Positions 1 to 64,000 of a DNA stretch of 64,000 bases are shown here, piece after piece. How positions within the stretch are numbered: the stretch's first letter is position 1; every line of letters begins with the position of its first letter. Source of the stretch: an uncultured bacterium (GTDB lineage: Bacteria > Hydrothermota > UBA3072). The notes beneath the pieces are model-generated. The model saw only the letters and a program-made list of their open reading frames with translations. It made no database searches and had not been told where the DNA came from. Position numbers and translations under genes: made by a program. The stretch spans positions 9,609 to 73,608 of the forward strand of contig CAYQMH010000003.1 of the NCBI GenBank assembly GCA_964418485.1. Reading direction: 5' to 3'.

Positions 1-2
1 CT

Positions 3-1433
3 CCTTTTAATCTTTCCGTTCTTGCCTGGGTTTCTTTTATTCCCCTGTTTTATTCTCTTCGAGACGGAAAATTTCCTTATCTGAAGGGTTTTATTATGGG
101 CTTTGCTTTTTTTTCTACACTTCTTTATTGGCTTGCCTTCTCGGATGTGGTAGAAGGTACGATTGTTCCACTTGTAGTTCTTGGGTCTTTTCTTTTGGTG
201 GTATATCTTGCTTCTTTCTTCGGTTTCTCGGGTATTTTGTATGATAAGTTGAATAAAAGAGGCTATCTCTACTTATTCCCGATAGTTTTTGCGGGGCTTG
301 AGTTCCTGCGGAGTCTTTCTTCCGTATGGGGTTTTACCTGGGGTTCGGTTGGCTTTTCCCAGAGCAATTTAATACATCTAATCCAGTTTGCCTCCATAGG
401 CGGCTTGCCTCTTGTTACTTTGTGGGTACTTTTTTTAAATATATTTTTATATTTATTTCTTAAGAGTTTAAATGAAAAAAAGAAAGATAAAACAATTTAC
501 TTATTTTCTTTTCTTTCTTTACTGATAATTCCTTTTGTATATTCACAAGGTATACTCAATAGAGGTAATTTATATGGCGAATATAAAACCATTGGAGTAA
601 TACAACCCAATGTTTTACCGGCAGATAAAAGGAAAAGCGGTTTTGATAGATTATTAAAAATAAGAAATATTATTGAAAATTGTCCCCAAGCCGATTTATA
701 CGTATTATCGGAAACTGCTTCTCCTTTTCCGATTTTCTACAACTATGAAGCAGAGAGCTTTTTTCGTGAGCTTGCAAAACAAAAGAATGCCCCTATAATT
801 ACCGGTACGATTGACTATAAAAAGCAAGAAGGAAAAGTTGCATATTTTAATACGGCATCAATCGTAGATTCATCGGGCATTAGGGGCGTCTATAGAAAAA
901 TCTTTCTTGTTCCCTTTGTAGAAAGACTGCCTTTCGATGACGTAATTCCAGATTTGAAGAAAATTAATTTAGGACAGGGTGATTTTACTCCTGGTTCCGA
1001 ATTTGCCGTATTTGATGTCGATGGTGTAGTATTTTCCGTTTACATTTGTTATGAGGCAATTTTTCCTCAACTGGTAAGAGAGTTTGTAATAGGTGGGGCT
1101 AAAATGCTTGTGAATATCACCGAGGATGGTTGGTTTGGTAGAACTAACGGACCTTATCAGCATGCTCAAATGGCTGCTTTTCAATCGATAATATTCCGGA
1201 GGGCTGTTGTAAGATCGGCGAACACCGGTATTTCGCTTGTCTCTGATCCTTATGGTAGAATTATAAAGAAAACCCGGATTTTTTGTGAGGATTTTATTGT
1301 TTGTGAAGTTCCTTTGTTAGAATGTAAAACCATCTATGCGAGAATAGGTAATATTTTTGGATGGATTTTTTTGTTTTTTGTTTTGTTAATAATTGTATCG
1401 GAACCGATAATAAGGAAAAATAAGAAAAGATGA
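3..1433 (+). CDS. lnt: Apolipoprotein N-acyltransferase, 5'-truncated by the window edge
   Basis: Frame is open from the window start (PFNLSVLAWVSLIPLF..., a typical Lnt N-terminus). TM region, then CN-hydrolase motifs LSETA, YRKIFLVPFVE, ICYEAIF, NITEDGWFG, VRSANTGIS. Confidence 0.95.
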   Translation, partial: PFNLSVLAWVSFIPLFYSLRDGKFPYLKGFIMGFAFFSTLLYWLAFSDVVEGTIVPLVVLGSFLLVVYLASFFGFSGILYDKLNKRGYLYLFPIVFAGLEFLRSLSSVWGFTWGSVGFSQSNLIHLIQFASIGGLPLVTLWVLFLNIFLYLFLKSLNEKKKDKTIYLFSFLSLLIIPFVYSQGILNRGNLYGEYKTIGVIQPNVLPADKRKSGFDRLLKIRNIIENCPQADLYVLSETASPFPIFYNYEAESFFRELAKQKNAPIITGTIDYKKQEGKVAYFNTASIVDSSGIRGVYRKIFLVPFVERLPFDDVIPDLKKINLGQGDFTPGSEFAVFDVDGVVFSVYICYEAIFPQLVREFVIGGAKMLVNITEDGWFGRTNGPYQHAQMAAFQSIIFRRAVVRSANTGISLVSDPYGRIIKKTRIFCEDFIVCEVPLLECKTIYARIGNIFGWIFLFFVLLIIVSEPIIRKNKKR

Positions 1434-2803
1434 TAAAGAAACAGAGTCTTGAGAGTCTTCTTAGAAAGATTAAACCATTACAAAAGATAAAGAAATACGC
1501 AGATAAAGCGAATAAAAAAGTCTATCTTGTGGGGGGAATGCTAAGAGATCTTCTGCTTGGTTTTGAAATATGCGATATTGATATTGCAATAAGTGGTAAA
1601 GGTCAGGATTTTGCCAAGGTTCTGGGTAAATATTTTCGGTTAAAAAAAGGCTTAAATGAGTTTAGAGTAACCAGCGAAGACGTGAGTATCGATGTTTTAG
1701 GCCTTGGTTCTACAGAAATTTTTGAAGACCTGGGAAGAAGAGATTTTACAATAAACGCTATGGCGTATAATCTTCTGGATAAACGTTTTATAGATCCTTT
1801 TAACGGTGTTAAAGATCTTGAAAATGGAATCATTAGAACTATGGGAAGAAAGAATATTGTGGAAGACAGTTGTAGGATCTTAAGGGGATTGCGTTTTAGA
1901 GCTCATCTTGGTTTTGAAATCGAGGAAAATACCGCGGTTCTATTTAAGGAGTATGCAAGTAAGCTATCTGAAGTTGCTCCGGAGAGGATACATTTTGAAC
2001 TGATGTCGCTATTTCAGGCTGACAAAACTCACCTTGCAGTAGTTCCCGAAATTTTCGATAAAATATTTCCCGGGTTTTTGAAGATGGAAGAAGTTAAAGG
2101 AGGAAAAATCTCGGAAAATCTTCTGGAACACTCAATATTAACTCTTGAAAAAATGGAGACTCTTTCTAAGGACTTCTCTTTATTTGGTTATCACAAAAAG
2201 AAAATTGAAGCTTATTATTCGGAAAATAAGATCGGTCTAAAAATAGCCGCCCTCTTACATGACATAAAGAAACCTGAAGCGATGAAAATGGATGGAAGTG
2301 AGGTTCATTTTTACGGACATGATAAAATGGCTTCAGATTGGTTTAAAAAAATTGGTAAAGAGCTGAAGTTCTCAACAGATGAGAAAAACTATATTTCTAA
2401 GCTGATTTTGCATCATATGTGGATTCACCTTCTCACCGCTGGGCAGGAGGTAACAGAAAAAGCTAAAAGAAGATTATGTTTCGAATTGGGACCGGATGTA
2501 ATAGGATTATCTTTACTTTCGAGTGCAGATCAGGCTGCTACAACCGGGGTAATAGACCCTCATTTAACGGAAGTATGTAAGGAAATAATTGGCTATTATT
2601 TTTCGATGAAGGATGAGGTGGAAAAACCATTGTTAAAAGGTAGAGATCTTATCGAGAATTTTAGTCTTAGTCCTGGGCCTGTTTTTGGTCAGATTTTAAG
2701 TAGAGTGCAAATAGCTTATGAAGAAGGAAAAATTAAAACAAAGGAAGAAGCTCTTGATTTCGTCAGGAAGGATATAAAGGGGCTTGACATAAAAGAGCGA
2801 TGA
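1430..2803 (+). CDS. CCA tRNA nucleotidyltransferase / poly(A) polymerase family protein with HD domain
   Basis: LVGGMLRD, DIDI, DLGRRDFTINAMA, EDSCRILRGLRF; HD motif ALLHDIKKP; C-terminal PLLKGRDL...PGPVFGQIL. CCA versus PAP activity cannot be resolved from motifs. Confidence 0.88.
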   Translation: MIKKQSLESLLRKIKPLQKIKKYADKANKKVYLVGGMLRDLLLGFEICDIDIAISGKGQDFAKVLGKYFRLKKGLNEFRVTSEDVSIDVLGLGSTEIFEDLGRRDFTINAMAYNLLDKRFIDPFNGVKDLENGIIRTMGRKNIVEDSCRILRGLRFRAHLGFEIEENTAVLFKEYASKLSEVAPERIHFELMSLFQADKTHLAVVPEIFDKIFPGFLKMEEVKGGKISENLLEHSILTLEKMETLSKDFSLFGYHKKKIEAYYSENKIGLKIAALLHDIKKPEAMKMDGSEVHFYGHDKMASDWFKKIGKELKFSTDEKNYISKLILHHMWIHLLTAGQEVTEKAKRRLCFELGPDVIGLSLLSSADQAATTGVIDPHLTEVCKEIIGYYFSMKDEVEKPLLKGRDLIENFSLSPGPVFGQILSRVQIAYEEGKIKTKEEALDFVRKDIKGLDIKER

Positions 2804-2837
2804 AATATCTTGAAATAAGGAAAGGAGGAACGAGCAA

Positions 2838-3320
2838 ATGAAGATTAGGTTTATTAAAGCGATATTTGTTTTTGCTTTATTATTTGTTTTTGTTGTTGGT
2901 TGCGAAAAAGAAAGTAAATTTACTCCGCCCGAAGACGGAGTAGTAACTAAAAGAATGGCTGAAAGATATGTAAAGGTTTCCATTGCTCTCACCAAACTTG
3001 CGGAAAGCGAAACGGTAAAACTCGCGGAACTCAGAAAAAAACATGGGATTTCTTCAAGTATGGCTGAACTTAAAGATGAAGAGTATAAAGAGAAATATCC
3101 GGAGGTGGTAGCTGCATGGGATTCTATACTTGAAGATTGGAACAAAAAACAGGATTCGATTCATAAAGAGTTTGGTATGCCAGAGGAGGAATGGAATTGG
3201 ATAGCAGGGGCTATTATTATGAATAAAAATAAGGAAGTGCGAGAATTTATTCGGGAAGAATTTGATAGAATAAAAAAAGAATTAGACTCACTGCCGATAC
3301 AGCCCACAGATAGTAACTAA
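2838..3320 (+). CDS. Hypothetical helical lipoprotein
   Basis: AGGAGG RBS; signal peptide ending in lipobox VVGC; upstream TTGACA-N16-TATCTT. Confidence 0.75.
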   Translation: MKIRFIKAIFVFALLFVFVVGCEKESKFTPPEDGVVTKRMAERYVKVSIALTKLAESETVKLAELRKKHGISSSMAELKDEEYKEKYPEVVAAWDSILEDWNKKQDSIHKEFGMPEEEWNWIAGAIIMNKNKEVREFIREEFDRIKKELDSLPIQPTDSN

Positions 3321-3999
3321 ATAAATGTAAATCCTTTTTTATTATTAACTTATAAAATACCCACAAAGCGAGGAGTCCCGAGAAGAAAGCAGCCAGGACT
3401 CCGGGAATTAAACTTAAGACTTCTACTTTAGTTCCCAAAATATCCGGTATATTAATTATGAAGGCTCCCAAGAGAGCCGGTATTGCGAGAATGAACGAGA
3501 ATTCGAATGCCCTCTTTCTTGTTACTCCGAGAAGTAACGCCGTAGCCACTGTGAAACCCGAGCGGGAAATTCCGGGTGTTAATGCTATAGCTTGAGCTAT
3601 GCCTATAATAAAAGCCGTTTTTAAATCGAGTTCTTCTTTGTTCTCTTTAGGATTTCTGCTTAAAAACAGTAAAAGCCCGGTCAAAGAAAGTGTAACAGTT
3701 ACGAGTAAATAGTTGTTGAATAATAGTTCGATTTCGTCTTTAAAAAGAATACCTATAAGAGCAATTGGTATTGTTCCTACAATTATTGTAAGTAATTTTT
3801 CTTTAGTTACATAATCCGATAATTTTCTCCGAAAGAATATAATTATTGCTAACAGAGTCGCAAAATGAAGAGTTGCTTCCATTATCGTACCTTCACTGTG
3901 GAAATTAAGCCAGTGCTTTAGGATAACCAAGTGTCCGGAACTGGATACGGGAAGAAATTCGGTTAAACCCTGAACGATCCCTAATATTAACGATTTCAT
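3247..3999 (-). CDS. uppP: Undecaprenyl-diphosphate phosphatase (BacA family)
   Basis: GIVQGLTEFLPVSSSGH and QAIALTPGISRSG signature motifs. Confidence 0.95.
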   Translation of the reverse strand: MKSLILGIVQGLTEFLPVSSSGHLVILKHWLNFHSEGTIMEATLHFATLLAIIIFFRRKLSDYVTKEKLLTIIVGTIPIALIGILFKDEIELLFNNYLLVTVTLSLTGLLLFLSRNPKENKEELDLKTAFIIGIAQAIALTPGISRSGFTVATALLLGVTRKRAFEFSFILAIPALLGAFIINIPDILGTKVEVLSLIPGVLAAFFSGLLALWVFYKLIIKKDLHLFSYYLWAVSAVSLILFLFYQILPE

Positions 4000-4820
4000 T
4001 AAATCCTACTTAAAATTAGTGATATAACGCCTGGCATAATTAGAAGTTTCAGTATTCTTTGTGTATTGGCAAACCAGGTAGGAGTAGCTTTCGCTCTTTT
4101 AATCATAATTAAAACGGGCAAAACGATTCCTGGAATAGCGCAAGCTGCGAAAAGTTTACCGAATATTAATGAGTTGAAACATGTCCACAAAATCAGTATC
4201 CATAATGTTAGAACAGCTAAATTACGGGTACGTCTTATGCCGGATACAACCGGGAAAGTACGTAAGTTAGCTTTTCTATCTCCTATGAAATCTTCTCCGT
4301 CTTTCAGTATTTCTCTTGGAAGACTAAGGGCAAATATCAATGAAGCGGGCAATATAGCATTTTTTAGAGTGAGAAAGGCTCCTGAAGCCACAGCTCCGAC
4401 TATAATAGTAAGAGAAAGCAAGAAAGACACAGTAATGTTTCCTATTAGAGGGCGTTTTTTTAAAACGGGTGTGTATATAATGAGCAGGAAAGTAGTTGCC
4501 AATCCAAGTTTTAATAAATTTAAGTCAAGAATGGTTAGTAAAATATTGCCTGACGTAAAAAGAGAAATAGAAATTAGTAAAGCTTGTTTTTTCTTCAATT
4601 TGCCGGATGGTATAGGCCGTTCGGGTCTATTTATTTCGTCGGTTTCGACGTCGAAATAATCATTAATCAGGTTTCCGGCTATGGTTATTATTACGACTGA
4701 CAAAGCGGCAAGATAAACATAAATTCCGATATAAGCAGGGGTAAGGTAACCTCCAAGAATTACGACTCCACCTGCTATTAAGGCGTTAAGAATCCTCATT
4801 TTTTTAACCGGTGAGAGCAC
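3999..4820 (-). CDS. UbiA-family prenyltransferase, DGGGP synthase (geranylgeranylglycerol-phosphate geranylgeranyltransferase)-like
   Basis: NLINDYFDVETDEINRPERPIPSG and REILKDGEDFIGDRKANLRTFP Asp-rich motifs; KRPLIGNITVS. Start is either GTG 4820 or ATG 4799. Confidence 0.75.
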   Translation of the reverse strand: MLSPVKKMRILNALIAGGVVILGGYLTPAYIGIYVYLAALSVVIITIAGNLINDYFDVETDEINRPERPIPSGKLKKKQALLISISLFTSGNILLTILDLNLLKLGLATTFLLIIYTPVLKKRPLIGNITVSFLLSLTIIVGAVASGAFLTLKNAILPASLIFALSLPREILKDGEDFIGDRKANLRTFPVVSGIRRTRNLAVLTLWILILWTCFNSLIFGKLFAACAIPGIVLPVLIMIKRAKATPTWFANTQRILKLLIMPGVISLILSRI

Positions 4821-4918
4821 AGAATTTTTATTTCTTCTTTTCTCTGTGTTCTCTGTGTTTTTTTCTTTTTTAACACAATTATTTCTCTGTGTTCTCTGTG
4901 GTTAGTGTTTTTTCAATT
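4806..4918. repeat. Dispersed ~110-bp palindromic intergenic repeat, copy A (CACAGA...CTCTGTG family)
   Basis: Aligns by eye end to end with 49855-49968; contains CTCTGTGTTCTCTGTG twice and a degenerate left arm ACCGGTGAGAGCACAGA. Confidence 0.85.
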
Positions 4919-4919
4919 G

Positions 4920-6914
4920 TCAGGAGATTTTTGACCCCGCGGGGACGTTGCTATCGGGAGTAATGATAGAAAGTTTGTCGCCGCTACTTGCAGCAAGAAG
5001 CATACCTTCCGATGTGATTCCGCGTATAGTTGCGGGTTCTAAATTCGTTATAACCACTATTTTCTTATTTAACAACTGTTCCGGAGTATATTGTTGTTTA
5101 ACTCCGGCTATTAGTGTGCGTTTTTCTCCTGTATTAACGGTAAGTTTATAGAGTTTGTCTGCTCCCTCTACATCTTCGACTTTTTCTACTATTCCTACTT
5201 TCAGGCCCATTTGTGTGAAATCGTCTATTGTAACATGATTCATGTTTAACCTCCTCAATTGTTTTTCTATATCCTCGTCTTCAATTTTTTTGAAAAGCGG
5301 TTCGATTTTTCCGGTTTTGTGGTCGCCTGGCACCTCTATTTCTTTAAGCCTGGACCATTCTTTTTCTTCGAGTTTTAAAAATGAAAAGATTTTCTCTGTG
5401 CTGAAAGGTACGAAAAGTTTTCCTATTGTAGCCAAAACGTGGATTAAGTGAGAACAGAGATAAATCGTAGTAGCCATGCGATCCGGGTCATTTTTCCTGC
5501 TTTCCCAGGGTTTCATTTGATCGTAATATATGTTTCCCGTTGTGCTTATTTTCATCCATAATCTTATAGCTTGCCTGAAGTTAAATTTTGAAAGAGAGGT
5601 ATCTAATTTGTCTATAATTGAATTAACTTCCGATAGCATTTCTTTGTCTTCTTCTGATAAATCCTTCGGTTTGGGAATCTTACCTTCATTATATTTGTCA
5701 ATAAATTTTAGCGTTCTATTTACGAAGTTCCCAAAATTATTTATAAGTTCCTGGTTAACTCTTTCCTGAAATTCCTTCCATTTAAATTCAGAATCCCTTG
5801 TTTCGGGCATTATACTGCATAAATAGTATCTTAAAAAGTCGGGTTCAAAGCTTTCCAGGTATTTATGTAACCAGATAGCCCAATTTCTGCTTGTGGAGAT
5901 TCGCTTACCCTCCAAATTTAAATACTCGTTTGCCGGTATTTCATCCGGCAGAGTGAATTTTTTAGTACCCATGATGATCGCAGGCCATATTATACCGTGA
6001 AACACGATGTTGTCCTTTCCTATAAAGTGGATTAAAGTGGTGTTCGGGTTCTCCCAGTAGTCTTTCCATCTGTCCGGTTGTCCAATTTTTTCTGCCCATT
6101 CAATTGTTGAAGATATGTATCCGAGAGGAGCATCGAACCACACATAAAGGACTTTGTTGTCCGGAGCATCATCCAGAGGAACAGGTACACCCCAATTAAG
6201 ATCTCTTGTGATCGCTCGAGGGCGGAGACCTTCTTTTAGCCAGCCTTTAAGATAGCTTTTTACTGTTTTTCTCCAGTTCTTTTTTTCTATCCACTTTTCT
6301 AATTGACTTTGAAATTTGTCCAGCAGAAGGTACCAGTGTTTGGTTTCCTTCTTTATTGGCTCTCCTCCACATAATTTACACCTGGGATTTATTAATTGGT
6401 CCGCCTCCAGCCAACTCCCGCAGGAATCGCAGGAATCTCCTCTTGCTTCTTCAAAATCACAGTATGGACAGGTTCCTTCAACGTATCTATCGGGAAGGAA
6501 TTTCTTACAGTTTTCACAGTAAAATTCTTTACTTGTTTTTGCTTCTATAAAGCCATTTTCGTATAATTCGAGGAAAATCTTTTGCGATAAATCATGATGT
6601 ATTTTTCTTGAAGTTCCCGAAAAATTGTCAAATTCAACTCCTAAATTTTTTAGAGATTCGTGTATAATTTTATGGTAACGTTTTACAAGTTCTTCAGGTG
6701 AAATTCCTTCTTTTTCTGCAGAGATAGTTATTGGAACTCCGTTTTCATCGGTGCCACAGATGTAAATTACTTCTTTATTTTTTTTTCGCAAATACCGGGT
6801 ATAAATGTCCGCAGGAAGATATACCCCAGCGAGGTGCCCAATGTGTATTGGCCCGTTTGCGTAAGGCAGGGCGCCTGTTACTATTATTTTTTCTTTTTTA
6901 TTACTCTGATCCAA
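4920..6914 (-). CDS. metG: Methionine--tRNA ligase with C-terminal tRNA-binding OB domain
   Basis: ALPYANGPIHIGH (HIGH), Zn knuckles, YVWFDAP, KRISTS (KMSKS equivalent), C-terminal ITNLEPATIRGITSEGMLLAA. Confidence 0.97.
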   Translation of the reverse strand: MDQSNKKEKIIVTGALPYANGPIHIGHLAGVYLPADIYTRYLRKKNKEVIYICGTDENGVPITISAEKEGISPEELVKRYHKIIHESLKNLGVEFDNFSGTSRKIHHDLSQKIFLELYENGFIEAKTSKEFYCENCKKFLPDRYVEGTCPYCDFEEARGDSCDSCGSWLEADQLINPRCKLCGGEPIKKETKHWYLLLDKFQSQLEKWIEKKNWRKTVKSYLKGWLKEGLRPRAITRDLNWGVPVPLDDAPDNKVLYVWFDAPLGYISSTIEWAEKIGQPDRWKDYWENPNTTLIHFIGKDNIVFHGIIWPAIIMGTKKFTLPDEIPANEYLNLEGKRISTSRNWAIWLHKYLESFEPDFLRYYLCSIMPETRDSEFKWKEFQERVNQELINNFGNFVNRTLKFIDKYNEGKIPKPKDLSEEDKEMLSEVNSIIDKLDTSLSKFNFRQAIRLWMKISTTGNIYYDQMKPWESRKNDPDRMATTIYLCSHLIHVLATIGKLFVPFSTEKIFSFLKLEEKEWSRLKEIEVPGDHKTGKIEPLFKKIEDEDIEKQLRRLNMNHVTIDDFTQMGLKVGIVEKVEDVEGADKLYKLTVNTGEKRTLIAGVKQQYTPEQLLNKKIVVITNLEPATIRGITSEGMLLAASSGDKLSIITPDSNVPAGSKIS

Positions 6915-7687
6915 GTGTCACCTTTTCTTTTGATTTCTTCAATGGAAATTTCTTCCTGGGTTTCGTCCGGATTTGAAACGGTTACAATACCTGTTAACAT
7001 ATTTCTATGAAGAACCGTGCTGTTTCCTTTCTCGGTTTTTATTATGTTTTCTCTTTCGGGGAATTCCCGGGCAACTGTATCGTAAAAATCTTGTTCAAAT
7101 TGCAAGCAACATAGTAGCCTTCCACATAGACCGGAAATTTTTGAAGGGCTTATATATATATCCTGATTTCTTGCGGTTTCAAGCTTTACTCTTGGCTTTT
7201 CCGAGAGGTAAATATTACAGCAAAGCGTATTTCCGCACAATCCTAATCCTCCGGTAAATCCGGCATAATCCCGGACTCCGATATGTCTCAGTTCTATTAT
7301 ACAATTAAACTGTTTCTTTAAATCCTTTACAAGAGCTCTGAAGTCTATTCTTTTATCGGCGAGGAAGTAAAATTTATACCTTTTTCCATTCCATTCTTTA
7401 TCTACCCCGACTACTTTCATGGCAAGCCTATGATGTTTTATCCTTTTTTTACAGAATTCCAGGGCTTTTTCTTCATCTTTTAGGATTTCTTCTAATTTCT
7501 CTTTTTCGCTATCGTAAATGATATGTAATACTTTACCTTCAGGTTGCAATTTAGAGTGAATTTGATTTCCTGCTGTGCCCACGAATCGTTCATTTTTTAT
7601 TTCGCAGAGTATATACTCTCCGTTCTTGAGTGTAAACTCAGATTCCATAGGATATTTTATACCGTGAAATTTTACAGAGTACAACAT
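6884..7687 (-). CDS. ricT: PSP1 / RicT (YaaT)-family Fe-S regulatory protein
   Basis: FYFLADKRIDFRALVKDL, IELRHIGVRD, GGLGLCGNTLCC, KISGLCGRLLCCL; conserved holB-ricT-metG order. Confidence 0.9.
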   Translation of the reverse strand: MLYSVKFHGIKYPMESEFTLKNGEYILCEIKNERFVGTAGNQIHSKLQPEGKVLHIIYDSEKEKLEEILKDEEKALEFCKKRIKHHRLAMKVVGVDKEWNGKRYKFYFLADKRIDFRALVKDLKKQFNCIIELRHIGVRDYAGFTGGLGLCGNTLCCNIYLSEKPRVKLETARNQDIYISPSKISGLCGRLLCCLQFEQDFYDTVAREFPERENIIKTEKGNSTVLHRNMLTGIVTVSNPDETQEEISIEEIKRKGDTWIRVIKKKK

Positions 7688-8574
7688 CAGATCTTTAACA
7701 GAAGGTAAAATATTATTTTTTCCGTACCTATATTTGAGTAGTAGTACCTGTAAGCATTTTTCAAGGGTTCAAAAGTATTCCATGCTTTACTAAATGTAAT
7801 TTCTTTGTTTTTATATTTATCTTCAATTTTTTTCTGTAAATACTGTAAAATAAATTCTATTTTCCATTCTTTTTTTATTTCTTCGGACCAGTTTTTTAGG
7901 CGTGACTTAGCTGGCAGATAAAAAAACATTTTCTCTATACTTTCTTCAAATTCTTTTTGGGAATTTAAAAATAGAGTTTCTTCTATTCCTCTTCCGAAAC
8001 GACTGATAGTTTCACTTTTCAAGATTTCTTTCTGCAGGGGTATGGGTAGAGGGCCAAATCTTACATTCTGGCTTCTGGATATGATTGTTTCAGGTAAACG
8101 GTGTTTTTTTGATGTTATAAGGATAAATATTACGTTTGAAGGTGGTTCTTCAAGAATTTTCAAAAAAGCATTAAACCCTTCTTTTGTTGTTTTGTCGGCA
8201 TGGGCTATTATTACGACTTTCCATTTATTCTCCATGGGAGTAATATATGAATAATCCTGTAATTTTCGAACAGTATCGATAGAAATGTGCGCGTTTATTT
8301 CTCTAAGTTTGAAGTATTCTTTATTCCTTCTCATCTTCATTATTTCCTTATTTTCATATTCTTTGAATTCCGGAAAGATAATTGCGAGATCCGGATGAGT
8401 ACCTTTAAAAGTTCTATTTCTATCTTTGAGTATTTCTGCGGCAAAATGTAATGCCATGGATAGCTTGCCGACCCCGGGTGGGCCGTAGAACAAAAATGTG
8501 GAAGGAAACTTTCCTGTTTTCAAAATCGTGGATAAGATTTTCTTTGGAATCGTTTGTCCTTTTATTTCTTCCAT
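7687..8574 (-). CDS. holB: DNA polymerase III delta-prime subunit
   Basis: FLFYGPPGVGK, THPDL, ISIDTVR, FNAFLKILEEPP, LPETIISRSQ; synteny with ricT. Confidence 0.85.
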   Translation of the reverse strand: MEEIKGQTIPKKILSTILKTGKFPSTFLFYGPPGVGKLSMALHFAAEILKDRNRTFKGTHPDLAIIFPEFKEYENKEIMKMRRNKEYFKLREINAHISIDTVRKLQDYSYITPMENKWKVVIIAHADKTTKEGFNAFLKILEEPPSNVIFILITSKKHRLPETIISRSQNVRFGPLPIPLQKEILKSETISRFGRGIEETLFLNSQKEFEESIEKMFFYLPAKSRLKNWSEEIKKEWKIEFILQYLQKKIEDKYKNKEITFSKAWNTFEPLKNAYRYYYSNIGTEKIIFYLLLKI

Positions 8575-8578
8575 ATAT

Positions 8579-9682
8579 TTATAGTTTTATATAATTAAAA
8601 GGATTAACCGCTTTGCCGTTTTTTCTTATTTCAAAGTGAAGAGTGGGGTTTTTTACCGAACCGGTTTGCCCTACTTTACCGATAATATCTCCCGCTTCGA
8701 CCTCTGTTCCATTTTCTACTGTAGCGGAAGCAAGATGGCTATAGAGGGTTATCAATCCATCTCCGTGTTGTATTAGGATCATTTTACCATAACCAAGAAA
8801 ATTATCACTATATACAACTTTTCCCGGTGCTACTGCTTCTACATCTGTTCCCCAGGGGACTTCGATATCTATTCCTCTGTTGATAGTTTCTGTTCCGTAC
8901 TTTTCTTCTCTTCTCTTTCCAAAATATGCGGTTACCATTCCATTTACCGGTAATTTTACTATTTTTTCGGTAAAGTATCTGCTGGCCGGGGTTTCCCCTT
9001 GTCTGGAAAGACTTCTGATTAATTTTTCCAGATCTTCCATCGCTTTTTCCATTTCTTTGGACATCGCTACAGCTTTTTTGCTTTCTCCCTCAATTTCATT
9101 TAAATACTCATTTTTTTCTTTTTTTGTCTTTGCTAAAGCAATTTCTTGATCTTTAACCTCGTATAATATTTCGTCCAGAATGGCTGCTTTTTTTTCGATT
9201 CTTTCACTTTGCGATTTAAGGCGATCTTCTAACCTCTCAATTTCATCAAGAACTCTTTTATCCTGGTCTGCAATTATAGTAAGAAATTTTACTCTCTTTA
9301 ATGCATCAGAAAACGAATAAGACAGTAATATTACTTCTATAGGGTGCAGAGGTCCGTGTATATATATATCTTTAATTCTATTGCCTAATATTTCTCTCTT
9401 TTCTTGAAGTCTATAATGTATTTCATTCATAAGAAGTTCGATATTCTTTTTTTCTTCATTTGTTATTTGTTTTTTTCTTTTGAGGACATTAATGAGTTCT
9501 GTATTTAAGCTTATTTCTTTATCGAGTTCCTGTATGTTTTTTAAAATGTCGGTTTTTTCAAATTTCAACTCAGCTATTTTTTCTTTTTGTTCTTTTAATT
9601 GAGCCCTTAGAATTCGGAGTCTTTCTTCCGGAGATTGTACCTCGGCAGAAAGAAGGGTGATTAATAGGAAAAAGTAAAACAT
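8579..9682 (-). CDS. EnvC-like murein hydrolase activator: signal peptide, coiled coil, M23 domain
   Basis: Probable start ATG 9682 (MFYFFLLITLLSAE); long coiled coil; M23 region NRGIDI...TLYSHL...LHFEIR, with N in place of the first Zn-ligand His as in EnvC. Confidence 0.88.
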   Translation of the reverse strand: MFYFFLLITLLSAEVQSPEERLRILRAQLKEQKEKIAELKFEKTDILKNIQELDKEISLNTELINVLKRKKQITNEEKKNIELLMNEIHYRLQEKREILGNRIKDIYIHGPLHPIEVILLSYSFSDALKRVKFLTIIADQDKRVLDEIERLEDRLKSQSERIEKKAAILDEILYEVKDQEIALAKTKKEKNEYLNEIEGESKKAVAMSKEMEKAMEDLEKLIRSLSRQGETPASRYFTEKIVKLPVNGMVTAYFGKRREEKYGTETINRGIDIEVPWGTDVEAVAPGKVVYSDNFLGYGKMILIQHGDGLITLYSHLASATVENGTEVEAGDIIGKVGQTGSVKNPTLHFEIRKNGKAVNPFNYIKL

Positions 9683-9813
9683 TAGTTTATCCCAGTAGTT
9701 TATTATTGGTTTTGAGTGAGTCTTCCGGTATTTTGTTGTTTTCTTTAAAGAACAATAATATTCTTTTTTTAAATGCAAAGAAGACGCCGATAAGAGTGAT
9801 TATAAAATTCTTC

Positions 9814-10662
9814 CTATTCATAATAGCCTAACCTTTTTACTTCGTTCTTTTCTTTTCGCCAGTTTTTCTTAACCGCTACCCAGGTTTTCATGTATACCGG
9901 TCTTCCCAGAAATTCTTCGATGCTCTTACGTGCTTCGCTTACAACTTTCTTTAGTTTCTGTCCGCCCTTTCCTATTATAATACCTTTTTGAGATTCCCTT
10001 TCAACGAAAATTTTCAAATCTATCTTGTTGTCTTCCATATTTTCTACTTTAACAGCTACAGAATATGGTATTTCCTGTGAATATTCCTCAAGAACCTTTT
10101 CTCTTACGAATTCTTCGATAAAAAAGCGCTCGGGTCGGTCAGATAAGTAGTCTTCAGGATATAGCGGTTCCCCTTCGGGTAAGTACTCCAAAAGAGAAGG
10201 TATTATTCTATCGATGTTATCACCTCTTAAGGCAGAAACGGTAAAAATCCGGGTGAAATATTGCGAGTCTGTATCTCTCATCATCTTATCTAGATCTTTC
10301 TCGGAAATTAAATCTATCTTATTTATAATCATAAAAGCAGGTTTATCCGACCTTGAAGGTAAATCTGTTATTCTGGAATTTTCCCTGTTGTCCATCATAA
10401 GCATTATAACATCGGAATCATTTATTGCTGTTTCAATCTGCTGTTGCATCGCTTTTTCCATTTCATTTCCCGGTTCGAATTGTCCGGGAGTATCTATAAA
10501 AATTATTTGATTGTTTTCTTCGGTCCAAATCCCCAAAATTCTGTTTCTTGTAGTTTGAGGTTTTGGGTTAACGATAGAAATTTTGCTACCTATAAGTCGG
10601 TTTAACAAAGTAGATTTACCTACATTGGGTTTTCCAATTATTGAAACATATCCTGCTTTCAT
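9814..10662 (-). CDS. era: GTPase Era
   Basis: GKPNVGKS, PQTTR, DTPG, NKID, C-terminal KH domain with QKGIIIGKGG. Confidence 0.97.
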   Translation of the reverse strand: MKAGYVSIIGKPNVGKSTLLNRLIGSKISIVNPKPQTTRNRILGIWTEENNQIIFIDTPGQFEPGNEMEKAMQQQIETAINDSDVIMLMMDNRENSRITDLPSRSDKPAFMIINKIDLISEKDLDKMMRDTDSQYFTRIFTVSALRGDNIDRIIPSLLEYLPEGEPLYPEDYLSDRPERFFIEEFVREKVLEEYSQEIPYSVAVKVENMEDNKIDLKIFVERESQKGIIIGKGGQKLKKVVSEARKSIEEFLGRPVYMKTWVAVKKNWRKEKNEVKRLGYYE

Positions 10663-10669
10663 ATACGCA

Positions 10670-10697
10670 AATATATCCCTATCACTTATAAAGTCAA
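10670..10697 (-). promoter_or_regulatory. Sigma70-type promoter of era, probably leaderless
   Basis: TTGACT-N16-TATATT followed by 7 nt and ATG; no Shine-Dalgarno. Confidence 0.7.
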
Positions 10698-10789
10698 GGG
10701 AAAGCGAATATCGGTCTAATATGCGTCTTGGAAGGAGATAAAGTACTAAATTGTAATTGTACCTGATCGCCTCAAAACATCTTGAATTT

Positions 10790-10927
10790 AAAAATCAAAT
10801 ATCAAAATGTAAAATTACAAATCAAAATTAATAAAAAAACAAAGAAAAAACAAATCGCACGAATAGCACAAATTGTTTCCTATTTAGCCATTCAACAATT
10901 CAACCATTTAACTGATTCGAAGAATCT
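10790..10927. repeat. Intergenic patch of short imperfect tandem repeats; the 3' ~90 bp is homologous to 15670-15791
   Basis: AAATCAAAT/ATCAAAAT/GTAAAAT/TACAAAT repeats, then CGCACGAATAGCACAAAT and CCATTCAACAATTCAACCATTTAACT-GATTCGAAGAATCT. Confidence 0.75.
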
Positions 10928-10928
10928 A

Positions 10929-12515
10929 CTATTGTGCTTTTATAACCGTTATATTCTTCGATGTCCAGGCTACAATTTCTCTTCCTCTGTACAAAAATGC
11001 AAATACTTTTACATTTCTTTGCTCTATTCCTTCGGGAAGTTTATTTGCCTGGAATTCACGGTCTAGAATTACTCTGCCGGCATCTACGGGAACAACCTTC
11101 CATGCTACTCTGTAATCGACGGGTTTCTTATTTAATGTTATAGGTATTTTGAATCCCTCTATCACTTGTTGCGAAGGGAAAACAAATTCAATAAATCCCT
11201 TAGGTTGTTTGCTCTCTGCGGGCGAGGGCCCATCCCCCCACGTATAATATGTACTTGTGTCTACTCTCGAGGACTGGTCTTCACCTATAACTACGAACGC
11301 TCTTGCAGGTCTAATATTTAAGTCTGATTGAGGTTCAGCCATTAGGATTCCTGCCCCGGGTCTTCCGGGAATAAAAACACCATTATTATTAACAGAACCG
11401 AGGTCTTCGGGTATTACTCTCCATTTCAAATCTATCCTCTGTTCACCTAGGACCCTGAACGGAAATTCCTTGCCGATATCACTTATGGTAAAGTGTTTGA
11501 AAGAAGGTGTTATTTCCAAAGGTTTTATTGCCTCTGAGGTTATATAGACACTTGCGGAAACGACTCCTTTACCAAATCTTTGCGGGAGGACAGCAATTAC
11601 TCTGCCTTTCGTTGGAATCTTGCCAGCGATAAAAGTACCGTTTTTTCTGATTTGCCCGCACCTCTCAGGTATAACCTTCCAATTAACTGGAATATTCGCA
11701 TTGCCGAAACCTTCTGCATATACTTTAAAATGTACTGTTTCTCCTGTTTTAAGGGTTACGGATTCCGGAATTATACGCAAGCCCACTTCTCCGCTTACTA
11801 CCACAATAGCCCGGTCTTCGTCGGCGTCTTTTTCGGCTACAATAACAGCTTTTCCCGGGATTTTAGCTGTAAATATGCCGCTTGCGTTTATCTCTCCTAT
11901 ATTTTCATCTTCAACTCTCCAGGAGACTTTCTCGTTCCTTTTTATCTGGAATTGTACTTTCTCTCCCGTTTTTACTCTTTTGAACCGAGGGGTAATTTGA
12001 ATATCATTTATTACGCCACTTACTCTGACTAGAGCTGTTTTTATTTCTCCGTCGTTAAGCAAAGCAATCACCCTGCCTCTACCACTATTTTTAGCTGTAA
12101 AAACTCCGTCTCGGATAGTTCCAATTCTGGCGGGTATACATTTCCATTCTTTAGCCGTTCCCCCGGTTACTGTAAATTTGATTTGTTCTCCTTCTTTTAG
12201 AATCGCAACCGGCGGAAGTATTTTTGCGCTTTCCCTGCCGCCTATCTTGATATAGGCAAAACCGGTTGCATGTTTGCTCTCTTTCATAATGCTACATCTA
12301 AGAACACCCCTTCCCTCTTCACTCGCTATAAAAGTGTTTCCCTGTACTCGCCCAAGAGAGCCAGGTATAACGTTAAACGACAAATCCCCTTCGAGTATTC
12401 TACCCTCTCTGTCTAATACCCTTACAGTAAAGGAAATTCTTTCGCCTACTTTACCCTCAAGAGGATTCGGTGATATATGCAGTTCCAACGATAATAATAA
12501 AAGGACTAACATCAT
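10929..12515 (-). CDS. Secreted protein with about six tandem Ig-like (Big_2-like) repeats
   Basis: Short signal peptide; repeated unit ITP....(V)K.GE...F....V.W.V.P..IG.I...G.F.A...G.G.V.A, five clear copies plus one divergent. Confidence 0.75.
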   Translation of the reverse strand: MMLVLLLLSLELHISPNPLEGKVGERISFTVRVLDREGRILEGDLSFNVIPGSLGRVQGNTFIASEEGRGVLRCSIMKESKHATGFAYIKIGGRESAKILPPVAILKEGEQIKFTVTGGTAKEWKCIPARIGTIRDGVFTAKNSGRGRVIALLNDGEIKTALVRVSGVINDIQITPRFKRVKTGEKVQFQIKRNEKVSWRVEDENIGEINASGIFTAKIPGKAVIVAEKDADEDRAIVVVSGEVGLRIIPESVTLKTGETVHFKVYAEGFGNANIPVNWKVIPERCGQIRKNGTFIAGKIPTKGRVIAVLPQRFGKGVVSASVYITSEAIKPLEITPSFKHFTISDIGKEFPFRVLGEQRIDLKWRVIPEDLGSVNNNGVFIPGRPGAGILMAEPQSDLNIRPARAFVVIGEDQSSRVDTSTYYTWGDGPSPAESKQPKGFIEFVFPSQQVIEGFKIPITLNKKPVDYRVAWKVVPVDAGRVILDREFQANKLPEGIEQRNVKVFAFLYRGREIVAWTSKNITVIKAQ

Positions 12516-13489
12516 CCCTCCTTATAAAAAGTGATATTTTTTTCTTCTTTTGTTTTTACGGAAAGGTAGTGTAAACCTTCTTCCAATGGTGGGATGGAAT
12601 CACTTCCTATAAATATGACATTCGAGTCTTTCTCTTTTATATAATTTGTTATTTGTTCTCCATCAAGACTGATTTCAATTGCTTCTTCAGGATCTTTCAA
12701 TATAAGGACGATTTCAAAGTTTTTCCCTACAACTGACCCTTCTTCAGGAAACACAAACCGGGTTTCTTCAAAATTTTCCTCAGATATAATTTGACCCGAA
12801 AAATCACTTTCGGTGGTCCCAAAAGATACTGCTTCTGTTTCCGAAGCGGGTTCTAAAGAACGAATTTCTTTGCTTTGACTGAAATCCATTTTGATACTTC
12901 TAGGAGGTGCAGTTGCTTTCAAAGGGGCCTTTTTTGTTTCCCCTACTACTGCAAGCTCTTTCTCTTTTTCCGGCAAAGGAGCTCGCGGGGCCTTTGCCGT
13001 TTTCGCGCCTGATTCCGAATGAGGTTTTTCGTCTCTTATTTCTTCTACTTCCATTTTAGCCAAAGAAGCTTCAGTGCTCTCTCCAATTTTCTCTTCTTTC
13101 AAATCTCCTTTCGTAAGGATTTCTTGAGGTTTTTTTGTCGTTAATATTCGATTGCCATCTTCTATGTTGAGTAAAACCGTAGTAATGACCATTAAAACTG
13201 CCGCAGCACTTACTGTCAGATATCTCCATCTGATTTTGGATGAACTAATTATTACCGGAACTTCTTTCTGGGTAGTGTTTTTTAATATATTGTCAATTAA
13301 ATAATCGGGACATTGAATTTCTTCCCTTCCGATGCGAAGTTTTTGCAAAAGTTCTTCTCTGCTTTTGAGTTTTTCTCTGCAAGTTTCGCAGAATTTTAGA
13401 TGATTTTCTAAGCCCTTTCGTTCCTCACCGCTTAGAGTGTTGTCCAGGTAACCTTGAATTAATTCCTCAAATCTTTTATGATTTTTCAT
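12512..13489 (-). CDS. Zinc-binding (zf-HC2) transmembrane anti-sigma factor with C-terminal Ig-like domain
   Basis: YLDNTLS...HLKFCETC (HxxxCxxC); one TM helix WRYLTVSAAAVLMVITTVLL; charged linker; beta-rich C-terminal domain; overlaps the ECF gene stop. Confidence 0.88.
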   Translation of the reverse strand: MKNHKRFEELIQGYLDNTLSGEERKGLENHLKFCETCREKLKSREELLQKLRIGREEIQCPDYLIDNILKNTTQKEVPVIISSSKIRWRYLTVSAAAVLMVITTVLLNIEDGNRILTTKKPQEILTKGDLKEEKIGESTEASLAKMEVEEIRDEKPHSESGAKTAKAPRAPLPEKEKELAVVGETKKAPLKATAPPRSIKMDFSQSKEIRSLEPASETEAVSFGTTESDFSGQIISEENFEETRFVFPEEGSVVGKNFEIVLILKDPEEAIEISLDGEQITNYIKEKDSNVIFIGSDSIPPLEEGLHYLSVKTKEEKNITFYKEG

Positions 13490-14016
13490 ATTTTTCCCTT
13501 CAACATTTCTTCAAGTTTTGTAATGGTTCTATTTAAACGTGAGCGTACCGTCCCGATTGGTATACCTAATATTTGCGCTATGGTCGAATAGTCGCAATCT
13601 TCGTAATATCTAAGCGCTAAAACTTCCTGATATTTTTTAGGTAATAAATAAACCATACTTTTGATGAGTTGCGCCTTGGACTTCTCGTTGAAGAATTTCT
13701 CGGGATTTCCTTCTGCCGCAGGAGGAGTAATCTCATCGATGGAAATTTTATTTTCCTGGCGGGCTTTTTCTCTACGGTATTTAAAAACAGTATTGAGAGC
13801 AATTCTGTAAAGCCAGGTGTAAACGGCCGAATCTCCCCTAAAGGATTTAAATCCTCTCCAGGCATTAATAAAAACATCCTGAGTTAATTCTTTTGTAATT
13901 TCGTAATTGTTTGTCATATTATAAATCATTTTAAAAATCCTTTGAGTGTGGGTTTTAACAACTTTCTCAAATATCTCTTTACTTTTTTCATCATTTTTAT
14001 TCCTCCGTCTCTTCAT
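13486..14016 (-). CDS. ECF RNA polymerase sigma factor (RpoE/SigW-like)
   Basis: ELTQDVFINAWRG, FRGDSAVYTWLYRIALN (region 2); LRYYEDCDYSTIAQILGIPIGTVRSRLNR (region 4). Confidence 0.95.
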   Translation of the reverse strand: MKRRRNKNDEKSKEIFEKVVKTHTQRIFKMIYNMTNNYEITKELTQDVFINAWRGFKSFRGDSAVYTWLYRIALNTVFKYRREKARQENKISIDEITPPAAEGNPEKFFNEKSKAQLIKSMVYLLPKKYQEVLALRYYEDCDYSTIAQILGIPIGTVRSRLNRTITKLEEMLKGKI

Positions 14017-14022
14017 TTATCT

Positions 14023-14052
14023 ATTTAGATACAAAATCCAAGAGTTAGTTCC
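14023..14052 (-). promoter_or_regulatory. Putative ECF autoregulatory promoter
   Basis: GGAACTAA-CTCTTGGATTTTG-TATCTAAAT immediately upstream of the sigma ATG; resembles the RpoE/AlgU-type GAACT-N16/17-TCTAA consensus. Confidence 0.75.
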
Positions 14053-15555
14053 CTAAAAATCGTACTCATATATAATTCTAAGCAGATGTTCGCTATAGCC
14101 GTTCTCTAAATATGGATAGTAGTTTATGTTTATATTTCCGAAGCTACCCAGTCCTAATGTTCCGTCTATATTGAGATCATAATTTTTATTTGTCCCGTTT
14201 ATATAAGTATAAAGACCAAAAGATAGAATATGATTTCCGTGATACCAGGAAACATTAGATAAAATTCTATAGGTATTTGTTTCTTCAATGTAGGTTGTTT
14301 TTTCAACTCCCAATGTATTTTCCATTTGCAGGAGACCAAAAACAGATTCAAAGCCCAGACCAATATAACTGTATTTTTCATCAAAATATTCCGGATATTT
14401 AGCCCACTGATATTCCAGAATAGGCGAGAAGTAATCGTATATCTTCCATTTAAACGATTGCGTAAGGGATAAGCCGAGGTTCTCTTCTTCTTTGTAAGCA
14501 AGGTAGTTAAAGTAAGTTGAAAGAGGTCCCTTTTCATATACTCCGTTTGCAAAGCCGGAAGTCCTTCCATTGTAAAGATAAGAGTTTCCCAGCGTTAGAT
14601 ACCCGTTACTCACAGTTCTTATACCGACTTCAATATCATTAAAGTTCGATTCAAATATTAATTTACCTTCAAAAGCGCTTCCTTTTATAATGGAATCCGT
14701 ATAAAGATTGGCATTACCGTTTGAAAAAGCTCCTTTTATTTTTAACGATAGGACTTTATTAAAGAGAAGTTCTGTCTCTCCTGATAAAACCGCAGATTCC
14801 TGCGGATCCTCGAACGTAAAATCCACTATATTCGAAGTATCGTCTCTCCCATAAAAAGCACTGAATCCCATAGACAACAGAGCTTTTTTAAATGTTATTT
14901 TACCTCCAAGGAGCCATCTGGGGTATTCCGCGAACAAACTGTCATAATCCTTTGAGTACAAGACAACAGGTGTTAGGGAAAAATTCCCTGCACCTATTTC
15001 GCCGCTTAACCCAAAGCCTCCGGGAGAATATATTGTCAATTCATGCAGATAGGGAGAGATATAACCTGCTTCCAGATAGGATTTTCCCTTTAAATAGCTT
15101 AAGTATGGATACCAGTATATCTGATACTCCGGATCATGATAAAGTGAAAATCTAAGGTATTCTTCATTCTTATAAACAGAAAAATCTAAACCCATGAGAG
15201 CTTCGTTTTCTCCTGTGTGGAAACTATCCGCGAAATAGGTGTTTTGATTTCCTATTGAAAAATTTGCTGAAAAGATATATGGAATTTCTTCTCTTTTTTC
15301 ACTTACATAGAAAACCCATTCTTCGGACTCATCTTCGGTTTCTACTTTTATTTTGTGCCCACCTTCGGATAGATTGTTTGTTTCCGAAAAGAAATACCCT
15401 GATTTTATTTCACCCGGAAGCCGCACACCGTCTAAATAAACATTTATTGATTTTTCCTCTACCGGTGGATCGAACAGGATAGTTATATCGAAATTAGAGA
15501 AAATCGAATCTCTCGGAGAAATAAGAAATATTGTTGAAATAATTAATTCTAACAT
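14053..15555 (-). CDS. Putative outer-membrane beta-barrel protein with N-terminal Ig-like domain
   Basis: Signal-like N-terminus; Ig-like segment (INVYLDG...LSEGGHKIKV); alternating aromatic beta-strands; C-terminal strand ending YEYDF. Upstream TTGACC-N17-TAAAAT at 15595-15567. Confidence 0.65.
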   Translation of the reverse strand: MLELIISTIFLISPRDSIFSNFDITILFDPPVEEKSINVYLDGVRLPGEIKSGYFFSETNNLSEGGHKIKVETEDESEEWVFYVSEKREEIPYIFSANFSIGNQNTYFADSFHTGENEALMGLDFSVYKNEEYLRFSLYHDPEYQIYWYPYLSYLKGKSYLEAGYISPYLHELTIYSPGGFGLSGEIGAGNFSLTPVVLYSKDYDSLFAEYPRWLLGGKITFKKALLSMGFSAFYGRDDTSNIVDFTFEDPQESAVLSGETELLFNKVLSLKIKGAFSNGNANLYTDSIIKGSAFEGKLIFESNFNDIEVGIRTVSNGYLTLGNSYLYNGRTSGFANGVYEKGPLSTYFNYLAYKEEENLGLSLTQSFKWKIYDYFSPILEYQWAKYPEYFDEKYSYIGLGFESVFGLLQMENTLGVEKTTYIEETNTYRILSNVSWYHGNHILSFGLYTYINGTNKNYDLNIDGTLGLGSFGNININYYPYLENGYSEHLLRIIYEYDF

Positions 15556-15611
15556 AATTTAAGTTTATTTTATTGTTTTTTGCACGGTTGGTCAACCCTT
15601 TTTTGTATTTA

Positions 15612-15791
15612 GCCACTAAGTTACAAAGACACAACAAATCATATTTATTTTGTTTATCCCCACAACCCAAAAACAAAGAGAAACAACAAATAACACGAAT
15701 TACACAAATCCACACCCTACCCTAATTTTATTTTGTTTTTCCTATTCAACTATTCAACAATTTAACCATTCAACTAAGATTTGAAGAATCT
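15612..15791. repeat. Intergenic repeat patch homologous to 10835-10927
   Basis: GCCACTAAGTTACAAAGACAC, AACACGAATTACACAAAT, CCTATTCAACTATTCAACAATTTAACCATTCAACTAAGATTTGAAGAATCT. Confidence 0.75.
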
Positions 15792-15805
15792 TTTGTATGC
15801 AGTTC

Positions 15806-15833
15806 TTGACATAATAATTTGAGTGTGTAAATT
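15806..15833 (+). promoter_or_regulatory. Sigma70-type promoter for the DUF4870 gene
   Basis: TTGACA-N16-TAAATT with TG extension. Confidence 0.6.
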
Positions 15834-15870
15834 GGAAAGACAATAAAAAAGCAAAAGGAGGTAAAGCAGA

Positions 15871-16224
15871 ATGGCTAAGAAAAAAAAGAATGAAGCTAAT
15901 ACGTGGGCTATGCTTTGTCATTTAACCGCTCTTACATTATATATCGGTGTGCCTTTGGGGCATATAATCGTTCCTCTTATTATCTGGCTGATTAAGAGAG
16001 AAGAGTTTGCTTTCGTAGACGAACAGGGAAAAGAATCATTGAATTTCCAGATTTCAATTACTATTTACGGAATTGCTGCCGGACTGCTGTGCCTTGCCGT
16101 GATTGGTTTTGTTTTAATTCCGGTTATTGTTGTCACTCATATTGTGTTAACCATAATGGCGACAGTTAAAGCTAATCAGGGAGAAGGGTATCACTATCCT
16201 TTTGCAATAAAATTTATTAAGTAA
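15871..16224 (+). CDS. DUF4870-family small membrane protein
   Basis: TWAMLCHL, PLIIWLIKRE, FVDEQGKESLNFQIS, YHYPFAIKFIK; AGGAGG RBS. Confidence 0.9.
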   Translation: MAKKKKNEANTWAMLCHLTALTLYIGVPLGHIIVPLIIWLIKREEFAFVDEQGKESLNFQISITIYGIAAGLLCLAVIGFVLIPVIVVTHIVLTIMATVKANQGEGYHYPFAIKFIK

Positions 16225-16315
16225 AAGAAGATCAAAAATTCAAATTATATAAAAGTTTGTCAAGGTAAGCTTTCAGGTTAAGTTTTCTTGATTTATCCAA
16301 AGGTGCATTTTTTTT

Positions 16316-16345
16316 GGAACTAAATAGCAGTTTTCTTATCTAAAT
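16316..16345 (+). promoter_or_regulatory. Putative ECF-dependent promoter of the serpin gene
   Basis: GGAACTAA-ATAGCAGTTTTCT-TATCTAAAT: both boxes and the N13 spacing are identical to the motif at 14052-14023. Confidence 0.75.
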
Positions 16346-16363
16346 CTAAAAACAGGAGGCAAT

Positions 16364-17596
16364 ATGAAGATTAAAAGAATATACTTTGTAATGTTTTTGC
16401 TTTTTCTTTCAACTTTTGGTTGTAACGTTACTGATCCCAGCGACCCGCTGCGAGAATTAAGTTCTTCCGAGACGAAACTTGTCGAAGCGGATAACTCTTT
16501 TGGGCTTAAACTCTTTAAAGAAATCAACGAAGAAGAAACAGAATCGAATGTTTTTATCTCACCTTTATCCATTTCAATGGCTCTTGGTATGACTTATAAC
16601 GGTGCTTGTGAGAGTACCGAAGAGGCAATGAGAACCACACTTGAATTTGGGAATTTATCCAGAGGTGAAATAAATGAATCCTATAAAAGCCTGATAGAGT
16701 TGCTGAGAGGTATTGACTCTGATGTTGAATTCAATATAGCGAATTCCATCTGGTATCGGGATGATTGGACTTTTGAAGAGGATTTTCTTGAACGGTGCAG
16801 AGATTATTTTGATGCGAGGGTAAGCGCGCTTGATTTCAGTCAAAGTGCGGCGGCAAAGGATACGATGAACAACTGGGTGGATGAAAACACAAATGGTAAA
16901 ATTGAGGAAATAGTAGATTATGTTGACCCGGATAATGATGTTATGTTTTTAATAAACGCCATATATTTTAATGGCACCTGGACCTTCCAGTTTGACAAAG
17001 AAGATACTAAAGATGACATATTCTATCTTCCCGGAGACAGAACCAAAAAATGCAAAATGATGGAGGTGAAAAGTGAGTTCAAATATTTTGAAGATTCGCT
17101 CTTGCAGGCAATCGATATTCCTTACGGAAATGGAAACTACTCGATGACGGCAATCCTGCCTAATTATGGGAAAGATATAGATGAGTTAATTGTAGGATTG
17201 ACACAGGAAAAGTGGAATGAGTGGATGGGTAGTTTCTCTGAAGACTCGGTTAATTTGTTTTTCCCTAAACTTAAGCTTGAATATAAAGTAGAAGAAACAT
17301 TAAAGAAAGTTTTAATTGATATGGGAATGGGTATTGCTTTTAGTGGTTCGGCTGACTTCACCGGAATGTATGAACCCGGAGGGATTTGGATTGGCAGAAT
17401 AATACATAAGACTTTTCTGGAGGTTGATGAGGAAGGAACAGAAGCTGCAGCAGCGACTGCGATTGTAATGGTATCGGGTCCAAGTCCAACCCCAAACCCT
17501 ATAATAATTCGCATAGACAGGCCTTTCTTGTTTGCTATCAGAGAAAACCATTCAGGTACCATACTTTTTATCGGAAAGATTGTTGATCCTGTCTAG
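16364..17596 (+). CDS. Serpin-family lipoprotein with an inhibitory-type hinge
   Basis: Lipobox TFGC; NVFISPLSISMALGM, LINAIYFNGTW, EVDEEGTEAAAAT hinge, DRPFLFAIRE, ILFIGKIVDP. Confidence 0.95.
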   Translation: MKIKRIYFVMFLLFLSTFGCNVTDPSDPLRELSSSETKLVEADNSFGLKLFKEINEEETESNVFISPLSISMALGMTYNGACESTEEAMRTTLEFGNLSRGEINESYKSLIELLRGIDSDVEFNIANSIWYRDDWTFEEDFLERCRDYFDARVSALDFSQSAAAKDTMNNWVDENTNGKIEEIVDYVDPDNDVMFLINAIYFNGTWTFQFDKEDTKDDIFYLPGDRTKKCKMMEVKSEFKYFEDSLLQAIDIPYGNGNYSMTAILPNYGKDIDELIVGLTQEKWNEWMGSFSEDSVNLFFPKLKLEYKVEETLKKVLIDMGMGIAFSGSADFTGMYEPGGIWIGRIIHKTFLEVDEEGTEAAAATAIVMVSGPSPTPNPIIIRIDRPFLFAIRENHSGTILFIGKIVDPV

Positions 17597-17609
17597 GAAT
17601 GAGGAGTCT

Positions 17610-17639
17610 GGTACTAAACGAGAGGGTTTTAATCTAAAA
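17610..17639 (+). promoter_or_regulatory. Third, slightly degenerate copy of the putative ECF promoter
   Basis: GGTACTAA-ACGAGAGGGTTTT-AATCTAAAA with the same N13 spacing, just before the RBS of the next gene. Confidence 0.6.
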
Positions 17640-17657
17640 AATATAAGGGAGTCTGAA

Positions 17658-18560
17658 GTGAGAGAAAGAAGAAAATTATTATGTTTGTTAGTTGTTTTAT
17701 TGCTCGTTATTGGGTGTAAAAATAACCCGATAGGCAACGATATTTCTCCGGATGAAGCGGCTGATGAAGCGGCAATTGAGGATTACATATCAAACGATCG
17801 TGATTTTGCGGGATATTTTGCGTTTGACGAATATTACGGAGAAGAAGATACTGTGTCCGCCGAAATTCGATTAAGGACCATTACCGGTCCGCATACATGG
17901 TATAGAGAGCCGCAGGATATAAATAGAGATATATCTATAAATATAGTCGATGACTCAGCCTTTGTTAGCTTTTGGAGTAGAGTTGATGGCGTATTTCATG
18001 TACTGGAAAGAGATATATCGGCTTCTCCGGATACCGTAATTGACCATCAAAAGGTTCTTGAAGATCACTCTTCTGACTATGCCATATTTAAACGTTACCC
18101 CGGAGTATCTGCTTACCGGGGATGGAGGCTTGAAAGCCTAACCGGGGTAGATGTAGATGGAAGAGAGATCGCGCATGGTGATTGCGTAATTGTTTTTATT
18201 GATTCCCTCAGAATTAATTGTGAATCCTACGAGGACACGTTATTTACTACTCCCTTCGTATTTTTCCATAGAGAAGAGCTTCTTACTTTTGAAGGTCAGG
18301 AAACGGTCACTTTTACCCTTTATTCACGTTGTGGCGACTATTATGGTATGTATTCCTACCTGCATGCCAATAGTCTGGGAAGTTGGAGAAGATGGGAGTT
18401 TGAAGAAACAGAGGCGGGAGTATGGGAAGGTGATTGGGTAACTCCGATTGTTCCCGGGATTAGGGCTATTGCGTTCGATATTCTGGAGAAGAACACTATC
18501 GACGAAGAAAAGCGCACATATCTGTCCAACATCTGGTTGTTCCCTTATAAAATTGAATAA
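17658..18560 (+). CDS. Hypothetical acidic lipoprotein
   Basis: Probable GTG start 17658 after AAGGGAG; signal peptide RERRKLLCLLVVLLLVIGC with lipobox. Confidence 0.75.
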   Translation: MRERRKLLCLLVVLLLVIGCKNNPIGNDISPDEAADEAAIEDYISNDRDFAGYFAFDEYYGEEDTVSAEIRLRTITGPHTWYREPQDINRDISINIVDDSAFVSFWSRVDGVFHVLERDISASPDTVIDHQKVLEDHSSDYAIFKRYPGVSAYRGWRLESLTGVDVDGREIAHGDCVIVFIDSLRINCESYEDTLFTTPFVFFHREELLTFEGQETVTFTLYSRCGDYYGMYSYLHANSLGSWRRWEFEETEAGVWEGDWVTPIVPGIRAIAFDILEKNTIDEEKRTYLSNIWLFPYKIE

Positions 18561-18585
18561 ATTCTTGTTCGATCCGTTTCTTCGA

Positions 18586-18611
18586 AAAGGGGCAGTTTCA
18601 ACTGCCCCTTT
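18586..18611 (+). terminator. Intrinsic terminator-like hairpin after the serpin-lipoprotein pair
   Basis: AAAGGGGCAGT-TTCA-ACTGCCCCTTT, a perfect 11-bp stem. Confidence 0.75.
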
Positions 18612-18649
18612 GTTATCTAATACCTTTTTACAAAAATTTCTTCCGACCC

Positions 18650-18678
18650 TTGACACTTTGATACAAATATGATAGGTT
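18650..18678 (+). promoter_or_regulatory. Sigma70-type promoter of the xseB-ispA-dxs-lpx operon, probably leaderless
   Basis: TTGACA-N17-TAGGTT with TGn extension, then 6 nt to ATG 18685. Confidence 0.6.
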
Positions 18679-18684
18679 GTAGAT

Positions 18685-18924
18685 ATGAAATTTGAAGAAT
18701 CGTTAAGTCGTCTCGAAGAAATTGTTAAAAATTTAGAAGAAGGAGAGATTTCTCTTGAAGAATCCCTGCCTTTGTTTGAAGAAGGGATAAAACTTCTGAC
18801 AAAACTCAAAGATTACCTCTCTACGGCTGAGAGCAAGATAGAAAAATTGATAAAAGATAGTGAAGGAAAATTCAAGACCAGTGGATATAGAGAATTATCT
18901 AAAAACCTGGAAGAAGAAGGTTGA
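18685..18924 (+). CDS. xseB: Exodeoxyribonuclease VII small subunit
   Basis: FEESLSRLEEIVKNLEEGEISLEESLPLFEEG; xseB-ispA-dxs synteny. Confidence 0.95.
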   Translation: MKFEESLSRLEEIVKNLEEGEISLEESLPLFEEGIKLLTKLKDYLSTAESKIEKLIKDSEGKFKTSGYRELSKNLEEEG

Positions 18925-19756
18925 CAGTAAGTTAGACGAATATCTGCCCCGGGAGGAAGAGTACCCGTCCCTTTTACACAAAGCAATGAGGTACTCAGTC
19001 CTTGCCGGAGGGAAAAGAATAAGAGCTATCCTTATGATAACCACTTATTCTCTCTCGGGAGGAACCAAATTCGATGAAATAATGCCTGTTTCTGCGGCTA
19101 TTGAGTTCATCCATTCTTATTCGCTTATTCATGATGATCTGCCCGCGATGGATGACGACGATTACAGAAGAGGAATTTTAAGCTCCCACAAAAAGTTTGG
19201 AGAAGATATTGCTATCTTGGCAGGTGATGCTCTCTTTTCACACGCTTTTTATGTAATAGCTCATAGTAATGTCAAAACAGATTTAAAAGAAAGGACACTT
19301 CAGGTGCTCACAAAAGCCATTGGCAATAAGGGAATTATAGGGGGTCAGATCGAGGATGTAAATTCGAGTTCTGACAGTAAAGACCCAAAGCTTCTTAGAT
19401 ATATACACTCTCATAAAACAGCTTCTTTTTTTTCTGCAGTCTGTGAAATCGGGGCAGTTCTTGCTTCTGCGTCGGAGGAGAAAATTTTAGCTTCAAGAAA
19501 GGGAGGGCTTTTAATTGGTATGGCTTTTCAAATACAGGATGATATTCTGGATGTCGAAGGCAAAAAGGAAGAAATGGGCAAAGAAGTAAAGAAAGATGAA
19601 AATAAGCTGACATACCCATCGGTTTACGGGGTTGATTTCTCAAGAAAAATAGCGAAGAAATACAGTGTACTTGCATTAAAGCAATTAAGCATTCTCGACG
19701 CGGAAAATAAAATATTTGAAGATTTGTCAAACTTTTTACTCGGACGGAAAAATTAA
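18881..19756 (+). CDS. ispA: Polyprenyl diphosphate synthase (FPP/GGPP synthase, IspA-like)
   Basis: GGKRIR, HSYSLIHDDLPAMDDDDYRRG (first Asp-rich motif), FQIQDDILD (second). Start probably GTG 18881. Confidence 0.92.
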   Translation: MDIENYLKTWKKKVDSKLDEYLPREEEYPSLLHKAMRYSVLAGGKRIRAILMITTYSLSGGTKFDEIMPVSAAIEFIHSYSLIHDDLPAMDDDDYRRGILSSHKKFGEDIAILAGDALFSHAFYVIAHSNVKTDLKERTLQVLTKAIGNKGIIGGQIEDVNSSSDSKDPKLLRYIHSHKTASFFSAVCEIGAVLASASEEKILASRKGGLLIGMAFQIQDDILDVEGKKEEMGKEVKKDENKLTYPSVYGVDFSRKIAKKYSVLALKQLSILDAENKIFEDLSNFLLGRKN

Positions 19757-19757
19757 A

Positions 19758-20198
19758 ATGGTCTCAAATTTATGGCGTCTTTTTTTACTTCCTTACCTGA
19801 GTGGTTTGTTATGCCAATTGATAAAAATCTTTAACCACTGGATAATGAGGAAGCGTTTTAATTTTACGTTAAAAAATCTTTTAGAGTTAGGTGGTTTGCC
19901 AAGCGCGCATTCGGCGGCTACCATAACGTTAACTACTTTAATAGCTGTATATTACGGAATAGATTCGCCTTTATTTATAATTTCCTTGTTTCTTTCAATA
20001 TTCATAATGGGAGAAGCGTTTGTGGTTCGAGGAGTTATAAGTCGGCACTCGGAGTTAATAAAAAAGTTGGCGGAAATAAACCCTGAAGAAGGAATTGATA
20101 TTACATCTTTTCCTGGCAAAATTGGTCATACTCGCCTGGAAGTAATAATGGGAGTAATATTTGGGGTTTTCTTTGCTCTGGCGTTTGTAGGTATTTAA
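19758..20198 (+). CDS. Divergent PAP2-family (DUF212) membrane protein
   Basis: GGLPSAHSA and GHTRLEVIMG motifs; usual position between ispA and dxs. Probable ATG 19758. Confidence 0.85.
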   Translation: MVSNLWRLFLLPYLSGLLCQLIKIFNHWIMRKRFNFTLKNLLELGGLPSAHSAATITLTTLIAVYYGIDSPLFIISLFLSIFIMGEAFVVRGVISRHSELIKKLAEINPEEGIDITSFPGKIGHTRLEVIMGVIFGVFFALAFVGI

Positions 20199-22061
20199 AT
20201 GTTACTTGAAAAGATTAATTCACCCGAAGATTTGAAAAAATTGTCGATAAAAGAACTTAAAAATCTTGCTTCTGAAATGAGGGATAAAATAATCGATGTT
20301 GTGGCAAAAAACGGTGGGCATCTTGCCCCCAATCTTGGGGTTATCGAGCTAACAATAGCCCTCTTAAGGGTATTTGATCCTCCGTACGACAAAATAATCT
20401 GGGACGTTTCACATCAAGCCTACGGCTACAAATTACTGACAGGAAGAAGAGAAGGATTTGAGACTATACGTAAGTTCGGAGGATTAAGTGGTTTTTTGAA
20501 AAGAGATGAATCGATTTACGATGCCTTCGGAACGGGACATGCAAGCACCTCCTTATCAGCCGCTCTGGGTTTTGCTATTGCCAGGGATAGGAAGGGTGAA
20601 GATAACAAAATTGTGGCTGTAATCGGAGACGGAGCCTTGACAGGTGGAGTAGCTCTGGAAGGGTTAAATCAGATAGGTTATCTTAAAAAAGATATGCTGG
20701 TCATTCTTAACGATAATGAGATGTCTATAGCAAAGAACGTGGGCGGATTTAGGGAGTATTTAACAAGGCTGCAGTCAGCCGAAATTTATAATCTCATTAT
20801 GGAAGATGCCTGGAGTCTTCTTGAGAAATTGCCCGTGGGATTAAATAAAAAAGCGCGAAGAGCCGCAGAAAAACTGCATATCGGGCTAAAGAACTTAATT
20901 GTTCCTAATATTATATTTGAAGAGCTGGGTCTTTCTTATTATGGTCCAATTGACGGGCATAATATAAATGAGCTACTTATGATACTTTCTAAAATTAAAA
21001 AAATAAAGAAAGCCAAACTCCTGCATGTTATTACGGAAAAAGGTAAAGGATACGAGCCTGCGTGCAAAAACCCGGCTCTTTTCCATGGTGTAGGACCTTT
21101 TGAATACGAAACCGGTGAAGTTATAGAAAAGAAAAGACAAAAAACATATTCGCAAGTGTTCGGGGAAGCAATTCTTAGTGAGGCAGAAAAGAATAAGGAT
21201 ATAATTGCAATAACGGCAGCTATGACAGAAGGTACTGGTCTCACGAAGTTCAAAGAAAGGTTTCCCGAAAGATTTTTTGATGTCGGTATAGCGGAACAGC
21301 ATGCTGTGACATTTGCCGGGGGGCTTGCCGCTGAGGGTTTGCGTCCGGTATGTGCAATATACTCGACTTTTCTCCAGAGAGCATTTGACCAGATACTCCA
21401 CGACATAGCGCTGCAAAAATTGCCTGTAATTTTCTGTTTAGACAGGGCTGGTTTTTCGCCCGGAGATGGTCCCACACACCACGGGACTTTCGATCTTTCT
21501 TATTTAAGAATGATACCAAATATTGTAGTAATGGCTCCCAGAGATGAAGTGGAGCTCAAAAGAATGTTAAAAACAGCTCTTCTTAATACCGAAGGACCAT
21601 CGGCGATACGCTACCCAAGAGGACAATCCGTTGGAGTAAAGAGCCCTCGCGAAATACAAGCTATTCCTGTTGGCAAATCAGAGATCTTAAAGAAAGGGGA
21701 GGATACTCTTATATTAACTTTAGGTCCAATTACCTATGAGATACTTGAAGTCGCCCGAGAAATAGATAACTTTAATCCGACAGTGGTTGATGCCAGATTC
21801 GTAAAACCTTTGGATGAAGAAACGATCTTGAATCTTTCGAGAAAAAGTAAAAAGATAATAACGGTTGAAACGAACGTTTTGAGTGGAGGTTTCGGTAGCG
21901 CAGTTTTAGAACTCTTAAGCAGAGAGTCCTTAAAAAAAGAAGTTTTGAGAATAGGTATACCTGATAGCTTTATCGAACATGGAGAAGGGGATAAACTCTT
22001 TGAATCTATCGCCATGGATAAAGAAAGCCTAAAAGATAGAATCAAGGAATTCGTGAAATGA
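20199..22061 (+). CDS. dxs: 1-deoxy-D-xylulose-5-phosphate synthase
   Basis: GGHLAPNLGVIEL, GDGALTGG...LNDNEMSI, FDVGIAEQH, YSTFLQRAFDQ. Confidence 0.98.
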   Translation: MLLEKINSPEDLKKLSIKELKNLASEMRDKIIDVVAKNGGHLAPNLGVIELTIALLRVFDPPYDKIIWDVSHQAYGYKLLTGRREGFETIRKFGGLSGFLKRDESIYDAFGTGHASTSLSAALGFAIARDRKGEDNKIVAVIGDGALTGGVALEGLNQIGYLKKDMLVILNDNEMSIAKNVGGFREYLTRLQSAEIYNLIMEDAWSLLEKLPVGLNKKARRAAEKLHIGLKNLIVPNIIFEELGLSYYGPIDGHNINELLMILSKIKKIKKAKLLHVITEKGKGYEPACKNPALFHGVGPFEYETGEVIEKKRQKTYSQVFGEAILSEAEKNKDIIAITAAMTEGTGLTKFKERFPERFFDVGIAEQHAVTFAGGLAAEGLRPVCAIYSTFLQRAFDQILHDIALQKLPVIFCLDRAGFSPGDGPTHHGTFDLSYLRMIPNIVVMAPRDEVELKRMLKTALLNTEGPSAIRYPRGQSVGVKSPREIQAIPVGKSEILKKGEDTLILTLGPITYEILEVAREIDNFNPTVVDARFVKPLDEETILNLSRKSKKIITVETNVLSGGFGSAVLELLSRESLKKEVLRIGIPDSFIEHGEGDKLFESIAMDKESLKDRIKEFVK

Positions 22062-22867
22062 AAGAAAGAACTATAAGAGCTAATATTGAATTTTCCGGGG
22101 CAGGCGTTCATACCGGAAAAAAATCAAGGATATTACTTAAACCGGAAGAAACCGGCGGAATAAGATTTGAAAAGAATGGTAAAGTAATCCCCGCTACACT
22201 TGATGCGGTAAAATTCTGCGATCGTGAAATTACTCTTTCAAAAAAAGGTGAAAATGTAAGAACAGTAGAACATCTTATGAGTGCTCTTTATGCTTGTAAG
22301 ATCGATCACGTTCAAATAGAAATCCAAGGAGGTGAGGTCCCGGCTCTTGACGGTAGCGCCTACCCTTTTATCTCCGGAATCGAAAAAACAGGCATAAGGG
22401 AATTAAAGAGCGAGAAAAGCAAAAGGTACATTAAAAAAAATATCCTTGTTGAAGGTAAAGGGTGTTTTGCTTCCGCTATGCCTTCGAAAAAACTCGAAAT
22501 ACGTTATATTATTTCCTATGATCATCCTTTACTTTACTATCAGGAATATATTTTTAACGGAAAATCTGATTTTAAAGAGGTTGCGCGTTCTAGAACATAC
22601 GGGTTACTTTCCTGGAAAGAAGAACTGAATAAAAAAGGATTTGCACTCGGCGCATCGGAGGAAAACACTTTAATTTATACGGATAAAGGAATATTGAATA
22701 AAGCTCGTTATTCGGATGAAGCTGTAAGGCACAAAATAATGGACTTTTTGGGAGAACTATATCTATTTAAACCTGTTCCTGTGGGACGATATTTTGTTTT
22801 TAGAGGAGGCCATTTATTGCATTTTCAGTTAATAAAAGAAATAAAAAGGAGTGAAGATGAAATTTGA
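22058..22867 (+). CDS. lpxC: UDP-3-O-acyl-N-acetylglucosamine deacetylase
   Basis: GAGVHTG, TVEHLMSAL, EVPALDGSA, ARSRTYG, RHKIMDFLG. Confidence 0.93.
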   Translation: MKERTIRANIEFSGAGVHTGKKSRILLKPEETGGIRFEKNGKVIPATLDAVKFCDREITLSKKGENVRTVEHLMSALYACKIDHVQIEIQGGEVPALDGSAYPFISGIEKTGIRELKSEKSKRYIKKNILVEGKGCFASAMPSKKLEIRYIISYDHPLLYYQEYIFNGKSDFKEVARSRTYGLLSWKEELNKKGFALGASEENTLIYTDKGILNKARYSDEAVRHKIMDFLGELYLFKPVPVGRYFVFRGGHLLHFQLIKEIKRSEDEI

Positions 22868-23297
22868 TATTAAAAAAATACTTGAAATCATGCCTCATAG
22901 GTATCCTTTTCTTTTAATTGATAAAGTTGACATAATAAACGAAGATGAAATTGTAGGCATAAAAAACGTAACTTATAACGAACCTTTTTTCACTGGACAT
23001 TTCCCCGGTGATCCTATAATGCCGGCGGTTTTGATAGTTGAATCTATGGTTCAGGCTGGTGGGTTTCTACTTTTTAATAAACTTGAAGATCCTACGAAGT
23101 CAAATGTTTATTTTACGTCTATTAATAAAGCAAAGTTCAGAAAACCTGTTCGCCCGGGAGATATTCTGGAACACAAAGTAAAACTTACGGCATTTAGATC
23201 CAATTTTTGCAAATTGGAAGGAAAATCCTTTGTGGAAGGAGATTTAGTCGCTGAGGGCTCATTCGCGGCAGCTATTGTAGAAAGAAAGGGAGTCTAA
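22857..23297 (+). CDS. fabZ: 3-hydroxyacyl-ACP dehydratase
   Basis: MPHRYPFLLID, NEPFFTGHFPGDPIMPAVLIVESMVQ, KFRKPVRPGD. Confidence 0.96.
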   Translation: MKFDIKKILEIMPHRYPFLLIDKVDIINEDEIVGIKNVTYNEPFFTGHFPGDPIMPAVLIVESMVQAGGFLLFNKLEDPTKSNVYFTSINKAKFRKPVRPGDILEHKVKLTAFRSNFCKLEGKSFVEGDLVAEGSFAAAIVERKGV

Positions 23298-24055
23298 TGC
23301 AAGGAGAAATTCACCCGGAGGCAGCAATAGCGAAAGACGTTCAAATCGACTCAAGCTGCCGGATCGAAAAAGACGTTATAATAGGAAGCGGTACCACAAT
23401 AGCTAAAGGGGCTATTATAAAGAATGGCGTCCGGATTGGTGAGAACAATGAAATACATCCTTATGCAATAATAGGTGATACTCCGCAGGATAAAAGCCCG
23501 AAAAAAGAAACCGGAAAAGTCATTATCGGAGATTCCAACATAATCAGGGAATTCACAACAATCCATTTGCCTGTAGGAGAAGAAACGGAAACCAGAATAG
23601 GAAACGGAAATTACCTAATGGCATATTCTCACGTAGCTCATAACTGCAAAGTGGGAAGCAACGTTCTGCTTGTAAACGGAGCAACCCTCGGAGGTTTCGT
23701 AGAAGTCGAAGATTTCGCTTATATATCGGCGTTCGTTCCGGTCCACCAGTGGGTTAGAATTGGAGCTTATTCAATAATAGGCGGGGGCCTCCGAATAATA
23801 AAAGACTTAATTCCTTTTGCGATGGCGGCCGGTTCACCCCTGCGTGTTGTTTCTTATAACTCCCGGGGACTAAGAAGAAACGGATTTTCAGGCGAACGAA
23901 TAGACGAGATAAAAAAAGCTTTCCGAATACTGTTCGGGTCGAAACTCAATACAAGTCAGGCTGTAGAAAAACTAAAAAACGATTTTAAAAATAATAAAGA
24001 CATAGAACGTATTATCAAGTTCATTAATAAATCCAGAAGAGGAATAATAAAATAA
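23297..24055 (+). CDS. lpxA: UDP-N-acetylglucosamine acyltransferase
   Basis: Hexapeptide repeats; IGDTPQD, IREFTTIH, MAYSHVAHNC, VHQWVRIG; follows fabZ. Confidence 0.95.
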   Translation: MQGEIHPEAAIAKDVQIDSSCRIEKDVIIGSGTTIAKGAIIKNGVRIGENNEIHPYAIIGDTPQDKSPKKETGKVIIGDSNIIREFTTIHLPVGEETETRIGNGNYLMAYSHVAHNCKVGSNVLLVNGATLGGFVEVEDFAYISAFVPVHQWVRIGAYSIIGGGLRIIKDLIPFAMAAGSPLRVVSYNSRGLRRNGFSGERIDEIKKAFRILFGSKLNTSQAVEKLKNDFKNNKDIERIIKFINKSRRGIIK

Positions 24056-24082
24056 TTTTCGATGTTTGCTTAAGTTCAAAAG

Positions 24083-24736
24083 ATGATAAACATTCATTCT
24101 CTAATAGACCATACAAATTTGAAACCCAGCGCAAGCGAGGAAGACATTAAAAAATTATGTGAAGAAGCACTGAAATATAATTTCAGAGGGGTATGCGTAA
24201 ATCCCGTCTGGGTTCCCTTTGTTTGTGAGTGTCTGAGAAATAAAGCAGTAAAAATAATTTCCGTTTGTGATTTTCCGCTGGGTTCTTCACTCTCTGCCGC
24301 CAGATGTAAAGAAACGGAGTTAGTAATTAAGAGCGGAGCCGAAGAGGTAGATATTGTAATGCAAATACCTCTCTTAAAGAGTAAAAAATACAAGGAGATA
24401 GAAAAGGATGTCGAGGAAATTGTGAATATTGTACATCCAGGCAAATTGCTTAAAGTAATAATAGAAGCCCCCATCCTATCGGACGATGAAGTTTTGTCTG
24501 CTATAAAAGTTGTTGAGAACGCCGGAGCTGACTTTATAAAATCCGGCACAGGCACAAACGGTCCGGTTACCGTTGACCAAATAAAAAAGATAAAAAGGTC
24601 AACGAAACTTCCGATAAAAGCATCCGGAGGTATAAGAAACATTGATTTCGCTTTAGAACTTATAAAAGCCGGTGCTTCAGTCTTGGGAAGCTCAAGCTCA
24701 CTCGAAATAATAAAGGGTCGCGTTTCTGGGGCTTAA
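24083..24736 (+). CDS. deoC: Deoxyribose-phosphate aldolase
   Basis: IDHTNLKP, DFPLG, GAEEVDIV, LKVIIE, GADFIKSGTG, IKASGGIR. Confidence 0.95.
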   Translation: MINIHSLIDHTNLKPSASEEDIKKLCEEALKYNFRGVCVNPVWVPFVCECLRNKAVKIISVCDFPLGSSLSAARCKETELVIKSGAEEVDIVMQIPLLKSKKYKEIEKDVEEIVNIVHPGKLLKVIIEAPILSDDEVLSAIKVVENAGADFIKSGTGTNGPVTVDQIKKIKRSTKLPIKASGGIRNIDFALELIKAGASVLGSSSSLEIIKGRVSGA

Positions 24737-24757
24737 CTTTAAAAAGCTAAAAACTAA

Positions 24758-26977
24758 CTAACGCTTTTTCTTATATTTTATTCCGGAAAAGACAAAAAGA
24801 ACAACCGTAAACATCAAAGCCGACGAAGCCAAAACTAATCCCATATAGAAACTCTCCGGTCTGAAAAGGAGTCTTACTTTATGTTTGCCTTTGGGAATAC
24901 GTATTGCACGGAAGAGATAATTGGCACGAATTATGGATGTTCTTTTTCCGTCCAGGTAAGCTTTCCATCCCGGGTAGTAATGTTCTGAGAGAACGAGATA
25001 ACCATCTGATATTAGATTAACATCCAATTCTATATTTTCTGCCTGATAGACAGTTATATTAACACTATCTTTCCCTTTCTCTAAAGTTTTATTTAAATCG
25101 TTAATTGTTGTTTCTTCAGGTATGATAACTTCTTTCGATGGTAAAAACTCGTCGGATTTCATGTATGATATAATAAGGGAATCCGGCAATTGTTTCTCCT
25201 GGTGGACTATCCATGCACGCGGAAGATATGAATTTCTTTCGTTTAGATATATGGACCTGCTACCCGATGCAATCGTATCCCTAACCACGTATTTTACATT
25301 ATAAAAATCCAAATATTTATTCTCTTGATCCTTGAATGCCTTTTCGAATTCGCTGAAATTTCCCAGTTTATTTGCTACGTGACCATCAAGTGCTTCCAAT
25401 CTAAACATTAGAGATCGTGAATTTGCATAAAAATAACCATACCGGGGAGAATCTATCCTGCTTTCTCCGATTTTAGTTTCTTGTTGGAGAAACCGGATAA
25501 GTTGATTTCTATTATAATAATCAACATCAGGGTTCATTTCCTTTCCGCTGAAATAACTACCCATAACAAAAAGATCCAAAAACAGAACAGTGATAGCAAT
25601 AATTTGAAACCAATGTGAAGGTATTTTTCCCCTACTTGTAAAATATACAAGGGAAAAAGAGATAAGTGAAAATATACCGAAGAGAAGGAGGCTTAGAAAT
25701 ATAGTATTGTGCTTGTATGATTGTAAACCGGTCTCTGGATAAAAAGCGGTAGAATGCCATATCAATACTGCAACAATAATAATAAAAGCACCTATTGATC
25801 CATAAGATGATATATTTTTAAAATGTCCTTTCTTTAAATGAACCGATAGAAAATCAAGCGTGAAAGACGAAATAATGGCAGATGCGAAGACAAAAAAAGG
25901 CATAAATCTTACATGGAATCTTAAACCAGGCAAGAAGATGCCAATCAAGCTATGTAGAGGGTTGTATTTCCCGTACATAAATATAAGAGCAAAGCCCAAT
26001 AAGTAAAAGAAAAAACGTATTCTTTTCTTATTGAAAACCTTGTATGATAAACCGAGCAACAGCAGGCTGATAACTCCTAGGTAAGAACTATATTCGACAA
26101 ACATCCAGAATGACTGATACCCTCCCCAGTAATCGTAACTTGCAGTCCCTTTTCCAAATATATGTGGAGTAAAAAGTGCTAATATAGTTTTAAATGGAGC
26201 GTAGCCGGGAACGACTTCCCGGGTTCTTGCACTGAGCAATGAATATTCTAATTCAGGTATTATTCTTGGAGCAGCGATAAATAATCCGACCGTAATAACG
26301 GCTATAGCAAGGAGTAATAGTTTTTTTCGCTCTTTTGAAGTAATTATTTCGTATAAAAGGAAGAATGCAACAACCCATAAGAGGTAAAAATAAAATTGAA
26401 TATGCGAACCTAAAATAGATATTCCTATAAAGAGACCTGAAAGCGAGGCCCAGAGCAAATTTTTTTCTTTAGATGTTTTCATTAGGGAATAGAAGATAAT
26501 GGGAATCCATATAAGTCCGGTTAGTTCTCCCGTATGTTGTGTTCTTACTACAGTTGGTAGACTAAAAGAGAATAATATCGAGCCGAATAGTGAAGAAATT
26601 TTCGAAACGCCTAATTCCTTCAAAAAGAAGTAGGTGGCGATACCTCCCAGCCATAATTGGAATAGTAAAGATATTTCAACGGCATACGATGAAAGGTGGT
26701 TGTTTCTAACAAATAACGATAGTACAATTGTAAAGGGATAAAGGAAGAAAGAAGGATGGGAGCCGATTAACGGATAACCTCCATAGATGTATGGTATCCA
26801 CAATGGGAGCTTTCCGGAACGGAGTACTTCTGCCATATAGGCTCTTCTGGGATATTCTACAATAACAAAATCAAACCAAAAAAATAATTGTTTTGCAAAA
26901 ATTTTCCTGAAAAATATTAAAAGTAAGATCGTAAAAACAATAATTACGATTATATTACTCTTTTTTTTCTTCAACAC
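24758..26977 (-). CDS. YfhO-family polytopic membrane protein (GT-C-like glycosyltransferase)
   Basis: PLWIPYIYGGYP N-terminal loop, many TM helices, C-terminal LVLSEHYYPGWKAYLDG...RANYLFRAI. Confidence 0.85.
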   Translation of the reverse strand: MLKKKKSNIIVIIVFTILLLIFFRKIFAKQLFFWFDFVIVEYPRRAYMAEVLRSGKLPLWIPYIYGGYPLIGSHPSFFLYPFTIVLSLFVRNNHLSSYAVEISLLFQLWLGGIATYFFLKELGVSKISSLFGSILFSFSLPTVVRTQHTGELTGLIWIPIIFYSLMKTSKEKNLLWASLSGLFIGISILGSHIQFYFYLLWVVAFFLLYEIITSKERKKLLLLAIAVITVGLFIAAPRIIPELEYSLLSARTREVVPGYAPFKTILALFTPHIFGKGTASYDYWGGYQSFWMFVEYSSYLGVISLLLLGLSYKVFNKKRIRFFFYLLGFALIFMYGKYNPLHSLIGIFLPGLRFHVRFMPFFVFASAIISSFTLDFLSVHLKKGHFKNISSYGSIGAFIIIVAVLIWHSTAFYPETGLQSYKHNTIFLSLLLFGIFSLISFSLVYFTSRGKIPSHWFQIIAITVLFLDLFVMGSYFSGKEMNPDVDYYNRNQLIRFLQQETKIGESRIDSPRYGYFYANSRSLMFRLEALDGHVANKLGNFSEFEKAFKDQENKYLDFYNVKYVVRDTIASGSRSIYLNERNSYLPRAWIVHQEKQLPDSLIISYMKSDEFLPSKEVIIPEETTINDLNKTLEKGKDSVNITVYQAENIELDVNLISDGYLVLSEHYYPGWKAYLDGKRTSIIRANYLFRAIRIPKGKHKVRLLFRPESFYMGLVLASSALMFTVVLFVFSGIKYKKKR

Positions 26978-27030
26978 GTTCGTAACTGAAGTCTTATTAG
27001 ATGTTTTAATATATACCTGCTCCCTTCATG

Positions 27031-27960
27031 TTATTCACGTTTCTCTTCAATAATATATAAAGGCCTATCTTTTACTTCGCCATAAATTCTTCCTATGTAC
27101 TCGCCTATTATTCCCAAAGTGATAAGTTGAACACCCCCAAGGAAAAGCACTATTACTATAGTCGAAGTCCAACCGGGAACTACTTTATTCAAGACGAACC
27201 TGGAAATGATTGCCCAAATTAAGTATAAAAAAGCGAATATCGAGGTTGTGAATCCGACAAAACTGGCAACTTGAAGAGGTTTAATAGAGAACGAAATAAT
27301 ACCGTTTAAAGCGAGTTTCATGAGTTTCCAGAATGAATACTTGATTTCTCCTTTATAACGGGGTTCTCTGATGAATTCTACGCCGGTCTGCCTGAAGCCC
27401 ATCCAACTGGTGAGTCCCCGGATAAAACGATATTGTTCTTTTAAATCCCTTAACCTTCCTGTTATGTTTTTATCCATAAGTCTATAATCGCCAGTATCCA
27501 TAGGTATTTCGACTTCGGAAATAGCTCTTAGGAAACGATAGAAAACCCAGGCAACTCCTTTTTTTATAACTGTTTCACCTTTTCTTGCTTTTCTGACAGC
27601 ATAAACTACCTTATATCCTTCTTTCCATTTCTCTATCAACTTTGGAATAAGTTCCGGAGGATCCTGGAGGTCTCCATCCATAGTTATTACAGCTTCGCCT
27701 TGTGCGTGATCTATTCCGGCAGAGATTGCTGTTTGATGTCCAAAGTTACGTGATAATTTTAAAGCCTTCACATGGGGATTGGTTGCATGTATTTTACTTA
27801 GCATTTCCCATGAGGAATCGGAACTTCCGTCATCAATGAATATGATTTCATAACTCCCTTCTATATTTTTGAATACGTCGACTAATTTTTTAGATAGAAC
27901 AGGGATATTATCCTCTTCATTATAAATCGGTATAACTACACTGTATAAAATTTTATGCAT
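27031..27960 (-). CDS. GT2 polyprenol-phosphate glycosyltransferase (GtrB/YkoT-like, two C-terminal TM helices)
   Basis: SVVIPIYNEE, DDGSSD, LSRNFGHQ, MDGDLQDPPE, GDYRLMD, GEYIGRIYGEVKDRPLY. Confidence 0.92.
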   Translation of the reverse strand: MHKILYSVVIPIYNEEDNIPVLSKKLVDVFKNIEGSYEIIFIDDGSSDSSWEMLSKIHATNPHVKALKLSRNFGHQTAISAGIDHAQGEAVITMDGDLQDPPELIPKLIEKWKEGYKVVYAVRKARKGETVIKKGVAWVFYRFLRAISEVEIPMDTGDYRLMDKNITGRLRDLKEQYRFIRGLTSWMGFRQTGVEFIREPRYKGEIKYSFWKLMKLALNGIISFSIKPLQVASFVGFTTSIFAFLYLIWAIISRFVLNKVVPGWTSTIVIVLFLGGVQLITLGIIGEYIGRIYGEVKDRPLYIIEEKRE

Positions 27961-28018
27961 TCTAATTTTTCTCTATAATATATAATGCCACTGACTTGTC
28001 AAGTATAAACACATTTTT

Positions 28019-28765
28019 TCAATAAGCCTTTTTTCCTACCGCAAGAACGCTTAACCCATAAGGATATGTTAGCGATTTCTCCAGTAATGTATTTTCGAGT
28101 TTTAGCAGATATAAGAGAACTTTGTTTATAATATGGGGTAATTGAAACAATTGATCTTCTTTTCCCCCGGATATTTTTGATGTAAAAAACTGAAGAATTC
28201 TAAGGAAGCTTATTGGTATAAATAGACTAAAATTCCAATAAGAGGCTCTAACAATTGTGAAGTTACTTTTTTTCAGGTCATCTAACAATTTTTTTCTTGA
28301 ATATCTTCTATAATGGTAATTAACTTCATCGTGTTTGCTCCATAAAAAATTGAAAGCCGGAACAAATACAATCAAGATTCCATTTTTTTTCAATATCCTA
28401 TTCCATTCACTAAGTGCGATACTATCGGTTTCTATATGTTCTAACACGTCTGATGCAATCAAAACATCGAATGCTCTATTTTTAAATTTAGTATCAGCAC
28501 AATCTCGTATAAATGTGTCTTTCATACCTTTTTCCCTACATTTTTTAATAGCTTCCTTGCTGATATCTATACCCGAAATATTCTTAAATCCTTTTTTTTC
28601 TAAGAAAGTAATCAAATGCCCGCTGGCACATCCAAGATCCAGAATTTTACAATTATGATGGACCTTCATATGGCGTAATAGTTTGAAAATCATGTCTCGG
28701 CGCGCCCTAAACCACCAGTAATCTTTTTCTAATTTGTGATATTTCAGTTCGTATTGTTTATCCAC
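28019..28765 (-). CDS. Class I SAM-dependent methyltransferase
   Basis: YWWFRARR, ILDLGCASG, SDVLEHI, VPAFNFLWSKHDE; a type often found in glycosylation clusters. Confidence 0.9.
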   Translation of the reverse strand: MDKQYELKYHKLEKDYWWFRARRDMIFKLLRHMKVHHNCKILDLGCASGHLITFLEKKGFKNISGIDISKEAIKKCREKGMKDTFIRDCADTKFKNRAFDVLIASDVLEHIETDSIALSEWNRILKKNGILIVFVPAFNFLWSKHDEVNYHYRRYSRKKLLDDLKKSNFTIVRASYWNFSLFIPISFLRILQFFTSKISGGKEDQLFQLPHIINKVLLYLLKLENTLLEKSLTYPYGLSVLAVGKKAY

Positions 28766-28767
28766 TG

Positions 28768-29601
28768 TTATTCCTTTTCGGAGAATTTTCTACTCTCGGA
28801 ATAAAGGCCATATTTGAAAGATAACGCATTGGTTGGACATGCTTTAATGCACTGGCCGCACCTGATACAATCCACGGATTCCGGGGCTTTGAAGATTTCT
28901 ACATCCATGGGACACACATTTTGGCAGGCATAACATTCTATACACTTATTATCGTCGACCTGTATCTTGAAAAATGTAAATTTATTGAAGATTCCGTATA
29001 TGGCTCCGAGAGGACACATAAAGCGGCAAAAAGGTCTTTTGATCAGAACCGAGGAAGAAACAAATAATACAACTATTGTCATTTTAACGTAAAATAGAAT
29101 ACCGATAAGAGATTGCAGGTAAGGATCTAAGAGAACCATAGGGATCCCTGCTTCTACTCCTCCTGCCGGGCATATCTTACAGAACCAGGGTTGAGTGGTC
29201 AGGAGAGGGAGAGCCATAGCAAAAACAAACAAAAATAAATATTTGGAATAACTATATTTCTGCGATATGCGGATTTTATAAGTTTTTATTCTATAAAGAA
29301 TTTCCTGAAAAAACCCAAAAGGGCAAATCCATCCACATACCAGCCTTCCTAATGTTATTCCTAAAAGCCCCATGAATCCTAACACGTAAACCGGAAAAGT
29401 TTTGGCTCCGATAAAATTTTGGAAAGACCCGAGTGGGCAGGAAAACCGGGCTAGGGGACATGCGTAACAATTCAATCCCGGAAAGAAAAACCCCTTTAGT
29501 TTTCCCTGATATATGGTTTTGTGGAAATAATTATTTCCCGCGAAAAATGAAGCTATTAATATACTATATCTGGAGACTTTTTTATAGAGCCATGCGAACA
29601 T
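28768..29601 (-). CDS. Membrane 4Fe-4S binding protein (NapH/MauN-like polyferredoxin)
   Basis: NCYACP, CGWICPFG, FCKICPAG, FCRFMCPLG, and two CxxCxxCxxxCP ferredoxin motifs. Confidence 0.9.
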   Translation of the reverse strand: MFAWLYKKVSRYSILIASFFAGNNYFHKTIYQGKLKGFFFPGLNCYACPLARFSCPLGSFQNFIGAKTFPVYVLGFMGLLGITLGRLVCGWICPFGFFQEILYRIKTYKIRISQKYSYSKYLFLFVFAMALPLLTTQPWFCKICPAGGVEAGIPMVLLDPYLQSLIGILFYVKMTIVVLFVSSSVLIKRPFCRFMCPLGAIYGIFNKFTFFKIQVDDNKCIECYACQNVCPMDVEIFKAPESVDCIRCGQCIKACPTNALSFKYGLYSESRKFSEKE

Positions 29602-29602
29602 T

Positions 29603-29752
29603 TCATTCTATACCTATGCAGGAAAAACAGGTGAGTGATCCTCTAAACTCGGTTTCCAATCTTTGTTGGGAGCTAATACCGAAGCCGAATAATCCAAAAA
29701 ATAAAGCAATCGCAATGAGGTAAACAAATAAAAACCTATTATTTTTCTTCAT
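29603..29752 (-). CDS. Small membrane CXXC protein (CD1871A-like, 49 aa), absent from the ORF track
   Basis: Hand translation MKKNNRFLFVYLIAIALFFGLFGFGISSQQRLETEFRGSLTCFSCIGIE*; the C-terminal CxxCIG motif and position between TlpA and a 4Fe-4S gene match this family. Confidence 0.85.
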   Translation of the reverse strand: MKKNNRFLFVYLIAIALFFGLFGFGISSQQRLETEFRGSLTCFSCIGIE

Positions 29753-30290
29753 CTTTAAATAACTCAAGAAAACTTTCCTCAAGCATTTTCCCCAGACGAT
29801 AATTGTACCCGAGTATTGTGTCGGTAAGTTCTCCTTCTTTGTTCATGATAAATGTAGTTGGTACTCCCCTTAATTGATATTTCCTGGCTATTTCTATATC
29901 TGCCAATAAAACGGTATAGTTTATATTATTAAGCTTGCTGAAGGTTTTTATTCTGTCGGGGTTTTTATCTATCCCGATACCCAAAATTACCAGTCCCTTA
30001 TCTTTATATTTCTTATATAATTCCATAAGACCGGCGATTTCTGCTCTGCAGGCAGGGCAGTAAATAGTCCAAAAATTAAGAACGACAACCTGTCCTTTGT
30101 AGTCGGAAAGTGTATGCTCATTACCCTCTACGTCTTCAAACGTAAAATCAGGAGCTTTGATTGAATCCGCGGACTCTATTTTTGTTTCATTATGATTTGT
30201 TTCTGATTTTTTAGAATCCGATGTGCTTTTTGCCTTGCCGCAGCTGGCGGTAAAAAAGCAAATGATTGTTAGAAAGAGTGTTTTATTCAA
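29739..30290 (-). CDS. TlpA-family thiol:disulfide oxidoreductase lipoprotein
   Basis: Lipobox TASC; APDFT, LNFWTIYCPAC, GVPTTFI. Confidence 0.92.
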   Translation of the reverse strand: MNKTLFLTIICFFTASCGKAKSTSDSKKSETNHNETKIESADSIKAPDFTFEDVEGNEHTLSDYKGQVVVLNFWTIYCPACRAEIAGLMELYKKYKDKGLVILGIGIDKNPDRIKTFSKLNNINYTVLLADIEIARKYQLRGVPTTFIMNKEGELTDTILGYNYRLGKMLEESFLELFKDEEK

Positions 30291-30303
30291 TTATTCCTCC
30301 GTC

Positions 30304-30537
30304 TTATTTTATCTTTAAGATATTTCTCAATTTGTTCTCATCAAAACCAACTATTTTATGATTTCCTGTAAGTATAACCGGAACTCCAGTCTGGCCGGTT
30401 TTTTCTTTAAGCTCTTTTGCGGCTTGCGGATATGTTGATATATTTATTTCTTTGAATTTGATGCCGTGTTCTTTTAGAAATCTCTTCGCCCGGGTACAAT
30501 AAGGGCAGCTTGAATTTGTATAAACTTTTATAGTCAT
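30304..30537 (-). CDS. Glutaredoxin-like protein (NrdH/YruB family)
   Basis: CPYC, GQTGVPV, IVGFD. Confidence 0.92.
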   Translation of the reverse strand: MTIKVYTNSSCPYCTRAKRFLKEHGIKFKEINISTYPQAAKELKEKTGQTGVPVILTGNHKIVGFDENKLRNILKIK

Positions 30538-31493
30538 TTTCTTTCTTCGAGAAATCTGTACGCTTCGTATCCGGCGATGGCTCCGTCTCCGACGGAAGTC
30601 GCCACCTGTCGCAGAGGGGTGTTTCTTACATCACCTGCGGCAAAAACTCCGTTCACGGAAGTTCTTAAGTATTCATCTGTAACTATAAAGCCCTTCTCGT
30701 CTAATTTTAGCTTATCCCTAACTAAATCATTGTTTGGGATTTCGCCGGCGTAAATGAAAGCGCCTTTTATTTTAAGGTTTTTAACTTCTCCGCTTTTAAT
30801 GTCTTTGATGTCGACACTGCTCAACATTTTATCTCCTTTAAAACTCATTACCAAATGAGAAGTGAACAAATCTATTTTGTTATTATCATTTAAACGGTCT
30901 ATTAGTATAGGTTCTGCGGTAGGGAATTCGAGTAACTCGACTATCGTTATGTGCTTCGCAAACCTTGAGATATAAAGTGATTCCTGAACTCCGGAATTTC
31001 CTGCTCCCACGACAAGGACATCTTCTCCTTCAAAGAAGGGTGCATCACAGGTTGCACAAAAGGAAATTCCTTTATGAGTGAATTCTTTTTCTCCGGGAAC
31101 CGCCAACTTTCTATTGGAAGTTCCTGTCGCCAAAATAAGGCTGTCCGAAGTATAAGAACTCCGGGATGTTTCTATTTTAAAAGGCGTTTCGTTTAGTTCT
31201 AATTTCGTAACTTCCTCGCTTTTGATCTCTGAGCCGAATTTCTCAGCATGCTCGGCATACAGTTTTCCCAGTTTTTCTCCGGATATACCTTCTACAAAGC
31301 CCGGATAATTTTCTATTTTTTCGACGTTAACGACATATCCGCCGGGAATAACTTTTTCAAACACCACAGTTTCGACTTTAGATCTTCCAAGGTAAATAGC
31401 TGCTGTTAACCCGGCCGGACCACTGCCTATTATAGCCGCCTGGAAATGTTTTCTGACCGTGTTCTTTTCTTTTTTTTGGATAGAAAAATCCAT
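30534..31493 (-). CDS. trxB: Thioredoxin-disulfide reductase
   Basis: IGSGPAGLTAA, ISFCATCD, GAGNSG, GVFAAGD. Confidence 0.95.
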   Translation of the reverse strand: MDFSIQKKEKNTVRKHFQAAIIGSGPAGLTAAIYLGRSKVETVVFEKVIPGGYVVNVEKIENYPGFVEGISGEKLGKLYAEHAEKFGSEIKSEEVTKLELNETPFKIETSRSSYTSDSLILATGTSNRKLAVPGEKEFTHKGISFCATCDAPFFEGEDVLVVGAGNSGVQESLYISRFAKHITIVELLEFPTAEPILIDRLNDNNKIDLFTSHLVMSFKGDKMLSSVDIKDIKSGEVKNLKIKGAFIYAGEIPNNDLVRDKLKLDEKGFIVTDEYLRTSVNGVFAAGDVRNTPLRQVATSVGDGAIAGYEAYRFLEERK

Positions 31494-32138
31494 TTATTTT
31501 AAAGCTTCCTTTATTTTATCGAGAAATAAATCAGGAGGGAGGTTTCCAACAAAACCCTTTTTATCGTTAACTATGATATGGGGTACGCTTGAAATACCGT
31601 GTTTTCTCGAAAGTTCTCCGAAGTAATTGGCGTCGACCATAGAACTTTTGATTTTATCGTTTACAAGAGAAAATTGATGTGCGTTTCTAACCGCACCCGG
31701 GCAGTATGGACAACCATGTGTAATAAAAACTTTTATATCCAGTGGTTCTTTTATTTCTTTTAAACTTTTTATTACGTCTTCTGGTAGAGAAAGATTATCC
31801 GATCCCATATCCTTTATTGCTTCCACCAGAGAAATAAATTCATGCCCTGCGGGAACACCGTAGAAATTTAGAAAGCCGCTTCTGTCGGATTTAATTTTGA
31901 TTGAGGGGCAAAGGGTTAACTCTTCGGATTTTATTTTCTCCGTATTATCGCAACTTTCGACAATCAGAGATAAATTATCATTTAGAGATGTAAGTTCTTC
32001 TAACAGTTCCTTTGTTTGCTTTGAATATTCCGATCCATTTTTATCGTTTCTAAAATAGAGTAGTTTCACTTCTCTGTTGATATTATTGTTAAACTCTTCT
32101 TTTAAATATTTCCTATCTTCTTCACTTAATAAACCCAT
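31494..32138 (-). CDS. Two-fold protein disulfide oxidoreductase (AhpF-N / archaeal PDO-like)
   Basis: Tandem thioredoxin folds; FYGVPAGHEF; C-terminal CPYCP and SSVP; the N-terminal site reads SEYS. Confidence 0.88.
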   Translation of the reverse strand: MGLLSEEDRKYLKEEFNNNINREVKLLYFRNDKNGSEYSKQTKELLEELTSLNDNLSLIVESCDNTEKIKSEELTLCPSIKIKSDRSGFLNFYGVPAGHEFISLVEAIKDMGSDNLSLPEDVIKSLKEIKEPLDIKVFITHGCPYCPGAVRNAHQFSLVNDKIKSSMVDANYFGELSRKHGISSVPHIIVNDKKGFVGNLPPDLFLDKIKEALK

Positions 32139-32202
32139 TTTGCCTCCTGTTTAACGAACAGTATACATATTGAATTAAATGTCAAGAGGTTACAAGATAA
32201 TC

Positions 32203-32301
32203 ACCGCAAAGGCGCAAAGTACGCAGAGAAAAAAATATTGTTTTACAACGCCACCCCCAGCCGCAAATCATTCTCACACAAAGTACACTAAGAACACAAA
32301 G
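32203..32301. repeat. Tandem heptamer half-site clusters (CGCAAAG x3, CACAAAG x3)
   Basis: ACCGCAAAGGCGCAAAGTACGCAGAG and CACAAAGTACACTAAGAACACAAAG. Confidence 0.65.
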
Positions 32302-32443
32302 TTTTTATTTCGCTTTGAATATTTACCGATTTGATTCATATAAGGAGGGGAGTATCCCTGCCCTGTAGAAAAGAAAACAGTTAAGAAAAGCATGAATAAA
32401 AGTTTGAGATGACTATATGAAACTTAAGACACGTTGTCTTACG

Positions 32444-33253
32444 TTATTCATTTTTGCTGATTTTATCTACAATTTTCTTCAGAGCTTTTGTCGCTTTAGA
32501 ATTCGGGAATTTCTCTACGTATGATATTCCTTTATCAGCTGCCTCAACTATTTGCGGATCCAGAGGTATAGCTCCTAAGAAAGGAATTTTCATATCTACG
32601 CTAAGTTTCTCCCCGCCTCCTTCTTTAAAAAGGGAAATTTCTTTTCCGCAGTGCGGGCATGTAAACCCGCTCATATTTTCTATAATGCCCAGTAATCTTA
32701 AATTGATTTTTCTGGCGAAATCTATTGATTTTTTTACATCGAGAATAGAAATTTCCTGAGGGGTTGTCACTATAATTGCACTACTCTCGGGTACCAGCTG
32801 TGCCATAGAAAGAGGTTCATCGCCTGTGCCCGGAGGAGCATCCACAATCAAGTAATCAAGTTTACCCCACTGTATATCACTTAAAAATTGTTGAATTATT
32901 TTCATCTTTAAAGGCCCTCTCCATATTACCGACTGATGTTCCTCGGGAAGCAAAAATGCCATGGATACAAGTTTCAGGTTGTCGGATATTCTGACAGGTT
33001 TGATGCGGTTTTCCTCATCACTTTGCATCCTTTCTTTTTCTACACCCAGCATCTTGGGCAGGTTAGGACCGTGAATATCAATGTCCAGAAGCCCGATTTT
33101 TTTACCCTTCCCCGCCAAAACGAGGGCAAGGTTACTGGCAACTGTACTTTTACCAACTCCCCCTTTACCGCTTATTACCATTACAATGTTATTTACGTCT
33201 TTCAAATTTTCTATTATGGCTTCAATTTGATTGTCTGCGCCGATATTTTGCAT
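32444..33253 (-). CDS. Mrp/NBP35 (ApbC) Fe-S cluster carrier ATPase
   Basis: SGKGGVGKS, DIDIHGP, IWRGP, DAPPGTGDE, ENMSGFTCPHC. Confidence 0.95.
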   Translation of the reverse strand: MQNIGADNQIEAIIENLKDVNNIVMVISGKGGVGKSTVASNLALVLAGKGKKIGLLDIDIHGPNLPKMLGVEKERMQSDEENRIKPVRISDNLKLVSMAFLLPEEHQSVIWRGPLKMKIIQQFLSDIQWGKLDYLIVDAPPGTGDEPLSMAQLVPESSAIIVTTPQEISILDVKKSIDFARKINLRLLGIIENMSGFTCPHCGKEISLFKEGGGEKLSVDMKIPFLGAIPLDPQIVEAADKGISYVEKFPNSKATKALKKIVDKISKNE

Positions 33254-33448
33254 TTAAACTCCTTTTACTTGACCATAAACTTTACAATTGCTTTTGTCAA
33301 GTATTTGTGTTGACTTGTAGAAGCTTTTTTATGGACAGGTGTATTTAAATAATTTGGAATATAAAAAAACAGAAAAACGGAAGAGGAGCGGGTCCCCTTG
33401 ACAGAATTTAATTATTAATTATTCTTACAACATACATAAGGAGGCTAG

Positions 33449-33958
33449 ATGAACCGAGTTACTTTAAGAATTCTTGATGTACTTATAATTATTGCCTTTG
33501 TGGGGTTATTATATATTTTGATTGAACCGCAGTATCGGAATGCAAAAGTAATGACGAAAGAACGAAAATTACAGTCAAATATGTATACGGTTAAAGCGGG
33601 TATAGAAAGGTACAGAACTTTTAATATGGGAGAGATACCATTTTCTTTGGATAAGATATATGAACAAGTTGAAGCGTTTGGAGTGCCTGTGAATCCTTAC
33701 ACGGAGAGCAGGATGAAATCATATGAGATAAAAAAATTCCTTTACGATGTACCGTCTCAGATCGAAAATGTTGATACAAGCGGTTATCATGCGGAGAAGA
33801 GGGGGAATCCCGGGGAGATAATGATTGGATTCTTTATACCTATTACTTTGAAAGATTCAATACCCAGAAATTACGGGATAATAGGAATTAACGGAGAAGG
33901 TAAACCCCTTACTGTAAAAGAAGGAGAAAAGGTTAGAATAGTAGTACTTGAAGAATAG
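33449..33958 (+). CDS. Pilin / type II secretion G-like protein with a non-canonical N-terminus
   Basis: Hydrophobic N-terminal helix followed by KLQSNMYTVKAGIERY...NMGEIP and VNPYT, but no G|FTLIE motif. Confidence 0.5.
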   Translation: MNRVTLRILDVLIIIAFVGLLYILIEPQYRNAKVMTKERKLQSNMYTVKAGIERYRTFNMGEIPFSLDKIYEQVEAFGVPVNPYTESRMKSYEIKKFLYDVPSQIENVDTSGYHAEKRGNPGEIMIGFFIPITLKDSIPRNYGIIGINGEGKPLTVKEGEKVRIVVLEE

Positions 33959-33969
33959 TGTAGAAGTTT

Positions 33970-34848
33970 TTGGAACTTTTAAAACCTGAAGTCTTAGAAA
34001 AGATCCGAACCCTGAACCTCAGGGCAAAAATAATTGTCAAAGGTTTTTTAACAGGTTTACATGAAAGTCCTTATCACGGTTTTTCACTCGAGTTCAAGCA
34101 ACATCGTCCTTATTATCCGGGAGACCCTGTTAATAAAATTAATTGGAAATTATATGCGAGAACCGAGCGATATTATTTGAAGAAATACCAGGCAGAGACA
34201 AATTTATCCGCGTTCCTGCTGTTAGACAAAAGTAATTCCATGAAGTTCGGAGGGAAGATTTCCAAATTTCATTACGCCCGAACACTTGCCGCATCGCTTG
34301 CCTATTTGCTGCTTCGGCAGAATGATTCGGTAGGGTTGGTTCTCTTTGATTCCGAAATAGAGTCTTTTATACCGGCAAGAAGTCAAATGAATCATCTGAA
34401 ATATTTACTCGGCACACTGAGTAAAAATGAGCCGTCGGGTAAAACTTCTATTTCTGACGCACTCTTTGAACTACTTCCCTTAATAAAAAAAAGAAGTCTT
34501 TGCATCCTGTTTTCCGATTTGCTGGAAGAACCGGAACGAGTAATTAAGATAATAAACGTTATGAAGGCAAAAAAGCACGAAGTTATTGTTTTTCATATTC
34601 TCGACAGAAAAGAACTGGATTTTTCGTTTTATGACGAGGCTCTGTTCAGGGATATGGAGGATTCCAAAACCGTTCTTGTCGACCCTAAAAGCCTTAAAAG
34701 TTATTATAAAGATAAATTCAATGAATTTATCTCAAGGTATAAAAATGGTTTTGCTGCTAATCGCATTGATTGTTTTCAGTTATTTACAGATATTCCTTAC
34801 GATAAAGCGCTTACAGAGTACCTTGAAAAAAGAAAACGACTATCATGA
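33970..34848 (+). CDS. DUF58 / vWA protein (MoxR-associated type)
   Basis: GLHESPYHGFSLEFKQHRPYYPGD, DKSNSM, LFSDLL. Confidence 0.92.
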   Translation: MELLKPEVLEKIRTLNLRAKIIVKGFLTGLHESPYHGFSLEFKQHRPYYPGDPVNKINWKLYARTERYYLKKYQAETNLSAFLLLDKSNSMKFGGKISKFHYARTLAASLAYLLLRQNDSVGLVLFDSEIESFIPARSQMNHLKYLLGTLSKNEPSGKTSISDALFELLPLIKKRSLCILFSDLLEEPERVIKIINVMKAKKHEVIVFHILDRKELDFSFYDEALFRDMEDSKTVLVDPKSLKSYYKDKFNEFISRYKNGFAANRIDCFQLFTDIPYDKALTEYLEKRKRLS

Positions 34849-36455
34849 GTTTTCCTGCTTTCCTTTTTCTACTTCCTCTTGTTACGGTTCCCATAATAAT
34901 ACACTTAATGTCGAGAAAAAAGCTTAAGAAAATAGACTTTCCGTCTCTACTTTTTATAATAAAGAGTGAAATAAAAATTATCAGGTGGTTTCGTCTTAAA
35001 AGATTGTTGTTGCTAATAATGCGCGTCAGTTTTATAATATTACTGATTTTGGCCGCCGCAGGTCTTAAAATACCTTTTGTTTTCGTAACCCCCTCTGAAA
35101 CTCTGATTCTCGATAAATCTCCTTCAATGGAGAAAATCCTTACTGAAGATGATAATACTTTCATTGTTCCTACAAATTCGGGTATTCCTGAATTCATGCA
35201 ATATCTAAAGAATTATCCAGGTGGAATTTTAATTACCGATGCTCAAAGAAATGGTTTCAGAGAGATACTAAAAGAGAGAGAAAAATTCCCTGGAATTAAT
35301 ATTAGGAAGGTTGCTTTTCCAGCCGGGAATCTCGGGATAGTCGGCGCTTCCTCAAGTCCAGGTTACGGGGATGAGAAATTTAACGTAAACTTCAAGATTC
35401 TGAATGAATATAAAGAGAAGAAAAACCCCCGTTTGGTATTAAAAATAGAGGGTAAGATTATCCGGGAAGAAAATGTGATCTTAAACATTGGAGAAAACGT
35501 GGTGTCTTTCGATCTAATCTTGCCGAAGAGTCTATATCAGCTATCTCTCGAGTTGGAAGACGAAGAGGGATTCGGATTTGACAATAAATTTTATTTTATA
35601 GTTAACGTACAAAAAAAGAAAGATATTTGTATTCTTTCGGATGTTTATCCCGAGCATCTTATGTCAGCTCTTTCACCTTCTTATTTTGATGTGAAATGGG
35701 TCAAGGAGATAGCTGATGTAAAAGGGGATTTTTTCTTTGCATGCAGCGCGAGTGGAAAAAATGAGTTAGCTTTACTCCAGAGTGCTGTTCCCGGTATTTT
35801 TTGCCTGCAAGGAAGAACTAATACTTCTATTTCCAATAAAATTCCAGATAGAATTTCAACTATTGCGGAGGGATCTTATTTTGACGATTCATCACTTCTG
35901 AAAAATTTGAGTGAATTTCCTGTAAAATATAATTGCCTAATAGTCGAAGGTAAAACGCTGATGTATTTTGAGAACGGTGATCCATTTCTTTCTAAAATAA
36001 AAAACCATCTAATATTGCCGATTTCCCTTGAGGAAAATGATTTATCTCTGCATCCTGTTTTTGTGCCTTTTCTTTTTCTTATGATTAGTTCTTTATCCGA
36101 GGAGATAACCCACGGCAATATTTTATTGGATGAGCCAATATTTATAGAAAACTTAACTCAGCCCCAAGTCATTACCCCGGGGAAAGATGAGTATAAACCG
36201 TATCGAGTTGGAAAGAATTATTATATATTTAAAGAAACAAAAGAATGCGGAGTTTATAAAATAAGGGACGGAAAAGAAATCATAGGATTGGTAGCTGTAA
36301 ACACTCCTCCATCAGAGTCGAGACTCGAAAGCCTCTCACCGGAGGAGATCGAATATATTTTCGGCAAGGCGGGTTTCAGCAACGGATCCACTTCTTTTAT
36401 TGTTATTGCTCTTTTATGTTTTATTTTTTCCCTTTTTCTTGAAAGAAAGATGTAA
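34845..36455 (+). CDS. BatA-domain (aerotolerance regulator N-terminal) membrane protein
   Basis: LPLVTVPIIIHLM...FPSLLFI...LLLLIMR N-terminus; LHPVFVPFL; C-terminal TM; ATGA-coupled to DUF58. Confidence 0.85.
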   Translation: MSFPAFLFLLPLVTVPIIIHLMSRKKLKKIDFPSLLFIIKSEIKIIRWFRLKRLLLLIMRVSFIILLILAAAGLKIPFVFVTPSETLILDKSPSMEKILTEDDNTFIVPTNSGIPEFMQYLKNYPGGILITDAQRNGFREILKEREKFPGINIRKVAFPAGNLGIVGASSSPGYGDEKFNVNFKILNEYKEKKNPRLVLKIEGKIIREENVILNIGENVVSFDLILPKSLYQLSLELEDEEGFGFDNKFYFIVNVQKKKDICILSDVYPEHLMSALSPSYFDVKWVKEIADVKGDFFFACSASGKNELALLQSAVPGIFCLQGRTNTSISNKIPDRISTIAEGSYFDDSSLLKNLSEFPVKYNCLIVEGKTLMYFENGDPFLSKIKNHLILPISLEENDLSLHPVFVPFLFLMISSLSEEITHGNILLDEPIFIENLTQPQVITPGKDEYKPYRVGKNYYIFKETKECGVYKIRDGKEIIGLVAVNTPPSESRLESLSPEEIEYIFGKAGFSNGSTSFIVIALLCFIFSLFLERKM

Positions 36456-36479
36456 GATATATTATCTCTGGGAAGATTT

Positions 36480-37256
36480 TTATTTAAGTGTTTCTTTTGT
36501 TCCCAAATTTCGAGAATCCAGTAATGAATAAATTTCTTTTTCGATTTCTTCTTGAATTAAGCTTTCTAAGCTGCCGTTTTCTTTATTTTTCTCATCTTTG
36601 ATGCGAGCACTTTCTAAAAGCAGGTAATGTAAAGGAGTGTCTATGGTTTTCTCGGGCTTTCTACATTTAGCCAGGATATCAATCTCAGCTTTTTCTAACG
36701 ATAAAATTTCTAACGCTGCTTCTTTACCGGTTTTATTTGTAGTTTTCGCACCAATTAGGGAACCTTCCATAAAATATAAAAAGCCTTTGGTTCCTTCATA
36801 TTCGATTTCTAAGGTGCAGGTTTTAGACTCTATCTGGATTAGTTGTAAAAAAGACGGTAGAGAAAATCCTCTAATATGTCCTTCAGTTTCGGATTTAAGT
36901 CCTTCTAAAATCTTTTCTTCGAGTTCTTTTATATCAAAAGGTTTTTCAAGATAAAGGAAAGCTTTAAATCTCTTAAGTCGTTCTTCCATTTGCGGTGTGC
37001 CGAAAGAAGTCATAACGATTACCGGAATCCCCGGATGGTTTTTGCTCATGTAAGCTAATAACTCAAGCCCGTCCATTACTGGCATACCTATATCCGTTAC
37101 AACCAAATCTATTTCATTGGAGTCCAATACTCCCGTTGCCTCTTTTCCGTTTTCTGCGATACAGATGTTAATCTCTCCACTATACCGATTAGTTAAATAA
37201 GACTTTATTGACTCCAACGTTGGCTTGAAATCATCTACAATTAATACTTCTTTCAT
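36480..37256 (-). CDS. Response regulator with DUF4388 (PatA-N) output domain
   Basis: VLIVDD, TDIGMPVMDG, KPF; FSLPSFLQLIQIESKTCTL...GFLYFMEGSL. Probable start ATG 37256. Confidence 0.9.
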   Translation of the reverse strand: MKEVLIVDDFKPTLESIKSYLTNRYSGEINICIAENGKEATGVLDSNEIDLVVTDIGMPVMDGLELLAYMSKNHPGIPVIVMTSFGTPQMEERLKRFKAFLYLEKPFDIKELEEKILEGLKSETEGHIRGFSLPSFLQLIQIESKTCTLEIEYEGTKGFLYFMEGSLIGAKTTNKTGKEAALEILSLEKAEIDILAKCRKPEKTIDTPLHYLLLESARIKDEKNKENGSLESLIQEEIEKEIYSLLDSRNLGTKETLK

Positions 37257-37501
37257 CGTTAAATCATAGTACAAAAAATATTCCATAATTAAGAACTTGA
37301 ACTCCAAGCACATAAATTCAAAATTTGTCAAATTTGCGTAAATCTTTTATTGCCTTAGTACAGTAAATTTTACGTATGGTTTTTAATAGAATCTGTTTAA
37401 GTATGGGGTTTTGATGGTTTAGTTTAACTTGTTAGTTTTTTTTGTGATATAAGGGAATTTTTTTTGTTGCATTAACATGGGTTTTTGTTAAATTGGGTGG
37501 T

Positions 37502-39217
37502 ATGATTTTATTGAGTTATCTGTACGCAATAGTTTTTCTTTCTTTAAGTAGTGATATCCTGTGGCCTCTTCTTCGGAGAGAGGGACTCCTTTCGTCTTTT
37601 GGGGAATGGAGGGAAGGGCATCTTCATGCCGGGATCGATCTTCCTACGAAAAGAATAGGCGAGGAGGTTTATTCTGTTGCCGACGGATGGGTGATGAGGG
37701 TAAAAGTTTCTCCCTGGGGTTATGGGAAGGCTGTATATGTGAAAAGTTGGACGGGAGAAACTTACGTTTATGCGCATCTTTCCGGTTTTTTTCTTGATCT
37801 GGATAATAAAGTGCGGAGGGAGCAATTGCTAAGGGGATGCTATGCTGTAGAGATCTGGTTTAAGGAAGGGGAAATACCTGTTAAGGAGGGGGAAGTTATC
37901 GCGTATACGGGGCGTTCCGGGTGCTTTGATCCTCACCTTCATTTTGAATTAAGGGACGAAAATAATAATCCGATTGATCCTTTTCTGCGTGGTTTTACTG
38001 TTCCTGACACCGTTTCGCCTGTTATTAAAGCGGTTCGGTTTATTCCTCTAGACGAGTCTTCAACTATTTTTGGCGCTCATATAGGAAAAGTTCTTAAGGT
38101 CGCTTCTGATACAATTTTGGTTTCTGTGGAAGGGAAAGTAGGAATAGAAATCGAGGTTGTAGATATGGTTAACACACGGTCTGGAAAACTTGGACCTAAA
38201 GAAATCAAATTATATAAAAATGGTTCGCTAATAAGAAGGGAATTTGTAGATAAATTTTCTTACTCTAATTATGAGGATTCCAGGTTTCTTTTTGATTTTG
38301 AATACAGGATGAGAACAGGTAGAAAATTCAGGAGATTGTTTACTATGCCGGGTAATGGATTTCCTTTTTATCAAGGAGACGATGGGATTATAACCGGGGA
38401 TGATACCGGATATTATTTGGTAGAAGTCTATGATGGTTCGGGAAATATTAGCCGTTTGGTCCTTAAGCTGTTGAATTTGGAAGGCGAAAGAAGGTCGGAT
38501 TTAGGCGACCCGGACAGCGTAAAAACAATTTTTGAAACGAATGGTTTTCAGGTTCATGGGAAGTGGTATGATTTGAGAAGAACCAAGGAGTTTTTGAAAT
38601 CAGGTGATTCTATAGCGATATGGAATTTTACAAAGAAAAAGTTTAAAAAAATGCAATCTCCGGATGGTAAATGTCAAATAATTTTAAGGCAGGGGGATAG
38701 AATCAATTCGAAGCTTATAGCGGTTAAAGTGACAACTGGAGAAGAAGTTGCCTGGAGCTGGGAGCCCCCTGTTCCTCTTAAGCGGAAAGTTAAAATAAAA
38801 ATAAAAGTTCCAAAAAGCGAAAAATTCTATTCTTTATATGAAAAGAATAGTAATGGGTGGAGTTTCTGTTCTTCGGATGTGGAGGGGAACTATCTGGTCG
38901 CCTTTGTAGATCATTTAGGTGTTTTTGGTATATTGAAAGACTCTATCTCCCCCGTTGTTTCTTTAGGCAGGAAATATTTTTCCTCAAAGACTCCTCTGCA
39001 AATTAACGCCTGGGATTCACTCTCCGGTGTGGATTTCTATTCTATCAAAACTTTAATCGATGACCAGCAAACCGTCTTCAGATACGACCCTCAGATGAAA
39101 AGATTGATTTTTGAACATCCAGAGGAGATTTCAAAAGGTAAGCACAAATTAAGTGTTTTTTTAAGTGATAAGCAGGGAAACAAAACCTCAGAGGTGTGGG
39201 AAATAGTCAAGAAGTAA
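37502..39217 (+). CDS. M23-family peptidase with C-terminal extension
   Basis: SSFGEWREGHLHAGIDL, YAHL, PHLHFELR. Probable ATG 37502 after TTGCAT-N16-TAAATT. Confidence 0.9.
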   Translation: MILLSYLYAIVFLSLSSDILWPLLRREGLLSSFGEWREGHLHAGIDLPTKRIGEEVYSVADGWVMRVKVSPWGYGKAVYVKSWTGETYVYAHLSGFFLDLDNKVRREQLLRGCYAVEIWFKEGEIPVKEGEVIAYTGRSGCFDPHLHFELRDENNNPIDPFLRGFTVPDTVSPVIKAVRFIPLDESSTIFGAHIGKVLKVASDTILVSVEGKVGIEIEVVDMVNTRSGKLGPKEIKLYKNGSLIRREFVDKFSYSNYEDSRFLFDFEYRMRTGRKFRRLFTMPGNGFPFYQGDDGIITGDDTGYYLVEVYDGSGNISRLVLKLLNLEGERRSDLGDPDSVKTIFETNGFQVHGKWYDLRRTKEFLKSGDSIAIWNFTKKKFKKMQSPDGKCQIILRQGDRINSKLIAVKVTTGEEVAWSWEPPVPLKRKVKIKIKVPKSEKFYSLYEKNSNGWSFCSSDVEGNYLVAFVDHLGVFGILKDSISPVVSLGRKYFSSKTPLQINAWDSLSGVDFYSIKTLIDDQQTVFRYDPQMKRLIFEHPEEISKGKHKLSVFLSDKQGNKTSEVWEIVKK

Positions 39218-39324
39218 AATTCTTTAGCGGGAGGCGGATAGCGTTGGGGGAATGGGGGTGTGGTGGTAATGAGGCTCTTGACAACACAATTTTTTTATGT
39301 ATCCTAATTTCAAATGGAGGATTG

Positions 39325-40719
39325 ATGTTAACGGTAGAAAAAATTGGTGGAGTTTCAATGTCGAAATTCCAGGATGTATTAAAAAATATAATAATTGGTA
39401 ATCGTGAGGAAGGAGATTATTATAACAGGATTTTTGTGGTTTCTGCTTACGAAGATGTTACCAATTGGCTTCTGGAACATAAGAGAACCGGTGAGCCCGG
39501 TGTTTATGCTAAATTTGTAGAACAGGGCAATTACGATCAAGCTCTGGAGTCAGTGTGTGAAAAATTGCTGAAAATAAACAGAAATTTTATTGATATTGGA
39601 TTAGAGCTTGAAATTGCCGATAATTTTATAAAAAATCGAATTCAGGAAGCAAGGAATTATCTCCATAACATGGCCAATGTTTTGGCTTCGGGGTACCTTG
39701 ACAAGGACAGTATTTTGCTCGCCGCGCGTGAAGTTTTAGCTTCCATAGGAGAAGCTCATTCGGCTTTTAACTCGGTTAATATTCTCCAGAACAACAATAT
39801 CAATTCGACTTTTGTTGATTTATGTGGTTTTGACGATTCCGAATTGTTAAGTATTGACCAAAGAATACATAAAAAATTAAAAGGGATAGATTTTTCTAAG
39901 ACTTTAGCTGTCGCTACCGGTTATACTAAAGGAACTGAAGGTATTATGAGAGAATTCGATAGAGGATATTCAGAGGTTACTTTCAGCAAGATTGCGGTTG
40001 AGGTTGGCGCAACTGAGGCGGTTATTCATAAGGAATTTCATCTTTCTTCTGCCGATCCTGAAGTCGTGGGTGAAGATAAAGCAATTCCTGTTGGATATAC
40101 TAATTTTAACGTGGCGGATCAGCTTGCAGATATAGGAATGGAAGCTATTCATCCGAAAGCGTCCAAGCCTATTGAGATGGCAGGAATAAGTATAAGGGTA
40201 AAGAATACTTTTGAGCCCGAACATGAAGGAACGCTCATTACTAAGGATTATGTGGGCGAAAAGTCAAGGGTAGAAGTGATTTCTGGTAGTGATAAAGTGG
40301 TCGTTATAGAAGTCCACGACCCGCTTATGGTGGGTACGGTTGGTGCGGATCTTGAATTGATGGAAATTTTTAAGAAGTACGGAATAAGCTACATTTTGAA
40401 AGCAACTGATGCGAATAGCATATCTATGGTAATATGGGAGAAGGACTTAAGCGACGAGATGGTGAATAAGTTGAAGGAGAAGTACTATAGAATTACTGTT
40501 AAAAAAGTGGCTGTTTTGTGTGTCGTTGGGACTAATATCGCAAGTCCCGGCATTCTTGAAAAGACCACGAAATTATTGGCAGATAATAAGGTTAATGTTG
40601 AGTGTGTTTCGCAATCTCTGCAACAGGTAAATATGCAGTTTGTAATCAGTAGAGAAGACTATAAAAAGGCTGTTATTGCTTTGAATAATGCGCTTTGCGT
40701 TGAAGGGCATGAAATTTAA
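39325..40719 (+). CDS. ask: Aspartate kinase, Ask_Ect-like subfamily
   Basis: VEKIGGVSMS, RIFVVSAY..VTNWLLEHKRTGEPGVY, RGYSEVTFS, ADQLADIGMEAIHP, C-terminal ACT domains. True start ATG 39325 after GGAGG. Confidence 0.9.
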   Translation: MLTVEKIGGVSMSKFQDVLKNIIIGNREEGDYYNRIFVVSAYEDVTNWLLEHKRTGEPGVYAKFVEQGNYDQALESVCEKLLKINRNFIDIGLELEIADNFIKNRIQEARNYLHNMANVLASGYLDKDSILLAAREVLASIGEAHSAFNSVNILQNNNINSTFVDLCGFDDSELLSIDQRIHKKLKGIDFSKTLAVATGYTKGTEGIMREFDRGYSEVTFSKIAVEVGATEAVIHKEFHLSSADPEVVGEDKAIPVGYTNFNVADQLADIGMEAIHPKASKPIEMAGISIRVKNTFEPEHEGTLITKDYVGEKSRVEVISGSDKVVVIEVHDPLMVGTVGADLELMEIFKKYGISYILKATDANSISMVIWEKDLSDEMVNKLKEKYYRITVKKVAVLCVVGTNIASPGILEKTTKLLADNKVNVECVSQSLQQVNMQFVISREDYKKAVIALNNALCVEGHEI

Positions 40720-40777
40720 TTAAATTTGCGGTTATGAGCGTTGGCAGTTGTAGGAAAAACGTGGAGAGGAGAGTTAA

Positions 40778-41992
40778 ATGTCTGAAATAAAAAATATAGG
40801 AATTATAACCAGTGGCGGCGACTGCGGTGGTTTGAATGCCGTTGTTCGGGGTGCCGCTTTTATGGCTATGGCAAACGGTGTTTCCGCATATATTATTCCG
40901 AACGGTTACGCAGGATTGTATAATCTTATAGATATGGAGAAATTAGCCAAGTTGAACGAAAGAAGGGTTGACACAATAAATTCGACTCTTGCAGGTTCTG
41001 AAGCCGGGCATTCCAGAGTGAAGATTAAAAAAATACAGAGTGAAGATAAATATAAAAGAATAAAAGAGGGCCTTCTGAAGTTCAATATAGGCGGTTTGGT
41101 TATTTCCGGCGGAGATGATACTGGCAGTGTGGTAGTAGACTTGGCAAATCAGGGTATACCCTGTGTCCACGCGCCCAAAACCATGGATCTTGACCTTCAG
41201 ACTTATTCTGTTGGAGCAGATTCTGCTATTAGCCGGGTTTCGAGTTTTGTATCCGATCTTAAAACTACTGGACAAAGCCACAACAGAGTAATGGTGATTG
41301 AGGTGTTCGGAAGATATGCAGGACATACTGCATTTAGAGGAGGTGTAGGTGCTGATGCGGATTGTATTTTGATTCCGGAAATACCTGTGGATTTCGATGT
41401 TGTATATAAACATATGAAGAAGAATTTAATGCGGAGAATAATCGATAGCGATGTAAATGCCGGTACCTATACAATTGTTGTTGCGGAGGGGATGAAGGAT
41501 GCCTCCGGAGAGGAAATATTTGATGAGAGTCTCGGAGTAGATGCCTTTGGACATAAAAAATTAGCCGGAGCCGGCAGATATGTTCGAAGTCAATTAGAGA
41601 AAAGGTTAAAAGAAGATCCTGAAATAAGGGAATTTATGAAAGAACAGTGGATGTTTGTTCCGGGGCTCTACGAGGTGCCAGAGGTTCGTGACGTTAAACC
41701 TGAGCATCTGGTTCGTTCGGGCAAATCTTCTGCTTTTGATGTAAACTTTGGCATGGAAGCTGGTGCTGGAGCAGTGGTTCTATTGCTTAATGGGATGAGC
41801 GGAGTTACCGTACAGGATGTTAAGAAAGGAAAAATAAGATTTCTCCCCACAGAAAAGGCGATAAAAGAGAGAGATGTGGATCTCGAAATGGTTTCTTTTT
41901 ACGAAAAGCTTGGGTTTTGTTTTGGAAGAAAGCCTCATGCATTCCGAATAGAATTTGAAGAGAATAAGGGGAAAATAGAACGCCATCTTTAG
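40778..41992 (+). CDS. pfp: 6-phosphofructokinase, probably PPi-dependent
   Basis: TSGGDCGGLN, GGDDT, PKTMDLD, IEVFGRYAG. Confidence 0.88.
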   Translation: MSEIKNIGIITSGGDCGGLNAVVRGAAFMAMANGVSAYIIPNGYAGLYNLIDMEKLAKLNERRVDTINSTLAGSEAGHSRVKIKKIQSEDKYKRIKEGLLKFNIGGLVISGGDDTGSVVVDLANQGIPCVHAPKTMDLDLQTYSVGADSAISRVSSFVSDLKTTGQSHNRVMVIEVFGRYAGHTAFRGGVGADADCILIPEIPVDFDVVYKHMKKNLMRRIIDSDVNAGTYTIVVAEGMKDASGEEIFDESLGVDAFGHKKLAGAGRYVRSQLEKRLKEDPEIREFMKEQWMFVPGLYEVPEVRDVKPEHLVRSGKSSAFDVNFGMEAGAGAVVLLLNGMSGVTVQDVKKGKIRFLPTEKAIKERDVDLEMVSFYEKLGFCFGRKPHAFRIEFEENKGKIERHL

Positions 41993-42022
41993 ATTTTAAG
42001 AAGATGGTAACGAGGAGGGAAA

Positions 42023-42271
42023 ATGTCTAAAATAATCGTATATTCGACTCCCAGTTGTCCCTATTGTAGTCTCGTTAAAGATTATTTGAAAGAGAAAGAT
42101 GTTGAGTTTGAGGAAAAGGATATTTCTAAGGACAGAGTAGCGGCCCGGCAAATGATTGAAAAATCCGGAGAGATGGGTGTTCCTCAAATTGATATTGACG
42201 GAACGATTATAGTTGGTTTTAACAGAGATGCTATAGATAAAGAATTGGGGAGGATAGATGGCGATTTTTGA
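42023..42271 (+). CDS. Glutaredoxin-like protein (YruB family), second paralog
   Basis: CPYC, GEMGVPQI, IVGFN. Confidence 0.92.
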   Translation: MSKIIVYSTPSCPYCSLVKDYLKEKDVEFEEKDISKDRVAARQMIEKSGEMGVPQIDIDGTIIVGFNRDAIDKELGRIDGDF

Positions 42272-42731
42272 AGCAAAGGAGATTTTTAAGTTTGCTATAA
42301 AGATTGAGGAAAACGGTGAGAAATTCTATCGATTTGCAAGTAATTTGGCAAATGATGAAGAAACAAAAAAGATATTTAATTATCTTGGAGATGAAGAGGT
42401 AAAGCATAAAAAAACTTTTACTAAGTTACTTTCTGAAGTCACTAAAGATGTGTCTTTTGAGAATTACTCCGATGAGTACTTTGATTATTTGAAGTATTAT
42501 GTTGATAATGTTATTTTTACCGAGGAGCAGTTAGAAAAACAACAGAAAGAAGTGGAAGATGTTATCTCCGCTATCAAATTTGCCATGCAAAAAGAGTTGG
42601 ATTCGGTTCTTTACTATCACGAAATGGAGAAATTCGTGACTTCAAAGCAGAAGGATCTTTTAGAAGAAATAATCACAGAAGAACGAAAACATTACACGAA
42701 ACTATCGGAGATGAAAGAAAATTTGAAGTAA
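42258..42731 (+). CDS. Ferritin-like / rubrerythrin-domain protein
   Basis: AIKIEENGEKFY, EEVKH, AMQKELDSVLYY, EERKH di-iron ligand pattern. Confidence 0.9.
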   Translation: MAIFEAKEIFKFAIKIEENGEKFYRFASNLANDEETKKIFNYLGDEEVKHKKTFTKLLSEVTKDVSFENYSDEYFDYLKYYVDNVIFTEEQLEKQQKEVEDVISAIKFAMQKELDSVLYYHEMEKFVTSKQKDLLEEIITEERKHYTKLSEMKENLK

Positions 42732-42732
42732 C

Positions 42733-43527
42733 TTGATAGAAAAAAAAGGTTCTTTTTCACTAAGAGTTATAGTTTTAGGCTCGGGAAGTTGTGTCCCTTC
42801 CTTTCAAAGATATCCGGCTTCTTATTTTTTCTTCCCGACAGATTTGAAAGAAAATTGGCTTATAGATATAGGCGAAGGAGCCCTTTTTCGCCTTAAGGAA
42901 GCGGAAGAATCTTATAAGGAAATAGACAGAATTTTTATAAGCCACACTCATCCTGATCATATTGGAGCTCTTGTCCCTTTACTTCTTGCTTTGAATTATA
43001 CTCCGGGTTTCAAGCGGAAAAAACCTTTATTTATATATGGTTCTGAAGATGTCAGGGAATACCTTCGGATGAATCAAGATTTTGCGCCTTACCTTAAGTG
43101 TAATTTTCCTCTGGAATTTATTTCTGTTTCCCAGGATAAGGAAGTTAAAGTCAGGAATAGTTCATTTATGACGAAAAAGATGAAACATTTTGACCCTACG
43201 TTGGGGTACAGATGGAATATCGGTAATCGCATTGTTGTTTACGGAGCGGACGGTGGTTTTTCGGAGGAATTGATTCAGCTTTCGGAAGATGCAGATTTTC
43301 TAATTTTAGAAAGTTCTTATCCTAAAGATAAACCCATTCCCGGACATCTGACAACGTTGGAAGCCGGAGAAGTTGCGAGAAAAGCAGGAGCTAAACGATT
43401 AATGCTGACACATTTTTATCCTGGGGTTGCCGAAATGAGCGAAGAAGAAATAAAAACACAAGCGAGATCTTCCGGTTACGAAGGTGAGATTATTTTAGCA
43501 AAGGATTTGATGGCGCTGGAAATATAA
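42733..43527 (+). CDS. MBL-fold metallohydrolase (RNase Z/BN-like)
   Basis: VLGSGS, LIDIGEG, SHTHPDH, YGADG, GHLT, LTHFYP. Confidence 0.88.
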   Translation: MIEKKGSFSLRVIVLGSGSCVPSFQRYPASYFFFPTDLKENWLIDIGEGALFRLKEAEESYKEIDRIFISHTHPDHIGALVPLLLALNYTPGFKRKKPLFIYGSEDVREYLRMNQDFAPYLKCNFPLEFISVSQDKEVKVRNSSFMTKKMKHFDPTLGYRWNIGNRIVVYGADGGFSEELIQLSEDADFLILESSYPKDKPIPGHLTTLEAGEVARKAGAKRLMLTHFYPGVAEMSEEEIKTQARSSGYEGEIILAKDLMALEI

Positions 43528-43636
43528 AAAAAAAGAAGTTAGAAGTTGGAAGTTAGAATATAGAATCCCATCCCCATCCACAAAAAAAACTACAAATATT
43601 TTTACTTGAATCCTGGAAACCTTGAAACCTCGATCC
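43528..43636. repeat. Short tandem heptamer/octamer repeats between convergent genes
   Basis: AGAAGTT AGAAGTT GGAAGTT AGAATAT AGAAT; then TTGAATCC TGGAAACC TTGAAACC TCGATCC. Confidence 0.65.
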
Positions 43637-44623
43637 CTAATCCTTAGATTTATTTAATGCTTTGATGTATTGTAGGCGTTCGTAAAGTTCGGGTTTATCA
43701 CTTTCTTTTTTGCTGAGTTTTCCTCTGAAATCCTCAATACTTTCGTAATTGTGTTCATTCATCCAATGCTTAATTTCTTCTAATATTTCTTCGATATATT
43801 CGAGGCCGTTTTTGTATAATGTCGAGCACACCTCAACCGCTTTTGCACCTGCCAGAAGCTGTTTTATTACATCGCTGCCTTTATGTATTCCTGTGGTTGC
43901 TGCGAAATCAGAGGGAATTCGGCTCGATAGAAGAGCTATCCATCGTAAACTGTTACTGATTTCATTAGGAGAACTTGACGGATTACCTCCTGTTGTTTTA
44001 AGATTTTCGATGTCGATATCAAACTGATAGAAACGGTTGAACAGAACTAAACCTTTTACTCCACTCTTTACGAAATCATTGAGTATCTTTGCAATTGATG
44101 TGAAGTAGGGTCCAATTTTAACTGCTAAAGGTAAGTTGATTTCGGCTAAAACTCCTTCTAAAATGTCTATATATACCTGCTCTATTTCTTCACTTTTTCT
44201 TTTTAAGTCGCTCGGAAGTAAAGAAATGTTGAGTTCGAGAGCGTCGGCTCCCGAGAGTTCGAGTTGTTTTGCATAATCAATCCACCATTTTGGGGAAATG
44301 CAATTGAGACTTGCAATTATTGGAATCGAAGTATCTTTTTTTGCTTCACTTATCAAGTTTAAATATGTGCTCGGACCGTTAGACATACTCATCCCCCGGA
44401 CATACTCAAAAGCCTCCGTATGATTTGGTAGCCAGCTGCCAGCTATTAATTCCGCTGTCTCCGTTTCTATTTGTTCTTCGAAAAGAGATTTTAATACAAC
44501 AGCTCCTGCACCGGCTTCTTCGCATTTCTTTATGTTTTCGATGTTGGAAGTCAAATCACAGCTTGCAACAATTAAAGGGTTCTTTAATTCGATACCCATA
44601 TATACAGTGGAGATATTTGCCAT
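43637..44623 (-). CDS. Dihydroorotate dehydrogenase-like FMN protein
   Basis: LKNPLIVASC, GAGAVVLKSLFEEQI, PIIASLN, LELNI, LVLFNRF, DVIKQLLAGA. Confidence 0.88.
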   Translation of the reverse strand: MANISTVYMGIELKNPLIVASCDLTSNIENIKKCEEAGAGAVVLKSLFEEQIETETAELIAGSWLPNHTEAFEYVRGMSMSNGPSTYLNLISEAKKDTSIPIIASLNCISPKWWIDYAKQLELSGADALELNISLLPSDLKRKSEEIEQVYIDILEGVLAEINLPLAVKIGPYFTSIAKILNDFVKSGVKGLVLFNRFYQFDIDIENLKTTGGNPSSSPNEISNSLRWIALLSSRIPSDFAATTGIHKGSDVIKQLLAGAKAVEVCSTLYKNGLEYIEEILEEIKHWMNEHNYESIEDFRGKLSKKESDKPELYERLQYIKALNKSKD

Positions 44624-44641
44624 ATTTGCCTCCTTGTAATT

Positions 44642-45172
44642 TTATTTATGTTCTTTTATTATTTTTTTCGCCTTTTCTATTGCAGCATTATAAAAATCAT
44701 GCTTCATTTCTGGTATTTCTTCAAAGTCAAAAAATTTAGCATCCGCAGCATCATCGCTAGCTTTGATATTCCCTTTCGTTATTCTGACGAGAAAAATTAT
44801 TACAACAAGACTTCCGTATATTTCTACGTTTTGGCTGTAAACACCTAATAAGTCTATTATTTCGCCTTTTAAAGAAGTTTCTTCATAGAGTTCCCTTAAC
44901 GCTGTTTCTTCCGCTTTCTCTCCTGCTTCCATAAATCCCGAAGGAGGCGCCCATGAACCTTTGGAAGGTTCTATTCCTCTTTTAATTAACGCTATTTTGT
45001 TTTCTTGTATACCTATGATGGATACGCAGGGAAGAGGATTTTTGTAATAAACGAAACCGCAGAAATGGCAATTTTTTCGCATTTTACCCTCAACAAAATT
45101 AACCTGAAGTTTATTCCCGCATATGGGACAATAAACGAACTCTCTTTTGGGAATATTCTCATTTTTTGTCAT
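44642..45172 (-). CDS. NUDIX hydrolase with N-terminal zinc ribbon
   Basis: YCPICG...CHFCG; GFMEAGEKAEETALRELYEET Nudix box. Upstream TTGACT-N16-TAATTT-N6-ATG. Confidence 0.92.
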   Translation of the reverse strand: MTKNENIPKREFVYCPICGNKLQVNFVEGKMRKNCHFCGFVYYKNPLPCVSIIGIQENKIALIKRGIEPSKGSWAPPSGFMEAGEKAEETALRELYEETSLKGEIIDLLGVYSQNVEIYGSLVVIIFLVRITKGNIKASDDAADAKFFDFEEIPEMKHDFYNAAIEKAKKIIKEHK

Positions 45173-45271
45173 GAAATCAAATTAAGGTTTTAGGTAATTA
45201 AGTCAAGAAGTGAAAACCCTGAGAGCTTTGGACTTCTAAGCTTAGTCACTTAGTCTTTTTACCCAGGTTGT

Positions 45272-46180
45272 TTATTTCTTGTTCCAGGCAAAGCCGACAT
45301 ATAGACCTATCCCCGAATCGTAATAAGGATAGTTTATAATGCGTGTATACCTTGTACCTATTATGTAGCTGAAGTCATAGTGTCTGAAGAGGATTACTCC
45401 GCCGGCTGCCAGAAATGTTAAACCGTCTCTTCTAAAAGAAGGCCCAAAGCCAAAACCGGGTCCGCCTCCTATGAAAAAGGAATGGTTTGCCCTTGCATCA
45501 CTAATATAGTAAAAAGGAAGATATATTTGAGCTCCTCTATCGATATGCTGTGTTCTTATGAAAATTTCTGTCGCGACGTGAGGAGAAAGGAAGTACATGT
45601 AGCTTAGATCCAGGTCGAAAACTTTCTGCACGGAACCTGCGTCATCCGGAGTTTTGTAAGAGCTATCTCCAAGAGCATAAAAATATCCGGCCCTAAAGGA
45701 AAGGAAAGAACTGACGTTCTTTCTCCAGTTTATTATTTTGTATTCGGGTAACTCGTATATTTGTTTTTTCTCCGCATAGGCTTCGGCAAAATCTTCAAGA
45801 AGTTCTTCGATATTATTAAGAGAGTAAACAGATTTTTGTGTCGAATAATTGATTATTCCGGTCTCGGTAGAAGTTTCCTTTATCTCAATTAAAGTTTTAC
45901 CTCCAGGCATTTTGCTTAAGACTCCGTATAAGACTTTATCCGCGTTTGCTTTCCTACCTTCTTCCATCGCGCAGAAAGGTGTAGAGCAAAACTTGTAGCT
46001 TTCCATAACGATAGTATTCTTCAGCCTTCCGCGAACTTCATTTTTAAAGAAATTGGAATATACGTTGAGGTCGAGAGGTTCCGTCTCCAAATCGACACTT
46101 CCGAAGTTTAATATGAGAAGTCTTTCCTGTCCAAATACGCATAAAGAAAAGATAAATAAAAAAATCAAAATCTTTTTCAC
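45272..46180 (-). CDS. Exported protein: CsgG/TolB-N-like domain plus small C-terminal beta-barrel
   Basis: GTG 46180 after GGAGGT; signal peptide; CAMEEGRKANADKVLYG; alternating beta-strands ending YVGFAW. Confidence 0.55.
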   Translation of the reverse strand: MKKILIFLFIFSLCVFGQERLLILNFGSVDLETEPLDLNVYSNFFKNEVRGRLKNTIVMESYKFCSTPFCAMEEGRKANADKVLYGVLSKMPGGKTLIEIKETSTETGIINYSTQKSVYSLNNIEELLEDFAEAYAEKKQIYELPEYKIINWRKNVSSFLSFRAGYFYALGDSSYKTPDDAGSVQKVFDLDLSYMYFLSPHVATEIFIRTQHIDRGAQIYLPFYYISDARANHSFFIGGGPGFGFGPSFRRDGLTFLAAGGVILFRHYDFSYIIGTRYTRIINYPYYDSGIGLYVGFAWNKK

Positions 46181-46271
46181 GGGATACCTCCTATTTTTCG
46201 AAATTAATATGTTTTTTTTATTTGTCAATCGAGTTTGCCTACCCCCCATTTTTTTTATTAATTAAGTCGGC

Positions 46272-46435
46272 GAGAATCAGAGGGATTGCCGTCCAGGAAA
46301 GCGTCTCGGAGGGTGAGCGGGCATGGTCTTTTGAAATGCTTGCATTTCAAAAGGAGCGAACCCGAGAGCCGAGTGGCAATTTCCTCGCAGGGGAAATTGA
46401 CCACGTCTTTCTCGGACGGTAATCCCTCTCTTTCT
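46272..46435 (+). ncRNA. Unassigned structured element (ncRNA candidate; a MITE-like element is the alternative)
   Basis: 16-bp closing stem 46279-46294/46414-46429, two internal hairpins (46328-46353, 46374-46403); the non-WC stem pairs I saw are G-U on the + strand; GC-rich island within AT-rich intergenic DNA. Confidence 0.55.
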
Positions 46436-46580
46436 ACGAATATTCGTAAATAGCTTATCCCAGCATGAAATTTCCTATAAGTATTGCGATAACTAACTTT
46501 GGATGATTCGGCGTAAAAATTTTGGGGGAGGCAGTCAATCGAGTATCTTGACATCTATAAATCTTCTTTTATTATATTTT

Positions 46581-47627
46581 ATGATTTTAATTCTATTCTC
46601 AGTGCCTGTAATTCTACTGCATGGACATCGGTCGGACGCTATTGATACACTGGCAACAAGAGTCTGGCTCCCTTACGAGGGAAAACTTCTTGAACACCCT
46701 ACAGTCTTTACCGAAATACTTGATGAAAAGTACAATGGATATGTATGTGGTAAAGATACAGCAGGAAATTCAATTAGCTTTAATAGAGAGAGCATGTTAC
46801 CGGCGCAAGAAGGAGAAAACCTTATATTTGACTTCTCATATTACGCCGGTACTCCTTCTGTAATTGGAGACGGAAAGCTTTTGCCTGTGTGTGAGAGGTA
46901 TAGAAAAACTTATATCGAAAACCTTAAAAACAATAGTTATTCAAAGGAGCTTGCTTCTTTTGTAAAAAAAGTTCTTGTTTCTGTTTATGGAGATAACTGG
47001 GTAGAAAAAGAACACGCAAAAGTGAATTTTGTTGCTCATTGTATGGGTGGCATTGTACTTAGGTATGCGATAAAATTTCTAAATATACCTGGAACAGAAG
47101 TGCGCTTTAAGGATGTGACAGGGAGAGTTTGCTATGTGGCTACACCGAGCAACGGTTTTCATAACCAGTTTTTCGGTGTCGAAGCTCTTGACGATGATAA
47201 AAAGTGGCAAAGATTCGGAGAAGATTTGGAAACGAATATTCCTTCATCTATGTTAAAAATAGGTAGAGATATTGAATTCTGTTCCGAAAATAACGAAAGA
47301 GGGACATTTTGCGGCTTGATTGGGAATGACAATCTGGGAGTCGAAAGTATTAATATTTATGGTACTCGTAATCATTTTCGCATTAAACTCTTCTTTGGCT
47401 TAAGTTTTGCTTTAGGCCCGGACGATGGTGATGTATACTTCGAGGACACTTATATTGAAGGAGTTAAAAATATTCCGGTTTATGCGAGTCATTCATATTC
47501 TCTTCCGCATAAAGCCAAAAGTTATTTTGTGTTTTCCGTTATGGATGAAGGCGCTACAGGAGAAGATGCTCTTACTTCAAATAGCGAAGTTAAGAAATTA
47601 ATTAAAGATTTTATACTTACGAAATAA
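46581..47627 (+). CDS. Secreted alpha/beta-hydrolase (lipase/PGAP1-like) with Cys at the nucleophile position
   Basis: PVILLHG oxyanion motif, VAHCMGG, VATPSNG, DDGDV. ATG 46581 lies 5 nt after TTGACA-N16-TATTAT. Confidence 0.75.
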   Translation: MILILFSVPVILLHGHRSDAIDTLATRVWLPYEGKLLEHPTVFTEILDEKYNGYVCGKDTAGNSISFNRESMLPAQEGENLIFDFSYYAGTPSVIGDGKLLPVCERYRKTYIENLKNNSYSKELASFVKKVLVSVYGDNWVEKEHAKVNFVAHCMGGIVLRYAIKFLNIPGTEVRFKDVTGRVCYVATPSNGFHNQFFGVEALDDDKKWQRFGEDLETNIPSSMLKIGRDIEFCSENNERGTFCGLIGNDNLGVESINIYGTRNHFRIKLFFGLSFALGPDDGDVYFEDTYIEGVKNIPVYASHSYSLPHKAKSYFVFSVMDEGATGEDALTSNSEVKKLIKDFILTK

Positions 47628-47646
47628 GAAAAAGTTTAAAATATAG

Positions 47647-48990
47647 CTAATTGTCGTTTTCGTTTTGTGATAAGTCTATTGAATTGTTCTCTTTTGTTTT
47701 CTTATGTGTCCATACAAGAAGAAGGATTAAATAAATTGCATATATAGTTAAAATAAACGGTTTATTCTTAGGGGTTTTTATAACCACGAATGGTATTTTT
47801 TCTACTGTTATCATTATTTTGTTCATTGTAAATCCGGTTATCCAGATAAAATTACCAGTTATTCTGTCGAGGAAAGGAAGCAGATAGAAAAGAAAACAAC
47901 TCGAGATCAATGCACCGGTAAGAGGGATAAGTATTAAATTGGCAATTAGACCAAGGAGAGGTATATATCCGAAATAGTAAGCGACTAAAGGCAGCGTGCC
48001 GAGTTGCGCGCTTAGCGTAAGAAAAAAAGGAATTATAATCCACTGTTTATACCATTTGTTTGGTATTTTTTTCAAATGTTCTTTAAGGATTTTAAACATG
48101 ATAAGAATTGAGAAGACTGCTAAAAATGAAAGTTGAAAACTTATACTGAATATACTGCTTGGCATAAGCAAAGTGATAAAAATACCCGCAGCGCAAAGTG
48201 TATTTAATGGATCTATATTTTTCTCTTTCGTTTCGCCAATTACAAAAAACAATAACATTATGGAAGCACGCATAACAGGTAAACGTAAACCCGTGAAAAC
48301 AGCGTAAATTAAAACAAAAATTCCTGAGATTAACAGGGCCGGATTTCTTTTTAATTGTAAGGTTCTAAGGAAAAGAAAAATAACAACAGAGACGATTCCT
48401 GTATGTAGCCCACTTACCGCTAGTAAGTGAGCCGCTCCGCACGACTGAAATCTTTTATACATATATGGAGGGAGGGATTCTCTTACCCCTAAAGTTATTG
48501 CTGAGCACATTTTACCGATTTCTCCTGGACATGCCCTGCGGATTCTTTTGTCAAGATATTTTCTTAGAGAAAACAAATTGGTTAAAATAGTGGGTGAAGA
48601 TTTTATTGATTCTACCTTTGTCAATTTTAAGAAACCCTTACTTACAGTGAATTTTCCCCTGCCTTTGACAAAATCTCCGCAATTTGCGGGAATTTTTGCA
48701 TACAATTCTCCAAAAACCGGATCTACTATTCTATTATTAAGGAAAAGACCTCTAAAATATATACGTTCTCCTCTTAAGGGAGTTCGAGAAACTTGGAAGA
48801 TTCCGGCAGAGAAGAAAAGAATGAAAAAGAGCGTAATATGTATTTTTTTTATAAAAAAACTAATGATAGAAAGCGATAATCCTATTAAAAGTATCTTTAT
48901 ATCTAAAGAACACCCTACATAAATACCGGTTAATAAAACAAGAAAAACTGTAAATGCAGGCCTTTTTCTTAAGGTTTTATTTATATTCAT
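47647..48990 (-). CDS. comEC: ComEC/Rec2 competence membrane protein (no MBL domain)
   Basis: AAHLLAVSGLHTG, PVMRASIM, SISFQLSFLA, GLIANLILIP. Confidence 0.9.
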   Translation of the reverse strand: MNINKTLRKRPAFTVFLVLLTGIYVGCSLDIKILLIGLSLSIISFFIKKIHITLFFILFFSAGIFQVSRTPLRGERIYFRGLFLNNRIVDPVFGELYAKIPANCGDFVKGRGKFTVSKGFLKLTKVESIKSSPTILTNLFSLRKYLDKRIRRACPGEIGKMCSAITLGVRESLPPYMYKRFQSCGAAHLLAVSGLHTGIVSVVIFLFLRTLQLKRNPALLISGIFVLIYAVFTGLRLPVMRASIMLLFFVIGETKEKNIDPLNTLCAAGIFITLLMPSSIFSISFQLSFLAVFSILIMFKILKEHLKKIPNKWYKQWIIIPFFLTLSAQLGTLPLVAYYFGYIPLLGLIANLILIPLTGALISSCFLFYLLPFLDRITGNFIWITGFTMNKIMITVEKIPFVVIKTPKNKPFILTIYAIYLILLLVWTHKKTKENNSIDLSQNENDN

Positions 48991-49031
48991 TTTTAATTTA
49001 CAAATTTAATTTTTTTGGGGAGAATGGTAAA

Positions 49032-49658
49032 TTATGATTTGCTGAAGAATTTTCTTATTCCGGTATGGTTTTTCAATTCCTCCATAAAACTTCTTGCCCT
49101 TACGTGATTTCTGTCCAATTTCAGGACTTTTTTTGTATGATTTAATGCATCTTTATATTTTCCTAACTTAGCATAACACTTTGCAAGATTAAAATAATGT
49201 TCGGCTGTTTCTTCGTTTACTGCCGCTTCCAGACACAGATCCAATCCTTTATTATCTCTTCCCGAAAGTATCAAAGACAAACCATAGTAGCTTTTGAAGG
49301 TCTGGTTTTCTCTGTCCAGATTAAAAGCTTTTCTGAAATATTTAGATGCACGCACAGGGTCACCCAGTAAATATTTCATTCCTTGTTCGAACAACTTTTT
49401 CCTGCTGTTTTTTCTATCTCTTTCCTGATCGTCTTCGAAAATCCCCAGATTGCATTCTCGGATGTACTTGTTTCTTGTTGTAGTATCTTTTAGTGTAAGG
49501 TATGCTTTTGTAATTTTCAGAAAATAAGGGAGTAACTGTTTTGCTTTTTCCGGAGAAAGATGATCAGGATGATACTGTGAAGCAAGTTTATAGTAAGCTT
49601 TTTTTATTTCATCGTCTGAAGCATCTTTTGTAACGCTCAGTATTTCGAAGTATTCCAT
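49032..49658 (-). CDS. J-domain (DnaJ-like) plus TPR protein
   Basis: YFEILSV...IKKAYYKLASQYHPD; C-terminal TPR-like repeats. Upstream TTGACT-N16-TAAAAT-N6-ATG. Confidence 0.88.
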   Translation of the reverse strand: MEYFEILSVTKDASDDEIKKAYYKLASQYHPDHLSPEKAKQLLPYFLKITKAYLTLKDTTTRNKYIRECNLGIFEDDQERDRKNSRKKLFEQGMKYLLGDPVRASKYFRKAFNLDRENQTFKSYYGLSLILSGRDNKGLDLCLEAAVNEETAEHYFNLAKCYAKLGKYKDALNHTKKVLKLDRNHVRARSFMEELKNHTGIRKFFSKS

Positions 49659-49854
49659 ACTATAATTTTAAAGATGTGATAAAAAAAGTCAAGGGGATTT
49701 CTCGTATAACACTTTTATGTTATTGATAATTAATTTCTTGTCTGTTTGAAAAAAATTATATTTGATTCCCTTTTTTGGAAATTAAATATTAAAAATTAAA
49801 AAGCAAAATGAATAAAAACACACAGAGCGCACCCCTCCCAACCCCAATTTTTTT

Positions 49855-49968
49855 AACCACAGAGAGCACAGAGTTTCTATTTGTTTTTTCTCTGTGTACT
49901 CAGTGTTTTTTTCTTTTTTAATACACAATTATTCCTCTGTGTCCTCTGTGGTCATTGTTTTTTGAATT
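49855..49968. repeat. Dispersed ~110-bp palindromic intergenic repeat, copy B
   Basis: ACCACAGAGAGCACAGAG ... CTCTGTGTACTCAGTG ... CTCTGTGTCCTCTGTGGT; aligns with 4806-4918. Confidence 0.85.
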
Positions 49969-50043
49969 TTTAGCGGCTATGCCGTTAAATAAAACCTTGA
50001 CTATTCAACCGTTTTTAGTAAATTAATAAAAAAAGGAGTCTTT

Positions 50044-50160
50044 ATGAAGGGAAAAAAGGCATGGATTTCATGCCTCGCGTATGTTCCTATATTTTTGATA
50101 AGGCATTTGCAAATCAGAAAATTAGAACATAAAGGAAGAATAGATTCTTGCTGTCTTTAA
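50044..50160 (+). CDS. Putative 38-aa small ORF ahead of pyrR
   Basis: TTGACT-N16-TAAATT promoter (49997-50024), AAGGAG RBS, MKGKKAWISCLAYVPIFLIRHLQIRKLEHKGRIDSCCL*. Confidence 0.4.
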   Translation: MKGKKAWISCLAYVPIFLIRHLQIRKLEHKGRIDSCCL

Positions 50161-50221
50161 AGATGACTGTTTTTCAAAAACTAAAGATTACAATTCCAAT
50201 ATATACATTTTTTACGGACAA

Positions 50222-50785
50222 ATGAATATTGAGTTTAAAGACAAAAAAATTTTAATGAATAAAAGTGAGATGGGAAAAGTGATTAGGAGACTCTCTTCTG
50301 AAATCGTAAAGGATAATCCCGACATTGAAGCTTTGTGTATAATTGGTATAAGAAAAAGAGGAGATGTTCTTGCCAGGAGGTTAGCAAATATTCTGAAGAA
50401 ATCTACTTCATGGGAAATTAAAGTAGGGGTTCTGGATATAACATTATATAGAGATGATTTAACAATATATGGTCCCAAACCTATTATTGGTTCAACTTAT
50501 TTTTCCTGCTCCCTAGAAGGCAAGGAAGTTCTGTTGGTCGATGATGTCATTTATACGGGAAGAACAATAAGATCTGCCCTTGATGAGATAATGGATTACG
50601 GACGTCCTTTGAGAATAAAACTTGCCGTTATGGTTAATAGGGGAGGAAGAGAACTCCCCATTTTTCCTGATTATACCGGTATTTCTGTAGAGCTGGAAGA
50701 GGGGGAAGAAATTCAGGTTCTTTTAAAAGAAACAGACAAAGAAGATAAGATTAAGGTCGTAGAGGTTTTAAATGGGGCTAGATAG
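50222..50785 (+). CDS. pyrR: Pyrimidine operon regulator / UPRT
   Basis: IGIRKRG, LDITLYRDD, LVDDVIYTGRTIRSALD, RGGRELPI. Confidence 0.96.
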   Translation: MNIEFKDKKILMNKSEMGKVIRRLSSEIVKDNPDIEALCIIGIRKRGDVLARRLANILKKSTSWEIKVGVLDITLYRDDLTIYGPKPIIGSTYFSCSLEGKEVLLVDDVIYTGRTIRSALDEIMDYGRPLRIKLAVMVNRGGRELPIFPDYTGISVELEEGEEIQVLLKETDKEDKIKVVEVLNGAR

Positions 50786-51713
50786 GAAGGATTTACTTGG
50801 TATTCAAGACTTATCGAGTAATGAGATTAAGGAGATTTTAACCACGGCTGAATATATGGAAGAGATTTTAAAACGGCCTATAAAGAAAGCTCCTACTCTT
50901 CGTGGTATTACAGTGGCTAACCTGTTTTTCGAGCCCAGCACAAGAACCTTAAATTCCTTTATTCTTGCAGAGAAAAGACTTTCTGCTGATTCTATTAACT
51001 TTTCTGCTGCTTCGTCATCGGTTTTAAAGGGCGAAACATTGCTTGATACGGCAAAAAATATACAGGCTATGGAGGTGGACATAATGGTAGTGAGACATTA
51101 TGCCCCGGGGAGTCCTCATTTCCTGTCCAAAAGGTTAAGGGCGTCTGTAATAAACGCAGGGGATGGTTGTCATGAGCATCCCACTCAGGCACTGATAGAT
51201 ATTATGACTATAAAGAAGAATTTTTCCGAAATTAAAGGTCTAAAGATCGCTATTATTGGAGACATTAAACATTCCAGGGTTAGTCGTTCGCTGATTTTAG
51301 GACTTAACAAAATGGGAGCTGAAATTACAGTATGTGCGCCTCCCACACTTCTACCTCTCTGGCTCGAACCGTTTGGAGTAGAATTTGAGTATAGTTTGGA
51401 GAAAGCTCTTCCCGGAAAAGATATTCTCTATATCTTGAGGATTCAAAAGGAGCGACAGGAAGAAAGTTTTATTCCTTCTATCCGGGAGTATATAAAGAAT
51501 TACTCTATTACATATGAGAAGCTTAAAAGGTTTGCATCGAAGGACGTAGTTATAATGCATCCCGGACCGATTAATAGAGGGATAGAAGTTGAATCGAAGA
51601 TCGCGGATTCAGAGTATTCTCTCATTTTAAGTCAGGTATCTTCGGGAGTAGCTGTAAGAATGAGTGTTCTTTATCTTCTGTCTCAGAGGAAATTAGATGG
51701 ATCTAAAGATTAA
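50772..51713 (+). CDS. pyrB: Aspartate carbamoyltransferase catalytic subunit
   Basis: FFEPSTRT, SSVLKGETL, NAGDGCHEHPTQ, MHPGPINRG. Confidence 0.97.
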   Translation: MGLDRKDLLGIQDLSSNEIKEILTTAEYMEEILKRPIKKAPTLRGITVANLFFEPSTRTLNSFILAEKRLSADSINFSAASSSVLKGETLLDTAKNIQAMEVDIMVVRHYAPGSPHFLSKRLRASVINAGDGCHEHPTQALIDIMTIKKNFSEIKGLKIAIIGDIKHSRVSRSLILGLNKMGAEITVCAPPTLLPLWLEPFGVEFEYSLEKALPGKDILYILRIQKERQEESFIPSIREYIKNYSITYEKLKRFASKDVVIMHPGPINRGIEVESKIADSEYSLILSQVSSGVAVRMSVLYLLSQRKLDGSKD

Positions 51714-52980
51714 AAACGTTCATCTTTTTGACCCTTTGAATGGGATTGATGAGGTTGGTACAATCTTAATTGATAAGGGTAAGGTTGTAAAAGATTCAAA
51801 ATCAAAAGTCGGTCAAGAAATAGATGCAAAGGGATTATATCTTTTCCCTGGTTTTGTCGATGTCCACTCCCATTTTCGAGAACCCGGTGCTGAAGATACC
51901 GAAACTATAGAAACCGGGTCGAGGGCCGCTGTTAAAGGAGGATATACAGCTGTATGTTTAATGCCTAACACGGATCCTCCGATTGACAATGAAGGAGTGG
52001 TTCGTTTTATAAAGGAAAAAAGTGAAGAAGTTGGTCTTTGCAGAATTTTTTCTATAGGTACTGTTACAAAAGGAAGAAAAGGAAAAGAACTTTCAGAAAT
52101 GTCTCATCTGTACGAGGCTGGTTGTGTTGCTTTTAGCGATGATGGAAATTGTGTCATGGATTCATCGATAATGCGAAATGCTCTGGAGTATTCCAAGTTA
52201 TTTAATGTTCCTATAATTGACCATCCTGAAGATATTTCTCTCTCTGGTAAGGGGCAAATGCACGAGGGATCTGTTTCTACCGAATTGGGATTTAAAGGCA
52301 TACCTGGTGTATCTGAATCGACAGTCGTAGCGAGAGATGTTTTGTTGTCGAAGTTTACAAAGGGAAGAATTCATCTGGCTCATGTTTCAACGGCGGATTC
52401 GGTTAAGCTAATTAAAGAGTGGAAAACTGATAAGGTAACTTCAGAGGTTACTCCGCACCATTTGCTTCTCTCGGATGAAGAAGTTAGAGATTTTGATTCG
52501 AATAAAAAGATGAAGCCTCCTCTACGGACCCGGTATGATATTGAAGTTTTGCAAAAAGCAATAAAGAAAGGTTTAATAGAAGTTGTGGCGAGCGATCATG
52601 CTCCGCATCCCGATTACAAAAAAGAACTTGAGTTTACAGAAGCGGCTTTTGGTGTAACGGGTTTAGAGACTTCTTTCGCGGTTTTGTACACAGAACTTGT
52701 TAAAAAAGGAAAGATCACTCTGGATATATTGATTAAAGTTCTATCATCGGCGCCTGCGAAGATATTTAATTTACCTCTCGGAGAGATAAAAGAAGGTGGA
52801 ACGGCAGATTTTACAATTGTAGATCTTAAGAGCACTTGGCAGGTTACCTCTGAAGTGTTTGCTTCAAAGGCAAAAAATTCTCCTTTTATAGGACGAAAAT
52901 TAGAAGGTAACGTTAAGTATTGTATAGTTGAAGGGAAAACAGTTTTTAAAAACGGTGATTTTATAAACACGGAAAAATGA
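51697..52980 (+). CDS. pyrC: Dihydroorotase (type I)
   Basis: DVHSHFREPG, MPNTDP, HLAHVST, KMKPPLR, SDHAPH. Confidence 0.96.
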   Translation: MDLKIKNVHLFDPLNGIDEVGTILIDKGKVVKDSKSKVGQEIDAKGLYLFPGFVDVHSHFREPGAEDTETIETGSRAAVKGGYTAVCLMPNTDPPIDNEGVVRFIKEKSEEVGLCRIFSIGTVTKGRKGKELSEMSHLYEAGCVAFSDDGNCVMDSSIMRNALEYSKLFNVPIIDHPEDISLSGKGQMHEGSVSTELGFKGIPGVSESTVVARDVLLSKFTKGRIHLAHVSTADSVKLIKEWKTDKVTSEVTPHHLLLSDEEVRDFDSNKKMKPPLRTRYDIEVLQKAIKKGLIEVVASDHAPHPDYKKELEFTEAAFGVTGLETSFAVLYTELVKKGKITLDILIKVLSSAPAKIFNLPLGEIKEGGTADFTIVDLKSTWQVTSEVFASKAKNSPFIGRKLEGNVKYCIVEGKTVFKNGDFINTEK

Positions 52981-55493
52981 AAGAGAAAATCGGTCCAGAA
53001 TATTTAGAAATTGCAAGTACATTCGATAGCAGACTTATTGACACTCTTGAAGAAAGTATTGGCGAAAAAGTGAGCTTTGAATACTATAAAAATCTTTTGT
53101 TGAGATATTTAAAACCGAAATCTATTAAAGCGACTTTTTCCGATTTTATTAACGAGCACAACGTCAAAATATTTGTTGAAGTTGACAATGATGATCTCGC
53201 TTATCTCAGGGATATATTTGTTAGATTAAGAGAGGATAAAATATATAAAAAAGATAAGAAATTTTTGTGTGATTTATTCCTTAACGCTTTGGATAAAGGG
53301 GAACATTTTTTTGTAATACTTTTATCGGCTTTAATCAAATTATATCCAGGTGGATTGACAGAAGGATTTCAAGACTCTTTAATAATAGGGAAGAATCTTA
53401 TTGATATTATCTTGGAAGGAATACCAGAGCAAAAAATCGATCCTTTTTCTAAATTATTAACAAAGGAACCTATTTTTCTGGGGTTTCCCGTACGGAATTT
53501 AAGCGTCGGTGATTTGAAACGTTTCCTTATGCCTTACGGCTTTACACCTTCTGTGTTTATGAAAGTACATGATATTTTGATAGAGGATTTTACGGAAAGA
53601 GAATCCGGCGATATCGTTTCTCTTTTTAAAAATTCGGAACTGACCAGTACTCAGTCTTTAAGAAATTTTCCTTTTGGAGATTTTTTCATTCCTTCCAAAA
53701 ATATTTTGCAAACTTTGGCAAGGATAGCTTCCGGGAAGGCTGGCAAAGCAAAAAAGAAATTAATGGAAAGGGATAGGGTTCTGGATGGGAAGGACATGAA
53801 AGTTCGGGAAGAAACCAACAAGTTTCTTCAAAAAAGTCTTAATAAATTGCAAACTTTGATAGATGTGAGAAATCAAGATTTATCTGTTGTATTGATAAAA
53901 GTTCAAGAAGAGATTACGAAACTAGAAGAAACGTTGAAGTTGCACCTTAGAATGGTTCAAGAGCTTAAGAGCTTAGGTGGGGCATTGAAAGATGAAATTG
54001 ATCAAAATAAGATCCTTCAAGGTATAAGACCCCAGGATATAACTTCTTTGTTGTCGACTGTTCCCGCCTGGCAAATTGAGAAGATGGTGTTGGAGTTTTG
54101 GAAGGCGCAACCATTTTTAGCTATCATAAGCCCGGCTTCTGAAAAAGCAATTATTCATTTTCTGCGAAAGACGGAAAGAACGGCTAAAGATAATCGGCTT
54201 TTTTCTAAGTTAAGTTCCGGCCAGAAGAGATCATTCTCGCCGGATGTTAAAAAAGTAATTCATAATTATAAGTTGGTTTTTTATGAAGTTCTTGAAGTTA
54301 TATACGTTCGTGATATTATTGGCAAAATGATAGAGATATGGCCGCCCTCGGTTGATTTTGATAATGCGAGATCAAGACTGACAGCGGATAAAGTGATCCA
54401 TCTTGTAGGCTTGAATTTGTTGCCGAAAGGCAAGTTTTACAGATTTTCTAAGTCAGGTAAGATTGAGCCTAAGATAGATAAAATAAATCTAGAATTGAAG
54501 AAAGAAGTTTCCAAGATTTTGCGAAGGAAATTTTCTTCTCAGGTTTCTACACTTTTTTATGATATAAGGGGATCTACTTTTATGTCTCATCGATTGAGAG
54601 ATGCCGAAAGAGAAAGATCTATTCTTACATTATTCCAGTCTCGTATTTTTGAGGCTTCAAAGAAAGGGGCTGCTTTTATCTTAAAAGATACCGGAGATGG
54701 AGGAATTCTCTGGTTCGGTAGTAATTCCGGGAAGCTTTATAGGAATATTTACAAAACTTCCCAGACAGGATCGGGTTCTGTTGTGCGTTATTCTACGGCA
54801 CTTGAAGACGAATTTAATATTTTGCCTCATTTAAATAGCGGAGAGATGGCAGTACGAACGGCTTTAAATATGGTGAAAGCTGCCGAAAAGTTCGTTAAGG
54901 AAAATTACGTCAAGTACAGGGATTGGTTTGGCGAGATAACAGAAAAAGAAATTTTCCATGAGGGAATTACTTACGCGTTGTTGCCGCCTCAGTTTAAGTC
55001 CTTGTTTAGACTGGGTATTGGAATTGCCAGCGGTAGTCCCGGTAAGGATTTGATTTTTACCCCTAATGCTTTCGGAGATCCCGACTTGAATGGTATACTT
55101 GTGGACGAGGGAGCCTTGCTTTCTTCGGGTAGAAGTCCTGAACGGTCGGTTATATTAATAGATAACAACACGTTGATAAACTTAATGCTAAACTCTGACG
55201 ATTATTTGCTTACGGAACCGCTTAAGAAAGAAGATTCCGAAAAAGAAATTGTTATGAAATTGCTTTATCTCTTGAAAACAGAGCAGAAGGATCGTTCATT
55301 TTTCTTTGACGGTTTTAGTGTCTCGCCCGTTGGTATTTATCATTTAGACGAACAGGATAAAAGGAAAGCTTTAGAGTTTGATATTCCTGAAGATTTAAAA
55401 CTTATCGTCAATGAAGATGGGGAACTTGAAGTTAAGAAAGAAAGAATTAAAATAATATATGAAGTCTTACCTGAGGAAGAAGATGGAAAATAA
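52977..55493 (+). CDS. 838-aa protein with unknown helical N-terminal region and a divergent class III nucleotide-cyclase-like C-terminal domain
   Basis: LFYDIRGST, LKDTGDGGILWFG, GEMAVRTALNM and RLGIGIASG occur in cyclase order; ATGA overlap with pyrC. Confidence 0.6.
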   Translation: MKEKIGPEYLEIASTFDSRLIDTLEESIGEKVSFEYYKNLLLRYLKPKSIKATFSDFINEHNVKIFVEVDNDDLAYLRDIFVRLREDKIYKKDKKFLCDLFLNALDKGEHFFVILLSALIKLYPGGLTEGFQDSLIIGKNLIDIILEGIPEQKIDPFSKLLTKEPIFLGFPVRNLSVGDLKRFLMPYGFTPSVFMKVHDILIEDFTERESGDIVSLFKNSELTSTQSLRNFPFGDFFIPSKNILQTLARIASGKAGKAKKKLMERDRVLDGKDMKVREETNKFLQKSLNKLQTLIDVRNQDLSVVLIKVQEEITKLEETLKLHLRMVQELKSLGGALKDEIDQNKILQGIRPQDITSLLSTVPAWQIEKMVLEFWKAQPFLAIISPASEKAIIHFLRKTERTAKDNRLFSKLSSGQKRSFSPDVKKVIHNYKLVFYEVLEVIYVRDIIGKMIEIWPPSVDFDNARSRLTADKVIHLVGLNLLPKGKFYRFSKSGKIEPKIDKINLELKKEVSKILRRKFSSQVSTLFYDIRGSTFMSHRLRDAERERSILTLFQSRIFEASKKGAAFILKDTGDGGILWFGSNSGKLYRNIYKTSQTGSGSVVRYSTALEDEFNILPHLNSGEMAVRTALNMVKAAEKFVKENYVKYRDWFGEITEKEIFHEGITYALLPPQFKSLFRLGIGIASGSPGKDLIFTPNAFGDPDLNGILVDEGALLSSGRSPERSVILIDNNTLINLMLNSDDYLLTEPLKKEDSEKEIVMKLLYLLKTEQKDRSFFFDGFSVSPVGIYHLDEQDKRKALEFDIPEDLKLIVNEDGELEVKKERIKIIYEVLPEEEDGK

Positions 55494-57030
55494 AGTTCAA
55501 GGGCTAGGAGAAATTTTAAAAGCGATTAATTCTCCTGATATTGAGATTGACGAGGTTCTTGCGCTTATTATGAAAAATGTTTCCTGTCTTCTTGATGCCG
55601 AGGCCTGGTCTTTGCTACTTTTGGATAGAGAAAGAGAGGAACTCGTTTTTAAAGAAGTGGTTGGAGAAAAGAAGGCCGAATTAGAGGGGAAAAGAATGCC
55701 GATTGACAAAGGTGTTGTGGGTTGGACGGTAAAAAATAAGAAACCCGCAATTGTTACCGATCCTTACAAGGACAAAAGATTTTTCCAGAATATTGATAAA
55801 CAGACAGGTTTTGTTACTAATACTATTCTTTCTGTTCCTCTGCTAAGCAAAGGGAAGATTTTGGGTATAATAGAAGCGATAAATAAAAAGGATAAGAAAC
55901 CTTTCAATGAAGAAGACTTGAGTTTGGTAAGCAATTATGCGGAGCATGCGGCTATTGCTCTTGAGAATGCAAATTTGGTTCAGAATCTAAAGGCAAAGGT
56001 TGGTCAATTAACGCTTATTTTTGATATTAATAAAACTATTACTTCCATTCTTGACCTGAATAAACTTTTAAAGAAGAGTGCAGAGTTGATTCAGAAAGCA
56101 TTTGATTATTATTTTGTTGGAATAGCTCTCGAGGATGGCCCCTATCTAGTACTTAAAGGGTTCTCTGCAAAAGGAAATATCAAACTGGAGAGGAAAATAC
56201 GAAAGGGTAAAGGGTTAGTTGGGAGAGTAATGAGAAAACAAGAAATAGTCATTTGTCAGAATACGGAAAAAGGGAAATCGTTTACAGATTTTAGTGATGA
56301 ATTTAAGTCGGAAATGGTTATCCCTATCGAAAAAGGAGGAAAGCTAATTGGTATAACAGTTATAGGTTCTCCTGATATATACGCTTTTAATAAAGGAGAA
56401 GCTAAAATCATAAAAGAGGTTTCTTATCAGCTTGGTATAGCTATTGATAATGCAAGACTTTACGAAAAAATAAGATTGGCAACAATCACTGATGAGCTCA
56501 CCGGTTTGTATAATTCAAGGTATTGCAATGAATATTTGCCTTCGGTCGTGGCAGAATGGAATAAGACGGAGAAAAGGGGAGCTGTGATTTTTATGGATCT
56601 GGATTATTTTAAAAATATAAATGATAATTATAACCATTTAATTGGTAGTAGGTTGTTATGTCTCGTGGGTAAAGAGATAAAGAATAAAATAAGAAATGAG
56701 CCGCATGTGGGTATCCGTTATGGGGGAGATGAATATGTTATAGTTCTGCGTAAGGTGGACTTAAAAGAGGCGATTGAATTTACTAAGGAGCTTAAAAACT
56801 CAATTTCAGGGAAAAAGTTTCGCATAAAGGAGGAAGAAAAAATAATAGAAGTTCGAATTAATGCTAGTTTTGGAATAGCATGTTATCCTACAGATAGTGA
56901 GAATTTTTATGATTTACTTCGACTTTCAGATTTGGCAATGTACTATGTTAAAGGAAGAGGCAGAAATAATATAGCTTATGTAAGTGTGGAGAAAGCGATT
57001 TCATTAATTGATGAGCCAAAAAATACTTGA
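55483..57030 (+). CDS. GAF-GAF-GGDEF diguanylate cyclase
   Basis: Two GAF domains (first with NK..F...D); DELTGLYN, MDLDYFKNIND, RYGGDEY, ASFGIA. Start ATG 55483. Confidence 0.92.
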   Translation: MENKVQGLGEILKAINSPDIEIDEVLALIMKNVSCLLDAEAWSLLLLDREREELVFKEVVGEKKAELEGKRMPIDKGVVGWTVKNKKPAIVTDPYKDKRFFQNIDKQTGFVTNTILSVPLLSKGKILGIIEAINKKDKKPFNEEDLSLVSNYAEHAAIALENANLVQNLKAKVGQLTLIFDINKTITSILDLNKLLKKSAELIQKAFDYYFVGIALEDGPYLVLKGFSAKGNIKLERKIRKGKGLVGRVMRKQEIVICQNTEKGKSFTDFSDEFKSEMVIPIEKGGKLIGITVIGSPDIYAFNKGEAKIIKEVSYQLGIAIDNARLYEKIRLATITDELTGLYNSRYCNEYLPSVVAEWNKTEKRGAVIFMDLDYFKNINDNYNHLIGSRLLCLVGKEIKNKIRNEPHVGIRYGGDEYVIVLRKVDLKEAIEFTKELKNSISGKKFRIKEEEKIIEVRINASFGIACYPTDSENFYDLLRLSDLAMYYVKGRGRNNIAYVSVEKAISLIDEPKNT

Positions 57031-58579
57031 CAGATATCCCAATCTAAAGTTCCCCGTAACCTTAGCTAAAGTTGATAATCAGTATACTTCTCTTCAGAAT
57101 AGTATACCTGCTGGTAGTTCAATTGAATTCCTTGATTTAGGAGATGCGGAAGGTATGAGAACTTACGAGAGGACACTCGTTTTCTTGCTTGATTATATTT
57201 CTAAAAAAGGAGAAGTTACGATTAAAATAGAACATTCATATGGTAATGCTATATTCGGTAGATTCTTGAAAGGGAATCTGAATTTGAAATCAGTTAAAAA
57301 CCAAATGAAAGATTTAATAAGTATGAATAAACGTATTGAAAGAACGATGCTCCCGAAGTTAGAAGCCATACATTGTCTATCCGGCAGGGAAGATGATATA
57401 AATATTCTTAAAAATCTTGCAGTATCTTATATCCCAGTTTATAAAATCGATGGGTTTTCGGCTTACTTTGCCGGCCCTCTTTTGCCGAGTACTGGATTTA
57501 TTTCAACTTTTGACCTGAAACCTGTAAAAGGAGGATTTTTACTAATTCTCCCGTCTAAAGAGAATCCATCCACTGTTGGAAGTGTCGAGAAAAGAAAGAA
57601 ACTTTTCAATGCCTATAGAGAGGCGGAGGAAGAAGCGGAAATCTTGAAAATCTGGGGTGTGTCTCAGCTTAATCAATATATTATAAGAGGAGAAATATCG
57701 GAGATTTTGAAGATTGCAGAAGTTATCCATAGCGAAAAAATAACCGCTATTTGCAAAAAAATCATTGGAAGAAAAAAGAAAGTACGAGCTGTCTTGGTGG
57801 CTGGTCCTTCTTCTTCCGGTAAGACAACTTTTTCCAAAAGACTTGGCATTCATTTACGCTTACACGGCATCGAACCTGTTTATGTGTCACTTGACGATTA
57901 CTTTCTTGAAAGAGATGAAACTCCTTATTATAAAGACGGTACACATTTTTTTGATGCTTTTTCCGCTTTGGATATTGATTTGTTCAGAAAACATATTCGT
58001 AATGTATTAAAGGGAAAGGAAGTGGAAAGGCAATGTTTTAATTTCAAAACGGGCAGGAGAGAAAAAAGCGGAGAAGTTATAAAGCTGAATGATAATAGTA
58101 TGCTTATTATTGAAGGCTTGCATTGCTTTAATCCGGCATTAATGGAAAATATTACTTCAGAGACTTTTCTTATATATGTTTCTCCCTTAACCCAGGTAAA
58201 TATTAATCGTGTAAATAGAATTCCGACAAGAGACCTCAGGCTTTTAAGGCGGGTTTTCAGGGATACCAGATATAGAGGTTATAACGCAGAGTATACTTTA
58301 AAAAAATGGGAATCGGTGAAAGATGGCGAAGAACAATTCGTTTTCCCTTATCAGGAAAGAGCCGATGTAATGTTTAACTCGGCACTTGTTTATGAGCTTT
58401 CGGTCTTGAAGATTTTTCTCGGGACACCTTTAAGATGTGTTCCTACCAGTTCTCCTTATTATTGTGAGGCGCTCAGGCTTTTAAATTTTCTGGATCATTT
58501 TCTTAATATTTCGGAAAAAGAAATACCACAAACTTCTATACTGAGGGAATTTATAGGAGGAAGTGCCTTTTTTTACTAA
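57011..58579 (+). CDS. Uridine-kinase-family nucleoside kinase with ThrRS-N-like N-terminus
   Basis: YERTLVFLL, AGPSSSGKTT, SLDDYF, IIEGLH, RLLRRVFRD, FPYQERADVMFNSAL. Confidence 0.88.
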   Translation: MSQKILDRYPNLKFPVTLAKVDNQYTSLQNSIPAGSSIEFLDLGDAEGMRTYERTLVFLLDYISKKGEVTIKIEHSYGNAIFGRFLKGNLNLKSVKNQMKDLISMNKRIERTMLPKLEAIHCLSGREDDINILKNLAVSYIPVYKIDGFSAYFAGPLLPSTGFISTFDLKPVKGGFLLILPSKENPSTVGSVEKRKKLFNAYREAEEEAEILKIWGVSQLNQYIIRGEISEILKIAEVIHSEKITAICKKIIGRKKKVRAVLVAGPSSSGKTTFSKRLGIHLRLHGIEPVYVSLDDYFLERDETPYYKDGTHFFDAFSALDIDLFRKHIRNVLKGKEVERQCFNFKTGRREKSGEVIKLNDNSMLIIEGLHCFNPALMENITSETFLIYVSPLTQVNINRVNRIPTRDLRLLRRVFRDTRYRGYNAEYTLKKWESVKDGEEQFVFPYQERADVMFNSALVYELSVLKIFLGTPLRCVPTSSPYYCEALRLLNFLDHFLNISEKEIPQTSILREFIGGSAFFY

Positions 58580-58603
58580 AAGCGGCCTCCCCGGCCCTGT
58601 AAG

Positions 58604-60103
58604 TTATCTGTTTGCATTTCTGAATCTTAGGGAAAGTAATGTATCATTTTCCTTAACTGTAATCTTTACATTGTGTTGATTAAGAATTAATCTGATAAGA
58701 GGTATATCTAAATATTTTATATCTGAGTTTCCTGTTAACGGATTATCAAATTGAAAGATAGACACGTTCTCCAGAGCCGAGAAATCATCTATTAAAGACT
58801 TAAAACCTCTAAAATTAAGATATATATACCTATTTTTTTTCTCTAATTCGACCCATGCATCTTTCATTTTTTCCTTCATGCCAATTGTAAATAACTGCTT
58901 AAGTGATTTAATTAACCACTTATAATTACCAAAGATAAAGATTTTTTTTTCTTTAATATTTAACTGGAAAGAAACGTTGTTTAAATCCGAAATTATTTTA
59001 TTTAAAACTGATTTAAGGTCTATTTTTTCGTTAACTTTAATGGTTTCTTCTGTCACTATTTCAGCAATATCCAGAAGCTTTTCTACCATGTCTTTCATTT
59101 CCAAGGATGAATTATAAATTGCTTCTGCCATCTCTTTAGCATCTTTCTGAAGGTCTTTCTTGTCTTTTAAAATATACGATATGCCCAGAATGGGGGTGAG
59201 CGGCGTTCGGAGGCGATGCGATAAGCCGGATACGAAATTGGCATTAACTTCCTGCAGATATTTTAACCTGTCAAGTTCTACCCTTTCTGTGATGTCATTA
59301 ATCTGTATAATTAAATATTCTTTTTCTATGCCGGAAGAACTTATTTCCTTGGCTTTAGACAATTCGAAGTTTAAATGTGACTCCTTACCGTTTGTACGAA
59401 TAACAGCTGCAAAATGACCTCTGTTTTTAATAACTTCGATGTTATCTAAGATCTCCTTGTAAGGTAAAACTTCTTTCAGATATTTCCCATCAGTGCCTTT
59501 TATATGGAGCATCTTTTCTGCTGTCGGGTTAGTTTTTGTGATGATGCCTGTATCATCTAAAATTATTATACCTCCAGGTAAAGAGTTTATAATGGAATTC
59601 AAAAATTCTTCTGATTTCGAAAGCCTTTCGCTAAGAAGAGTCATCTTAAGTTCGGAAGAAACCTGAGCTGCCAGTTGTTCTATTATTTCTTTGCTCCTTT
59701 CGTTGTAGTCTCCGCCGCGACTATTAATCACTTCGATTACACCAATGGTCTCTCCGTCTATAATGAGTGGTGCCGCAAGCAGAGATTCTGTACTAAAGCC
59801 CGTTTGCTTATCAAATTTATCCGCATATCCGGAGCTTTTTGGTCTGTTAACCACAAAAGACTTTCCTTCTCTGGCAGTTCTCCCGGCTATTCCTTCTCCG
59901 ATTTTTATTCTTTTCCCCTGTAGATTCTTGGCTTCAGGACCGTTGACAATCTTGAAAACAAGTTCATCTGTGTCATGATCGACGAGAAATAAAGTCGCAG
60001 CTTCACTTTGAAGTACTTCCTGCGAAAGATCGAGAATCCCTCTCAAGAGTTCATTAAGATTCTCGCTCTCAGTTATCTTTCCCCACTTCTTCTCTAATTG
60101 CAT
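58604..60103 (-). CDS. GAF-PAS-HisKA protein with degenerate ATPase domain
   Basis: GAF domain similar to that of the GGDEF protein; PAS; SHRLRTPL H-box; no recognisable N, G1 or G2 boxes. Confidence 0.78.
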   Translation of the reverse strand: MQLEKKWGKITESENLNELLRGILDLSQEVLQSEAATLFLVDHDTDELVFKIVNGPEAKNLQGKRIKIGEGIAGRTAREGKSFVVNRPKSSGYADKFDKQTGFSTESLLAAPLIIDGETIGVIEVINSRGGDYNERSKEIIEQLAAQVSSELKMTLLSERLSKSEEFLNSIINSLPGGIIILDDTGIITKTNPTAEKMLHIKGTDGKYLKEVLPYKEILDNIEVIKNRGHFAAVIRTNGKESHLNFELSKAKEISSSGIEKEYLIIQINDITERVELDRLKYLQEVNANFVSGLSHRLRTPLTPILGISYILKDKKDLQKDAKEMAEAIYNSSLEMKDMVEKLLDIAEIVTEETIKVNEKIDLKSVLNKIISDLNNVSFQLNIKEKKIFIFGNYKWLIKSLKQLFTIGMKEKMKDAWVELEKKNRYIYLNFRGFKSLIDDFSALENVSIFQFDNPLTGNSDIKYLDIPLIRLILNQHNVKITVKENDTLLSLRFRNANR

Positions 60104-60467
60104 TTTTTTCCAATAAGTGTACTACTTTATCCCACAGAAGCTCTAAATCCGGAGGTTTTGTTATAAACTCGACATCTAATTTGCCTTTAGCAATAATTTC
60201 TACATCTTCTCTTAAATGTTCATATGCTGTACAAATAATTACAGGAAACTTATAACCTCTTTCGATTAAATTCTGGAGAACTTCTAATCCATGTTTTCCT
60301 CCCATTTTAATGTCGAGTACAACAAGGTGATAATTGTTTTTACTGAGTTTCTTGGTTACTTCAAACCCATTATCCGCTGTGTCGACCTCGAAACCTTTAA
60401 GTTTAAAAAACTCTTTAAATAAATATAAAATGGAAGGAACATCATCAGCTACCAATACTTTAGCCAT
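60069..60467 (-). CDS. Single-domain response regulator
   Basis: VLVADD, VLDIKMG, ICTA, ITKP. Start ATG 60467. Confidence 0.92.
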   Translation of the reverse strand: MAKVLVADDVPSILYLFKEFFKLKGFEVDTADNGFEVTKKLSKNNYHLVVLDIKMGGKHGLEVLQNLIERGYKFPVIICTAYEHLREDVEIIAKGKLDVEFITKPPDLELLWDKVVHLLEKNAIREEVGKDN

Positions 60468-62010
60468 TTTTTCCTCCTTTTTTTGGTAGTTCAATTGTAA
60501 ATTCTGTTCCTACGCCTTCTTTACTATCAACAAAAATTCTCCCTTTATGCGCAGAAACAATTCTCTGGACGATTGAGAGCCCCAGACCTGTTCCATTTTT
60601 CTTGTTGGTTACAAAAGGCTCGAAAATTTCATCTCTTTTAGATTCAGGAATACCTAAGCCATTATCTGTTACCTTTGTTATTATATTACCGTTTTTCTCG
60701 CTCAAATTGATATCTATTTGTCCGCCTTCGTTTAATGCGTCACACGCATTGTTGATTAGATTATCGAAAACTCTCCTGAGTTTATCTTTGTCTGCTTTAA
60801 TTTCATAATTTCTTCTATCGTGTTTAAATTTGATTTTAGCTTTCTTCTCTTTTATATTTTTAGACCTTTTGAAATCCCTCGCAACTTCACTCAGAAAAGC
60901 CGCATAATCGAATTCTTCAGAATTTAACTCCTGGTCCTTTGAGAAATCGAGCATATCTCCTATTAATTCATTTATTCTATCTGTATTATTTAAAATTTCT
61001 TTTCCATATTTCTTCCCCTTCTCATCTTTAGAAGACAGTATAAGTAACTGAGCTAAACCGCTAACAGCACCGAGTGGATTTCTTAAATCGTGTGCTATTT
61101 GAAGGGTTAATTTGCCCAATCGGTTTATCCTTTCTGATCTCTCCATCTCTTTTTCCATTCTCTTTCTTTCGGTTATGTCGTTGAATATAACTATTGCACC
61201 TTGTTTGCCTTTACTTTCATTCTTGAAGTAAGCAAGGTTGATTCCCCAGTATCTGCCTTTATTCATTTTTACAAGATTCCTGTTTTCCCCTGGATTTCCA
61301 AACTCTTTAACACATTCTTTCAAAATCGGAATGATATTATCATCTGTTTTTACAAGTTCCTGTGCTTTAGGATTTATCAAACGTATAATAGCTTCCCCAT
61401 ACACGTCTTCAAAGACCGCAATTCCGGTGTTTATAGAGTTGATGACTCCCCTATAAAAATGTTGGATATCTCTTTTCTCGCGTTCCTCACTTTCTTTGAC
61501 CGTTTCAATCCTTTCCCTCATAATTTTGTTCCATAAACTGCTGATGAAAGCGGTCAAAAGCAAGAAAACGAGCTTTAATAGGAAAACCGGATCTTGAATG
61601 TTGAAACTTTCCCTTTGCTGAGTTAGCCATATGTAGATGCCGGCGCTTGCGATTGTAATTGCTAACGATGCACCTATACCCGATGAAATCGAAGCCATCA
61701 TTATGGTGAGGAAATAAAAAATATAATAATCTGAACTTATGCTTCCGGTGAAATAAAAAACAGTAGAGACGACTACAATATCAAAAAGAAATAAAGAAAA
61801 TAAGATCAACTGCTTATTTAAAAGCGATGGTTTCCATATTCGTAGAGTTATATTAAGAGCAAAATATAGAGAAGCTATTACATAAACGATGCCAATTCTG
61901 GTAACTTCTTCCGTAGCATAACCTGCAATTAAGATTACGGAAAGCAAAACAAGCCACCTGAATACTAAAAAAACATCTAAATCACTGGACTTCTTTAATT
62001 TTATCATCAT
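60460..62010 (-). CDS. Membrane sensor histidine kinase (PilS-like architecture)
   Basis: Multi-TM N-terminus; PAS-like region; AHDLRNPL, NLINNA, DNGLGI, FEPF, GTGLGL. Confidence 0.92.
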   Translation of the reverse strand: MMIKLKKSSDLDVFLVFRWLVLLSVILIAGYATEEVTRIGIVYVIASLYFALNITLRIWKPSLLNKQLILFSLFLFDIVVVSTVFYFTGSISSDYYIFYFLTIMMASISSGIGASLAITIASAGIYIWLTQQRESFNIQDPVFLLKLVFLLLTAFISSLWNKIMRERIETVKESEEREKRDIQHFYRGVINSINTGIAVFEDVYGEAIIRLINPKAQELVKTDDNIIPILKECVKEFGNPGENRNLVKMNKGRYWGINLAYFKNESKGKQGAIVIFNDITERKRMEKEMERSERINRLGKLTLQIAHDLRNPLGAVSGLAQLLILSSKDEKGKKYGKEILNNTDRINELIGDMLDFSKDQELNSEEFDYAAFLSEVARDFKRSKNIKEKKAKIKFKHDRRNYEIKADKDKLRRVFDNLINNACDALNEGGQIDINLSEKNGNIITKVTDNGLGIPESKRDEIFEPFVTNKKNGTGLGLSIVQRIVSAHKGRIFVDSKEGVGTEFTIELPKKGGKNG

Positions 62011-62196
62011 ATTTAAATTACTATAAAAGAAACATTCCAATCATTAAGATATTGATTGTCAGTCACATGGATGTGTAAATATATCTTTATATATCGCAAC
62101 TAGAATGAACAAGTGTAGAATATACTTGACAAAATATCTATTAAATATATATTGATTCAAGGTGTCGAAATGCTTTGAGGTATGTTAGGAGGTATT

Positions 62197-63570
62197 ATGG
62201 CTAATAAAGTACTTATTGTGGATGACGATGAGAAGCTTTTAAAGGTATTGAGTGAGGCGTTAGAGAAAGAAGATTTCATTGTGTCGACGGCCACAACAGC
62301 AGAAGAAGGACTGGAGAGATTCAAGGAAATTGATTTTGACGCGGTGCTGGTCGATCTTGTTCTCCCGGATATGGACGGGATAGAATTGCTCAAAACAATA
62401 AGAAATATCGATTCTGATTTTCCTGTAATAATGATAACAGGGCACGCTTCCATCGATCTTGCTGTAAAGGCAATGCGTATGGGGGCTTTTTATTTCATCG
62501 AGAAGCCCGCTTCTACAAAAGCTATATTAGAAATACTTAAAAGAGCTATAGAACAGAAAGAGCTAATATTGAGCTATCAGTCTTTGAAACGGACAGCCGA
62601 GGAGAAATTTCGTTTTTCTGGCATAATAGGAAAAAGCAAGCAAATGCAAGAAATTTTTGATTTAATCGAGCGTGTAGCTTCCGCAGAAGCGACGGTACTA
62701 ATACAGGGAGAGTCGGGTACCGGCAAAGAATTAGTCGCAAAAGCTATACATTTTAACTCTCCGAGGAAAGAAAATCGATTTGTTGCTATAAACTGTAGTG
62801 CTCTGCCCGAATCTTTGCTGGAAAGCGAGTTATTCGGATACGAGAGGGGAGCCTTCACTGGAGCTAATAAGAAAAAGAAAGGGCTTTTCGAAATTGCCCA
62901 CAAAGGCACGATTTTCCTTGACGAGATCGTTGAAACTTCGCCCGCGTTTCAGTCAAAACTTCTACGGGTATTAGAGGACAGGACTTTCTACCCGGTAGGG
63001 TCTACAGAGGAAAGAAGAGCTGATACAAGAATTCTTGCAGCCACAAATAAAAATATCGAAGATACAGTAGCAGAAGGAAAATTCAGAAAAGATCTATATT
63101 ATCGTCTCAATGTGGTCAAAGTATCTTTGCCTCCTTTGCGGGATAGAAAAATCGATATTCCATTGCTTACTCAGAATTTCTTGAAAACTTATGCTGATAA
63201 AAACCGTAAGAATATTGTGGGAGTTTCCGATGAGGCGATGGAGGTATTGATGCGTTACTCCTGGCCGGGCAATGTCCGGGAGCTTGAAAATGCTATTGAA
63301 AGAGCAGTGATTCTATGTCAGGAGCAAACTATACTTGCGGAACATTTACCTGAGAGAACAAGTAGAAGCGAAGAACTTGAACCTTCCAATATTCTTGAAT
63401 ACGAAGCGGCAAAAGATTCTTTCGAGAAAAAATACCTCAGGAACTTATTGAAGCAGACAGAGGGAAATGTTACAGACGCAGCCAGAATCGCCCAGATGAC
63501 CAGGCAGAATATTTATCTTAAATTAAAGAGGTATGAGATCAATCCCAAGATTTATTATCCCAGAGAATAA
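62197..63570 (+). CDS. Sigma54-dependent response regulator (NtrC/PilR family)
   Basis: REC domain, GESGTGKE, GAFTGA, WPGNVRELEN, C-terminal HTH; AGGAGGT RBS before ATG 62197; upstream TTGACA-N16-TATATT. Confidence 0.95.
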   Translation: MANKVLIVDDDEKLLKVLSEALEKEDFIVSTATTAEEGLERFKEIDFDAVLVDLVLPDMDGIELLKTIRNIDSDFPVIMITGHASIDLAVKAMRMGAFYFIEKPASTKAILEILKRAIEQKELILSYQSLKRTAEEKFRFSGIIGKSKQMQEIFDLIERVASAEATVLIQGESGTGKELVAKAIHFNSPRKENRFVAINCSALPESLLESELFGYERGAFTGANKKKKGLFEIAHKGTIFLDEIVETSPAFQSKLLRVLEDRTFYPVGSTEERRADTRILAATNKNIEDTVAEGKFRKDLYYRLNVVKVSLPPLRDRKIDIPLLTQNFLKTYADKNRKNIVGVSDEAMEVLMRYSWPGNVRELENAIERAVILCQEQTILAEHLPERTSRSEELEPSNILEYEAAKDSFEKKYLRNLLKQTEGNVTDAARIAQMTRQNIYLKLKRYEINPKIYYPRE

Positions 63571-63580
63571 AGGAGGTATA

Positions 63581-64000
63581 ATGAAGAAGATATTTTACAT
63601 AGTATTCCTTGTTTTATTAATTAAATGTGCTTCTCCTGGAGATATTAATATGTTATCCGCAGAGGCAACCGGTACATCACGCGATTATCAACTTGCCATA
63701 GAAAAGGCAAAGATGGATGCAAGACTCGAAATGACTCAGCAGCTTAACGCGTACGTTCAGGCATTGATAAAAAAATTCGATGAAGAAGTTGGCTTAACTG
63801 AAGACTCAGAACTTCTCGGCTTGTATTCCAAAACCGCTAAAATAGTTGTTGATCAATCGCTGGTGGGCTCTCATATTAAGAAAAAAGACGTAAAACAGGA
63901 AGGCAATATCTACAAAGCTTATGTTGTGATGGAAGCGCCTCTTGGTCAGGCAAAAAAGCGACTGCTGGAGCAGATAAAAGCCAGCGATGCTCTTTATGGA
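63581..64000 (+). CDS. LPP20-like lipoprotein, runs off the window end and is absent from the ORF track
   Basis: AGGAGG RBS; MKKIFYIVFLVLLIKCASPG...ATGTSRDYQLAIEKAKMDARLEMTQQL...YKAYVVME. Confidence 0.75.
   Translation, partial: MKKIFYIVFLVLLIKCASPGDINMLSAEATGTSRDYQLAIEKAKMDARLEMTQQLNAYVQALIKKFDEEVGLTEDSELLGLYSKTAKIVVDQSLVGSHIKKKDVKQEGNIYKAYVVMEAPLGQAKKRLLEQIKASDALYG

Follow-up and report, generated by a model that had tools for sequence, protein, structure and literature searches.

An ECF sigma factor module with a candidate shared promoter ahead of the sigma gene, a serpin and an orphan lipoprotein

Genes of the sigma locus

The window analysed here, a 64 kb stretch of DNA from an uncultured WOR-3 bacterium (Hydrothermota), encodes an ECF (group 4) sigma factor of 176 amino acids on the minus strand (13486–14016; Pfam Sigma70_r2 and Sigma70_r4_2). 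The protein passes only the NCBIfam superfamily model TIGR02937, reaching 98 bits with the RpoE equivalog against a cut-off of 236. Conservation of the N-terminus MKRRxNKxDE among orthologues supports the ATG at 14016 as the start codon. Because this ATG lies 8 nt 3' of a TCTAA box and has no Shine-Dalgarno sequence, the sigma mRNA is probably leaderless, a reading which assumes the usual 6–8 nt between a -10 box and the transcription start. No further ECF sigma gene was found within the 64 kb window.

The start of the next gene overlaps the sigma stop codon by 4 nt (ATGA) and encodes a single-pass zf-HC2 anti-sigma of 325 amino acids (12512–13489, minus; Pfam zf-HC2 E 4e-9). The protein consists of an H30-x3-C34-x2-C37 motif, a hydrophobic segment at residues ∼88–108, a low-complexity linker and a conserved C-terminal beta domain. 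The linker (residues ∼124–213) is absent from one relative, L111, and the C-terminal domain shows a modest resemblance to the N-terminal domain of the outer-membrane-protein (OMP)-like protein described below (hhalign probability 75%, E 2.4e-5). The operon ends with the gene for an exported Ig-like (Big_2) repeat protein of 528 amino acids (10929–12515, minus; Pfam Big_2 E 2.7e-9), whose start overlaps the anti-sigma stop by another 4 nt. These overlaps between successive reading frames suggest that sigma, anti-sigma and Big_2 are translationally coupled. The Big_2 gene is found 3' of the anti-sigma gene in all orthologues, distant ones included, and a FecR-domain gene lies between promoter and sigma in the distant relatives. 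Two short intergenic repeats are also present in the window, at 10876–10927 and 15738–15791.

The first gene of the conserved block, upstream of sigma, encodes a putative outer-membrane beta-barrel protein of 500 amino acids with a small N-terminal beta-sandwich domain (14053–15555, minus). Its C-terminus (...IIYEYDF), read from the sequence, alternates hydrophobic and aromatic residues and ends in Phe, as in the OMP beta-signal, and there is a sub-threshold match to Pfam OMP_b-brl_4 (E 0.0025). Profile searches of PDB and Pfam gave no match, and the single-sequence AF2 model was poor (pLDDT 36). We infer, weakly, that the protein is an outer-membrane beta-barrel and refer to it as OMP-like. 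The gene is preceded by a sigma-70-type promoter (15567–15595, minus; TTGACC-N17-TAAAAT) which agrees with the consensus at 10 of 12 positions, the best in the region. Both hexamers are conserved in orthologous loci with diverged flanks, and the OMP-like ATG, lacking a Shine-Dalgarno sequence, is found 11 nt past the -10 box. The OMP-like gene with its sigma-70-type promoter, the leaderless-type sigma start and the FecR-domain gene of distant relatives were all absent from the initial annotation of this DNA.

On the plus strand, a gene at 16364–17596 encodes an inhibitory serpin (Pfam Serpin E 5e-116) that carries a lipoprotein signal peptide (Cys20) and resembles miropin, the nearest of the solved structures (5ncs, E 2e-88). 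The lipobox Cys20 is invariant across 75 homologues, as is the hinge E356–T365 in the family, and the reactive loop (368–383) is the most variable stretch (entropy 2.46 vs. a mean of 0.75). By its sequence, the serpin looks functional and exported. Additionally, Lnt and LpxC are encoded in the window, indicating a diderm, lipoprotein-making cell. The following gene, lipo2 (17658–18560, plus), encodes a lipoprotein of 300 amino acids from an uncharacterised family, with two predicted beta-sandwich domains and an invariant Cys20. A word-based search recovered 35 lipo2 homologues, all within the same clade, and a profile search yielded 371 clusters at E ≤ 1e-3, ten of which were scanned and had no Pfam match. 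Lipo2 itself has no Pfam or NCBIfam match, and its AF2 model (pLDDT 68) gave only weak Ig-like matches (TM ∼0.2–0.3). Pfam confirmed the other gene calls of the initial annotation, namely the sigma, zf-HC2 anti-sigma, Ig protein and serpin.

A simple terminator scan detected no terminator-like site between serpin and lipo2, so that read-through into lipo2 from the candidate serpin promoter (P2, below) is likely. The terminator which had been proposed after this gene pair was recovered as a terminator-like hairpin with an 11-bp stem at 18586–18611 (plus; dG -21.3 kcal/mol, z -5.2 vs. shuffles), though its U-tail is weak and it is absent from the list of the simple scan.

A shared motif and its distribution among relatives

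The motif GGAACTAA-N13-TATCTAAAT is present at 14052–14023 (minus) and 16316–16345 (plus), with a weaker copy at 17610–17639 (plus). The three candidate ECF promoters precede sigma (P1, GGAACTAA-CTCTTGGATTTTG-TATCTAAAT, with TCTAA at 14029–14025), the serpin (P2, GGAACTAA-ATAGCAGTTTTCT-TATCTAAAT) and lipo2 (P3, GGTACTAA-ACGAGAGGGTTTT-AATCTAAAA). P1 and P2 are identical at 17 of 17 box bases, and a TTTT run is found close to the -10 box in all three spacers. Both the sites, with their positions and spacing, and the late T-run were therefore as the initial annotation had described them. With a 38-nt PWM used for motif scoring, P1, P2 and P3 reached 46.9, 44.7 and 22.4, respectively, compared to a top score of 13.2 in 50 shuffles of the window. 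A search of both strands of the window with the degenerate pattern returned exactly three matches, P1–P3, with 0.55 expected at two or fewer mismatches.

P1 begins with the base directly after the TAG stop (14055–14053) of the OMP-like gene and ends 6 nt 5' of the sigma ATG, within a stop-to-ATG gap of 36 nt. The order of this region is sigma-70-type promoter, OMP-like gene, stop, P1, sigma, anti-sigma and Big_2, with the serpin gene and P2 divergent. P2 and P3 are each separated by 18 nt from a start codon, the serpin ATG (16364) and the lipo2 GTG (17658), and an AGGAGG Shine-Dalgarno sequence lies between P2 and the serpin ATG. The P3 boxes of the window genome are GGTAC and AATCTAAAA, whereas relatives have GGAAC and scores of up to 47.6. 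Because GGTAC deviates at a -35 position which is invariant elsewhere, P3 may be a weak promoter in this genome.

For comparison we used ∼540 kb (542 kb) of orthologous WOR-3 loci, taking up to ∼10 kb on each side per relative, and counted PWM scores of at least 20 as strong matches. All strong matches in the 542 kb (54 of 54) preceded one of three gene types, namely the sigma operon, the first serpin and the lipo2 family. The scan of 1.2 Mb of unrelated ECF loci gave no match scoring 15 or higher; in these sequences, the motif of the initial annotation is confined to sites ahead of the three gene types. In every orthologous locus the motif forms a clear phylogenetic footprint, with no variation in the boxes GGAACTAA and ATCTAA(A) and a spacer whose central bases change at a fixed length. 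Every motif copy lies on the coding strand, 20–21 nt ahead of start codons with a Shine-Dalgarno sequence and 8 nt ahead of the sigma ATG. Equivalents of P1 (16 unique orthologous sequences) combine invariant boxes and a variable spacer with a constant distance to the ATG. Equivalents of P2 precede the first serpin in 13 of 13 serpin-containing orthologous loci, with scores of 37–48.5, and the 20 nt 5' of the motif at these sites are unconserved.

Distant relatives, with sigma factors 49–57% identical, were left out of PWM building. Each of their 13–20 kb loci contains a single motif site at the unchanged position, just past the stop of the OMP-like gene and ahead of FecR, sigma, anti-sigma and Big_2. 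The OMP-like gene is always directly 5' of the motif in orthologues. In L091, where the OMP-like gene and serpin are deleted, the motif before sigma is retained, and a lipo2 gene moved 9 kb by a pst-pho insertion retains its site as well (score 47.6).

The targets adjoin the sigma gene in most lineages and differ in kind. The serpin is a motif target in one WOR-3 sub-clade only. L113 has three tandem lipo2 copies, each with its own motif site, and lacks a serpin in the ∼30 kb covered around its sigma gene, and L004/L095 and L111 have the sigma site only, within 10 kb. By these comparisons, the serpin joined the predicted regulon in one sub-clade and is not its core output, and the sigma module and promoter position are older. 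The local regulon of the initial annotation, with one ECF-type motif before three genes, stands as a prediction from sequence, but the serpin as its core output does not; sigma, anti-sigma and Big_2 are kept together in all orthologues, and the serpin in the one sub-clade.

Readings of the motif

We consider it likely that the ECF sigma encoded at 13486–14016 (minus) recognises the motif as its promoter, and the best reading of the module is an autoregulated ECF sigma/zf-HC2 anti-sigma pair with local targets. Chance resemblance in AT-rich intergenic DNA was rejected, and we give it almost no credence. While the pattern is itself AT-rich, with 0.85 matches expected in the window at three mismatches, two copies agree at every one of the 17 box bases, and only ∼6e-5 exact matches are expected in 128 kb of strand (our own estimate, taking base frequencies of ∼0.33 for each of A and T and ∼0.17 for each of G and C). 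Conservation of the boxes in many lineages, together with the lack of matches elsewhere, excludes chance. It is also very improbable that the element, rather than being a promoter, acts at the RNA level or is a small repeat or mobile element copied ahead of these genes. Two short conserved boxes around a variable spacer of fixed length are unlike a folded RNA or a mobile element, Rfam gave no match at E ≤ 1 on the motif sites, and the sigma copy fits into the 36 nt that separate a stop codon from an ATG; these points outweigh the presence of other short intergenic repeats in the window (10876–10927 and 15738–15791).

A real promoter or operator could instead be read by a factor encoded elsewhere, such as a paralogous ECF sigma of overlapping specificity or a DNA-binding protein that regulates through a bipartite site; the neighbouring sigma gene would be one target among others. 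ECF sigmas of the same organism can share promoters (PMC5758882), and our search for paralogues covered 64 kb of the genome. However, the combination of GGAAC at -35 with a TC-containing -10 box, at constant spacing, always on the coding strand and at promoter distance from the start codon, is sigma-like and unlike a repressor site. Additionally, the motif stays ahead of the sigma operon in relatives with as little as 49% sigma identity and where neighbouring genes are deleted, and such persistence before its own operon is the usual signature of ECF autoregulation; we regard an outside factor as improbable. The promoter could also be correctly assigned and the regulon neither local nor protease-related, with serpin and lipo2 being two of many outputs of a broad genome-wide envelope-stress response that are nearby by chance. 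Classic envelope-stress ECF regulons such as that of sigma-E are large, and the nearby targets differ among relatives, from the sigma site alone (L004/L095, L111) to lipo2 without serpin (L113). A large regulon should nevertheless show some additional sites, and none was found beyond the three gene families in the 64 kb window or the ∼540 kb of related loci, where targets cluster beside sigma in most lineages. A broad regulon is thus possible but rather doubtful.

With the adjacent sigma as the preferred reader of the motif, the module would work as follows. At rest, sigma would be held by the membrane zf-HC2 anti-sigma. An envelope or surface signal would inactivate the anti-sigma, possibly relayed via the OMP-like protein, which has an N-terminal domain similar to the anti-sigma periplasmic domain. 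Released sigma would transcribe its own operon from P1, creating positive feedback. It would also transcribe the serpin-lipo2 unit, and the envelope would thereby acquire an inhibitory serpin of the miropin type, held by its lipid anchor, together with the Ig-like lipo2 protein. Regulated proteolysis, which had been given as the release mechanism of zf-HC2 anti-sigmas, is a known mode but only one of those known for the family. Sensing of foreign proteases, or feedback on anti-sigma cleavage, is speculation; a scan of 20 large window ORFs revealed no serine protease gene.

Comparison with known systems

E. coli sigma-E (RpoE) is likewise an autoregulated ECF sigma whose gene is co-transcribed with that of a single-pass membrane anti-sigma, RseA, and both systems have an outer-membrane protein link. 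The window motif, GGAAC-N18-TCTAA, matches the sigma-E promoter geometry GGAAC-N18-TC.AA. Its -35 box begins GGAACT, compared to GGAACTT for sigma-E (PMC3326320). Unlike the sigma-E system, the anti-sigma is of the zf-HC2 and not the RseA type, no RseB or RseC is found among the conserved-block genes, the sigma mRNA is probably leaderless and the RpoE equivalog score is 98 bits against 236. Furthermore, in place of chaperones or proteases, the predicted targets comprise a serpin and an orphan lipoprotein.

In B. subtilis, the sigma-W anti-sigma RsiW, a single-pass protein of the zf-HC2 type, is removed through regulated proteolysis, and sigma-V, with its anti-sigma RsiV, senses lysozyme and induces matching resistance genes. 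By analogy, the logic of sensing a threat and inducing the matching resistance may apply here to proteases. In contrast to sigma-W and sigma-V, the window organism appears to be diderm and to have an OMP-like partner, its predicted outputs are different and proteolytic release of its anti-sigma is putative. Spacer T-tracts contribute to ECF promoter function, with the published tract being -35-proximal (PMC5758882), whereas the T-run of the window sites is beside the -10 box. Similar to FecI/FecR/FecA, the block of distant orthologues combines OMP-like, FecR-domain, sigma and anti-sigma genes, and the anti-sigma periplasmic domain resembles the OMP-like N-terminal domain. Unlike that system, the window has no FecR gene and does have a separate zf-HC2 anti-sigma. 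Pfam and profile searches of the OMP-like protein gave no TonB-dependent receptor, plug or signalling-domain match.

The serpin operon of Bifidobacterium breve is under protease-inducible two-component control (Alvarez-Martin 2012, as described in PMC8012564). According to that description, a signalling system encoded beside a bacterial serpin gene controls its transcription, and the serpin is thought to protect against outside proteases. It is a two-component system in a monoderm, whereas the window encodes an ECF sigma/anti-sigma pair in a predicted diderm, for which induction by proteases is speculative. Miropin of Tannerella forsythia is a surface-anchored lipoprotein serpin inhibiting many foreign proteases (bioRxiv 10.1101/2025.09.05.674453). 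The likeness of the WOR-3 serpin to miropin is in sequence only (5ncs, E 2e-88). We know of no described ECF control of miropin.

The initial annotation knew of no described ECF-serpin regulon, and our literature search likewise turned up no publication that connects a serpin with an ECF sigma. The architecture looks like a standard ECF module, an ordinary stress-signalling switch; what looks new is its predicted output, a serpin and an orphan lipoprotein, which is previously unreported for an ECF switch.

A bipartite ECF-type element upstream of three transcription units

The initial annotation of this region described three copies of a promoter motif, and re-reading the window sequence placed each of them exactly where it had been reported. 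P1, the site before the sigma operon, occupies 14052-14023 on the minus strand and is composed of GGAACTAA (14052-14045), a 13-nt spacer and TATCTAAAT (14031-14023). Its -35 side directly abuts the TAG stop codon (14055-14053) of a 500-aa ORF on the minus strand, the OMP-like gene (14053-15555), and six bases separate its other end (14023) from the sigma ATG (14016). P2 (16316-16345, plus strand) lies 18 nt ahead of the serpin ATG, with AGGAGG between the two, and carries the same 17 box bases as P1, in agreement with the earlier claim of identity. P3 (17610-17639, plus strand) reads GGTACTAA-N13-AATCTAAAA and is followed 18 nt further on by the GTG of lipo2 (17658-18560, plus strand), which encodes a 300-aa lipoprotein of an uncharacterized family. 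The T-run previously noted late in the spacer is present as TTTT at the spacer end in all three sites. Additionally, the serpin promoter contains a second TCTAA, 6 nt past the first (16339-16349; TATCTAAATCTAA), which is not conserved throughout the relatives. A terminator had also been proposed to close the serpin-lipoprotein pair; what stands of this proposal is a stable hairpin 3' of the lipo2 gene, at 18586-18611 (dG -21.3 kcal/mol, z -5.2).

A degenerate form of the motif matched the 64 kb a total of three times, at P1, P2 and P3. On a weight matrix 38 nt wide, derived from 28 unique sites of the relatives and the window, the window sites scored 46.9, 44.7 and 22.4; the top score over 50 shuffles of the window was 13.2. 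Most of what a genome scan with the sigma alignment returned were ECF sigma loci unrelated to this one; these loci (1.2 Mb) served as a negative control, and no position in them scored 15 or higher. An Rfam search of the motif sites returned no family.

Orthologous loci were gathered from genomes and metagenomes (542 kb in total), and all 54 matches scoring at least 20 there precede a sigma operon, a first serpin or lipo2. The gap between the OMP-like stop codon and the sigma ATG is of constant length in the orthologues. Among 16 unique gap sequences, GGGAACTAA and ATCTAAA are invariant and the mid-spacer is variable, and the sigma ATG always lies 8 nt past TCTAA without a Shine-Dalgarno sequence. 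A divergent serpin is found upstream in 13 loci, at distances of 0.2 to 8 kb, and the motif precedes the first serpin in each of the 13 (scores 37-48.5); the 20 nt beyond this motif on its upstream side are not conserved. Where serpins occur as tandem arrays of two or three genes (loci L081, L107 and L108), the motif is found at the first serpin only and the following lipo2 has its own. On the sequence evidence, three transcription units, including that of the sigma factor, have a conserved, orientation-specific, bipartite ECF-type element at promoter distance.

The overall spacing of the element agrees with that of sigma-E class promoters. Both sequence and conservation point to an autoregulatory promoter with a GGAAC-type box ahead of the sigma factor's own operon, where the -35 box starts GGAACT, compared with GGAACTT for E. 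coli sigma-E (PMC3326320). The spacer T-run does not correspond to the -35-proximal T-tract published for Bacillus ECF promoters (PMC5758882), since the T-run here adjoins the -10 box.

The sigma/anti-sigma pair and its neighbors

The sigma gene (13486-14016, minus strand) encodes a protein of 176 aa that contains only regions 2 and 4 (Pfam Sigma70_r2, residues 20-86; Sigma70_r4_2, residues 120-168). The sole NCBIfam model it passes is the general ECF model, TIGR02937 (101.9 bits, cut-off 42.9), and a conserved N-terminus, MKRRxNKxDE, supports the ATG at 14016. An adjoining cognate anti-sigma gene, as expected of ECF (group 4) factors, is present: the zf-HC2 gene (12512-13489, minus strand) begins 4 nt ahead of the sigma stop codon, and the pair is kept in all orthologues. 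Assignment to the RpoE/RseA (sigma-E) subfamily was rejected, as the RpoE equivalog model TIGR02939 has a cut-off of 236 bits and the sigma factor scores 98, and its partner is a zf-HC2 protein, not RseA. No second ECF sigma gene was found in the window. With TCTAA-N8-ATG, transcription beginning 6-8 nt past the -10 box would start on the ATG or immediately ahead of it, so the P1-derived sigma mRNA is probably leaderless.

Pfam matches the anti-sigma factor to zf-HC2 (E 4e-9), and H30-x3-C34-x2-C37 can be read from its translation. The protein also has one hydrophobic segment, a linker of low complexity (absent from the related locus L111) and a conserved C-terminal domain. The single hydrophobic segment and an extracytoplasmic domain favor the membrane type of anti-sigma factor, putatively released by regulated intramembrane proteolysis (RsiW type) rather than by a redox switch (RsrA type); no protease for such release was found. 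In profile-profile comparison, the C-terminal domain aligned to the N-terminal domain of the OMP-like protein (probability 75%, E 2.4e-5, 56 columns); BLASTP between the two proteins gave no significant match. This alignment is a hint, not proof, of a periplasmic module shared by the two proteins. The sigma and anti-sigma reading frames overlap by 4 nt, as do those of the anti-sigma and the Big_2 protein (10929-12515, minus strand), the latter likewise assigned by Pfam.

The OMP-like protein ends in ...IIYEYDF and gave nothing above threshold in Pfam. Its family profile had no matches in PDB or Pfam, and a single-sequence structure model (pLDDT 36) was too poor for use; we infer that the protein may be a barrel. 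Upstream of its gene is a conserved sigma-70-type promoter, TTGACC-N17-TAAAAT (15567-15595, minus strand). Because the ATG (15555) is only 11 nt past the -10 box and there is no Shine-Dalgarno sequence, its leader may be very short or missing altogether. We rejected cell-surface signaling of the FecI/FecR/FecA kind, as the window has no FecR homologue and TonB-receptor domains are lacking in the OMP-like protein.

Among the genes of this region, Pfam also finds a DUF4870 membrane protein (15871-16224), whose gene separates the OMP-like gene from the serpin. This gene is preceded by the promoter TTGACA-N16-TAAATT (15806-15833, plus strand) and has no ECF motif; only some of the orthologous loci have it (the window, L088, L107 and L108). 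A short repeat (10876-10927 and 15738-15791; 85% identity over 54 nt; TTTCCTATT.A.C.ATTCAACAATT.AACCATT.AACT) lies once between era and the Big_2 gene and once between the OMP-like and DUF4870 genes, and the orthologous intergenic regions have a repeat-rich look. Elsewhere in the window, Lnt (apolipoprotein N-acyltransferase; 96-1433, plus strand) and LpxC with FabZ (22058-23297) fit a diderm cell with triacylated lipoproteins. The names of the sources of close homologues place the organism in candidate division WOR-3.

The serpin and lipo2 lipoproteins

The serpin gene (16364-17596, plus strand) encodes a clear family member (Pfam Serpin, E 5e-116), and the closest solved structure is that of miropin (E 2e-88). 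Its hinge has the residues of the inhibitory consensus (P17 E, P15 G, P14 T and small residues at P12-P9). Across 75 homologues, the EEGTEAAAAT hinge is invariant, and no other stretch varies nearly as much as the reactive loop (368-383); an invariant hinge together with a hypervariable loop fits a family of working inhibitors with diversified targets. The lipobox, ...S-T-F-G-C20, was read from the sequence rather than with a dedicated predictor, and its Cys20 is likewise invariant (75/75). At serpin residues 20-21 (window 16421-16426), the residue after this cysteine is Asp in 56 of the 75 homologues and Asn in most others. In E. coli, a lipoprotein with Asp at +2 stays in the inner membrane, a rule that may or may not apply to WOR-3. 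Miropin itself, a lipoprotein on the surface of Tannerella forsythia, inhibits many foreign proteases (bioRxiv 10.1101/2025.09.05.674453). No second serpin gene was found in the window, and among 20 large window ORFs we found no serine protease and hence no local serpin target.

Lipo2 carries the lipobox ...V-I-G-C20, again read without a dedicated predictor, and the cysteine is invariant in its homologues, 35 of which are close; a profile search returned 371 clusters. Neither lipo2 nor ten of its distant relatives scanned with Pfam matched a family, no model being above threshold for lipo2 itself. With moderate confidence, structure modeling predicts two beta-sandwich domains. A fold search with this model yielded nothing beyond generic Ig-like matches, all at low TM scores. 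Lipo2 is assigned no function and is not recognizable as a protease.

To our knowledge, the physiological roles of prokaryotic serpins are poorly understood. Their regulation is described as little known (PMC10090351). [quoted passage not shown] The initial annotation knew of no described ECF-serpin regulon, and a full-text literature search found no link between a serpin and an ECF sigma or anti-sigma factor in bacteria, and no mention of serpins in WOR-3.

Regulon history and a putative circuit

A check on the synteny of the sigma, anti-sigma, Ig-like and serpin genes had been proposed at the outset, and synteny held only in part. The block of OMP-like, sigma, anti-sigma and Big_2 genes is conserved, usually with era and an M23 peptidase gene downstream, and the serpin was recruited in one sub-clade. 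Loci with sigma orthologues of 49-57% identity have the order OMP-like, FecR-domain, sigma, zf-HC2 anti-sigma and Big_2-like. These loci, which were left out of matrix building, contain one motif match per 13-20 kb, right after the OMP-like stop codon and 20-21 nt ahead of a FecR gene with a normal Shine-Dalgarno sequence. Because the motif again lies just past the OMP-like stop in these relatives, the promoter position is, by this comparison, old. In loci L100-L105, the FecR-domain protein is 390 aa long, is encoded between the ECF promoter and sigma, and has a long, charged and probably helical C-terminal half. The window's clade has no FecR gene, with no trace of one in the window itself, and here the promoter lies directly against the sigma ATG.

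No serpin was found within 10 kb in the 49-57% lineages, or in L004/L095 and L111 (in these three, sigma is 64-66% identical). Loci L112 and L113 (sigma 70% identical) also have no serpin, and a pst-pho insertion (pst-phoU-phoBR) lies between sigma and three tandem lipo2 genes. The three paralogues of L113 (9946-12960) each have their own ECF motif (47.6, 38.1 and 34.8), with a terminator-like hairpin after the first copy. Lipo2 is thus seen with the motif in this one further lineage, which lacks a nearby serpin. In the more distant serpin arrays of L109 and L110 (57-60% identity), the motif is absent, and the ECF link stops short of them whatever their taxon. Since deeper and other lineages lack a nearby serpin and the L109 and L110 arrays lack the motif, the serpin is, as judged from these loci, a sub-clade-specific recruit to the regulon.

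Loci L091 (1384-1540) and L092, which have the same sequence, represent a deletion variant in which the OMP-like gene is a 3' remnant, the serpin and lipo2 are lost and the sigma motif is retained. The sigma gene adjoins xseB/ispA. In both loci the usual sigma ATG is ATA and a new ATG lies 6 nt upstream, then a G-run; this may be genuine or an artifact of assembly.

In gene organization the module is an ordinary autoregulated ECF unit. Its novelty lies in the output, a serpin and an orphan lipoprotein family, together with a probably leaderless sigma gene and the conserved OMP-like/FecR/Big_2 context. The adjacent sigma factor probably reads the ECF element, and the anti-sigma factor would retain this sigma factor until an envelope signal comes. 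In this genome, lipo2 expression is probably aided by read-through from P2, P3 being weak.

A more specific reading, which we consider unlikely, is that the module forms a protease-sensing defense loop, running from outside proteolysis through sigma release to a lipid-anchored serpin. Foreign proteases would cut the long low-complexity periplasmic linker of the anti-sigma factor, or its OMP-like or Ig-like partners. The cut sensor would free sigma, and the induced serpin would neutralize the proteases, so that the signal stops. The linker is long and poorly conserved, and there are relatives with two or three serpin paralogues whose reactive loops are diversified. Such a loop, if real, would be the first case of an ECF pathway that takes outside proteolysis as input and has a protease inhibitor as output.

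As an autoregulated ECF module, the locus ties a serpin, through a conserved promoter, to a dedicated envelope-signaling sigma/anti-sigma pair in an uncultivated phylum. It offers a portable test system of one sigma factor, three promoters and one inhibitor. It is also an example of ECF regulon rebuilding across short evolutionary distances: the FecR-domain gene of distant relatives is absent here, so that the sigma gene is probably leaderless; serpin arrays have joined the regulon; and an orphan lipoprotein family has expanded, with one promoter per copy.

Follow-up and report, generated by a model that had tools for sequence, protein, structure and literature searches.

The segment at positions 46272–46435 of the window, the 64-kb stretch of DNA that was analysed, forms the conserved inner part, or core, of a MITE (a non-autonomous transposon) of 299 bp. 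MITEs are about 50–600 bp in size and carry no transposase gene, and the unit found here shows the features of this class, namely a small size, terminal inverted repeats (TIRs), a target-site duplication, dispersed copies with unrelated flanks and a precise empty site. Taken as a whole, we consider it moderately probable that we are dealing with a promoter-seeking MITE whose folded core acts as an RNA module of the plus strand. The preliminary description of this DNA had proposed a stand-alone plus-strand ncRNA, loosely of 6S size, and had named a non-autonomous mobile element as the alternative. It was this alternative that proved right, as the element is present in many copies and is bordered by target-site duplications.

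Similarity to the closest copies does not stop at the folded part but extends from 46232–46235 through 46528–46538, and in run X17 the depth was 40–900x at 46241–46533 and 0 outside. The extent of about 160 nt given before is correct for the folded part, but the unit itself runs 44 bp further to the left and 104 bp further to the right (Table 1). It begins with TTGCCTACCCCCCATTTTTTTT and ends with AAAAATTTTGGGGGAGGCA, which together form an imperfect inverted repeat of the form 5'-(C)TGCCTACCCCCCATTTT... / ...AAAATTTTGGGGGGTTGCCAG-3', and the TIR pairing TTGCCTACCCCCCATTTT... with ...AAAATTTTGGGGGAGGCA is conserved across copies; the two ends can also be given as CTGCCTACCCCCC ... GGGGGGTTGCCAG. 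Terminal inverted repeats had already been suspected and the element does have them, but the closing stem of the fold is not one of them, the true ends being 46235 and 46533. Both ends are directly bordered by an 11-bp direct repeat, and among 16 unique full copies found elsewhere such a duplication was perfect over 11 bp in seven, had one mismatch in two and two mismatches in one. The sequence of the repeat changes from copy to copy, and by chance such a repeat would be expected at a rate of about 2e-5 per copy. The whole 299-bp unit folds into a very stable stem-loop structure.

Table 1: Features of the element and of its insertion site (positions refer to the 64-kb window).
Feature	Positions	Strand	Remarks
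Leftward -35-like hexamer TGTCAAT (ATTGACA on the minus strand)	46223–46229	-	conserved in five genomes; target context
Left target-site duplication GTCAATCGAGT	46224–46234		11 bp, exact direct repeat of the right copy
Whole MITE, type A	46235–46533	+	299 bp; similarity to other copies starts and stops there
Left TIR TTGCCTACCCCCCATTTTTTTTA	46235–46257	+	pairs with the reverse complement of 46512–46533; conserved in type A
P1 closing stem	46279–46294 with 46414–46429	+	16 bp, one G-T; found by inverted-repeat finder
P1b GGAAAG/CTTTCT	46296–46301 with 46407–46412	+	fold and covariation
P2' hairpin (alternative)	46302–46308 with 46318–46325	+	CGUCUCG/CGGGCAUG; one-sided wobble-compatible changes only
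P2 CTCGG and P2b GGGT	46305–46314	+	partner of P2 46369–46373; partner of P2b 46360–46363
P3 hairpin	46328–46353	+	perfect 12 bp; found by inverted-repeat finder
Conserved junction GAGCGAACCCGAGAGCCGAG	46354–46373	+	no variant of at least 5% among metagenome contigs
P4 hairpin, bulged A46400	46374–46403	+	fold and inverted-repeat finder
Variable 3' part with small variable hairpin	46430–46511	+	70–85% identity among type A, below the core
Right TIR AAAAATTTTGGGGGAGGCA (tip ...GGCA)	46512–46533	+	conserved in type A, duplication directly after
Right target-site duplication GTCAATCGAGT	46534–46544		11 bp, exact direct repeat of the left copy
Host promoter of the 348-aa gene	46548–46575	+	TTGACA-16-TATTAT, 3 bp past the duplication; kept in empty sites; target context

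The unit is not coding, since a long open frame is kept in only 11 of 61 copies, and no conserved reading frame was found in it. For the 98-aa ORF across the element the exact-protein look-up found none on record, and a type I toxin was rejected together with any other coding potential, as the copies do not preserve the frames and a hydrophobic peptide is missing. In type A copies, the kind present in the window, no convincing internal sigma-70-type promoter or intrinsic terminator was detected, and neither a transposase nor an autonomous partner was found in the ~620 kb of collected loci or in viral contigs. Both of these results speak against the reading we prefer. ORF clustering over all loci gave no recurrent neighbour protein either, what recurred being spurious element-crossing ORFs and orthologous neighbours. 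Integron attC sites, REP/REPIN elements and the hairpin ends of IS200/IS605 were discarded as candidates, none of them being compatible with the ends and with a duplication of 11 bp, and the resemblance to ssDNA hairpin motifs noted earlier found no support on comparison. When solo or distant ends were looked for, most of the distant matches to the end motif were ribosome-binding-site-like CCCCC-T runs; a truncated copy in L054 was also among them.

Using homologues of the downstream protein (73–83% identity), we located the orthologous loci in related genomes. Four syntenic loci (L085, L087, L089 and L090) have no element and one GTCAATCGAGT-type target copy each, and they share the gene order DHO dehydrogenase, NUDIX, 302-aa gene, 348-aa gene, ComEC and DnaJ. 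The intergenic spacer is 64–91 bp long in these four relatives. In the window it measures 398 bp, and the surplus corresponds to 299 + 11 bp. In the alignment the empty sites have the sequence ...TTTGTCAATC(N)GGTA(N)ATTGACAT..., as obtained from the window when the element and a single copy of the repeat are taken out. The empty-site genomes CAZSEX and CAZGHN carry the element elsewhere, and one metagenome contig skips 46231–46570.

As described before, the two genes flanking the element are divergent and the downstream one has its own promoter, which is close to consensus (Table 1). Both neighbouring genes point away from the element and read-through therefore cannot supply a transcript of the core. 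A riboswitch or another cis-regulator in a 5' UTR was rejected, as the element is located upstream of the -35 boxes of both neighbours. The 302-aa and 348-aa genes diverge from a back-to-back pair of -35-like hexamers, TGTCAAT-N7-ATTGACA, which is conserved in five genomes and looks like a compact divergent promoter or an operator. The element also misleads gene callers, with both neighbouring ORFs of the window being over-extended into the MITE. The 325-aa ORF at 45272–46249 (minus strand) has orthologues of 302–303 aa, and its first ~23 codons including the ATG at 46249 lie within the left end of the MITE; its true start is probably a GTG near 46182, behind AGGAGG. The 374-aa ORF at 46503–47627 (plus strand) extends over the right end of the MITE and over its own promoter, and its orthologues are 348 aa long and start with the ATG at 46581. 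In the 348-aa protein no Pfam domain was found.

Literature searches revealed no description of this element. The metagenome depth over 46263–46415 is 10–40x the flank depth, with many different adjoining sequences. Using the 20-mer 46354–46373 as search key, we identified 28 true copies in MAGs among species-representative genomes, at least ten of them in one MAG and all of them in MAGs labelled WOR-3, Stahlbacteria or 'uncultured bacterium'; CAZVXD01, JAFGHJ01, CAZSEX01 and CAZGHN01 are among the carriers. The same scan of metagenome contigs gave true copies at 49 loci. From the copies we built a covariance model, which produced 82 strong matches in 618 kb of collected sequence and one match in the 64-kb window. 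Altogether, WOR-3/Stahlbacteria-type genomes and metagenomes of sediment yielded more than 80 copies, all with differing flanks. No copy was found in viral contigs, plasmids or phages. Four loci were judged to be chance matches of the 20-mer: L059:516-535 and L064:244-263 belong to a GC-rich sequence that resembles a group II intron in its 5' part (GTGTGCCCAGCATGG...GTGAAAGTCCCC), and L056 and L072 lie inside GC-rich coding DNA.

The window copy is 99.7% identical to the one in L081 over 294 bp and the right flanks of the two are unrelated, showing that the element has moved recently. Such near-identical copies at different sites, the many copies at contig ends, as seen for young repeats, and the existence of chimeric or recombinant copies (for example L066, L023 and L032) would all be expected if the same MITE carried a functionless core, amplified in a recent burst and homogenized by gene conversion, with the hairpins being nothing else than inherited palindromes. 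L066 has the left flank of L007 on one side of the element and the right flank of L005 on the other, so that either two copies have recombined or the assembly is chimeric at the repeat. The structure of the core and its conservation, described in the following, argue against a functionless core.

As RNA of the plus strand, 46272–46435 reaches a minimum free energy of -82.5 kcal/mol compared to -53.2 ± 4.6 kcal/mol for dinucleotide shuffles (z -6.3, 0/200), and the values for the minus strand are -73.8 and z -7.2. The fold is multibranched and has a size of ~135–165 nt, with a conserved junction surrounded by the helices P1/P1b, P3 and P4 and by P2/P2b, to which P2' is an alternative. All pairings listed in the preliminary description are present in the sequence, and its nested structure model is backed by the covariation among 60 copies. 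The GC-richness was seen correctly as well, with a local GC content of 0.45–0.49 against 0.30–0.40 in the surroundings. From the proposed continuation of the closing stem, GGAAAGCG/CGTCTTTC, the GGAAAG/CTTTCT part does pair but the remainder does not. Of the two central stems, GGGT/ACCC (P2b) found support by covariation in two divergent copies; CTCGG/CCGAG (P2) is invariant, apart from its last pair, which 10 copies do not form. P2 and P2' exclude each other, and P2' appears to be equally compatible with the comparative data.

No Rfam family was detected for 46272–46435, neither at the gathering score nor with E values up to 10, where only junk appeared, and the same is true for 16 other loci and for L044. 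This includes 6S, HEARO and IS605-orfB. Across the whole 64-kb window no Rfam family reached the gathering score. The core resembles 6S RNA in its length and its long terminal stem, but unlike 6S RNA it has no central bubble, is multibranched, matches no Rfam family, and is multi-copy and mobile. A stand-alone chromosomal ncRNA gene, for example for a 6S-like RNA, would agree with the strong plus-strand fold, the covariation and the intergenic location; as four relatives lack the element at the orthologous locus and as it occurs in many copies with duplications, has no promoter or terminator of its own and matches neither 6S nor another Rfam family, we regard the original proposal as scarcely tenable.

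For the covariation analysis 60 copies were aligned by the covariance model and scored against the nested structure. In these copies 92.7% of the cells were paired, and 35 of the 47 pairs change on both sides, compared to 16.8 ± 2.0 in shuffles. The covariation score of 0.257 was not reached in any of 500 shuffles (0.130 ± 0.005), and controls with slid partners gave 0.06–0.07. The preliminary description had named covariation in homologues as a check of its RNA, and these compensated pairs are in its favour. Most of the signal comes from P1/P1b, with 12 of 13 tested pairs changing on both sides, P3, with 11 of 12 pairs covarying and compensatory variants directly visible in metagenome contigs, and P4, with 9 of 13 pairs. 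In P1b the pair G46296-U46412 varies among the copies between G-U, A-U and G-C. For P2b three of four pairs are compensated, but only in L063:2579-2711 and L073:4648-4780, two divergent copies that were found without the 20-mer key, and P2b was not part of the model to which the alignment was fitted. The invariance of the junction among the collected copies is partly due to ascertainment, because 46354–46373 had been used as the search key. In L044 the P3 and P4 stems are wholly replaced and still paired, with the joining strands being unchanged.

Conservation at orthologous loci of diverged genomes points into the same direction, as the core is 86–95% identical compared to 74–80% for the flanking coding DNA and 70–84% for the remainder of the element. 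This mosaic argues against mere youth of the copies, even if some of the identity seen at orthologous loci could also result from gene conversion between copies, a possibility that has to be counted against our preferred reading. Covarying stems, fixed junctions, the sharing of one core among subfamilies and the conservation at orthologous loci thus lead us to conclude from sequence comparison that the core is kept by selection for its fold. A functionless core is hard to reconcile with invariant junctions and compensated stems next to variable ends and a variable 3' part, with the stem replacement in L044 or with 35 of 47 compensated pairs against 16.8 ± 2.0 in shuffles, and we consider it quite improbable.

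That the core is selected does not yet tell whether it works as RNA or as DNA. The earlier claim that the wobble pairs are G-U on the plus strand was confirmed by an excess of 167 G-U over 50 A-C cells, with three pairs being mostly G-U and none mostly A-C. The excess stems from a few conserved positions, whereas in P1 and P3 G-U and A-C are equally common. The bias favours folding of the plus strand as a single strand. In the same MITE the core could also work as DNA, i.e. as a cis-acting site for transposition, be it a folded single strand or a protein-binding array, in which case propagation would be restricted to copies whose core is intact. Conservation and compensation among subfamilies are just what selection for mobility would produce, type A has no promoter or terminator, the motifs CGTCTCGG, CCGAG and CTCGG recur in both orientations and the subterminal repeats of the type C elements described below are typical of transposase binding. 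Nevertheless, selection for mobility alone does not explain why old orthologous copies are better conserved than the neighbouring coding DNA, and the core is common to families with differing terminal repeats. Elements that have inverted repeats and duplicate their target are normally mobilized in the form of double-stranded DNA, for which neither the covariation of the hairpins nor the strand bias of the G-U pairs would be expected. We therefore regard a DNA site as rather unlikely and an RNA-level role of the core as likely from these sequence patterns. In our preferred reading the core would act as a folded plus-strand transcript, serving as protein-binding or catalytic RNA module either in propagation or control of the element or in a function co-opted by the host. 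In three RNA or metatranscriptome runs, X21 and X22 among them, contigs with ~2x depth and no strand information were present, which could be DNA carry-over.

Structured modules of this kind are also known as guide or scaffold RNA of RNA-guided enzymes, such as the omega RNA of TnpB and IscB or the bridge RNA of IS110, and the core could be an orphan module of such a system. It resembles omega RNA/HEARO and bridge RNA in being a conserved module on a mobile element (~130–200 nt in these systems, ~135–165 nt here) with orphan copies; it is structured and multi-copy, and the combination of conserved junctions and variable stems is reminiscent of protein-bound scaffolds. In contrast to these RNAs, it matches neither HEARO nor IS605-orfB nor any other Rfam family, it is not accompanied by a nuclease or recombinase gene or by any recurrent neighbouring protein, and it has no guide-like variable segment, since the duplicated targets differ and no segment of the core varies to match them. 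IS200/IS605, IS607 and IS110 elements are not known to have inverted-repeat ends or a target duplication, and the element described here has inverted-repeat ends and an 11-bp duplication. Therefore we consider a guide RNA very improbable. It is conceivable, if tentative, that the core represents a new class of functional structured RNA with a four-helix junction and a 20-nt invariant joining strand, which has been spread by a MITE through WOR-3-type genomes. Such an RNA might aid the transposition of the element or its target choice at promoters bound by RNA polymerase, or it might be a ribozyme or a protein-sponge RNA that is kept by the host at conserved loci.

The insertion sites follow a clear pattern. 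In 8 of 16 unique copies TTGAC[AT] is located 2–4 bp past the right duplication (P ~2e-18 from the genomic hexamer frequency, and 2e-10 when a 10-fold intergenic enrichment is allowed for), several other copies show the mirror image GTCAAG 0–2 bp before the left duplication, and -10-like boxes follow 15–17 bp after the hexamers. The right-hand gene is on the plus strand in 9 of 9 type A copies, and the left-hand gene is on the minus strand in 20 of 23 copies of all types. Spacing and gene orientation thus place the element immediately ahead of -35 boxes, in most cases with divergent promoters on its two sides, which would be a safe place where both genes and core promoters are spared. A DDE-type transposase acting in trans would move the MITE; it would dock on a hexamer similar to TTGACA at 2–3 bp from the cut and cut the target with an 11-bp stagger. 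As the tips of the element itself read TTGNCAG, similar to the target hexamer, the end-binding specificity of the transposase may also choose the target; alternatively, the target could be chosen through tethering to promoter-bound proteins.

The ends may offer a hint to the origin of the element. The ends of IS4-family elements begin with CTG..., those of IS10 with CTGAGAGATCCCC..., the IS231 and IS4 groups make duplications of 10–13 bp, and IS231 has MITE derivatives (MIC231). The tips CTG...CCCC (CTGCCTACCCCCC) and the 11-bp stagger of our element are similar to those of this family (IS10, IS50, IS231 and IS4). The target consensus is NGCTNAGCN for IS10 and GGG(N)5CCC for IS231, and the element differs from both in being flanked by TTGACA instead. 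A derivation from the IS4 family might thus be taken as a lead only. Regarding the outcome of insertion, eukaryotic retrotransposons such as yeast Ty3, inserting at Pol III start sites, Ty1, and Tf1, inserting at promoters, are known for safe-haven insertion. Like them, the element keeps a short and constant distance to the promoter element downstream of it and spares the genes; unlike them it is a bacterial DNA transposon, and it would recognize the TTGACA motif or a factor bound to it. Targeting next to the -35 box would be a bacterial counterpart of promoter 'safe-haven' integration, and the element might also be a ready natural promoter marker in genomes of not-yet-cultured bacteria.

MITEs are usually treated as decaying remnants of transposons that are structured only by the hairpin of their ends, whereas the family described here has a complex internal fold under clear selection across subfamilies and species. 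If the core works as RNA, this would mean a new RNA class from a barely studied phylum and a non-autonomous transposon with functional cargo. Prokaryotic MITEs such as the Correia elements of Neisseria, the enterobacterial ERIC/IRU elements and QMITE2 of Coxiella give transcripts that form stable stem-loops (PMC10969869, PMC3184786). Our element is similar to them in its small size, its TIRs and direct target repeats, the missing transposase gene and the many intergenic copies near gene starts. It differs from the described MITEs in that the core is a covarying multi-helix junction with invariant joining strands and not just a hairpin formed by the ends, in one core being common to subfamilies with different ends, and in an insertion that is tied to a -35 hexamer with an 11-bp duplication. 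In contrast to Correia elements, it carries no visible promoters.

Several kinds of elements share the core. Besides type A there is type B, which had been taken for a separate family until its copies proved to be composites, in which an outer type-A-like unit with its own ends encloses a second, complete core. The join is located at the T-run after the equivalents of 46325, and one locus is triple. In the type B loci (L019, L021, L025, L029, L043, L073 and others) one or two 5' halves, consisting of the P1 arm, a local hairpin and the T-run, precede a full core, and they are always joined at the T-run. This constant join suggests template switching or recombination at these sites, which resemble terminators in combining a hairpin with a T-run. 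One such composite precedes gcvPB, the gene for glycine dehydrogenase subunit 2, by ~150–270 bp, with the same orientation as this gene and opposite to a PBP1A gene, in several diverged genomes (L003, L013, L029, L069 and also L054), and it is an old, retained insertion. Type C, which is Stahlbacteria-like, has different ends (TGTTATTAC...) and ATGTCAYAT subterminal repeats, but the same core and the same kind of 11–12-bp repeat adjoining GTCAAG/TTGAC. L044 belongs to a GC-richer lineage and has two copies 576 bp apart.

Some copies possess an optional extra hairpin of ~35–50 nt with the sequence CTCGCCCC..GAATAG..CTATTC..GGGGCAAG, which occurs at differing positions, i.e. after the GGG of P2b, in the loop of P4 or upstream of the core (L005:379-548, L007:148-317, L004:2328-2512, L012, L016 and L029:3420-3480). 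It is either a variable extension of the RNA or a tiny mobile module. Genes at 58.6–63.6 kb of the window that match L008 were identified as two-component and NtrC-type regulators and not as transposases: the region 58604–63570 encodes a GAF/histidine-kinase-like protein, a receiver domain, a sensor histidine kinase and a sigma-54-type (NtrC-like) response regulator. Similar regulator pairs adjoin copies of the element in L008, L049 and L082.
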